A DNA stretch of 38,525 nt from an uncultured archaeon (GTDB lineage: Archaea; Asgardarchaeota; Thorarchaeia; Thorarchaeales; Thorarchaeaceae), in assembly GCA_964458565.1 (NCBI GenBank), contig CAYWJO010000034.1, forward strand, positions 1 through 38,525. Reading direction: 5' to 3'. A program made the translations under genes and the position numbers. Under the pieces are notes generated by a model. It was not told where the DNA came from and searched no databases. It was given only the letters and a program-made list of their open reading frames with translations. This document shows, piece after piece, positions 1 through 38,525 of this stretch; position 1 is the first letter of the stretch; every line of letters begins with the position of its first letter.

Positions 1-296
1 TGTCCTTTTCCACTTTGACTGAGAATCGCAACTATCTGCCCTATATCTGTGTCTGGGCTTACGGTAACTACAGGACTTGTCATGATATCCATAAGTGTAA
101 GTTCATCATAGACCTCTTTTGAAAGAAGCGTCGCTCGTATAATGTCTCCCCGAGTCACTATTCCTGCTAAAACGTCTCCCTTGGTTACAATCAGACTTCC
201 AATCTCCTCCGCAGCCATAATCTTTGCTGCTTCTGAAACGGAGCTTGTTGCTTCAGCAGTTATTATCATCCTGGTCATGAAATCTCGAACTCGCAG
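1..296 (-). CDS. CBS-domain protein (3' end runs off window; probable CTG start)
   Basis: Not in ORF track. Minus strand reads (L/M)RVRDFMTRMIITAEATSSVSEAAKIMAAEEIGSLIVTKGDVLAGIVTRGDII, a typical CBS repeat; in-frame TGA at 305-303; GGAGTTGA just upstream. Confidence 0.88.
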   Translation of the reverse strand, partial: MRVRDFMTRMIITAEATSSVSEAAKIMAAEEIGSLIVTKGDVLAGIVTRGDIIRATLLSKEVYDELTLMDIMTSPVVTVSPDTDIGQIVAILSQSGKG

Positions 297-315
297 GTTA
301 TATCAACTCCTTATG

Positions 316-894
316 CTACATAATAGGTTCTACTTTTTCTGACAAACCCTTCTTGAGTACTATCTGTGCCATCCTTCTAAATACGTCGGTTACCTGTTCT
401 CCTGTTTTAGCAGATGTTTCATAGTATTCTGATTGGAACCAATCTCTAAGCATAAGCCCTGGTTCAACAGGAACTATCCTTTCACCAGTAAGATCCACTT
501 TATTTGCACATATAATCACAGGCGCATCTGGACATGCTTCTCTAAACGATGCAAACCAATTATTCATCGCCATATAAGTTTCAGGTCTGGTGACATCATA
601 GGCAATAATAGCTCCAGCTGCTCCCTTCATAAATTGACGCCGAAGTTCACGATAAGTATCTTGGCCCCCCATGTCCCAAATCACTAATTTGCAGTTCCGT
701 TGTTCACCAGTTTCATCAGTAATTTGAACATCCACTGTAGCAAAAGTTGTGCCGATTGTTTGCTTGTATTCTTCATCAAAAGCATTCTCTGTATATCTAC
801 GCATTAAAGACGTCTTCCCTACACAAGCGTCACCTAACAATACGATTCGGTACTTGAATCCCTCTGCATCATCTAGTTCTTTGTCTAATGCCAT
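316..894 (-). CDS. Rab-like small GTPase (Ras superfamily)
   Basis: G1 GDACVGKT, G2 TIG, G3 WDMGGQ, G4 NKVD, G5 ETSAK; no C-terminal prenylation Cys. Confidence 0.95.
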   Translation of the reverse strand: MALDKELDDAEGFKYRIVLLGDACVGKTSLMRRYTENAFDEEYKQTIGTTFATVDVQITDETGEQRNCKLVIWDMGGQDTYRELRRQFMKGAAGAIIAYDVTRPETYMAMNNWFASFREACPDAPVIICANKVDLTGERIVPVEPGLMLRDWFQSEYYETSAKTGEQVTDVFRRMAQIVLKKGLSEKVEPIM

Positions 895-985
895 GGGAAG
901 ACCTCACGCTCGTGATAACAATGGTCGCCTTAGAAATTCAATCCTATAATCTTATAATTCTATTCGGGTTCTATGTATCAAAAGC

Positions 986-1006
986 GAGAGGGTGTATTAC
1001 CCTCTC
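986..1006 (-). terminator. Hairpin just downstream of pheT (putative terminator)
   Basis: GAGAGGGT-GTATT-ACCCTCTC perfect 8-bp stem followed on the minus strand by GCTTTTG. Confidence 0.6.
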
Positions 1007-1009
1007 AAA

Positions 1010-2674
1010 TTACCACTGCGTATCTCTTGGAAGCATCATCTCGAATGCAACAATTGGTCTTGATATCTCGAAATTCTGAAGAACCTCTGGTGAAACTTCT
1101 CCAATTATTCCGTATTCTTTACCTTCTATTAAAACCACTGCTGATCTACCTTCAATGAATGACCGATTCTTTGAAGCGACCGTTTTGAATTTGTTATCTA
1201 ATCCCAGATTGCGTAATAAGAATCCAATTGATGCAAGAAGGTCCGTGATATTGACAATATTATCAATTGTTAATCCTGCGATTGACCCTACCTGTTTGAC
1301 TCTTGTTTCTGCATCTTCGTCAGGAATGAGGATGTCACCAACCTCGAATATCTTCTGAGGGTAATCAGCATGCTGATTCTGAGATGCAAAATCAACGAGA
1401 ATTGGCAAGAGTGAATTTCTTAGTATTGAATAATCCCTGCTCTTTGGATTACCAACCTCAACTAACGGATCAGTTCTTAACATCTTTGTGTTCATTGTTT
1501 CAGGTGATCCCATGATATAGCTGGTAATTTCTTGATAACCAATACCTATCATCAGGTCTCTAACTTTGTTCTTCAGCCGAGTTATTGGAAGGACCTTACC
1601 AGAGGTATGAGTTGAAGGGAGTTTCGGTTCAATTCTATCAAATCCATATCCTATTGCGACATCTTCCATAATATCAACCGGATGTAGTATATCTGTTCTA
1701 TACGGAGGACTCTCGACTGAAATCTTTCCCTTTGAAATGACCTTAGCTCCATAACACATCCTATGAAGACATTCCACTATCTGTTCATCGCCAAGTCCTA
1801 GACCAATGAGTTCATCCACCTCTGATGTGTGTATGATTGCTTTCTCAGGTTTTAGATTAGGAGTTTCAACGATCACTCCATCAGGGTATTCTGTTGTGAG
1901 TGATTCTATCTGACCTCCTCTCTCAGCGAGAGCAGTTATCATTATATTGAGTGCTTGGTTTACTGTCGGAAGATGAGTACCAGTGACCTCGACAAAGATA
2001 TTGGTAGTATCAGTTGTCAACCTACCTAAGGTATTACTATTAATCACAGGCGGAAGACTCAAAGTGTCTCCTGAATCATCTATCAGAAGTGGCCATTTTG
2101 GATACTCTTTGATTATCGGACCATATATGGGTCCCTTCTCGTGAGTAACAAGGATTTTGGGGCCATCCATAATTTCCTCGTACCCCAATGGAGGGAACTT
2201 GATATTCTTGGGTAATTCCACTTTATAGTAGACTGGAAACTTGATATCATCATAGACATAGAGACCTATGCTAGCTTTTCGTCTATTCCGGCCATGGGTT
2301 GAGGTAAGTGCTTCTTGGAGGTGCATATAATCGATCAATAAATCTTCATTAATTTCAATCCCTTTGACGATGCCGCATGAAATGAAGGGACGAATTTTTT
2401 TCAGCCCATTCTTAACGATTACCTTCTTCCCAGATTTTTTCACTTTGAACACTTTTGGTCCTGGTGAGATGCCCATGAATGCCTTTAGTGATCGCGCTAT
2501 GCCTTCCGTAGAGAGCATATCTTGTCGATCTGGATTGATCTCAATCTCGATTTCATCACCTTCGACTTTTTCAATCTCTGCCTTGAGAGAGAAGAGATTA
2601 TCCTCTAATTCCTTCAAAGCAATTTTCTTTCCTATGAGCTTCCTAAGTTCACTTAAGAGACAATTTACAATCAT
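1010..2674 (-). CDS. pheT: Phenylalanine--tRNA ligase beta subunit (archaeal type)
   Basis: NPDRQDMLSTEGIARSL, B3/4 SLPPVINS, B5 PPYRTDILHPVDIMEDVAIGYG, LRNSLLP; follows pheS. Confidence 0.97.
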   Translation of the reverse strand: MIVNCLLSELRKLIGKKIALKELEDNLFSLKAEIEKVEGDEIEIEINPDRQDMLSTEGIARSLKAFMGISPGPKVFKVKKSGKKVIVKNGLKKIRPFISCGIVKGIEINEDLLIDYMHLQEALTSTHGRNRRKASIGLYVYDDIKFPVYYKVELPKNIKFPPLGYEEIMDGPKILVTHEKGPIYGPIIKEYPKWPLLIDDSGDTLSLPPVINSNTLGRLTTDTTNIFVEVTGTHLPTVNQALNIMITALAERGGQIESLTTEYPDGVIVETPNLKPEKAIIHTSEVDELIGLGLGDEQIVECLHRMCYGAKVISKGKISVESPPYRTDILHPVDIMEDVAIGYGFDRIEPKLPSTHTSGKVLPITRLKNKVRDLMIGIGYQEITSYIMGSPETMNTKMLRTDPLVEVGNPKSRDYSILRNSLLPILVDFASQNQHADYPQKIFEVGDILIPDEDAETRVKQVGSIAGLTIDNIVNITDLLASIGFLLRNLGLDNKFKTVASKNRSFIEGRSAVVLIEGKEYGIIGEVSPEVLQNFEISRPIVAFEMMLPRDTQW

Positions 2675-2680
2675 GACATC

Positions 2681-4192
2681 TCACCTTACGAAATAGCTCC
2701 TTCGCAACCAATTCAGGTCTCGTGAATAGAGCTCTCTAATATCATTAATTCCCATAGATGCCATAAACAGACGCCCTGAACCAATTCCCCATGCAAGTAC
2801 TGGGTCTTTGATACCGAGTGGTTGTGTCACCTCAGGTCTGAAGATACCTCCTGGCGCCACTTCTATCCACCCAAGCACATCATGTTTCGCGAATACTTCG
2901 ATACTTGGTTCTGTGAAGGGGAACTGACCAGGTTTCCATTTCATCTTCTTAATACCTACTCTCCTGCATATCTCTGTGAGATATCCTAGAAGATCTCTAA
3001 GATTGAGTCCCACATCCATTATGATACCTTCACACTGATTGAATTCTTGCGCATGTCTTGCACTCAGAGTTTCAGAGCGGAAATTTCGATCAATAATGAA
3101 CATCTTTTGAGGTGATTCTTTGTGTTCCCAGAGATATCTCATGGAAACAGGTGTAGTATGTGCTCTAAGGCAGAGTCGTGTTGCAACCTCTCTACTATAT
3201 GGAGATTCCCATCCTTTTGATCCTGTGTCCCCTCCATTTTCATGAACCTCTTTAATCGCACGATAATACTTCTCATCAGGAATTGTTCCATGATCATAAG
3301 GGGTTACTACTCGATATTGATCCTGAACCTCTCTGGCAACATGGTCTTGTGGCACGAATAATGTATCATTATTCCAGAATTCAGTTTCAACATAGGGCCC
3401 AAACCATTCAATAAAACCCATTCCAACAAGAATTTCTCTTAGCCAATCATTGAATTCAGCGTATGGATGCTTCTTACCATAATTTACGAAAGGCGGCTTA
3501 GATTCTACGTTATATGGCCTGAATTTCTTGTTTTTCCAGGATTCGGAGAGTAATAATTCTGATGTGAGATTTTCGATTCCATCTGTGCTTGTTTCAAGAA
3601 GCTCAGTAATATCGCGAAGGCGGATAGGATTTATTTCGACTTCATACCTATTTCGAGTAATAGGAATCAAAAGTTTCCTTTCAATGAGGGGTCGATATTC
3701 ATCCATTTCGATTATGACTAAATCAGCATCAATCTCCTTAGCTGCATTTTCAAGTAACTCTCTATGCTTTGAATCAATCGGTTCTTTTTTCACTTCAACA
3801 ATTGTAACATTTCCTTCCTTTGATGTAATTACCATATCAAATTGCTTTGCCCATTTCACTGCAATTCCTTTGGCTTTCCCTTCGATTCCCGCCTTTGAAA
3901 TTGCCTTGTCTAACTCCACTCTGTAACCCAGTTTCGCTATTGCATCAGCTAGCGCCTCTTCCGGAAATCTTCCATCAAGGTACGACTCACCCTCTGCAGT
4001 AACTTGAACACTTGTCGATTCTATGGCATGCAAAATCACAAATCCACGTTGGTTTAAAGAATTCAGAATGGAGAGGACTCTTTCTTCTCTTTCTTTTAGC
4101 TTTTCTGAGAGTTCTGCGACAGATATTTGTTCTCCTAGTGATACTAGCTTCCTGAGTACTGTTCTTTCTCCTTTAGTCAGCTGTGCACTCAT
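2681..4192 (-). CDS. pheS: Phenylalanine--tRNA ligase alpha subunit
   Basis: GKKHP, LRAHTT, FRSE..HAQEFNQCEG, FPFTEPS, GGIFRPEV, AWGIG. Confidence 0.97.
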   Translation of the reverse strand: MSAQLTKGERTVLRKLVSLGEQISVAELSEKLKEREERVLSILNSLNQRGFVILHAIESTSVQVTAEGESYLDGRFPEEALADAIAKLGYRVELDKAISKAGIEGKAKGIAVKWAKQFDMVITSKEGNVTIVEVKKEPIDSKHRELLENAAKEIDADLVIIEMDEYRPLIERKLLIPITRNRYEVEINPIRLRDITELLETSTDGIENLTSELLLSESWKNKKFRPYNVESKPPFVNYGKKHPYAEFNDWLREILVGMGFIEWFGPYVETEFWNNDTLFVPQDHVAREVQDQYRVVTPYDHGTIPDEKYYRAIKEVHENGGDTGSKGWESPYSREVATRLCLRAHTTPVSMRYLWEHKESPQKMFIIDRNFRSETLSARHAQEFNQCEGIIMDVGLNLRDLLGYLTEICRRVGIKKMKWKPGQFPFTEPSIEVFAKHDVLGWIEVAPGGIFRPEVTQPLGIKDPVLAWGIGSGRLFMASMGINDIRELYSRDLNWLRRSYFVR

Positions 4193-4393
4193 TTGTCAAT
4201 ATGGCCTCCGGAAATATTTCGCAGCAAGGAACGACCGACCTTATCTGGACCTATCCAGTTCAAGAAATAGCACCTTATTGAATTGATGTAAATTGGCGGT
4301 ACATCCCTTCGTTCACCTGTACTTTCTTCACTATAGACCTGCCTTTTTAACTTGTCGTCTTGTTTGAGTCGTGAACCCAATAAGTGCAAACTA

Positions 4394-4408
4394 CACAAGT
4401 TTTTAATA
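4394..4408 (+). promoter_or_regulatory. Putative TATA promoter for aRF1
   Basis: CAAG-TTTTTAAT at 4396-4407; standard spacing predicts TSS near 4429-4430. Confidence 0.5.
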
Positions 4409-4499
4409 CGCAGCAAAAGTTATCGATAATGACAATCCTCGACAGACCTCTCTTTCTGATAGTAAACGTCGACTTGTCATAGAATTTCGGTGAAGAACT

Positions 4500-5579
4500 A
4501 TGTCTGCAGCCAGACAAAGACTAAGACGCAAAATTGAGGAGTTGAAATCACTCCAAGGTAGGCATAGCTCATTCACAACATTGTATATCCCGCCTAGCAA
4601 GAATCTGATTGATGTCATTAGCTTTGTAAAATCGGAACTAGCAGGTGCAGACAATATCAAGAGTAAAGCAAACAGGAAAAATGTACAAGATAATTTGACT
4701 GCAATGCTTAGTGAGTTGACTATGATTACTGAACTGCCAGAAAATGGACTTGCTATATTCTATGGTGTTATTGAAGAAGGAGGATCCGGTGAAGTTATTC
4801 GTGAACTTGTAATTCCCCCTTCTCCTATTTCACAATTTGTCTATCAATGTGGAAGAGAGTTTGTGACTGATGAACTAGAAGATATGACCAAGCCTAAGAG
4901 CTTGGTTGTCATTGTCCTTATTGAAGGTGGAAAAATCACAATTGGATACCTTCGTGGAAAACATCTTGAACTTATTCGTGATGAGGATTTCTATATTATA
5001 GGTAAGACACGAGCTGGTGGTCAGAGTGCTCGGCGTTATGAGCGAATTCGAGATGAAAAAATGGCTGAGTTCTTCAAATTCTCAGGTCGAATGCTAAATG
5101 ACCTCTTGCTGGATAATATCGAGAATGTCGACGCAATCGTGTTAGGGGGCAATACAATTCGTGCTCAGGAATTTCTCGAAAAGGGTGGGTTGGACTACAG
5201 GCTTAGAGACAAAGTAGCTGAAACACTAATTCCTGTTAGCATTATTGATGAAACTGGTCTTTATCAGGCAGTGAAAGAAGCCTCACGGATATTGAAAGAA
5301 ACGGAAATCTATGCTGAACGCCAAGCGTGGGATCAATTTATGGAGGACCTCATGAAAGGTAATTCCACGGCGGCTTATGGTATAGATGAAGTGACCGAGG
5401 CTCTTCGTCAGGGAAGGGTAGATGTATTAATGGTTTCAGAGGACGAGTTTGAAAAATATGGCTCTTTGATTGAAGAATCAGAGGAATATGGCACAGAGAT
5501 TCTAATATTCTCCTCTCAGACGGAATCAGGCGCCCAACTCAAGAATTTTGGTGGAATTGCCGCGAGACTTCGCTGGTAA
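4500..5579 (+). CDS. prf1: Peptide chain release factor aRF1
   Basis: NIKS, YxCxxxF (YQCGREF), GGQSARR, C-terminal FGGIAARLR; GGTGA RBS at 4489-4493. Confidence 0.95.
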   Translation: MSAARQRLRRKIEELKSLQGRHSSFTTLYIPPSKNLIDVISFVKSELAGADNIKSKANRKNVQDNLTAMLSELTMITELPENGLAIFYGVIEEGGSGEVIRELVIPPSPISQFVYQCGREFVTDELEDMTKPKSLVVIVLIEGGKITIGYLRGKHLELIRDEDFYIIGKTRAGGQSARRYERIRDEKMAEFFKFSGRMLNDLLLDNIENVDAIVLGGNTIRAQEFLEKGGLDYRLRDKVAETLIPVSIIDETGLYQAVKEASRILKETEIYAERQAWDQFMEDLMKGNSTAAYGIDEVTEALRQGRVDVLMVSEDEFEKYGSLIEESEEYGTEILIFSSQTESGAQLKNFGGIAARLRW

Positions 5580-5581
5580 AA

Positions 5582-5995
5582 CTAATTTTTAGGAATCCGT
5601 GGTAATTCTTCAATTCCCTTGATATCTTCCACCCATTTTGTAAGACCATCAGCAATTTCATCTAGATACTTAGATAGGACTTCAAAATATCTTGATAGAT
5701 GATCTTCCTTAAGTTTTCCTGATTTTTCTTTGTAGTCTTTGACCCTTTTTGGAAGGCTCTTTGTCCATCCAATAATAGCCAACTGTGCTCTGCGATCCTG
5801 TAAAATATCACGTGCAGTCTTTTTCTTTCTCCAAAGACTTAGTAGCTCTTCAGAAAGCTGCTGAATTGTAATTGCTGTAATCACCAATTTCTTGGCATCC
5901 AGCTTGAGACTCTTTACTCTTGCTGTATAATAGATTTCTTTTAGAATCCTTTTAGATGAAATAACAATCGTAAGAAACCTTTGGAGTTCATGCAT
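5582..5995 (-). CDS. Hypothetical basic helical protein
   Basis: 137-aa ORF filling the gap, convergent with aRF1; no motif recognised. Confidence 0.7.
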   Translation of the reverse strand: MHELQRFLTIVISSKRILKEIYYTARVKSLKLDAKKLVITAITIQQLSEELLSLWRKKKTARDILQDRRAQLAIIGWTKSLPKRVKDYKEKSGKLKEDHLSRYFEVLSKYLDEIADGLTKWVEDIKGIEELPRIPKN

Positions 5996-6165
5996 GTTCT
6001 CTGAATAGACAATACTCTAAATGGCTTTATTGGTTGAATTCCTAGCAAAAAATTTCTATTTTAACCCCATATCGGTGTCTGTATATGTACACAAACAAGA
6101 GAGCTTTATTTATATTCGAGTATCTTAAAACTAGCAGTAGTAGACTTCCGATATAGTTCTAATCG

Positions 6166-6606
6166 GTGATGGGTGATCAGATGTCAGGAGAAAGTGAATA
6201 CGAAGGAGCAACAGCTGGCCGCGTATTGAATTTTAATGAAGGTGAACACATCAAGTTTCCTTCCTCGTTCAAACACGCTCTCGGTACAGATAAGGGTCTA
6301 ATGGTTATGATTTACAAAGATCGATTGGCAAAGATATTTCCTCTAGATACAGATGAAGTTAGTTTTCTGAGTTTGGAAATTGGAAAACTTACTAACGACT
6401 TCTTGACCAAGCTTTCCCAGATATTCAAGAAAGCTGGTTTAGTTGACCTCCTCTTTTCAACAGGGGTGTGTCTTCGTGGTAGCCGCTGTTTCTATGAGTG
6501 CTATTTCAGTCCTGGACAATTGATTATTGATGCGGGAGAATTGAAGAATTCTTTGAGCGAACTTGGTGGAGTTAAAAACGTTATAATCGAGAAGGTTCTT
6601 CTATAA
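6166..6606 (+). CDS. Hypothetical regulator, possible AbrB-like N-terminus plus ACT-like C-terminus
   Basis: HIKFPSSFKHALG resembles AbrB-type 'ITIPKEIREALG'; C-terminal LKNSLSELGGVKNV is ACT-like; start may be 6169 or 6181. Confidence 0.55.
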   Translation: MMGDQMSGESEYEGATAGRVLNFNEGEHIKFPSSFKHALGTDKGLMVMIYKDRLAKIFPLDTDEVSFLSLEIGKLTNDFLTKLSQIFKKAGLVDLLFSTGVCLRGSRCFYECYFSPGQLIIDAGELKNSLSELGGVKNVIIEKVLL

Positions 6607-6664
6607 GTCTCAATTTGTCTCTCAAACGCATAGGCATGAAAATAATACCCCAAGGTCCAGAATT

Positions 6665-7294
6665 ATGCAAGACATAGCTCAATTCTTCACTGATTTAATT
6701 CTTCAAGGGTATCTAGGTCTATTCATAGCGTGTTTCGCTATTAACATGATTCCTTTTGGTCCTAGTAATATGGTTCTAGCTGGAGCAGCAATAGTCTTGC
6801 TTCCTTCAATGAATTGGGTACTAGTTGGAATTATAGTTGCCCTTTCCGCAACATCAGCAAAGCTGATTCATTACTACATGGTTAGAGGTTCCCGGCTCAT
6901 CATGTCTGAAGAACGATTGAAGATTCTTGACCGTGAAAGAGAACGTGTGGATAAATGGGGTGCAATAGCTCTCTTTATTTCCGCAGCATCTCCAGTCCCT
7001 GATGACCCACTGATTGTATACACGGGATTTACAAAATATAATGTAGTAAAACTCACGCTTAGCTATTATTTAGGTAAGGTCTGCGTGACATTAGCAGGTG
7101 CATTCATTGGTTATGCTGTAGGTAGTTTCTTCGAATCAATTCCAATGATTATTGGATCTATCGCATTGACTTTAATAATAACTGGTTTTCTCTTCCGTCC
7201 TAAAGAAGCAAAAGGAGAATCTTCAATATTGCAAGATGTACTTAAGGAGAGGAAGTCTGATAATTCTGAGGATTCTCAAAATCCGCAGATTTGA
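6665..7294 (+). CDS. DedA/VTT-domain membrane protein
   Basis: YLGLFIACFAINMIPFGP, WGAIALF, ASPVPDD, GK motif, multiple TM helices. Confidence 0.85.
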   Translation: MQDIAQFFTDLILQGYLGLFIACFAINMIPFGPSNMVLAGAAIVLLPSMNWVLVGIIVALSATSAKLIHYYMVRGSRLIMSEERLKILDRERERVDKWGAIALFISAASPVPDDPLIVYTGFTKYNVVKLTLSYYLGKVCVTLAGAFIGYAVGSFFESIPMIIGSIALTLIITGFLFRPKEAKGESSILQDVLKERKSDNSEDSQNPQI

Positions 7295-7313
7295 CACAAT
7301 TCTTAAGTGATTA

Positions 7314-7739
7314 ATGATTGCTCAACTCATTGAAGGTATATTGATGCCAGGAACGAGTACTACTGAAATTAAATGTGTAAAATGTAAGCGGGTCTATGAG
7401 ACAGATGTAATCGATCACATTGACCTTTCAGAAGACAGTGATTTAATCAAGAAACTCGAAACTGGGAAGGCTAATCGTGTTCAATGCCCTAAGTGTAAAA
7501 AGGTCCAATACCTGGATCGAAGTATAGTCATAAATTTCGAACCTCAGAATCTGATTGTAGTTTATGATCCAGAAGCTAAATCAGATGCTGCCAAAGAAGA
7601 ATTGCGACGTAACTTTGAGAGTGTCACGAGATTTAATGAAATCCTATCCGAAATCGGAGACGAGATTGAATTTCACGTATTTGTTAAAATTGACGAGCTC
7701 AAACCGTTCTTGCAAGAGTACCTGACACTCTATGGCTAA
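7314..7739 (+). CDS. CpXC-domain (two CxxC, zinc-ribbon-like) protein
   Basis: CVKC ... CPKC with typical spacing; likely start ATG 7344. Confidence 0.8.
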   Translation: MIAQLIEGILMPGTSTTEIKCVKCKRVYETDVIDHIDLSEDSDLIKKLETGKANRVQCPKCKKVQYLDRSIVINFEPQNLIVVYDPEAKSDAAKEELRRNFESVTRFNEILSEIGDEIEFHVFVKIDELKPFLQEYLTLYG

Positions 7740-7745
7740 GTATCT

Positions 7746-8813
7746 TCAGAGTTTTCTCTTACCTAGAAGAAACTCTTCTACCCATCTCTCAGCCTTATAG
7801 TATGGTACGCTTACTGGGGCTTTCTTGAATCCATATGCGGATATCGCTTCTAATGCGCCACCAATCTCTCTTTTCAAGGCAAGTTTTGCACCACGAATAA
7901 CATCCATTAATATCGGACCTGCATTAGGGCCATCTGTGACCTCCATTCGAATATCTATGACAACTGGTGCACCACCAAATTGACGACCATGAACATAGAA
8001 ATATGACTCGCGTCCATTATCTAAAAATGGTACATAATCTGAAGAACCTGCTACTAGTGGAGCTTCATAGGGCAAATCCTGACTGATTGCGGATGTTTTG
8101 ACTCCTCTCTTTCTCATCCTTCCCCGGTAGTGAGAGTCCAGCGATTCAGCCCCTCCGCCCACATCCAATTGATAGCTCTTATCAACTCTTACGCCTCTGG
8201 CTACAAGCAGCTGTAGAATATTTCGATGCAAAATTGTTGACCCAAATTGGTCTTGTATGTCATCACCAACCAAAGGAAGTCCTTTCTCCTTGAACTTTGC
8301 ACTCCACTCAGAATCAGAGGCAATACTGACAGGTGTTCCGTTGATGAATGCACATCCAGCTTCAAGAGCCGCGTTAGCATAGAACAATGTAGCTTCTCTA
8401 GCAGATCCAGGCAATAGATTCAGCACGATTTCTGCACCCGTATCTTTCAATACCTTTGTCACATCAGAAGTACTCTTGTCCGATACTTTAACTAGCGCCT
8501 TTAACATGTCATCTACGCCATCCAGTTCTTTACCCATGTTAACAATCACATTAGTCTTCGGAACTTTAGCGAACTTCATGACATTATTAGGCTCTGCAAA
8601 GACAGCTTCAGAAAGATCGAGTCCAACCTTGCTGTCTATTACATCAAAAGCTGCTACAAAGGAAATGTCTCCTACGTGAAATCCAGCAAAATCAATATGG
8701 TTTAAACCGATAACATCCTCTGAGGCTTTTGCATTTTTATAATACTCTACACCCTGTACCAGGGCACTTGCTACATTTCCAACACCAATAAGAGCTACTT
8801 TGATTTCAGTCAT
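7746..8813 (-). CDS. ino1: myo-inositol-1-phosphate synthase family protein
   Basis: IGVGNVASALVQG, AFINGTP, VGDDIQDQFGSTILHR, DGPNAGP, SAYGFK. Confidence 0.9.
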   Translation of the reverse strand: MTEIKVALIGVGNVASALVQGVEYYKNAKASEDVIGLNHIDFAGFHVGDISFVAAFDVIDSKVGLDLSEAVFAEPNNVMKFAKVPKTNVIVNMGKELDGVDDMLKALVKVSDKSTSDVTKVLKDTGAEIVLNLLPGSAREATLFYANAALEAGCAFINGTPVSIASDSEWSAKFKEKGLPLVGDDIQDQFGSTILHRNILQLLVARGVRVDKSYQLDVGGGAESLDSHYRGRMRKRGVKTSAISQDLPYEAPLVAGSSDYVPFLDNGRESYFYVHGRQFGGAPVVIDIRMEVTDGPNAGPILMDVIRGAKLALKREIGGALEAISAYGFKKAPVSVPYYKAERWVEEFLLGKRKL

Positions 8814-8897
8814 TATTAACGCCTCTTAGATACATTTCTGACATTTCCCCAAATGATGTATTTAAAGTTTTATGAGCATATAATAGTTGGATATGTG

Positions 8898-8914
8898 GAA
8901 GAAGACTGATAAGT
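8898..8914 (+). promoter_or_regulatory. Putative BRE/TATA-like promoter of the candidate ncRNA
   Basis: Purine-rich GAAGAAGA followed by CTGATAAG; first T (8907) is 30 nt upstream of G8937, the 5' end of the terminal helix. Confidence 0.4.
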
Positions 8915-8936
8915 GTTGGTGCATACAATATTATTT

Positions 8937-9167
8937 GGACGTTGGAATACGACCGAGCTCCTTTATCTTCACTTCATAGTGAAGATATATGGTGAAGCTT
9001 CATCTATGCGAATACTAAAAAAATGGTATTCGTTTCTCACCCAAGGGTTCAGAGAAGGATGGTGCTGAGCGACAAAATCTAGGAGCGAATTAGGATTATT
9101 AGAATGAGGGTGGACCTCTGCCCAGAATTGGGCTGCTAAGTCTGCGGTTTCCAGCGTCCACTTTTTT
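8937..9167 (+). ncRNA. Putative novel structured ncRNA (~224 nt plus U-tract)
   Basis: Terminal helix 8936-8947/9149-9160, internal closing helices, seven hairpins, G-U wobbles that work only on the + strand, T6 tract 9162-9167, no long ORF. Confidence 0.7.
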
Positions 9168-9181
9168 GTATGCGAAAATTG

Positions 9182-9844
9182 TCACTCAATCTGTTTTTCT
9201 AAAATCTCTACAATATCTACGACTTCTACTTTGCTTTGCAACTGATCTGCACTTGACATTAGATTTGTTTCACAGAATGGACATGCTGATGTAATGATCT
9301 CTACTCCTATCAGTTCTCCACTCTTGATCCTGTCCATACCTATTTTCTTTGCTAGCTGGGGATCATATGACCGCAGTCCTCCACCAGCTCCACAGCACAT
9401 CGCTGCATGTTTGTTTGTGTCCATCTCTAGAAAATCAACATCTGGTAGAGCGTTGAGAATTGTCCTTGGACTATCATATACTCCGAGCGCTCTCCCCATA
9501 TGGCAAGGATCATGATAATTCACAACAATCTTTTCACCCAATGGTTTAAGTTTGAGCTCTCCCGACTTGATTAAATCTTCAGCGAGTTCGACGATATGCA
9601 CTATTTCAGGAAGTTCAGTTCCAAACATTTCTGGCAGGTCTTTCCTTAGTGTCTTCAAACAACCTGCACATGAAACCACTACACGCTTTGCACCAGATTT
9701 TTTGATTGCTTCTGCTAAATTTTCTGCATTACTCTCTGCTTCGTTTCTTCTTCCTGTTCTAAGCATTACAGAGCCGCAACAAGGTTCATTCTCGAGCACA
9801 CCAAAATCAATATTCGCAATTTTCACTACAATATCCGGATCCAA
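9182..9844 (-). CDS. CCG-domain Fe-S protein (HdrB/HdrD/GlpC-like); first CCG domain appears N-terminally shortened
   Basis: EPCCGS..SCAGC; YHDPCH..CCGAGGG..ACPFC; GGAGG RBS before TTG start. Confidence 0.85.
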   Translation of the reverse strand: MDPDIVVKIANIDFGVLENEPCCGSVMLRTGRRNEAESNAENLAEAIKKSGAKRVVVSCAGCLKTLRKDLPEMFGTELPEIVHIVELAEDLIKSGELKLKPLGEKIVVNYHDPCHMGRALGVYDSPRTILNALPDVDFLEMDTNKHAAMCCGAGGGLRSYDPQLAKKIGMDRIKSGELIGVEIITSACPFCETNLMSSADQLQSKVEVVDIVEILEKQIE

Positions 9845-9871
9845 AAAGGTGCCTCCATCTTGGAGTTTGGA

Positions 9872-10198
9872 TTAGAATATGTGTCGTATTTTCATTAAAT
9901 CACTCGCTGAGCCCTTGACCTTTAATTTTCTCTTGAGAAGTGCTGACGCCGCACTCATCTCCTCTAAGAAGAGTTTTCTTATTGTTTCATCATCGCTCTG
10001 TATTTTCATATCCGGATTTTCAATACCGCCTGAGTGAACTGTTATATCATTATCTTTTACAATGAAATGGTACTCTCTTCCATCTTTTAACATTAGGAGA
10101 GCAGTACGTTCCCAATCTTCAATATGTTTTCGAGTTTCTGGCTCTTGGAGACCTATGGCAATTCTCTCTTGCATTAGCTCTAATAGTTCGTCAGTCAT
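9872..10198 (-). CDS. SCP2 sterol/lipid-binding domain protein
   Basis: NPDMKIQSD..SAASALLKRKLKVKGS; probable start ATG 10198 (track start 10234). Confidence 0.88.
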   Translation of the reverse strand: MTDELLELMQERIAIGLQEPETRKHIEDWERTALLMLKDGREYHFIVKDNDITVHSGGIENPDMKIQSDDETIRKLFLEEMSAASALLKRKLKVKGSASDLMKIRHIF

Positions 10199-10302
10199 GA
10201 TTAATGCACCCCTTGTATTGAGTCGTTCAATCAATCCAAGTTATAGTTGTTTTCCTAAGGCTTAATCAATACAGATAAGTACAGACCAGCAAACTCCAAC
10301 TT

Positions 10303-10854
10303 GTGGTTCAATTGGAACAGAAACACAACCCACAACTACATGAAGATGAGCTCGATGTCGACTTTGCTTCTTGGACGCGAGGTAGAGAAATGAAGGAAGG
10401 TATTCACATGATGATATCGCATCACCCCCCTTCCTTATTTGGCCACTGTCTACGCCTTACTTTCCGTGGTAAAAGCCTATACATATGTGGTAGATGTGGT
10501 GGAATCTATGGTGGTCTATTTGGAGGTCTCATTGTACTCTTCATGGCTGGTGCACCTCTTGAACCCTCATGGTTATGGTTTCTATTTGCATTAGCAATTG
10601 GATTTTCGACAGTCTTTGATTGGGTGACCCAGAGACTCACACCAAGAAAAACGACTGTTAGAGTTCGTGCAATATCTGGATTTCTTAGTGGAATATCACT
10701 TGCGATTATTTTCTTTCTTGCAGATCTTTTCTATATGTTAATCGCGTTAATAGTAATGGGTGTAACTGTCAGCGGAGTTTCTTTAATCGAGAGTCGTCGT
10801 GCAAGAAAGGCAAGGCCTAATGACATAGAAAGGGTTGTGGAAGAATCCGAATGA
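10303..10854 (+). CDS. DUF2085-family membrane protein
   Basis: ICGRCGGIYGG, D-W-x-T-Q, RAISGFLSG motifs; about 4 TM helices. Confidence 0.8.
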   Translation: MVQLEQKHNPQLHEDELDVDFASWTRGREMKEGIHMMISHHPPSLFGHCLRLTFRGKSLYICGRCGGIYGGLFGGLIVLFMAGAPLEPSWLWFLFALAIGFSTVFDWVTQRLTPRKTTVRVRAISGFLSGISLAIIFFLADLFYMLIALIVMGVTVSGVSLIESRRARKARPNDIERVVEESE

Positions 10855-10913
10855 CCAATGGATGTACCACAGCTATTTTAACTCAGTCAGCTATTGTCTC
10901 ATTTGTGAACTAG

Positions 10914-12056
10914 ATGATTCCAGTTGCAAAGCCATATGTTGGTGATGAAGAAATTCAAGCAGTTACTGAGGTTCTTAAATCAGGAATGCTTGCTGAAGGA
11001 AGAATTTCACGAGAATTTGAGAGAGAATTTGCTGATTATCTAGGGGTAAAGTATGCTACAGTAACGAGTAATGGTACCACAGCATTGAGTACTGTGCTTG
11101 ATGCGATGGGTATAATGCCTGGTGATGAAGTCATCACAACTCCATTCACATTCATTGCATCAGCTAATACTATCGCAATGCTAGGAGCTATTCCCATATT
11201 TGTGGATGTAAAGCTTGATACTTACAACATCGACCCTGATGCTATCAGAGCGGCTATAACTGAGAAAACGAAAGCCATTATGCCTGTTCACATATTTGGT
11301 ATGCCCTCAGATATGAATGAAATAATGGAGATTGCTGAGGAGAAGGACCTTCTTGTACTAGAAGATGCATGTCAAGCTCACGGTTCTTCAATCAATGGTA
11401 AAATGATTGGTTCTATTGGGCATGCTGCGACTTTTTCATTCTATGCTACTAAGAATATGATGACTGGAGAAGGCGGGATGATAACATCAAATGACGAAGA
11501 TATCATCGAACGTGCTCTAATGATAAAGAATCATGGACGAGGGAAACAAGGTGGATATAGTCACTTCAGAATCGGTTATAACAATCGTATGATGGATCTG
11601 ATTTCTGCAATAGGTCGTATTCAACTGAAAAGAATGGATATTGTCTTAAAGGCACGTAGAAAGAATGCTGCTGCCATAACTAAGGTGTTATCAGAATTCG
11701 ATTTTGTGAAACCACAAGTTGCTGACCCCGGATTTGAATCTGGATATCATGTATACGCTCCCCGACTTTACTCTAACAAGATTAACCGTGATGATATGAT
11801 ACAATCCCTAAAAGATAGAGGTGTTGGTTCACGCACCGTGTATGCATTGCCATGTCACAAACAGGATACTTATCTCAATATAGACCAGTGGCGTTGGGCT
11901 GGATATGTGGATTATCCTGATTATTCCAAATTAAGCCTGCCAAATTCTGAAGAAGTTGGTGCAAAGCATTTTGAGATTCCCATACATCCAGGAGTTGAGG
12001 ATGAGGAATTAGATATAATCACTAACGCCCTTATTGATATCCTCTCTAAGGCTTAG
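10914..12056 (+). CDS. DegT/DnrJ/EryC1/StrS PLP aminotransferase
   Basis: SNGTTAL, EDACQAHG, FSFYATKNMMTGEGGM, GYNNRM. Confidence 0.95.
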   Translation: MIPVAKPYVGDEEIQAVTEVLKSGMLAEGRISREFEREFADYLGVKYATVTSNGTTALSTVLDAMGIMPGDEVITTPFTFIASANTIAMLGAIPIFVDVKLDTYNIDPDAIRAAITEKTKAIMPVHIFGMPSDMNEIMEIAEEKDLLVLEDACQAHGSSINGKMIGSIGHAATFSFYATKNMMTGEGGMITSNDEDIIERALMIKNHGRGKQGGYSHFRIGYNNRMMDLISAIGRIQLKRMDIVLKARRKNAAAITKVLSEFDFVKPQVADPGFESGYHVYAPRLYSNKINRDDMIQSLKDRGVGSRTVYALPCHKQDTYLNIDQWRWAGYVDYPDYSKLSLPNSEEVGAKHFEIPIHPGVEDEELDIITNALIDILSKA

Positions 12057-12702
12057 GTTCGAGATGTGGTAGAATATCTCTCAAGTCCTTAGAATGAATT
12101 GTATACGTTGCAGCTTTACCAACAGAAAGGTGTGCTGGATTGAATGCTATACTTATAGCTGAAACTCCAAAGATATCAAGATCATTCAACCCATCCCCTA
12201 CAGATGCTAATTCTGACTGTTTCTTGCCTGTCTTTGTTAGGTATTCAAGAATACGTTCTGCTTTTTGAGGTCCTTTCATTATGTATTTTATTTCACCCGT
12301 ATGCACACCATTCTTCTCTTCAAGGATATTCGAGTATGCGAAGTCTAAATCGAGTCTATCCATGAAGGGATTCATGAAAAATTGACTCACACCACTAGAT
12401 ATACAGCCTACTTCATAGCCCCATTCCTTCAAAGTAAGTATTACTTCCTCAGCTCCCTTCATCAATGGAATTTCATTAACAAACTCTTCTATTTCATCTC
12501 CATACGCTGCAACTCCCTTCCATAATCTCGCACCTTGAACTAATGATTCTTCAAGTGTGAGATTTTCTTCTGAGAATCTCGTATACTCATTAGCGAAGAG
12601 TTCGCCAATGCCAAGAGCTTTTGCTAGGGGGTATGCTGCGCTTGGTCCATCGAAGAGGACTCCATCTAAGTCCAGGGATACAACACTGATTGGTGATATC
12701 AT
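12046..12702 (-). CDS. HAD-IB phosphatase, SerB-like
   Basis: DLDGVL, ISSG, conserved K, VGDGLND. Confidence 0.88.
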   Translation of the reverse strand: MISPISVVSLDLDGVLFDGPSAAYPLAKALGIGELFANEYTRFSEENLTLEESLVQGARLWKGVAAYGDEIEEFVNEIPLMKGAEEVILTLKEWGYEVGCISSGVSQFFMNPFMDRLDLDFAYSNILEEKNGVHTGEIKYIMKGPQKAERILEYLTKTGKKQSELASVGDGLNDLDIFGVSAISIAFNPAHLSVGKAATYTIHSKDLRDILPHLEPKP

Positions 12703-12774
12703 TGATTTTTCCTCTTGTAGAATCAGTCTTAATTCAACGGAGAAAGATAATTATCGCTTTCGTTCCTCACGATT

Positions 12775-13944
12775 TTGGATGGAGCAATGAATATTATACG
12801 AAAAAGTTCGGGTCATATAGGGTCACTCAATGAGATTTTCAAACTAATGAGGAAAAAAAGAAAAGCCGAAGAACTTAGTTTTGACGTTGGACATACTCCC
12901 AGAAGTGTATTAGAGAACATGCTCATTATCTGTGGAAAGGTCGGTAGCGAAAATATGCAGTTCTATTCTGCAAAAGCAAAAGATCTTGGTGCAGATTTCA
13001 TAGAGGAAAAAGGATCCTCCTGGGTCTTGACTCATAAGACAATCCAAGAAAACTATGAAGTGGGTAAACATGAGGGAGTTCTTTTAATTGGGAATAACAA
13101 AGAATTACCTGGCACTCAAATTGGATATCAAGGTGCCTACGCATGGTCGGATTTCTTTTTCCAAGATGTAGACGGTGATAACATACCTGATACTCCTATT
13201 GGTAGAATTTACGGTGAACCTGAAACTGTCCTTTATCACATGGATCCGCTCATAATTGATAGTAATATTGCAGTTGTCTTTGATACACAACCTGGTAGAT
13301 CAATGAGACATGTCGAAGGACTTGTTAAGTTGGGCTTCGATGTAGAAGTACTAAAGCAGTACTCTGATGAAGAATCAAAGCTGTTGTCAGTTAGTGAGTT
13401 TATCCTGCAATTATCTGATGGTGTATTCACTTCTAGGATTCATGGAACACCTGAGCAATGGGCCTCATACAATTCAATAATTTTGTCGTACGAACAGGCA
13501 AAAAGCATAGAGTTTGAGGGCTATCCTGTTGTCTATTCTGAAGCATGTAGTACTGCGCAAGATGGTCCGCTGCTGAAAGCATTTCTAACTCAGGGTGCTT
13601 GTTACATCGGTTCAACTTTGGATACCGTGAACAATATCCAACCGTTTGATGACTGGCGTGATTGTACATATTGTGATGGATGGAAATTCGGATTCCTAGA
13701 TTTACTTGATACCTTTGATCATATTGGACAAGTGAAAGTTGGTGTTGACGCAGCTATCTATGAACGCATAACTCCTGAGGTGAAGCAAGAAATCGAAGCT
13801 GTGAAACTTGGGACTAACTCTCAGATTACATCTGATAATACACTGACAATCCTGGAATGGATTCTATTTGGTAATCCACTGCGACGTACTACTGTGGGTC
13901 CTAATGCAGATTTTACTCCAGGACGCCTGATTGTTGATACATAG
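12775..13944 (+). CDS. Peptidase C25 (gingipain-like, clan CD) protein without signal peptide
   Basis: SDFFFQDVDGDNIPDTPIGRI, His-Cys dyad IHG..EACS, LFGNP; likely start 12787. Confidence 0.7.
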   Translation: MDGAMNIIRKSSGHIGSLNEIFKLMRKKRKAEELSFDVGHTPRSVLENMLIICGKVGSENMQFYSAKAKDLGADFIEEKGSSWVLTHKTIQENYEVGKHEGVLLIGNNKELPGTQIGYQGAYAWSDFFFQDVDGDNIPDTPIGRIYGEPETVLYHMDPLIIDSNIAVVFDTQPGRSMRHVEGLVKLGFDVEVLKQYSDEESKLLSVSEFILQLSDGVFTSRIHGTPEQWASYNSIILSYEQAKSIEFEGYPVVYSEACSTAQDGPLLKAFLTQGACYIGSTLDTVNNIQPFDDWRDCTYCDGWKFGFLDLLDTFDHIGQVKVGVDAAIYERITPEVKQEIEAVKLGTNSQITSDNTLTILEWILFGNPLRRTTVGPNADFTPGRLIVDT

Positions 13945-14320
13945 GAACTTCAGGTCGTACAAAGAATTTGTTTGATATGAAAGCTCCAATAGCTCCAAGT
14001 ATACTGACTAGTGCCGCAGCCATTATCATTGCAACCCACACCAGCGACATAACCATATCCGGTGGGATTTCATTAACTAACTCTGTTGTCATGATATAGG
14101 CAATCAGACTCTCAGATTGCCATATGAAAAGTCCAAGATACGCACCAATTGAGCCTATAAAGCCTGAAAGTATCGCTTTCCCTCTTGCCTGTATTAGATA
14201 TCCTGCAACCAGTCCTGCAACGAGAGCTGCAAAGTAAAATAGAATGAAGAATAATCCAAGATTGAGAAATACTACTGCCAAGGTAATCGCAAGAATACGA
14301 ACGTTTTCGTTTGATGACAC
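13913..14320 (-). CDS. Small membrane protein
   Basis: Gly/Ala-rich TM helices (AGLVAGY, ILGAIGAFI). Confidence 0.75.
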   Translation of the reverse strand: MSSNENVRILAITLAVVFLNLGLFFILFYFAALVAGLVAGYLIQARGKAILSGFIGSIGAYLGLFIWQSESLIAYIMTTELVNEIPPDMVMSLVWVAMIMAAALVSILGAIGAFISNKFFVRPEVPMYQQSGVLE

Positions 14321-14385
14321 GTCTTAACCTCAGATTCTTGCACGAGCCAACCAATTTAACAGTGATGCTTTAGGTTTACTATTCG

Positions 14386-15291
14386 ATGTCAGCAAAATCA
14401 ATCAAGATAATCCCTCCAAAGGGGTATGATCTACTCAACTCAGTACACTCTTGGATATTTCCTGATGTTCAGCCTGTCCCTGAAGTTACCGTGGATGGTT
14501 TATTTAGTAGAATAATATCTATAGGAGATCATGAGATACCCATTACAATACATCAGGTCAATGGAACTCTAATTACACGATATCCTCACGACAATGTCAC
14601 AGTAAGAGAAGTTGAAGATAAAGTGAGATTCCTTTTAGGCCTGGATGTCAATATCTCTGCCGCTCTTAAATTTCTCAGACAAGAATCACTGTTTGACCCA
14701 ATTTTGGATTCTCTAAAATCCATACGCCCCTATTCTTCAGATTCTATCTTTGAAGGTCTCATGAAAACCGTACTACAGCAGCAAATCTCGTACAGAGCAG
14801 CAAATGTTATCACAAAACGTGCTGTTATGGAGCTAGCTAGTTCAGTAGAGTTTGAGGGCAGTAGGGTATACTCCTTTCCCAAACCACATTCATTTGTTGA
14901 AGCAGGAGTAGAAAAACTGAGAGAGTTAGGTATTGGATACAAATCTGATTATGTCCTCAATATCGCGAGTCTGGTTCATAAAAAGGAATTAGAGTTAGAA
15001 CGATTTCGGAACCGTGATCAAGAATTTGTGACCTCAATCCTAAAGCCAATTCATGGAATTGGTGAGTGGACAATTCAAGTCCTTGCCATCGCGGCACTTA
15101 ATGATTTCTCTGTATATCCATTTGGTGATTTAGGTATCCAGAATCTTCTTGGTAAATTGTATAATGATGGCCACAGAGTGACGACAAAGTATGTGTACGA
15201 ATATTCACAAAATGTAGGGAATTCTGGACCAATGGTTCTATATTTATTGATGTGTGCTGATGTTCTTGGTTGGTTAGAAGAAAGTCGATAG
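14386..15291 (+). CDS. alkA: DNA-3-methyladenine glycosylase II (AlkA family, HhH-GPD)
   Basis: VLQQQIS, FPKP, HhH IHGIGEWT, PFGDLGI. Confidence 0.88.
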   Translation: MSAKSIKIIPPKGYDLLNSVHSWIFPDVQPVPEVTVDGLFSRIISIGDHEIPITIHQVNGTLITRYPHDNVTVREVEDKVRFLLGLDVNISAALKFLRQESLFDPILDSLKSIRPYSSDSIFEGLMKTVLQQQISYRAANVITKRAVMELASSVEFEGSRVYSFPKPHSFVEAGVEKLRELGIGYKSDYVLNIASLVHKKELELERFRNRDQEFVTSILKPIHGIGEWTIQVLAIAALNDFSVYPFGDLGIQNLLGKLYNDGHRVTTKYVYEYSQNVGNSGPMVLYLLMCADVLGWLEESR

Positions 15292-15344
15292 CCGAAAACG
15301 CCAAAAAGGTGAATTCCGACTAATCCGTAAGCATGGTGAAATAA

Positions 15345-16496
15345 TTGTCGAAGACGAGTAAGAAAAACTCAAAAGCATGGCGAATCCGCTCAATGTTCAC
15401 AAAAGAACTTCAGCTTATTCAGAATGATAAATTCGCCCTATTACTTGTTTTCGTACTTCCCACGATGATTATGGGAACTATGTATATTGCTATCAACCAA
15501 GGTCAGATTGACACAAGCACTTCTTCAGGAAAAAATTCTGATGCTCTCACCATCGGGCTTGTTGATGAAGACCCCACTGATACATTTCCTAATGAAGACC
15601 TCTCTGCCAATTTTACAATATACCTTCAGACCAGTCCTGATATTATTGTCATATTGTATGATACAGATGAAGATGCTCTAAATGCGTTGTATTATGATCA
15701 GGTCGATGCATACGCGGTTATCCCATATGGTTTTGAAGGAAATATCACTGGGGACATTCCCTCCATTGTTTCAGTACATATCAGCAGTACCAATTTTGAC
15801 ACTCAGGCTACTGTATTTTCTGCCTTCAATAGAGTTGTTGTTGATTTTCGAGCGGATCATGGTTGGGTGAAGGGTGAGGTTCGTTTAGATGAAGTGCAGG
15901 AGTGGAAACCTGTTGGCGATTATATGGCTGCCACATTTGGAGTATTCATGTTAGTTTTTGCTGTTTTTATTGCAACGGCTGCCACTGCAGCTCAAGCAAT
16001 AGTCGGAGATATTCCTCTTAATCGAATGCTACTTACACCAGCCACAAAAATAGAGGCCATTTTGGCAAAGACTTTCGCTTATTTTGTTGTGGGGATGATT
16101 CAATCACAATTTCTGCTCGTTCTTTGGTTGGGTCTTTTCGGCATTGTTCCGAATACTGATTATTTAACACTTAACATCATTTGTGCTTTAATGTCATTTT
16201 CAGGATCTGCCTTTGGTGTCTTCATTTCTACGCTCTGTAAAACAAGATTACAAGCGAATCAATCATTTCTTTTCCTACTCTTTTCTTCATTTATTGTTGG
16301 AACTGGATTCATGGATGTCGGAATTGTGGATGAATACTACCCACTCAATCTTGGTAGAGTTATGATTATTGATACAGCATTCAAGGGAATTTCCATTTGG
16401 GATTTTACGAACGACATAATCAACATCGGAATTTTTTCCGTAGCAATGGTTGTTCTTGCTTATATTATCTTTATGAGACGTCAAACTCTTGCATAG
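15345..16496 (+). CDS. ABC-2 type exporter permease (no adjacent ATPase)
   Basis: FTKELQ, IGLVDED, VIPYGFE, LNRMLLTP..ILAK, about 6 TM helices. Confidence 0.88.
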   Translation: MSKTSKKNSKAWRIRSMFTKELQLIQNDKFALLLVFVLPTMIMGTMYIAINQGQIDTSTSSGKNSDALTIGLVDEDPTDTFPNEDLSANFTIYLQTSPDIIVILYDTDEDALNALYYDQVDAYAVIPYGFEGNITGDIPSIVSVHISSTNFDTQATVFSAFNRVVVDFRADHGWVKGEVRLDEVQEWKPVGDYMAATFGVFMLVFAVFIATAATAAQAIVGDIPLNRMLLTPATKIEAILAKTFAYFVVGMIQSQFLLVLWLGLFGIVPNTDYLTLNIICALMSFSGSAFGVFISTLCKTRLQANQSFLFLLFSSFIVGTGFMDVGIVDEYYPLNLGRVMIIDTAFKGISIWDFTNDIINIGIFSVAMVVLAYIIFMRRQTLA

Positions 16497-16566
16497 CTTA
16501 GTTGTGGGGCAAGACCCTTAAACAATAAGCACCATTGTTTAATCTACTCACATGGAGATTTTAGAA

Positions 16567-16770
16567 ATGAGTGTAGTCAAAGTAATCGAATTAATTGGTG
16601 AGAGTCCCAACTCATGGGAAGAAGCTACTCAGAATGCTCTTGAGGTTGCTTCCAAGACACTTCGTGGCATTGTTGGAATCGATGTAGATCATTTCACAGC
16701 GAAGGTTAAAGACAACAAACTCGTTGCTTATAGAGCGAATGTAAAAGTAGCTTTCAAGTATGAAACTTAA
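16567..16770 (+). CDS. Dodecin family protein
   Basis: KVIELIGESPNSWEEA..ASKTLR..YRANVKVAF; ATG 16567 follows GGAG RBS. Confidence 0.9.
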   Translation: MSVVKVIELIGESPNSWEEATQNALEVASKTLRGIVGIDVDHFTAKVKDNKLVAYRANVKVAFKYET

Positions 16771-16785
16771 TTACAATATTTTGAA

Positions 16786-16819
16786 GGAGAGGGATTCTCC
16801 TCTCCCCTTTTTCTTCTTT
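16786..16819 (+). terminator. Hairpin plus T-rich tract between convergent dodecin and CPBP genes
   Basis: GGAGAGG-GATTCT-CCTCTCC followed by a pyrimidine/T run. Confidence 0.6.
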
Positions 16820-16824
16820 ACTTG

Positions 16825-17616
16825 TTATGCTCCAAGAAATGCCAGTACAACCACAGCGGCGTTATTGAAACCATGCGCTACAGTAGGTCCCATAATTGAA
16901 TAATTCCTTTCTTGAGCTAAATAACCAAGAAACATTCCCAACATGAATCGAGTCGGAAGCCCGATTAGATCAAGGTGCATTAGTGCAAAAATGAAACTTG
17001 TAACGACGAGAGCTATAAACTTGTATTGAGTGTAATCTGCCTTGAAGTAAATCTCCAATCTTTTTTGTAAGAACCCTCTAAAAAGAAGTTCTTCGCTAAA
17101 TCCAACGATTGTAAACATGACAACAACCCATAGGATCACCTCAATGATGTTCATGTTTGCGAACATTTGGTCCTCTGCAGTTGTTGTGGCTCCAGACCAT
17201 TCAAATAGAAAATATGTAACTATGATATTGGCGATTAGCATTAAAATCCCAATGAGGAGACCGAAACCAATCTCTAGAGGATTTGAGAAGTTCTTAATAC
17301 CTAGTGACTCTTGATCCTGATTTCTTTTCCTGATATAGTAGATAGGTGGAATAATGAACCCAATCTCTGCAATTGAGAGAACCAACATAGCTAAAGAGGT
17401 TATCTCCAATTCAAGTGTGATTGGATCTAATAATATCAGTCCGGCTGCTATTATGGGAAACATCAAGAATACGGCAACTAGAATCATCATCCCAAAACCA
17501 CCAACTGTGGTTGCGAGAAGAGACCCTATACTGACATCCCTTTCAATAACAATCGGATCGAAAATGTCAATTGTATCTTTCTCAATGAATTCGAGATCAG
17601 AGTCGTCCATCACCAA
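16825..17616 (-). CDS. CPBP (Abi/Rce1-like) intramembrane metalloprotease
   Basis: EELLFRG, FALMH, HGFNN motifs; multiple TM helices. Confidence 0.93.
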   Translation of the reverse strand: MVMDDSDLEFIEKDTIDIFDPIVIERDVSIGSLLATTVGGFGMMILVAVFLMFPIIAAGLILLDPITLELEITSLAMLVLSIAEIGFIIPPIYYIRKRNQDQESLGIKNFSNPLEIGFGLLIGILMLIANIIVTYFLFEWSGATTTAEDQMFANMNIIEVILWVVVMFTIVGFSEELLFRGFLQKRLEIYFKADYTQYKFIALVVTSFIFALMHLDLIGLPTRFMLGMFLGYLAQERNYSIMGPTVAHGFNNAAVVVLAFLGA

Positions 17617-17763
17617 TCTAGATGACCTCCGTTAGATGGTCTTTGGACCCGAGATAAGGCTTTGGATATGAGAAAGGAAAACACTTGCTTGTTTGGAATA
17701 CTCTTTATGTATTGGAATGTATCATTCACCCCTGTCAATAATGAGGTCTGAGCTGTTTGGATA

Positions 17764-19755
17764 ATGTCTGAGGATTTTGATGATATACCTCGCAGGGGTG
17801 CTGCAATACTGGTAATCACTGTACTTGTGATATCAACCTCTGTGATTGCTGTGGTATGGCCTAAGGCATTAGATCCAGCTGAACTCTCTGCTAGAGTTGC
17901 CGTAATAGATTCTGGAATTGATTATGATCCCCTTATCTCATCCCGAATGGTAGCAGAAAAAAGTTTCATTCACGAAGAATATGGTTACAGGGCAAATGAT
18001 ACATCAACAACAGATAGTCATCCCTTGGGGAATAGACACGGAACAGTAGTTGCTCAGATTATTGCAGATAATGCGCCTAATGTAGCGTTTGTAAATGCTA
18101 AGGTTGTCAATGAAGACAACCTTGCGACCATATCAGGAATTACGAGTGCAATATATTGGGCAGTCGAGGAAGCTCATTGTAATGTTATTAATCTAAGTCT
18201 CGGAGGCGCTCCAACTAATCTGGACATTTTAGAGGATGCAGTTAGATGGGCGTTTTCAAATGGTGTATCCATTGTTGCTGCTGCGGGTAATGACAAAGAA
18301 CCACGACTCACGGGAACATCAATTGAATCTCCAGCGGTTTATCCTGAGGTCATTGCTGTGGCAGCAGTAAATGAATTTGGTTCTCCGTTTTCTTTCTCAG
18401 CGAATGGTCCTCTTCGAAATAGGACTGTAAAACCTGACCTTTCAGCTCCCGGTTGGTATGTATCAAATGGTGGTAGTGTTTCCCATCTTGGTACATCATT
18501 TGCTGCACCACATGTTGCAGCAGCAGCAGCAAACATTGTAGTTCGTTGTACAGAGGCTGGGTGGCACTGGACTCCTGGGATGATAAAAGCTCTCCTCATG
18601 GCTAGTGCGCGACACTTGGATGCAGAATCATGGGAGGTTGGAGCTGGACTGATTGATCAAGAAGCTGCACTTCAATATCTTGAGAATGTTCCAAAACATG
18701 ATCATCTTCCGCTAGTTATCTTTGCATTTCCTCAGAGCGCACCTTATAGTTTTGAGAGATGGTTTGTCAACTCTACTGCAACCATAGAAGTGTCAGTTTT
18801 TATGAGTTCGAATTCATCCATCTCCTTGATTATTGATGGTTCTGCATCTCCATGGGTCCGTGGTCCACAATTCATCGAAATCAATCAGGTTGGGTCCTTC
18901 GATATCAACATTCGTGTTGTATCCGATACAGAGAGAATCGGGATGCGTTCTTTGATAACGCTCATTGCTGAAGACTATCTTTTCACCCGTGTGCAATTAG
19001 AGTTTGATGTCCAAGTATCGATAGCGCGAATCGCCCTTGACATTAGCCATTCACCCTGGTGGTTGGACTCAATCTACGGCCAATTCAAGAGATTTTATGA
19101 AGAACTGACTCAGATGAACATAGCTGTTGAAGAATTTCGTCTACCTGCAGATATAACCTTGAATCGACTGCGACAATATGATGCAGTCTTAATTTTAGAT
19201 CCTTGTGCTCGTGATTATGATCTTTATGGGCGTGGAAAAAACAAATCCTATCCGTATAGTCCGGATGAAATTGATGCTTACAGGAATTATTGGCAGATAG
19301 GCGGAAATATAATGGTAGTTGCACTTGACAATCGCACAATCGAAATCGCGAGTGTAAACAACTTGATATCATGGTTTAATGTGAGCATGAACTTTGATAG
19401 AATTCCTGGAGTTCAAATTACCATCGATGGAAAACCTACTACAAAAATAATTACAGGACTTGCTAATCATCCAATTGCTGCAGGTGTATCTACCTTCGAT
19501 TACATCGGATGTTCACTGAATTATTCAGGTGATTCATACTGCATAGCATGGACATTGGATGAGATAGAGGGAACTGTGTTCAACAAGACTGTTCTTGTAG
19601 GTCTTGAAGGCGCGATAGGAAACCGATTTCTTGTGACAGGGAGCAATTATTTTATCGATAATGCAGGTATGTATGGATTATATTCATCTGACTATAATGC
19701 ACGACTTGCTAGGCAATGCGTCCTCTGGTTAATTAGTAATATCCAGTTTTTATAA
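17764..19755 (+). CDS. Membrane-anchored S8 serine protease, SKI-1/site-1 protease-like architecture
   Basis: N-terminal TM; triad VIDSG/HGT/GTSFAAPHV, oxyanion AAAGN; C-terminal DUF4350/class-I-GATase-like domain. Confidence 0.9.
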   Translation: MSEDFDDIPRRGAAILVITVLVISTSVIAVVWPKALDPAELSARVAVIDSGIDYDPLISSRMVAEKSFIHEEYGYRANDTSTTDSHPLGNRHGTVVAQIIADNAPNVAFVNAKVVNEDNLATISGITSAIYWAVEEAHCNVINLSLGGAPTNLDILEDAVRWAFSNGVSIVAAAGNDKEPRLTGTSIESPAVYPEVIAVAAVNEFGSPFSFSANGPLRNRTVKPDLSAPGWYVSNGGSVSHLGTSFAAPHVAAAAANIVVRCTEAGWHWTPGMIKALLMASARHLDAESWEVGAGLIDQEAALQYLENVPKHDHLPLVIFAFPQSAPYSFERWFVNSTATIEVSVFMSSNSSISLIIDGSASPWVRGPQFIEINQVGSFDINIRVVSDTERIGMRSLITLIAEDYLFTRVQLEFDVQVSIARIALDISHSPWWLDSIYGQFKRFYEELTQMNIAVEEFRLPADITLNRLRQYDAVLILDPCARDYDLYGRGKNKSYPYSPDEIDAYRNYWQIGGNIMVVALDNRTIEIASVNNLISWFNVSMNFDRIPGVQITIDGKPTTKIITGLANHPIAAGVSTFDYIGCSLNYSGDSYCIAWTLDEIEGTVFNKTVLVGLEGAIGNRFLVTGSNYFIDNAGMYGLYSSDYNARLARQCVLWLISNIQFL

Positions 19756-20133
19756 TAGTGGTGCGATATTATCACAGGCTGTCTTTGCCGCATATATCAG
19801 CATGCCTGGTTTAAGTTTCTTAGAAGCTGCCAGAACAAGAATGGCTTTTTCTCCTGCGCTCTTCATTATTACGAGTCCTTTCTCGTTTGTGAGAAGTACC
19901 TCTTCTAGAATGCCTTGGTCCATTCTCTCAGCGGCTAAGTCTGCAACTCCGAGGATAGAAGCTGACATAGCTGCAATTTCTGCTTCCTCAAGTCCCTCCG
20001 CCATGGCAGATGCAATGGGTAAGCCCTCCTTCGAAAGAAGTATCCATGCCTTGATTCCTGCTGCTAATTCTGTGGCTTCTTCGATAATAAGCTTGACCTT
20101 AGCCTGCAGCTGCTCGAATTCAGGGCTGAACAA
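19750..20133 (-). CDS. Roadblock/LC7 (MglB-like) protein
   Basis: LLSKEGLPIAS..IAAMSASILG..GMLIY. Confidence 0.93.
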   Translation of the reverse strand: MFSPEFEQLQAKVKLIIEEATELAAGIKAWILLSKEGLPIASAMAEGLEEAEIAAMSASILGVADLAAERMDQGILEEVLLTNEKGLVIMKSAGEKAILVLAASKKLKPGMLIYAAKTACDNIAPLL

Positions 20134-20243
20134 TCTATTTCCTTCCTGCGGCGAACCAGTTCTAGATTCGTGATGTGTTGCGCATTATTAAATGTTGGCT
20201 GCACTTCTTTAAACTGTGTATCACATTGAGTGCTTCTCTTGTA

Positions 20244-20849
20244 TTATTTGGAATTCATATGCACTTTATGTTTATCTGACAGATCACCAAATATTTTCAT
20301 GGCTATGGGTATCTGAAGATGTTCCAATCTCTCCTCTGAATTTTCAAAGAAATGGTTCAACAAACTTGGAGACGCTCCAGATTCTTCAAGACGAACAGCA
20401 TGGACTATCATATCTAAGATATATGCAGCTCGTACAATCCTTGCTTCCAATGTCTTACTCTCCTCATACTCATTCCATATCTCTTCTAGAGTACCAGCTT
20501 TACTCAACAAGTTGAAGATATTTGTAAGAGCTTTGGTTTCAGCTTCATGTTTTACTCTCGCAAAATCCAGACTTCCTACTGTCACCGTGGTTTTAGGGAT
20601 GTCAGAGATTCTGACCTCCGGATAATCATGGATGATTGACATTGAGAGTATTTTCTGCAAATCTAAATCGCTGTGAGTTTTCTGATAATATGTACCAATT
20701 AACAGAGCAATGTTTCCTGTTCCCCAACTATGTTCTGCAACAGATTCTCCTCTGTGATAGGTCAACCCTGCAATCACCCAGCCAGTTCTAGGAATATCTT
20801 TCAACGCATCCATCATTATGAGAAAATCAGCAAACGATTTATCGATCAA
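20244..20849 (-). CDS. HD-domain hydrolase (YfbR/HDDC2-like)
   Basis: LKDIPRTGW, ESVAEHS, IHD, distal AAYILD. Confidence 0.88.
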   Translation of the reverse strand: MIDKSFADFLIMMDALKDIPRTGWVIAGLTYHRGESVAEHSWGTGNIALLIGTYYQKTHSDLDLQKILSMSIIHDYPEVRISDIPKTTVTVGSLDFARVKHEAETKALTNIFNLLSKAGTLEEIWNEYEESKTLEARIVRAAYILDMIVHAVRLEESGASPSLLNHFFENSEERLEHLQIPIAMKIFGDLSDKHKVHMNSK

Positions 20850-20862
20850 AATCTCTCACACC

Positions 20863-20894
20863 AAAAAACAGAATGGGGGGCTTTTACACCCCCA
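20863..20894 (-). terminator. Hairpin plus T tract downstream of BMP gene
   Basis: TGGGGG..CCCCCA stem (20874-20894) followed on the minus strand by TTCTGTTTTTT. Confidence 0.55.
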
Positions 20895-20908
20895 AGGAAA
20901 TAGGATTC

Positions 20909-22075
20909 TCATGGAACCCAATGGTTAACTGTCAGGTTTCCAAAATTCAGAGAAGTAACGGTATTCTTAATCCACACCAGATATGGACCGTAGATGTACG
21001 TTGAACTGAACTCGAAGGTTGTAATATTCACTCCACCATTATAGTAATTATATTCTGTATTTATTCCCCCTTGGAACTCGCCCCATAGTGTTTTGTTCAC
21101 AGCATCATAGATGGCAAGATCTGTTCGTAAGACAACACTTGTAGTAATCCATGATCCCCATTCACCACTTGAAAGGATATCTGGATTAGGATTACCAAAA
21201 TAATCTTGGTTGGCATCTGCTCCAATAGCAAGGGGATTCCTTGTTTCATTATTGGGCATGAGATTTGGATTGTTCAATGTCACATTGGCCTCATCCATAG
21301 CTTGTCTGATACCGACAATACTTGCTCGAACAGGTGCGAATATTGTAGTCACTTCATCATCCATGTACCATTCTAACGCTTTTTCATATGCTGCTTGTGT
21401 GTCATTATATGATCCCAGAAAGTATGGATTATCTTGGTTGATGATATGCACTTTCGGATATGCAGCAAGCAATGTTGTATTAGCATACTCCACACCCTGA
21501 ATGAATCCGTAGATCATTGCCTGAACAGTATAGTCATCAGCTCTTGATCCCATGATTGCGATATAACCTGTGTTATTATTCTCTTGATTTGCAGTATTGA
21601 GGGGACTTGAAACTAATCCCGCAACAACACCTGCGAGAAATGCGGCTTCCTCTGCAGTAAAAATGGAACCAACAACGTTGTCTTTGATCGAAATTCCGCC
21701 GACCAATGCAAAATTCTGATTTGGTCTTTCATCTGCTGCGATATTTACCGCATCAGTAAGGCGTTTACCGACTGCACAAATAACCTCGTAACCTATACTA
21801 TCTGCAATATCTACAATCGCGTCTGCTGCTTCATTTGTTGTCAAATCATTACCTAACTCATAGAGTCTATAGGATACAACCATGTCTCCACCTAGAAGTT
21901 CAAGACCCACATAGGTTTGATCTGCGAAAGCCCTATCGCCAAGACCAGGCTCCATCATTACAACTGCTACACGCGGTGGTTCGTACTGTGTTGTTATGAA
22001 TAGAAATGAACCAACACCTGCAAATACGACAGTTACTATAATTAATGATGCTAAGAGGTTCGACCTAGAAACCAC
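20909..22075 (-). CDS. BMP-family (PnrA/Med-like) substrate-binding protein with N-terminal TM anchor
   Basis: GLGDRAF, EEAAFLAGVVAG, AIGADANQD, TSVVLRTDLA. Confidence 0.88.
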   Translation of the reverse strand: MVSRSNLLASLIIVTVVFAGVGSFLFITTQYEPPRVAVVMMEPGLGDRAFADQTYVGLELLGGDMVVSYRLYELGNDLTTNEAADAIVDIADSIGYEVICAVGKRLTDAVNIAADERPNQNFALVGGISIKDNVVGSIFTAEEAAFLAGVVAGLVSSPLNTANQENNNTGYIAIMGSRADDYTVQAMIYGFIQGVEYANTTLLAAYPKVHIINQDNPYFLGSYNDTQAAYEKALEWYMDDEVTTIFAPVRASIVGIRQAMDEANVTLNNPNLMPNNETRNPLAIGADANQDYFGNPNPDILSSGEWGSWITTSVVLRTDLAIYDAVNKTLWGEFQGGINTEYNYYNGGVNITTFEFSSTYIYGPYLVWIKNTVTSLNFGNLTVNHWVP

Positions 22076-22263
22076 AATGCTACCTCCAGTGACTTGGGAA
22101 CGGTGCGCTCGGTGGATGATTTAAAGCTATTGTTCTTAGTCAAAATCAAATATAGATGCGCTTATTTTATTTCTTACGGAAAATCTAGTCAATTCCACTA
22201 CTTAGTGACCTATAAATAGTCAATATGCCCTTGAAAAAATAGCTTGGAGTGTGCTTTATTTCG

Positions 22264-22983
22264 ATGGCGGAGGAAACTCTTGCACAAGTAACTAATCTTC
22301 TCGAAGAAGCAGCAGCAGTACACGAAAGTATCCGAAGTGTTATTTTATGTACAACTGAAGGTGTTGTCGTGGCAGCCATCACTAAGGATCAAAGAACCGA
22401 ACCTAATCTCTTAGCGACAGTATCAGCTGCGCTTTTATGGGCAAGTCAATCTGCATTACAACATGTAGGAGGGTCTCGACCATCCTATCTGATTCATGAT
22501 ACTCACGTAGAAATCATTGCGACCATTCTTCAGGCTCACTATCAGTTAGTCATTGTAATTTCAAAATCTGCAATTGCAGGTTTTGATTTTGAATTACACC
22601 TCCCCACATTTGAGTCGATTGCTACCAGAATTGAGATTCTTATAGGATCAAGTGTAATCATTCGCCATGAAGAATTATTGAGTAAGATAATTGCTGCAGT
22701 ACCTGAAATACGAGAAGCAATGCTTGTGACTTATGATGGTCTTCCACTATCATCAGTGGGGTTCAAGAATGATGTTGAAGTAGCTGGATTGGCTGGTTCA
22801 ATATTTGCAAATGGGTTGACTTATTCCAGTCACACAAGCTCGCTATTGATTAAATCAGATCGTCTGAATCTGCTTATCGTGAAGGTGGATGACAATCGTT
22901 TGCTCGTTACGATTTGTAGAGGGAATCAAGCTGATATTCTTGCAGCAGAAGTTGAAAAAGTACTGAATGAAAACATAATCTAG
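22264..22983 (+). CDS. Tandem roadblock/LC7 protein
   Basis: Two repeats: ILCTTEGVVVAA..LATVSAAL and MLVTYDGLPLSS..VAGLAGSI; ATG 22264 follows GGAGTG RBS (track start 22249). Confidence 0.8.
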   Translation: MAEETLAQVTNLLEEAAAVHESIRSVILCTTEGVVVAAITKDQRTEPNLLATVSAALLWASQSALQHVGGSRPSYLIHDTHVEIIATILQAHYQLVIVISKSAIAGFDFELHLPTFESIATRIEILIGSSVIIRHEELLSKIIAAVPEIREAMLVTYDGLPLSSVGFKNDVEVAGLAGSIFANGLTYSSHTSSLLIKSDRLNLLIVKVDDNRLLVTICRGNQADILAAEVEKVLNENII

Positions 22984-23693
22984 GTCCCTTCAGCTTTTAC
23001 TTCTTTTTTTGTCGCCTCGGGATCAGAAGATTCTTCCTCGTCTTCAAGAAAATCCATCGACCATTCATTCAGATTGATTGTAATGAAACAATCCTTCCCT
23101 CTTTGAGGACAATCTATTCTTATTGTCACATGGTCTGTCTTTCTTTCCTTTACTTCAGGATTTAGACATCCATCCTCAAGCTTCTCCATTAGAAACATGA
23201 TATAGGCTTCGGTTATGATGTTGAGGCTGCCTGTCATCAGAGAATCCCCGAGACCTGCAAGATAATGGCGTTTCTTCCTTCCCTCTCGCACAACTTTTAG
23301 CAGACCAACTTCTTCCATCCTGGAAACATGCCATCTAATTGTATCATGATGGACACTGAGGGATTCAGCCATCTGTTCTTGATAGCTTCCTGGATTGTTG
23401 ACCACATATGCAAATATCCGTTGTGCGGTATCGCTTCGCATTGTAAGATATGCCATTTCAGCTTCTTGGGAACGAAGCATCTTGGGATAGTATATTCTCT
23501 TCCCTGCAAATTTGATTGATTTGACGAGACCTTCTCTTTCTAATATACGTAGATGCCAAGTTAGAGTTCCTAATGGCGATTCAAGCATATCCACTAGTTC
23601 CAATAGATATGTACCTGGATTTTCGCAGAGTACCTGATATAGGTCTCTACGGAACGGATGCAGTAGCAAAGCCATCCTTTTTTGTCGTCCCAT
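22980..23693 (-). CDS. Tandem winged-helix transcriptional regulator (ArsR-like)
   Basis: Two NPG..TLxWH..LE..GL repeats; probable start MGRQKR at 23693 (track start 23759). Confidence 0.88.
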   Translation of the reverse strand: MGRQKRMALLLHPFRRDLYQVLCENPGTYLLELVDMLESPLGTLTWHLRILEREGLVKSIKFAGKRIYYPKMLRSQEAEMAYLTMRSDTAQRIFAYVVNNPGSYQEQMAESLSVHHDTIRWHVSRMEEVGLLKVVREGRKKRHYLAGLGDSLMTGSLNIITEAYIMFLMEKLEDGCLNPEVKERKTDHVTIRIDCPQRGKDCFITINLNEWSMDFLEDEEESSDPEATKKEVKAEGT

Positions 23694-23869
23694 GGCACCA
23701 TCCTCATGAATCAACCTAATTGAAGTGGAAGGGGGATAAAAGCTCTTCGACGCTATCAAATCCGGAGTGAAAATTCAATACTAGTACAGAATTACGACTG
23801 ACAGAATCGTTTAAAATGAAAGGTACATGGGCCACAAACTATAAGCGGTTGTCTATGAGTGGGTCAACT

Positions 23870-25702
23870 GTGTGCGGTATTACAGGAATCGTAACAAAAG
23901 GTCACAGCAATATTGGTGAGCTCTTGGTCATGTGTAGTAGGAAACTCACATACCGAGGGTATGACTCGGTTGGTGTTGCAGCCGTTAATAATAATATTGT
24001 AACCCTTAGGAAAGATGTAGGGACAATAGATGATGTAAATGAGAAGTTGCACCTCTCTTCTCTGCCTGGTGACCGTGGTATAGCACAACTTCGTTGGGCA
24101 ACTTATGGTGCGCCTACAAAAGTGAATGCTCAACCGCATTTTGGGTGTTCCAGTGTCTTCTATGGTGCACATAATGGGAATCTCCACAATTATTTCGAGT
24201 ATAGACAGGATCTTATTGACACTGGTCATATTATACGCTCTGAAAACGATGGAGAACTTTGTGTTCATGCTGTAGACAAATATTACGAAGAAACTGGAGA
24301 CATGTTCGAAGCAGTTCGCATGTCCACAAAGGACTTGAAGGGTGCTTTCGCATACACAGTTGGTCGTGCAGACGAACCCGAAATATATGCAGTAAAGATG
24401 GGTTCTTCTTTAGTTGCTGGTGTAAGTCCTATTGGAACAATTGTTTCCAGTGATTTGCCATCGATACTTCCTCTCACAAATCAGGTGGTGTATTTGGACG
24501 ATGGCGAGATGGTTGTTCTCAGAGAAGAAAGTGTCAAGGTCTATCGTGTTGAAGATGGAGCAGAATTAGACCGACCTATCCAAACATCCAACGTTGATGC
24601 ACGAGCTGCGGAGAAGGGTGGATTTCCTCATTTCATGTTGAAGGAAATAAACGAGCAACCTCAAGTTTCCAAGGATGTCATGGGTCTCCTTCAAGTGCCT
24701 GAACAGGAAAAATGGTTGAAGATGATTGAAGATGCTAATCGCTTCTATCTCGTTGCTTGTGGTTCCTCATATAATGCAAGTATCGTGGGAACCTATTATT
24801 TCAATAGGCTTGCTGGGGTTCCCGTTATACCTACTATAGGTGGGCAATTCATTCCAATGTATGGGCAGACACTGGATAATAATTGCACAACAATGTTGGT
24901 TTCTCAGAGTGGAGAAACAAAGGATGTTCTGAACGTACTCAAATTAATAGACGAAGAGAATCTTGGAAGGACACTTGGCGTTCTTAACGTAATTGGTAGC
25001 TCACTTATGTTCGGTGCGAATGACTATATTCCAATGGGTTGTGGTTATGAAGTAAGTGTTCCTGCAACAAAAACCTACTATTCTCAATCAATCATCTTTG
25101 CTTATTTAGCAGCAAAATTAGGTGAACGGAATGGTCATATCGATGAATCAGAAGCTAAACAGTTTATTGAGACACTAAGTAATGACCTTCCTCGACTGAC
25201 TCAGGAAACAATTGATAAAACCGGCATTCTCGCAAAAAACCTTGCTCGAACTCTTACTCGTGAGAGAGATATGTACTGCTTAGGATACGGTTTCACTGAT
25301 GGTGTTGCACGTGAAGGCGCACTCAAACTCAAAGAGATATGTTATAGTCATGTAGAGGGCATGTACAGTTCTGAATTCAAGCATGGGCCTCTTAGTATTG
25401 TGACTGATGCGTATCCTGTAATATTCACAACAACTACAGAAGACTCATGGATGGTTATTAATCACATTAATGAGGCGTCATGCAGAGGAGGTAGAGCTAT
25501 CATCGTTGGTGAGAGAGAATCCAATCTTGAGCCATATGTTGAGAATAAAATGGATTATCTTGAAGTTCCAAAGTCTGATGTTCTAATCAATCCTATTCTT
25601 GATGTAATACCTCTTCAGTTGTTGAGTTATTTCCTGTCTGTGGATCTAGGAATTAATCCCGATCTTCCTAGAAATCTATCCAAGACCCTAACAGTTGACT
25701 AG
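23870..25702 (+). CDS. glmS: Glutamine--fructose-6-phosphate transaminase
   Basis: GTG start gives the N-terminal nucleophile CGI; YRGYDS, HNG, SQSGET, EGALKLKE, KHGP, PRNLSKTLTVD. Confidence 0.95.
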   Translation: MCGITGIVTKGHSNIGELLVMCSRKLTYRGYDSVGVAAVNNNIVTLRKDVGTIDDVNEKLHLSSLPGDRGIAQLRWATYGAPTKVNAQPHFGCSSVFYGAHNGNLHNYFEYRQDLIDTGHIIRSENDGELCVHAVDKYYEETGDMFEAVRMSTKDLKGAFAYTVGRADEPEIYAVKMGSSLVAGVSPIGTIVSSDLPSILPLTNQVVYLDDGEMVVLREESVKVYRVEDGAELDRPIQTSNVDARAAEKGGFPHFMLKEINEQPQVSKDVMGLLQVPEQEKWLKMIEDANRFYLVACGSSYNASIVGTYYFNRLAGVPVIPTIGGQFIPMYGQTLDNNCTTMLVSQSGETKDVLNVLKLIDEENLGRTLGVLNVIGSSLMFGANDYIPMGCGYEVSVPATKTYYSQSIIFAYLAAKLGERNGHIDESEAKQFIETLSNDLPRLTQETIDKTGILAKNLARTLTRERDMYCLGYGFTDGVAREGALKLKEICYSHVEGMYSSEFKHGPLSIVTDAYPVIFTTTTEDSWMVINHINEASCRGGRAIIVGERESNLEPYVENKMDYLEVPKSDVLINPILDVIPLQLLSYFLSVDLGINPDLPRNLSKTLTVD

Positions 25703-26085
25703 TCTTTGTCACCTGTTTCACCTATTCTAATAGCTCTCATTTCAGGAGCATACACGTTGCCAGCATCGTACCCATCTCTGATATTAGCTATATCATCATC
25801 AGTGACTTCGAAAATTCCTAGAAGTTTGGTTTCATCACCAAGTGCCCATTGACCAAATATCATTCTACCGTGCTCATCTTCGCATTCAATCATACCCGCA
25901 GTACCTGTGCTTGACCACCAATTAAGACAATCAGAAACTTTTCCCATTTTTCCAACAATCTTCTTCCATTCCTTCTCGAATCTTGTTGGTCCTAATCGAT
26001 TTCTGAAAGTTACAAGGATGTGCCCCTTACTCTCTCTAACAAATCCCTGAATGCGTTCTAATTCTAATTCCGTGAATAGCGTCAT
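25699..26085 (-). CDS. Hypothetical protein
   Basis: 128-aa ORF overlapping glmS stop; no motif recognised. Confidence 0.7.
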   Translation of the reverse strand: MTLFTELELERIQGFVRESKGHILVTFRNRLGPTRFEKEWKKIVGKMGKVSDCLNWWSSTGTAGMIECEDEHGRMIFGQWALGDETKLLGIFEVTDDDIANIRDGYDAGNVYAPEMRAIRIGETGDKD

Positions 26086-26168
26086 GTTCTAGTCACATGT
26101 GACATCTTCAGTTAAAAGCAGCACGTTATGGATAAAAGGAGAGTATGGTATAAAATCATGAGGATTTT

Positions 26169-27053
26169 ATGAAAATAGGTCTGTTCTCTTCTGATCCATG
26201 GTCTCGGAGAGTGGAAGGTCTCTTCTGTTCTCTAGAGTCACAAGGTGTCGACGTCGTACGAATAATGCCCTGGAAAGTTAAACAGGTAATTAAAAATTCG
26301 CACTATGATATCCTGATGAGAGATGCGGATATTGACAAATTGGATAGATTGTTTGTCGTTGATCTTGGTGCAGATGATATAGGTGCATTCTTCAACAGAT
26401 TAGGTCTTTTGCGTGCGCTCGAAGCTCATGGTATCGATGTGATAAATACAAGTGATGCATTCTTAAAGATGAGAAATAAAGCGGAGAGTGTCCGACATCT
26501 GCAAGCATCTGGAATTTCAATTCCAGTTACATTGATCACGGAGTCGATTGAGGAAGCTGCTGACTTTGTTAAGCAATACAATCCTTGTGTTTTGAAGCCA
26601 ATCACTGGATTTGGTGGTCTTGGTGTACAATTAATTGAGAACAAGTTCGATTTGGAGAATATATTTGACTTTCTAAAACACCACAGCAGGATGTTTGGTA
26701 AAGGAGCCTTTCTCTTACAAGAATATATTCGTAGTCCGGGTTTTGATATTAGAGCACTTGTAATGGGAGATGAAGTCATAAGCACTATGCAGAGAGTTGC
26801 AACTGAAGGTATAGTAACAAATATCCATTCAGGTGGAATTCCTCGACCTAATGATATTGATGTAGAAGATATAGCAAAGAAATCTGCATCAGCTGTTGAC
26901 GGACAATTAGTTGGAGTAGATATAATTCCTGATAATACAGGAAATCTCTGGGTTCTTGAGGTGAATGCCACTCCAGGTTGGGTGGGACTTCAATCAGTTA
27001 CGAAGGAGGACATTACAGATCTAATCTCCTCATGGCTGACATCAAAAATATAG
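26169..27053 (+). CDS. RimK-family ATP-grasp ligase (CofF/MptN/LysX-like)
   Basis: VLKPITGFGGLGV, LQEYI, DIR, TNIHSGG, GVD, LEVNATPG. Confidence 0.92.
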   Translation: MKIGLFSSDPWSRRVEGLFCSLESQGVDVVRIMPWKVKQVIKNSHYDILMRDADIDKLDRLFVVDLGADDIGAFFNRLGLLRALEAHGIDVINTSDAFLKMRNKAESVRHLQASGISIPVTLITESIEEAADFVKQYNPCVLKPITGFGGLGVQLIENKFDLENIFDFLKHHSRMFGKGAFLLQEYIRSPGFDIRALVMGDEVISTMQRVATEGIVTNIHSGGIPRPNDIDVEDIAKKSASAVDGQLVGVDIIPDNTGNLWVLEVNATPGWVGLQSVTKEDITDLISSWLTSKI

Positions 27054-27070
27054 AAAAAACTTGAACCAAA

Positions 27071-27086
27071 GAAAAACCTTTTAAGA
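27071..27086 (+). promoter_or_regulatory. BRE/TATA promoter of coiled-coil gene
   Basis: GAAAAACC-TTTTAAGA; predicted TSS near 27110. Confidence 0.65.
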
Positions 27087-27109
27087 TGGGAGGCTCGGGG
27101 GACTTTCTA

Positions 27110-27165
27110 GAGTCACCCTAGGACCTACTAGGGCACCACGGAATCCGTCCTGAAACCCAGGGCTC
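27110..27165 (+). promoter_or_regulatory. Structured 5' leader (four-way junction)
   Basis: GAGU/GCUC closing three hairpins CCCUAG/CUAGGG, ACGG/CCGU, CCUG/CAGG. Confidence 0.55.
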
Positions 27166-27193
27166 GTAAAATAAATTCTGAGGTCCATAGACT

Positions 27194-28282
27194 TTGACTG
27201 AAGCAGCTGAAACTACAACAGAGGATGTTGAATTCCTTCGAACTAAATTGCGTCAACTCAAAACTCAAGCTCGTGATGATTTAGAGGAATTACGTCGCCA
27301 TCGTGATAAGATGCGTGAATACAAAACAATCAGAGATGAACATAATAAGGAAGTAAGAGGTCTCATTGAGTCAGTAAAAGCAGAACGAGAAGCTCGTGAT
27401 GCTATTAACACTGATATCAACGAAGCAAAAGAGAAGAGAACCGCCCTACACGCTCAACTCAAGAGCATTTATGATGAGATTCGTGAGTTACGTGGGACTA
27501 TTGTGGGAAGCCCCTCAACAGATCAGAGACGAATGATGCGTCGAGTTGAGGAACTCGAATGGAAACAACAAACTGAACAGCTATCAATTGATGAAGAACG
27601 CTCCATAGTCGAAGAAATTGCTGAGATTGAAGCACGTCTTGTTAAGATTGGTCAACAAAAAGAGAAACAAGATAAAATCAGTGAGCTTCGAAGACTTGCT
27701 AGAAAGCTAAAAGAAGAGGCTACTGATGCTCATCAGAAGGTGTTGGATCTCTCAGAACAATCACAGATTCATCATAAAGAAGTTGTAAGGATTCGGCCAC
27801 AACTTGAAGAATATAAGAAATCTGCAGATACTGCACATCAGAATTTTGTAGAATGGCTCAAGAAGGTTAAGGTTGGTGAAGCTAAACTCAAGGAAATTCG
27901 CACCCAGATTGACGAAATCCAAGGTAAGCTAAGAAAACATCAATCGGATCAACCATCCAAACAGGATAGAAGGGCACTAGTTCGAGCAGAGCAGAATGAA
28001 CGTGCACAAGAAGCAGCTGAAAAACTGCAATCTGGTGGAAGGCTCACATTTGATGAATTCATTCTTGCGCGAAGAGCTGTTACCGACGATAAGAAACGTA
28101 AGAAGCAACGTTCTGACGATCGACGAGATGATGACGAAGCTCAAGGTGAAGCGGAAATCCCAGATGATGAAGATATCGAAGATGATTTAGCTGAAGAATC
28201 TGAGGCATCAGTAGAACCAGAAACAGCTGAAGAATCTGAGGCATCAGTAGAACCAGAAACAGCTGAAGATTCTGAGGAGTGA
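27194..28282 (+). CDS. Archaeal coiled-coil protein (COG1340-like) with acidic tail
   Basis: LEWKQQTEQLSIDEER..IAE, KLQSGGRLTFDEF; GAGGT RBS before TTG. Confidence 0.85.
   Translation: MTEAAETTTEDVEFLRTKLRQLKTQARDDLEELRRHRDKMREYKTIRDEHNKEVRGLIESVKAEREARDAINTDINEAKEKRTALHAQLKSIYDEIRELRGTIVGSPSTDQRRMMRRVEELEWKQQTEQLSIDEERSIVEEIAEIEARLVKIGQQKEKQDKISELRRLARKLKEEATDAHQKVLDLSEQSQIHHKEVVRIRPQLEEYKKSADTAHQNFVEWLKKVKVGEAKLKEIRTQIDEIQGKLRKHQSDQPSKQDRRALVRAEQNERAQEAAEKLQSGGRLTFDEFILARRAVTDDKKRKKQRSDDRRDDDEAQGEAEIPDDEDIEDDLAEESEASVEPETAEESEASVEPETAEDSEE
28190..28277 (+). repeat. 36-bp in-frame tandem repeat (about 2.4 copies)
   Basis: GCTGAAGAATCTGAGGCATCAGTAGAACCAGAAACA at 28190 and 28226, partial at 28262; encodes AEESEASVEPET. 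Confidence 0.95.
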
Positions 28283-28327
28283 TCTGACCTATCAATGATC
28301 ACCAGTCTAAGCGAATGAAGTGATCAT

Positions 28328-29587
28328 TTGAGCAGTAAAAATCAGCGGCCTGTAGGACGTTCTTCAGCAGTCCTCCTATTCTATATCCTTGCAATGGGTT
28401 CAGGTATTTTCAGGACATTCTCGGTTGCATTTGATTTTCTGGCTTTGAACACTACCACTCTCAATCCTGTTGTATTCGGATTCATGTCCCAGTGGGTAAG
28501 TTTTATTGTTGTAGTTGGTCTGGTTCTTTTCCTTAGTATACCTAAGAAAATGGATGGTCGAAACTTACCATTGGGATTTCGCTTGGATCCTGATTTCGGA
28601 AGAATTCGATTTTTACCTAAGAAACCGATGATGTATCTTATAGCTGCGGGATTCTTTGCAGGTATTTCTACAACAACCTATTATTTCATGATTGGGTCCA
28701 CCAATGCATCATCTGTGTTACCTTACGGTCAGCTTGTTATTGTTTATCTATTGATTGCTGATCTATTTGCTGAAAAGGACACTCCTACGATAATAGAGAT
28801 ACAATGCATCACTAGTATACTTCTAGGTGTTCTGTTAGTCGGTGTTACGCCTGGTGGGTTTGATCTAGGCACCCTTGCTCTAGTTCTTATTCCTATGAAC
28901 ATATCCTCTGCCTTTGTTACGTTTTACCAGAGAAAAGCTAAGCGATATGAATTACGTTCTGGTTTGAAAGTTGATTCACTCAATATTCGCCTATGGTCTC
29001 TTCTTGTTCTAAATTTAACATTCAGTATCCTTGCGCTAGTGCTAGTTCCACCTCAGAATTGGAATTCAATGACCATTACCTTTCTACCATTATTGGGGTT
29101 CATGATAGGTTCAGCAGTGGCAACCTTTCTTTCACTCGTCTTTTATGTAAGAGCTCTAGGGCGGGGTTCGATGTCTGTTGTAAACTCGCTCTCATCAATA
29201 TCTGTCGTTCTAGGAATTCCCCTCACTCTTATTGGGAACCTCATAATTCCTGGGGCATTCGGAGAAATATCTGCGGATACATTCCTTTGGATGTTGAGAG
29301 TTTTTGGTGTCATTCTAGTGGTGATTGGAGTAATCGCTTTGCAAGCTGCTGATGTGCGATCTATTGTAACGATTAAAGTGAAACGACAGACAGGCGATAT
29401 ATTGCCTGCACTCTTCGATATCAAAGGCGTAGAGAGTGCATCTGCTGTGGCAGGATTACATGATTATATACTATCAATCAAAAGTCGGAGTTTGGGAAAG
29501 ACACGTTCGAATATTCTGAGAAAAATACAAACTATACCTGAGGTTAGTGAAGTTGAAACAATGGTTATTTTACGAGAGTTTAGATAG
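28328..29587 (+). CDS. DMT/EamA-like transporter fused to C-terminal Lrp/AsnC ligand-binding (RAM) domain
   Basis: About 10 TM helices in two repeats; C-terminal IKGVESASAVAGLHDYIL..IQTIPEVSEVETMV. Confidence 0.85.
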   Translation: MSSKNQRPVGRSSAVLLFYILAMGSGIFRTFSVAFDFLALNTTTLNPVVFGFMSQWVSFIVVVGLVLFLSIPKKMDGRNLPLGFRLDPDFGRIRFLPKKPMMYLIAAGFFAGISTTTYYFMIGSTNASSVLPYGQLVIVYLLIADLFAEKDTPTIIEIQCITSILLGVLLVGVTPGGFDLGTLALVLIPMNISSAFVTFYQRKAKRYELRSGLKVDSLNIRLWSLLVLNLTFSILALVLVPPQNWNSMTITFLPLLGFMIGSAVATFLSLVFYVRALGRGSMSVVNSLSSISVVLGIPLTLIGNLIIPGAFGEISADTFLWMLRVFGVILVVIGVIALQAADVRSIVTIKVKRQTGDILPALFDIKGVESASAVAGLHDYILSIKSRSLGKTRSNILRKIQTIPEVSEVETMVILREFR

Positions 29588-29605
29588 AATTGAGGTTGAA
29601 ACAAT

Positions 29606-29857
29606 ATGAGCGACACTGTTCAAGCATATATTTTGATGACTGTAGAGATTGGGAAGACGGATGAGGTCTTAACAGAACTTAGAAAGATCGATGAAGCAGT
29701 GAGGGTTTCTGTCACGACCGGCGGATATGATATTATCGTCCTTATTGAGGTCCCTGATTTGGAAGGTCTATACAATATTACTATTCATAGAATTCACAAG
29801 ATACCTGGGATTTATGAAACAACAACTGCTGTTGTTGAGAAGATGATTTCTGTTTAA
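29606..29857 (+). CDS. Stand-alone Lrp/AsnC ligand-binding (RAM) domain protein
   Basis: AYILMTVEIG..TGGYDII..IHKIPGIYETTT; no HTH. Confidence 0.92.
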   Translation: MSDTVQAYILMTVEIGKTDEVLTELRKIDEAVRVSVTTGGYDIIVLIEVPDLEGLYNITIHRIHKIPGIYETTTAVVEKMISV

Positions 29858-29954
29858 ATCATCAAATTTTCAAAATCAACAATACTGCCATCTCCATACG
29901 GTTTTTTACATAGTTCTGCGTCTGCTAACTCAAGCATCATGGAGTGTAGCAAAT

Positions 29955-30899
29955 TTGGATGAAGTAACAATCACTGAGCTGACTAAGAATTTTGGAGAGC
30001 TTGTTGCAGTTGATCATATTGACCTCAATGTTCCTGTAGGTTCAATCTTTGGTTTACTAGGTCCTAATGGGGCTGGAAAAAGCACCACCGTTCGTCTTCT
30101 ATGCACATTGCTAAAACCCACAGATGGTACAGCGTGTATTGGGGGTCATGATATTCTAACAGAACCTGTTGCTGTTCGAGAGATTACAGGTGTTCTTCCT
30201 GAAGAGGGGAACCATACCCTCTATCCTGCTATGTCCGCTTATGAAAACCTCGAATATTTTGCTAGGCTCTATTCTGTTCCTGAGGATGTGATTCCAGGTA
30301 GAATCGAGGAATTACTCGGATTCATGGAATTATGGGATCGTAGGGACGATAAAGCTGGGGAACTCAGTACAGGAAATCGACAGAGGCTTGCTTTGTGTAG
30401 AGCTTTGCTTCATCAACCTAAGGTCCTATTACTGGATGAGCCTACGTCAGCTCTTGACCCTGTCGCTGCAAAACGAGTCAGAGAATTGATTCTGAATTTG
30501 TCTCAACAATATGAGCAGACATTTTTCATCAACAGTCACAATCTAGCTGAAGTACAACGGATATGTGATCGAATTGCTATCATAGATGAAGGTAAGATTC
30601 TTCTGTCTGGAAAGACAGAAGAGTTACGTGCTACTCTCAAGGCACAGCAAGAGTATCGGATTCAGATTGCTGGAGATGTTTCTCCAGCTGAATCTATAGC
30701 CAAGCGAGCTGACTTTGTAGAATCAGTTACATCTGATGTTGATTCAATCTTGGTGAAGGTAAATAATCCCTTTGAAAACAACTCGACTCTAATGAGGATG
30801 TTACTTGAAGGTGGAGTAAAAATTATAGAATTCGCAGAAGAGGAGGCATCGTTGGAAGACCTCTATCTTGAGGTAATAAAAGGAGGCGCAGGACAATGA
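29955..30899 (+). CDS. ABC exporter ATP-binding protein
   Basis: GPNGAGKST, LSTGNRQR, LLDEPT, SH. Confidence 0.95.
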   Translation: MDEVTITELTKNFGELVAVDHIDLNVPVGSIFGLLGPNGAGKSTTVRLLCTLLKPTDGTACIGGHDILTEPVAVREITGVLPEEGNHTLYPAMSAYENLEYFARLYSVPEDVIPGRIEELLGFMELWDRRDDKAGELSTGNRQRLALCRALLHQPKVLLLDEPTSALDPVAAKRVRELILNLSQQYEQTFFINSHNLAEVQRICDRIAIIDEGKILLSGKTEELRATLKAQQEYRIQIAGDVSPAESIAKRADFVESVTSDVDSILVKVNNPFENNSTLMRMLLEGGVKIIEFAEEEASLEDLYLEVIKGGAGQ

Positions 30900-31660
30900 G
30901 TCGGAGTAAACCATTGATTGTTGCAATGGCTGATCTAAAAATGACAATGAAGGTCAAATACATTCGTTATAGCTTGATTGCAGTAGGGCTCCTTGGTCCC
31001 GTTATGGCTACTGCTATGATGATTTTGGGATTTGCATTTTTACCACCTGGATCTCCAGACTACGAAATCATGGTTGCTATCATGATGCCAATGGGAGCTA
31101 GTATGTTAGCGCTCGTATCAGTAATCCCTGCAACGCTCATTGCCGCAAATACACTTGTTGGTGAGCGGGAGCAGAAGACGTTAGAGCCCCTCCTTGCCAC
31201 TCCCTTGACTGATCGTGAATTGATTTGGGGTAAGACTCTGAGTGCATTAATTCCTAGTATAATCCTTCTTTATGGAGGTACTGCTATTTCAACAATCGCT
31301 GTTTATATTGGACTTCTGGTTCTCGGTGCACCTCCTATCATCTTCCCTGATCTACCAGGGATGTTTCTGATTTTCTGTGCTGGACCAGTTGTTGTTCTAG
31401 CGGTGGTATCAGTAATGGTCTTGATTAGCAGCCGAGTTAGTCGTGTCTATGAAGCCTATCAAACGGGCACCTTAGCAGTAATGATTTTAATAATTCCGAT
31501 GTTTGGGTCTTTTGGTTCAATCGAAACCGGTGTCAGTGATCCGACCGGGGTCTGGATGACTAATATTATTACATTCCTTATTGCCTCAGTTCTAGCAGCC
31601 GTGACATGGGCAATTGCTCTAAAGCAGTTCAACCGCGATCATCTTGTTTCTCTTGTTTAA
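30896..31660 (+). CDS. ABC-2 permease
   Basis: GEREQKTLEPLLATP..WGK; TM helices; ATGA overlap with ATPase. Confidence 0.92.
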   Translation: MSRSKPLIVAMADLKMTMKVKYIRYSLIAVGLLGPVMATAMMILGFAFLPPGSPDYEIMVAIMMPMGASMLALVSVIPATLIAANTLVGEREQKTLEPLLATPLTDRELIWGKTLSALIPSIILLYGGTAISTIAVYIGLLVLGAPPIIFPDLPGMFLIFCAGPVVVLAVVSVMVLISSRVSRVYEAYQTGTLAVMILIIPMFGSFGSIETGVSDPTGVWMTNIITFLIASVLAAVTWAIALKQFNRDHLVSLV

Positions 31661-31666
31661 ATTATA

Positions 31667-31696
31667 GGGGAGGTGCATTCCTCCTCCTTCCTCTTT
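31667..31696. terminator. Hairpin between convergent genes
   Basis: GGGGAGG-TGCATT-CCTCCTCC followed by a pyrimidine tract. Confidence 0.5.
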
Positions 31697-32224
31697 CTAA
31701 TCTTGAAGTTTCTTCAATCCCTTAGGATATCTATGTGCTAAATCACGATATATTCCTTTGAATTTAGTCAACTCCTCTTTATGATGCTCCTGTACATCAC
31801 CGATAATTTTTGCTGGTACACCTACAGCAATCTTACCATCTGGAATTTCAAATCCCTGTCTCACAACGGCACCCTCGCCAACAATGACCCACTCTCCAAT
31901 GGTTGCATAATCCGACACTATTGCGCCCATACCAATTACAGCTTCATCCTTAACAGTTGCATTGTGAACGATACAACCATGACCCAAAGTGACGTTGTTT
32001 CCAATAGTTGTCAATTCCTCAGGTCTTGCGTGAATGATCACATTATCCTGGACGCTGTTACCATGTCCGATTCTTATCTCTCCATAATCACCCTTAACTA
32101 CAGCTCCTGGGGCAACATAGCATTCCTCACCTATAGTCACTTTACCGATAACTGTCGCGCTCTTGCTGATGTAAGTGTTCTTCCCGATTTTGGGAACTCT
32201 TCCTTCGAATTCGTATACCGTCAT
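31697..32224 (-). CDS. Gamma carbonic anhydrase family (PaaY/CaiE-like) protein
   Basis: Hexapeptide repeats, VQDNVIIH, GH..VH, GVPAK. Confidence 0.93.
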   Translation of the reverse strand: MTVYEFEGRVPKIGKNTYISKSATVIGKVTIGEECYVAPGAVVKGDYGEIRIGHGNSVQDNVIIHARPEELTTIGNNVTLGHGCIVHNATVKDEAVIGMGAIVSDYATIGEWVIVGEGAVVRQGFEIPDGKIAVGVPAKIIGDVQEHHKEELTKFKGIYRDLAHRYPKGLKKLQD

Positions 32225-32372
32225 GGATTGACCACCAGATTATCTAGATTTTCGTCTAAATATTAACTTGGGTATATGATTCTTATTTTTAATACAACGC
32301 CGAAATGTTAAAGGCTAACGATTTCAATAGCAACTGATAGTAACCTCATATTATCTGAGGAAGTGATTCGCA

Positions 32373-32753
32373 TTGACTGTTGAAAATCCATTTTTCCCGA
32401 TTCTAAAAGGGGAATCAGTTGGTGAAAGCGGTGTTATTACTGGATACGCTGTGCTCATTAGAAATCCAGAGGATTTGAAGCGTGAGTGGGGGACAAACGA
32501 TATTGCTATTCTTAAAGCTGAGATGGAGTCTCATTTCGATTCCAATCCCGGTGATATTGACATGGTCTTCCAAAACGTATCAGCTGTCATTGCTGAATTC
32601 GGAGAGCCTATTGGTGAATTCGCTTCTATCGCGCATGTAAGAGAGGCGATTTGTCTTGTGAAAGCTCTAGATGCGGCTTTTGTTTTAGAAGATGGGATGC
32701 ACATCACAGTTTCAGCTTCTGAGAACTTAGGCGAAATCTATTTTATCGACTAA
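32373..32753 (+). CDS. Stand-alone PEP-utilizer mobile (swivelling) domain protein lacking the phospho-His
   Basis: LKG..G.ITG.A, AVIAEFG, LEDGMHITV..GEIY pattern. Confidence 0.65.
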   Translation: MTVENPFFPILKGESVGESGVITGYAVLIRNPEDLKREWGTNDIAILKAEMESHFDSNPGDIDMVFQNVSAVIAEFGEPIGEFASIAHVREAICLVKALDAAFVLEDGMHITVSASENLGEIYFID

Positions 32754-32807
32754 TTAATAGTTCTTCATCCGGAGGATGGCGAACTGTCAAAGATTAAGCC
32801 AGTAAAA

Positions 32808-33806
32808 GTGGAGATTTTAGACTGGTCAAGAGTACGGTTTGTTCATCTTACAGTTCTTACATTCATCACACCAGCTCTATTGGGATATGGTGGATTGCTT
32901 CTTGTCATTTGTTACTATCTTGAGGGTCTAATCGAAATTGGGGCGTTTGTAGTGATACAGATTATAATTGGTTTAACTCTGTCAAGGCTCGCTTTTGTTA
33001 TGGGGACACGAGCTCAAGAAGTCCTTGGATTTCAAGACCCAAGTAGACTTGATCCTAGTTGGATTCCGTGCGAAGAACCGATCACTCGAGGTGAGATTAG
33101 ACGTTTATTCGAAAAAATGCAGTTAGCATTAGGAAGCGATGAAAAAGTGGCTATTGATGACCTTAATGATGTTAGCTGGTTTACCATCGTGGTATGGGCA
33201 ATGGTGTCCATCATCCTATTTGGTTTCATTGGTCAAAATATACTACTATGTATTAGTCCTGCATTTATTTTGACGGTTTCTTGTATAGCACTTTATCGAA
33301 ATGGGTATCACTCAAAATTATTTTCTGAACTTGATGATATTCTTGATCATCTTGAATATCTCGTTATATCGCGTCTAGATTCATTCTCTGAATTATTAGA
33401 TAAAGTAAAAGTCAATTCATACGTTTGTTGGATGAGGAAAACTGACAAGCAAGTACTTGATGACATTGTGACTCGGATTGTAATCAAAGAAAACGATCCA
33501 AAGAATATGGTCAAAATTGAGCATAATATTGGATTACCCTCAGTGGTTAAGGAAACTCTGAAAATAACAATAATGAATGAATCACTCTACAATACCATTT
33601 TGGGAAACACACAAGTTCTCGTAAATACAAGGAATTGGGTGCTAAGTGAAAATGATACTAAAGAAGAAAAAATCATAATATTGATCAACACCGAGAATTC
33701 TCCTGATTGGGGTGATTTTGAATCCCTAATCTCATCCCCCTCTCAAATACAATACGAGTCCAATGCAATTCGTGAATTATTGGAACCTCTTATTCCTGAC
33801 GGATAA
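32808..33806 (+). CDS. Hypothetical membrane protein (4 TM plus soluble C-terminal domain)
   Basis: Two TM hairpins, 332 aa. Confidence 0.75.
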   Translation: MEILDWSRVRFVHLTVLTFITPALLGYGGLLLVICYYLEGLIEIGAFVVIQIIIGLTLSRLAFVMGTRAQEVLGFQDPSRLDPSWIPCEEPITRGEIRRLFEKMQLALGSDEKVAIDDLNDVSWFTIVVWAMVSIILFGFIGQNILLCISPAFILTVSCIALYRNGYHSKLFSELDDILDHLEYLVISRLDSFSELLDKVKVNSYVCWMRKTDKQVLDDIVTRIVIKENDPKNMVKIEHNIGLPSVVKETLKITIMNESLYNTILGNTQVLVNTRNWVLSENDTKEEKIIILINTENSPDWGDFESLISSPSQIQYESNAIRELLEPLIPDG

Positions 33807-33935
33807 GTGTGATATATCGATATGCATAAGAAGTTTAAATTATGGATTGAGTTAGAACAATATAGAACTAGTTCAATGAGAACCATCTTCTTAAATACGC
33901 TCGAAATAATTCATTAATCCCAGAGGAATAAACGA

Positions 33936-35297
33936 ATGCGCATAATGTTGAAAGTTGACCCACAATGGCTTGCACTTGAAAGAAAGAGTATGGGCAAAAT
34001 CAAACGTGAATATGATTATTGGGCTGCTCAAACATTGAAGAAGGCGCAAGAAGCATCTGATCTTAGGACACTACGCGAAGTATTCTACCAATTGGGAGAT
34101 AGATGGGAATTCGAACAGGCTACAGGTGATTGGTTGTCAGAAGGCGACCCTTTAGATGCTGTTGGCTTAATCCTTAGGATTCCTGGATTCAAACCAAATA
34201 AGGAACGTTATGTAATCTATATGGTTATGGCTTATAGCAAAGGAGTTACAGATCAATTCGACCATCTTGGTGATAAGGAACGAATTATCATAGAGCGAGA
34301 TACTAAAACCAGTAAGATGTACTGTTGGTCTACAACAGGTCACGGTGCCATGGATTTGTTCCCTATTGACCTCAGCAAATTCAAATCTGTTGAAGACGCC
34401 CTCAAATGCTCCTATCTTGTGGCACAACCAGGTGATCATGCACTAAGACTTGAGATCCCACGAAGTGTAAGTGAATCTTTTCAATTATTTCCTAGGCTGT
34501 GGGAGATTGCTACAGGAAGTGCTGACTTCAGAGCCAAGGAAATACAGTTGTTGAATTATCATGAGATTGAAGAAGTACTTGATTTTCAATTTGCTCGATA
34601 TGCTAAAGCTGTCATTAGTCTTGAGGCATTCTGGAAAAAGGAATCGCAAGGTGCTGTGGGGAAGGCAAAAGAAGCTGTTTTGGATAAAATTCCTGACCAT
34701 ATTGAAGCATTGAATAAAGAAACGCTCCGAAAAATCGAAGGCCTTTTGCATAGACTTTGGTTCACTCCTCCTGTATATCAACTTGATAGAATACATGCAA
34801 TATATAATGAATTGATTTCAGAACCCACTCCAACTATGGTTGAATCTGAAATCATTCCCTATCTTGGAGAATTAATTTACAGCCTGAACGACTTGTTGGA
34901 AAAAGCACAATACCTCAAATGGAAAAGTGTGATTGACAAGAAGGGTTTTGATAAGAGTGATATCTTCCAAGGTCTTGAACTCTCACGAATGCAAAAAGAG
35001 GCATTTGCTGTCGCGCTCGATGATATCTTGAGGGAACATACCCTATCCTACGTTGGATATCCTGAACGTAGTACAATTCTTAGTAAGGCAATTCGTGGAA
35101 TTTTTGGTTTTGTGATACTTCCGCTAAGGTTGGCGGCAAAGAGTGTTGATAAATTCGTTTCAAAGATATCTCATTTTGTATCGAGGATATCCAAGAGGCC
35201 AAGCAAGGATGGGCAATCGACTGATGAAGATTCAACAATAGATGAAGAATCATCTACACAAGACGAAAAACCACCTAGTGCCTCAGATGATCAATAA
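33936..35297 (+). CDS. Hypothetical protein, possible Vps62/NPP1-like N-terminal domain
   Basis: DHLGDKE, WSTTGHG, AQPGDHA motifs; helical C-terminal half and acidic tail. Confidence 0.75.
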   Translation: MRIMLKVDPQWLALERKSMGKIKREYDYWAAQTLKKAQEASDLRTLREVFYQLGDRWEFEQATGDWLSEGDPLDAVGLILRIPGFKPNKERYVIYMVMAYSKGVTDQFDHLGDKERIIIERDTKTSKMYCWSTTGHGAMDLFPIDLSKFKSVEDALKCSYLVAQPGDHALRLEIPRSVSESFQLFPRLWEIATGSADFRAKEIQLLNYHEIEEVLDFQFARYAKAVISLEAFWKKESQGAVGKAKEAVLDKIPDHIEALNKETLRKIEGLLHRLWFTPPVYQLDRIHAIYNELISEPTPTMVESEIIPYLGELIYSLNDLLEKAQYLKWKSVIDKKGFDKSDIFQGLELSRMQKEAFAVALDDILREHTLSYVGYPERSTILSKAIRGIFGFVILPLRLAAKSVDKFVSKISHFVSRISKRPSKDGQSTDEDSTIDEESSTQDEKPPSASDDQ

Positions 35298-36018
35298 TAT
35301 TGATTGGCGATTCAAGAATTAATACATCCGCCGGAGCTATCTTTTCTTCATCTGGGTTTGCCCAGGTAACTAGAATTGGAATCATCTCAGCTCTCTGCGC
35401 TGCTATGATATCCGCATTTACATCATTCCCAACAAATGCACACCGTTTTGGGTTCACATTCATTTCAGAAGCTGCAATGATTAATGTATAAGGACTTGGT
35501 TTCGCGTATCCTGGGACTCCAGTCCACTGAACTGAAGAGAGCAAGTTGAAAATTCCACTCTTCATTAGAAGAGGTACCGGATCGTCATGTCGTCTTGTGC
35601 AGACACCTACCTTATACTTCATCTGATGTAATTCTACAAGTGTTCTTCTTCCATCCTCTGTCAGCCATTCAAATGGGAACTCAGCATTAGAATTAAATGC
35701 TGTATCCTTCCATTCTCTCTCAAAATTGATTAACTTATCATCAGTTAGTGAATCAATCCCCAATTCGTTGAATAAGGTTCTATTTACTTCAAGCCAATGC
35801 TCAGGTTTTGTACCCCAATGAATATCCACATTGTTCTTGACCTGTAGTCCTTTCATGAACTTGTCTGCTACCAGAAGTGCAGCTTGGAGTTCACTTCGGT
35901 CATATTCCCTTAGAGATATACCTACTTTCTCAGCGACATCAATGACTAGTGTAGTAAAATCAGTAGATGTTTCAGTTATAGTATGATGTAGATCAAAGAT
36001 GAATGCATCAACTTCCAT
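35275..36018 (-). CDS. HAD-IA family hydrolase
   Basis: FDLHHT, KPSP, FVGND..ADI.AA..A. Confidence 0.88.
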   Translation of the reverse strand: MEVDAFIFDLHHTITETSTDFTTLVIDVAEKVGISLREYDRSELQAALLVADKFMKGLQVKNNVDIHWGTKPEHWLEVNRTLFNELGIDSLTDDKLINFEREWKDTAFNSNAEFPFEWLTEDGRRTLVELHQMKYKVGVCTRRHDDPVPLLMKSGIFNLLSSVQWTGVPGYAKPSPYTLIIAASEMNVNPKRCAFVGNDVNADIIAAQRAEMIPILVTWANPDEEKIAPADVLILESPINIIDHLRH

Positions 36019-36109
36019 ACGAGAACCTCAACAATTGTGTCATGGATGCCTAGAAGAATATTTGGATTATTCCTGATATGCTAGCGGTGGATTCAATAAG
36101 CCATCTATA

Positions 36110-37315
36110 ATGGATATCATGATTTTGATGGAGCGTCTTGGAGTTATAGGAAACGGTGTGGCTGCGGTCACCACAATTCGTGAAATACAAAAAATTGATT
36201 CGTCCATCAGAATCGATGTGTTTACTGATGAGCGTTATGCATATTATCCACGCCCCAAACTAATGGATTTCATTGCTGGAACTGTTCAAGAAAAGGACCT
36301 GATCCAATATGACCATGATTGGTATGATAGGATGAATGCGGTTTTACATACTTCAGAATCAGTGACGAATATCAAGCAATCCACACTTGAGGTAACAACC
36401 TCCAAGAGTACTTATGGGCCATATGACCGAATTTTGTATGCCGCAGGGTCTCATCCATGGATTCCACCAATCAAAGGATTGGAAAAGAAGGGAATGCATG
36501 TACTACGGACATTGGATGATGCAATCGATATCAAAGAAGCTGTTTACGGAACAGGCAGGGAGATTGTTGTTGGTGGAGGTATCTTAGGAATTGAGCTTGC
36601 TTCTGCAATAAAGCGAATTGGTGGTGATCCTATTGTCATCTCCAACATCGAAACCCTATTGCCAGCTCAGTTGGATGCTGCAGCAAGTGGTGTACTATTA
36701 AAACGGTTTAACGAAATGGGGCTCGAGATTTTATTGAACTTCACGTGTTCTGAGATTGCAGGGGATGATCAAGTAACTGGAGTCATCTCGTCAGCTGGTG
36801 ATCAGATTAGTGGAGATCTTGTTGTCGCTGCAACAGGGGTCAAACCAAACACAGCGCTTGCTAAACAATGTGGGATCGAATGTGGACGTGCTGTAAAAGT
36901 AAATGAATATCTTGAGACCTCAATGCCTAATGTTTTCGCGGCTGGAGACTGCATGGAATGGAATGGTATTAGCCATGGCATCATCCCGGTTGCTCTCGAA
37001 ACTGCTAAAGTTGCAGCACAAAATATGATTGAGCCCAAATCCGCAATATACCCCGGAACCGTTCCCTCCAATACTCTTCAAGTAGTAGGTATCGACCTTA
37101 CTTCAGTTGGAATATTCTCTCCTAGCTCTCATGAATATGAGTCGATTATTTCTATCAATGAAGATGAAGGCACCTATTTCAAAGTCGTTGTTTTGAATGA
37201 CGTAGTAGTCGGAGGTATCTCATTGGGCGATAGGCGATTCGCATTGAAGCTAAGGGGTTTCATTCGAAACAAGACGGTTATCTCAGAAATCCGAAATTCC
37301 ATTTTTGATGTGTGA
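36110..37315 (+). CDS. FAD/NAD(P)H oxidoreductase (rubredoxin reductase/NirB-like)
   Basis: IGNGVAA, VGGGILGIE, ATGVKPN, FAAGDC. Confidence 0.92.
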   Translation: MDIMILMERLGVIGNGVAAVTTIREIQKIDSSIRIDVFTDERYAYYPRPKLMDFIAGTVQEKDLIQYDHDWYDRMNAVLHTSESVTNIKQSTLEVTTSKSTYGPYDRILYAAGSHPWIPPIKGLEKKGMHVLRTLDDAIDIKEAVYGTGREIVVGGGILGIELASAIKRIGGDPIVISNIETLLPAQLDAAASGVLLKRFNEMGLEILLNFTCSEIAGDDQVTGVISSAGDQISGDLVVAATGVKPNTALAKQCGIECGRAVKVNEYLETSMPNVFAAGDCMEWNGISHGIIPVALETAKVAAQNMIEPKSAIYPGTVPSNTLQVVGIDLTSVGIFSPSSHEYESIISINEDEGTYFKVVVLNDVVVGGISLGDRRFALKLRGFIRNKTVISEIRNSIFDV

Positions 37316-37319
37316 GTTA

Positions 37320-38525
37320 TTACTCTGCTACCTCAACAAGTGGTTGTCTTCCTTTTCCTTGTGGGATAAGTGATACAACATGGTCTGTTGAATCTCTTAA
37401 CTCCTCCATATGTGTGACCACTATGATTTGACTAACTGATGTCAAACCACGAATCGCATCTGGTAGCCATCTTCTACGCTGTGCATCGAGTCCAGCTCCA
37501 GGCTCATCAAGAATTATTAGATTAGGGGGTGGTCCAGTGACTGAATGCTTTTGTAGAGCTGTATTCACTGCTACACGAAGCGCAAAATTAACACAAACAT
37601 CTTCCCCACCCGATGCAGCCTGCAATGATACTTTGTTTCCTTGCAGGTCATAGAGTGAGACATCATAATCATCATCAATCAGCAAATCGCTATACCGGTC
37701 TCCGAATATACTTCTGAAAATCTCTCTTGCCTCCCTTCTGATATGAGGTCGTAATTGGTCTTCAGCAATGCCCGGGATTGCTTCAATCACCCGCCTCAAC
37801 GACTCAGCAACTCTATTCTCCTCTTGAAGTTCTTGAGGACGCTCAGATAATTCAGAGGAATTCAATTCGCTGTGAATTTCAAGAAGTGAGGTATTGACTT
37901 TTTCCAATATTATCCGTATGCTGTTCAAATCCACTTCCAACGCTTGGACACTCTCAAGTTCTTTCAGTGTCAATAACGCTTGCTCAATATCTTTCTGCGA
38001 GGGAAGTTGGCTTTGTATAGCATCGAGCCTCTTTCGGGTGTCTTCGATTTTCTTGATGTCTCTCTTCACTTCGTTGATTTTCTTTGAAACATCCGAACTG
38101 ATATCTTCATAGACTCCCAATCCCATCATTGAAAGCAGGTCTGTTTTTCGCTTACCGGGCGTCAATCGTGACAGACGGTCAATCTCACCTTGTCTAACAT
38201 ATGTAAGCGCTGAAAATGCATGTCTATCCATACCCAGCAGTTTCTCGATTTGGTCATCTACTTTAGTAACACCACTGAATTCTGGATCCTTCCTTCCAAT
38301 TTCGTAGATGTCTGCAGTTGTTTTATTTTGCAATATGGAGCGAACCACACGGTACTTTCTTCTGTTAATTGGTGCAGTAAATTCCAGCTCGACCTTCGCT
38401 TTTTTACATCCATGTCTAATAAGATCCTCTGCACTCTTCAGAGTCTTTTCCTTTCGCGTCACCCTTTTGAAGAGTGAAAATTCAATCGCTTCAAGGAGAG
38501 TTGTCTTTCCAGATCCATTAGGTCC
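37320..38525 (-). CDS. Rad50/SbcC-like SMC ATPase with very short coiled coil (5' end off window)
   Basis: Walker A GPNGSGKT at the window edge, in frame; Q-loop YVRQGEI; signature SGGE; Walker B ILDEP; VTH. Confidence 0.9.
   Translation of the reverse strand, partial: GPNGSGKTTLLEAIEFSLFKRVTRKEKTLKSAEDLIRHGCKKAKVELEFTAPINRRKYRVVRSILQNKTTADIYEIGRKDPEFSGVTKVDDQIEKLLGMDRHAFSALTYVRQGEIDRLSRLTPGKRKTDLLSMMGLGVYEDISSDVSKKINEVKRDIKKIEDTRKRLDAIQSQLPSQKDIEQALLTLKELESVQALEVDLNSIRIILEKVNTSLLEIHSELNSSELSERPQELQEENRVAESLRRVIEAIPGIAEDQLRPHIRREAREIFRSIFGDRYSDLLIDDDYDVSLYDLQGNKVSLQAASGGEDVCVNFALRVAVNTALQKHSVTGPPPNLIILDEPGAGLDAQRRRWLPDAIRGLTSVSQIIVVTHMEELRDSTDHVVSLIPQGKGRQPLVEVAE

Follow-up and report, generated by a model that had tools for sequence, protein, structure and literature searches.

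Large, intricately folded, conserved RNAs are uncommon; where a function is known, most of them are ribozymes or form the core of an essential particle, as in the case of the ribosome, RNase P, SRP, and tmRNA. RNase P RNA is almost universal, in contrast to an RNA that is confined to a single family. The usual site of L7Ae in archaeal ribonucleoprotein (RNP) RNAs is a K-turn. The large conserved non-coding RNAs raiA, OLE, ROOL, and GOLLD of bacteria are known from comparative analysis alone. Among known prokaryotes, Asgard archaea are the closest relatives of eukaryotes, and to our knowledge their RNA inventory is almost unexplored. A literature search returned no description of a structured RNA of the kind reported here from Asgard archaea.

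The window analysed here is a 38,525-nucleotide stretch of DNA from an uncultured archaeon of the family Thorarchaeaceae (contig CAYWJO010000034.1), to which all coordinates refer. It contains a 368-bp gap between the gene for myo-inositol-1-phosphate synthase (ino1, 7746–8813, minus strand) and a gene for a CCG-domain protein (9182–9844, minus strand; Pfam CCG, E 2.6e-30). The two genes are considered as context only, ino1 being divergent from the RNA and the CCG gene convergent with it. A sequence-only reading had placed a structured RNA on the plus strand of this gap, and all the complementary stretches that it quoted are present at their coordinates, including GCTCCT (8957–8962) with AGGAGC (9081–9086) and the hairpins at 8964–8987, 9008–9033, 9034–9056, 9106–9118, and 9120–9133. 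The ends pair as TGGACGTTGGAA (8936–8947) with TTCCAGCGTCCA (9149–9160), twelve base pairs with one U-G, and are followed by six thymines (9162–9167). The region 8930–9170 of the plus strand folds with an energy of −87.2 kcal/mol (z −5.81), which none of 200 dinucleotide shuffles equalled, and the reverse strand with −68.5 kcal/mol (z −4.5). The folding of the plus strand exceeds chance. The predicted transcript starts at G8937, at a pyrimidine–purine step, ends within the T6 run at 9162–9167, and would be about 225–231 nt long. Based on the covariance models described below, the z-score of the fold, and the single copy of the element in the genome, the segment from 8937 to about 9167 of the plus strand is almost certainly a genuine gene for a structured RNA, with boundaries of its own.

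The element is present in one copy in the 3.7-Mb genome of 93 contigs and is therefore not a MITE or another dispersed repeat; the dispersed copies that would mark a MITE were not found in the genome. A mobile element was also rejected because strong matches occur singly in the genomes of the family and in syntenic positions. The homologues are 223–264 nt long, and their lengths modulo three are distributed as 26/18/16, so that a three-nucleotide periodicity is absent. Together with a longest open reading frame of 29 codons inside the RNA of this copy, this indicates that the locus is not a protein gene. A small protein was rejected since the homologues have no conserved frame.

A BLAST search found one syntenic relative, G023, the copy of which also folds (z −5.0). 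The ino1 orthologues of the family were then taken and their flanks searched, and in most cases the RNA was located on the upstream side of the gene. A covariance model was calculated from an alignment of 26 copies (R1, alignment A3) and a second one from 55 copies (R2). Both models cover positions 8936–9169 end to end, with 119 bits. With R1, a single strong match over the full length was obtained in each of 71 of the 86 genomes of the family, representing 15 of its 16 genera, with E-values from 1e-13 to 1e-76. Two of the 71 genomes contain extra matches, which are partial or weak only. R2 scored the most distant members of the family higher than R1. Genus g11 (four genomes, 83–93% complete) gave zero matches with R1 or R2, even at E ≤ 0.1; the RNA is therefore either dispensable or quick to diverge.

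The searches beyond the family were negative. R2, which was applied to 41 Asgard genomes, found nothing in the sister family at E ≤ 0.1 and nothing in 36 further Asgard genomes from 15 other families. R1 was run across 151 Asgard genomes and found nothing credible in 124 genomes outside the family. The regions upstream of ino1 were also examined in genus g11, in the sister family, and in three further families, and the RNA was absent. An exact two-block pattern, which is too strict, occurred in G000 and G023 only among 400 Asgard genomes. A pattern of conserved blocks with two gaps was applied to 185,579 GTDB species, each represented by one genome, and returned 42 records, labelled Thorarchaeota, Asgard, or uncultured archaeon bar one bacterial record, which we regard as a chance match, as R2 does not confirm it. 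A scan of JGI metagenomes for transcripts matched long genomic contigs only. Judged from these sequence comparisons, the RNA is a member of a previously uncatalogued family that is limited, within the reach of the searches, to one Asgard family (Thorarchaeota). The sequence-only reading had described an independently transcribed Asgard RNA without an assigned class. The homologues, the covariation, the predicted promoter and tail, and the lack of an Rfam family agree with this description; the term Asgard is too wide for an RNA of one family.

The covariation was evaluated in alignment A5, in which 60 homologues are aligned to R2 and 49 consensus pairs were scored. In this alignment, which is fitted to the structure of the model and is hence biased in its favour, standard pairs occupy 93.6% of the cells versus 41–55% after the 3′ partners were slid by one to three columns, and both-side changes affect 38 of the 49 pairs versus a shuffled mean of 21.4, with none of 500 shuffles reaching as many. 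Alignment A4 gave a similar picture. Compensatory exchanges are also present in an unfitted MAFFT alignment, for example GGACG/CGUCC to GGGCG/CGCCC and CUCUC/GAGAG to CUUCC/GGAAG. According to these comparisons, nearly every helix of the RNA is conserved with compensatory changes. The paired columns contain 284 G-U or U-G cells versus 44 A-C or C-A cells, and the GC skew is positive over 8800–9200 only. Both properties identify the plus strand, opposite to the two neighbouring genes, as the RNA strand; the earlier argument for this strand, which relied on G-U pairs in a single copy, holds across the family.

The terminal helix P1 is formed by GGACGUUGGAA (8937–8947) and UUCCAGCGUCC (9149–9159), as indicated by complementarity, the fold, and the homologues. 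Its first five pairs are kept in 60 of 60 homologues, with exchanges of A-U for G-C, C-G for U-A, and G-C for A-U. In the minimum-energy fold, P1 is extended inwards by P1b, in which GACCG (8951–8955) pairs with a partner at about 9145–9149, in a register uncertain by one base. This helix (helix 3 of A5) has both-side changes in six of six pairs. P2 pairs GCUCC (8957–8961) with GGAGC (9082–9086) around P3–P6, based on complementarity, the R2 alignment, and the homologues; 96.6% of its cells are paired in the 60 sequences, and three of five pairs have changed on both sides. P3 is a 10-bp hairpin of the fold (8964–8987), the sequence and length of which differ among genera. Every group has a hairpin at this position, which lies outside the consensus pairs of the model.

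P4 consists of CAUC (9001–9004) and GAUG (9058–9061) and closes the three-way junction of P4, P5, and P6. It is defined by the R2 alignment and the homologues, with both-side changes in four of four pairs and 96.3% of the cells paired in the 60 homologues. Seven inner hairpins had been proposed from the sequence; two of them, GGTGA/TCATC (8991–9004) and GGAT/ATCT (9057–9080), are complementary in this copy but are replaced by P4 in the conserved fold. Both hairpins above P4 are supported by the fold and the homologues. Hairpin P5 (9008–9033) is formed by GCGAAUACUA and UGGUAUUCGU. Its family consensus is CGAAU-G-UCC ... GGA-G-AUUCG, in which a G·G or G·A mismatch is conserved, and it has both-side changes in eight of nine pairs and 95.7% pairing (helix 6). 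P6 (9034–9056) contains UUCUC/GAGAA, an inner ACC/GGU, a variable loop of four nucleotides, and the three-nucleotide bulge UCA (9049–9051). It is 100% paired, with both-side changes in four of four pairs (helix 7), and few stretches of the family are as conserved as its CUCACC...GGUUCAGAG. The apical part of P6 is absent in genus g2 only. Read from the sequence, neither the P6 bulge nor P5 allows a K-turn to be drawn; the pairs flanking the P6 bulge are Watson-Crick pairs and not G·A pairs, because the facing strand reads UC and not GA.

The pairing of the 3′ third differs between this copy and its relatives, and the consensus fold that the models give for this part is tentative. The linker at 9087–9105 has a divergent sequence here, AUUAGGAUUAUUAGAAU, whereas the alignments show a conserved CACGUUCA and an A-rich run in most relatives. 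The subsequent conserved motif GAGGGUGGACCUC (9106–9118) occurs once in the genome and is absent from genus g5. In this copy it is able to form the hairpin P7 (GAGG, GUGGA loop, CCUC), and P7 and P8 are the best fold. In relatives, the 5′ half of the motif can pair with CACGUUC, which in most of them is complementary to GAGGGUG, and the 3′ half with the AAGUC region, resulting in P9. Hairpin P8 (9120–9133; helix 12) has the sequence GCCCA GAAU UGGGC, and a C-G pair is exchanged for U-A in comparison with G023. The conserved AAGUCU (9138–9143) contains GUC (9140–9142), which can pair with GAC (9113–9115) to form P9 around P8; this helix (helix 11) has both-side changes in three of three pairs and is 83% paired.

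A helix around P8 recurs with unlike sequences in g8, g5, g2, L069, and L075. Across genera, its variants are GAC/GUC, CCUCAA/UUGAGG, ACGAGUC/GAUUCGU, CGUC/GGCG, and GGUGUG/CGCACC. The outer helix that had been proposed for this domain, GGAT..TTAG with CTAA-GTCT, is present but peculiar to this genome; in the relatives, other sequences surround the last hairpin. A pseudoknot of the 3′ tail (CACCUCU) with AGAGGGUG is not supported, since tail position 374 (in columns of A4) changes with no compensating exchange. Genus g5 keeps the tail without the motif, and the SRP RNA genes have an identical tail, which also contradicts this pairing. A mutual-information scan for additional tertiary pairs gave clade-linked noise only and no supported pseudoknot. 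Over the entire RNA, conservation sits inside helices and at the bulge, and the longest conserved unpaired stretches are 8–9 nt long. One of these, CACGUUCA, is not retained in this genome.

The predicted promoter at 8897–8926 of the plus strand, identified by homology, comprises a purine-rich stretch, the TATA-like CTGATAAGT at 8906–8914 (centre at about −27), and a proximal GCATAC at 8921–8926. The TATA-like element noticed in the sequence-only reading aligns with a CTTATGTT/CTTAATTG box at −30 to −22, which, together with the purine-rich stretch, is common to 59 homologous upstream regions. Many of these regions also have a GCATAC-like box near −15, and the predicted start in the homologues is a pyrimidine-G step. 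The position of the CTGATAAGT box leads to the prediction of the start at G8937, and we infer the promoter function from a spacing that is typical for archaeal promoters. A promoter word, ATGTTG, common to this gene and tRNA genes was looked for and not found. The 3′ tail, A-C-U6 at 9160–9167, corresponds to the family consensus of ACCU followed by a pyrimidine- or U-rich run and is a likely termination signal. An ACCU and U-rich tail likewise ends the SRP RNA genes here and in four relatives. We take it to be a putative lineage-typical 3′-end signal of stable RNAs and not a specific pairing element. A specific antisense function of the tail is disfavoured by its preservation in g5, which does not have the internal motif, and by its occurrence on SRP RNA. 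At the level of sequence, the RNA strand thus contains the promoter and terminator of its own that are generic to non-coding RNA genes.

Rfam 15 gave no match anywhere in the window at the gathering score. When the threshold was relaxed to E ≤ 10 for the region 8780–9220, three chance-level matches were obtained (E 2.8–5.5), none of a class plausible in an archaeon, and 15 homologous loci had no match at E ≤ 0.1. The RNA has no known family at gathering or permissive thresholds, and ARAGORN detected 0 tRNA or tmRNA genes in the whole window. The genome encodes RNase P RNA (C1:72105–72437, 142 bits) and a full-length SRP RNA (C47:9930–10241, 87.9 bits, E 3.7e-20) elsewhere, and the relatives also possess SRP RNAs of their own. 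In five relatives, a normal 5S rRNA of 120 nt (53–68 bits) is encoded besides this RNA. Since these genes exist separately, in the case of 5S rRNA in the relatives, the RNA is none of the three. It is excluded as RNase P RNA, SRP RNA, 5S rRNA, tRNA, or tmRNA.

Forms of 5S rRNA with expansion segments exist (Stepanov and Fox 2021, PMC7812874). An expanded 5S rRNA was considered because the only 5S-like match in this genome, located elsewhere, is weak and 83 nt short; it was rejected based on the five relatives that have both a normal 5S rRNA and this RNA. The genome, which is 93% complete, has no match to PF05731 (TROVE/Ro), and the idea of a Ro-associated Y RNA was abandoned as the TROVE gene was not found. 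C boxes (RUGAUGA), D boxes (CUGA), and ACA boxes are not conserved in alignments A3 and A5; CUGA (9065–9068) and ACA (9073–9075) are present in this copy and not conserved in the family.

The genes around the RNA are conserved to different extents. An ino1 orthologue flanks the RNA on the 5′ side and is divergent from it in 56 of the 60 loci, mostly at a distance of 110–180 nt. A CCG orthologue, usually 386 amino acids long with an extra 4Fe-4S part (Fer4+CCG), follows on the 3′ side in convergent orientation in 52 of the 60 loci and lies 1–60 nt from the RNA in many of them. A gene for an SSB-like OB-fold protein with an RGG-rich tail is located between the RNA and the CCG gene in 23 of the 60 loci, and in 22 of these 23 it is co-oriented, 150–280 nt downstream of the RNA. 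In G019, the RNA adjoins ssb and the CCG gene, and ino1 is 22 kb away. In loci without ssb, including that of this genome, the RNA is still beside ino1 and the CCG gene. Judging from the gene order, the block of RNA, ino1, CCG, and ssb looks like plain inherited synteny that was passed on whole. SSB paralogues are numerous and also occur in g11, the genus without the RNA. The SSB-like neighbour was rejected as a partner of the RNA because of these paralogues and because it is linked in 23 of the 60 loci only.

Based on the fold, its conservation, and the layout of the gene, a role of the RNA can be proposed. The RNA would be transcribed from its own TATA/BRE promoter, end at the U-rich run, and serve as the scaffold of a lineage-specific ribonucleoprotein. 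The invariant elements, which are mostly helical or bulged, may be sites of protein recognition or tertiary contacts. They include the GGACG/CGUCC end, GCUCC/GGAGC, the mismatch of P5, the UCA bulge of P6 within CUCACC...GGUUCAGAG, and GAGGGUGGACCUC. The variable arms (P3, P8, and the loops) would function as spacers. We consider the combination of own promoter, U-run end, and protein-bound scaffold the most likely mechanism, with a probability of roughly 45–50%. The scaffold is rated first because of the many covarying helices, the invariance in helices and at the bulge, the short and non-universal single strands, and the SRP-like layout of the gene. By analogy to SRP RNA genes, the layout of terminal helix, ACCU, and U-rich run would fit the biogenesis of a stable RNP RNA. 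There are also observations that speak against a scaffold: the missing K-turn, genus g11 without the RNA, and neighbours that look like inherited synteny.

The RNA might instead be a trans-acting regulator that base-pairs with mRNA or rRNA through the conserved unpaired CACGUUCA, the GUGGA loop, CCAAGUCU, and the UCA bulge, with the remaining fold providing stability. Several conserved stretches of 5–9 nt stay single-stranded in one or more of the fold models, a promoter and a terminator are predicted for the gene itself, and GAGGGUG resembles a Shine-Dalgarno sequence. The CACCUC of the tail resembles the usual 3′ end of 16S rRNA. The 16S rRNA gene of this MAG is present as a fragment only, and two 'chromosome' relatives gave no SSU match. 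We regard such a regulator as unlikely, since about 50 conserved covarying pairs in 230 nt are far beyond the needs of known base-pairing sRNAs and there is no universal seed: CACGUUCA is lost here, GGUGGACCUC is absent in g5, and the top of P6 is missing in g2. Moreover, the ACCU tail is kept in g5 without the internal motif and is also found on SRP RNA. The size, multi-junction build, single copy, and invariant nucleotides of the RNA are like those of large ribozymes and RNP enzymes, and the three nested three-way junctions with possible long-range pairings (P9, tail to motif) would permit a compact core. A role in catalysis, be it as a ribozyme of a new class or as the RNA component of an RNP enzyme resembling RNase P/MRP, is very unlikely, however: no Rfam ribozyme family is similar even at E ≤ 10, the mutual-information scan supported no pseudoknot, and the range of one family, with loss or an unrecognisable form in one genus, would be unusual for an essential enzyme.

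The tight conserved linkage to the neighbours raises the question of whether the RNA acts in cis, as a leader or attenuator of the co-oriented SSB-like gene, or by adjusting ino1 or CCG through a convergent or promoter-associated transcript. The RNA neighbours ino1 in 56 of 60 loci, is 1–60 nt from CCG in many, is co-oriented with ssb in 22 of 23, and remains by ssb and CCG in G019, where ino1 is distant. This role is highly improbable given that the RNA is encoded opposite to ino1 and CCG and overlaps with neither, and that 37 of the 60 loci, this one among them, have no downstream ssb. Where ssb is present, it is preceded by a TTTAAA-type box after the U-rich end of the RNA, and the structure is conserved irrespective of the neighbours. 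It is barely credible that the RNA belongs to a known family (SRP, RNase P/MRP, expanded 5S, Y RNA, or 6S-like) and has diverged so far that the Rfam models missed it. A terminal helix of both ends, a Y-shaped outline of three domains, and the size recall 5S, SRP, and Y RNAs, and the one 5S match of this genome is weak and truncated. Nevertheless, RNase P RNA (142 bits) and full-length SRP RNA (88 bits) are encoded elsewhere in the genome, five relatives have a normal 5S rRNA in addition to this RNA, neither a TROVE/Ro protein in the genome nor a tRNA or tmRNA in the window was found, and 16 family members have no Rfam match at permissive thresholds.

The RNA of 230 nt, with about 50 covarying pairs and a single copy throughout the diversification of the family, may point to an as yet unrecognised cell machinery. 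A more far-reaching and decidedly unlikely possibility is that it is the core of an undescribed, Thorarchaeota-specific RNP enzyme, or itself a new ribozyme class. If so, its standing would be comparable to that of RNase P or SRP RNA, with the difference that it was invented in one Asgard lineage. The significance is limited by the range of one family and by the one genus that seems to manage without the RNA. When cultures of Thorarchaeota or metatranscriptomes of good quality become available, the gene, the fold, and the invariant sites would provide a concrete handle for pull-downs and structure work.

Compared with described systems, the RNA combines features of several classes. It resembles Y RNA and YrlA in its long terminal stem of paired 5′ and 3′ ends, its U-rich 3′ tail, and an arm containing GGUUC, but it has twice their usual size, gives no match to the Rfam models Y_RNA and YrlA, and occurs in a genome without a TROVE gene. 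The path from a terminal helix to a three-way junction with two arms, and the single-stranded 3′ end after the helix, are like those of 5S rRNA (RF00001); unlike 5S rRNA, the RNA is twice as large, does not contain the loop C and loop E sequences, and does not match the model. With archaeal RNase P RNA (RF00373) it shares a housekeeping-style RNP RNA gene, a multi-junction fold, and conserved nucleotides scattered in helices, whereas the CR-I and CR-V motifs, the P4 pseudoknot, and a match to the model are missing. The intricate large fold, the strong covariation, and the lineage-restricted occurrence are common to raiA, OLE, ROOL, and GOLLD. These are Rfam families, none of which was matched; the RNA bears no similarity to them, its host is an archaeon, and it is single-copy and syntenic, in contrast to their association with mobile elements or operons. 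Archaeal SRP (7S) RNA (RF01857) differs by its rod shape, its helix 6 and helix 8 motifs, and its model, which the RNA does not match. Like SRP RNA, however, the RNA appears to be a stable RNA of the range of 230–310 nt, encoded by a single-copy stand-alone gene, with both ends in a terminal helix, and, like the SRP RNA genes of the lineage, its gene continues from this helix into ACCU and then into a U-rich run.

The CCG-domain gene on the 3′ side of the new RNA (window 9182-9844, minus strand) encodes a protein of 220 amino acids, which contains CCG domains only. Its orthologues at the equivalent place in relatives are approximately 386 residues long and include an N-terminal 4Fe-4S dicluster part. 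In G000, the genome of the window, an SCP2-domain open reading frame (window 9872-10234, minus strand) is located upstream of the CCG gene instead of the 4Fe-4S part. G000 also contains a second ino1 paralogue (C2:128429-129511, minus strand), which is approximately 43% identical to the ino1 adjoining the RNA and is present in nearly every genome of the family.

Another neighbour of the RNA in relatives is a gene for an SSB-like OB-fold protein (Pfam PF21473; L037:1925-2425, plus strand; L016:349-882, minus strand; L072:2039-2554, plus strand; L078:1923-2333, plus strand), most copies of which have a long C-terminal tail rich in glycine, arginine, and tyrosine (RGG-type). The gene was found in 23 of the 60 RNA-bearing loci, and in 22 of these 23 it is co-oriented with the RNA and positioned 150-280 nt downstream of it. 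G000 encodes three close SSB-like paralogues, together with further, more distant ones, elsewhere in the genome (contigs C21, C28, C16, and C8), and none of its paralogues is inside the window.

In some genomes of genus g3 (G002:C34, G381:C71, and G379:C1, corresponding to loci L060, L086, and L064), the RNA is separated from ino1 by 740-950 nt rather than by approximately 130-165 nt. These loci also lack the CCG neighbour. The gaps are occupied by short open reading frames without a Pfam match, which suggests insertions or local rearrangement. Genome G363 contains a full copy of the RNA and, on a very short extra contig (C292:7-159), two fragments corresponding to model positions 62-140 and 157-215, which are probably an assembly duplicate or a strain variant. 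A high-scoring copy (188 bits) was identified in a record titled Candidatus Hermodarchaeota (L122, JBHLLF010000002.1). Since the RNA copy of G384, a genome of family f1, has exactly the same score, the two are seemingly one genome, and the public label of L122 seems to be at odds with the family placement based on the genome.

The sole 5S rRNA match of G000 (C55:19270-19352, minus strand; L087:1501-1583) is 83 nt long and scores 32 bits, which is under the cut-off. It retains intact helices I-III and an intact loop C, but 7 nt take the place of the helix IV/V domain. Normal 5S genes of 120 nt are present in relatives. The match may be a pseudogene or a minimal variant, or the real 5S gene may be missing from the assembly. 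The SRP RNA gene is located at C47:9930-10241 on the minus strand. At the 3′ end of the SRP RNA genes of G000 and of four relatives (loci L112-L115), the terminal helix (..GCCGCUGC) leads into ACCU and then into a U-rich run. The new RNA shares this 3′ layout with them, and the arrangement may constitute a lineage-typical 3′-end or termination signal for stable RNAs.
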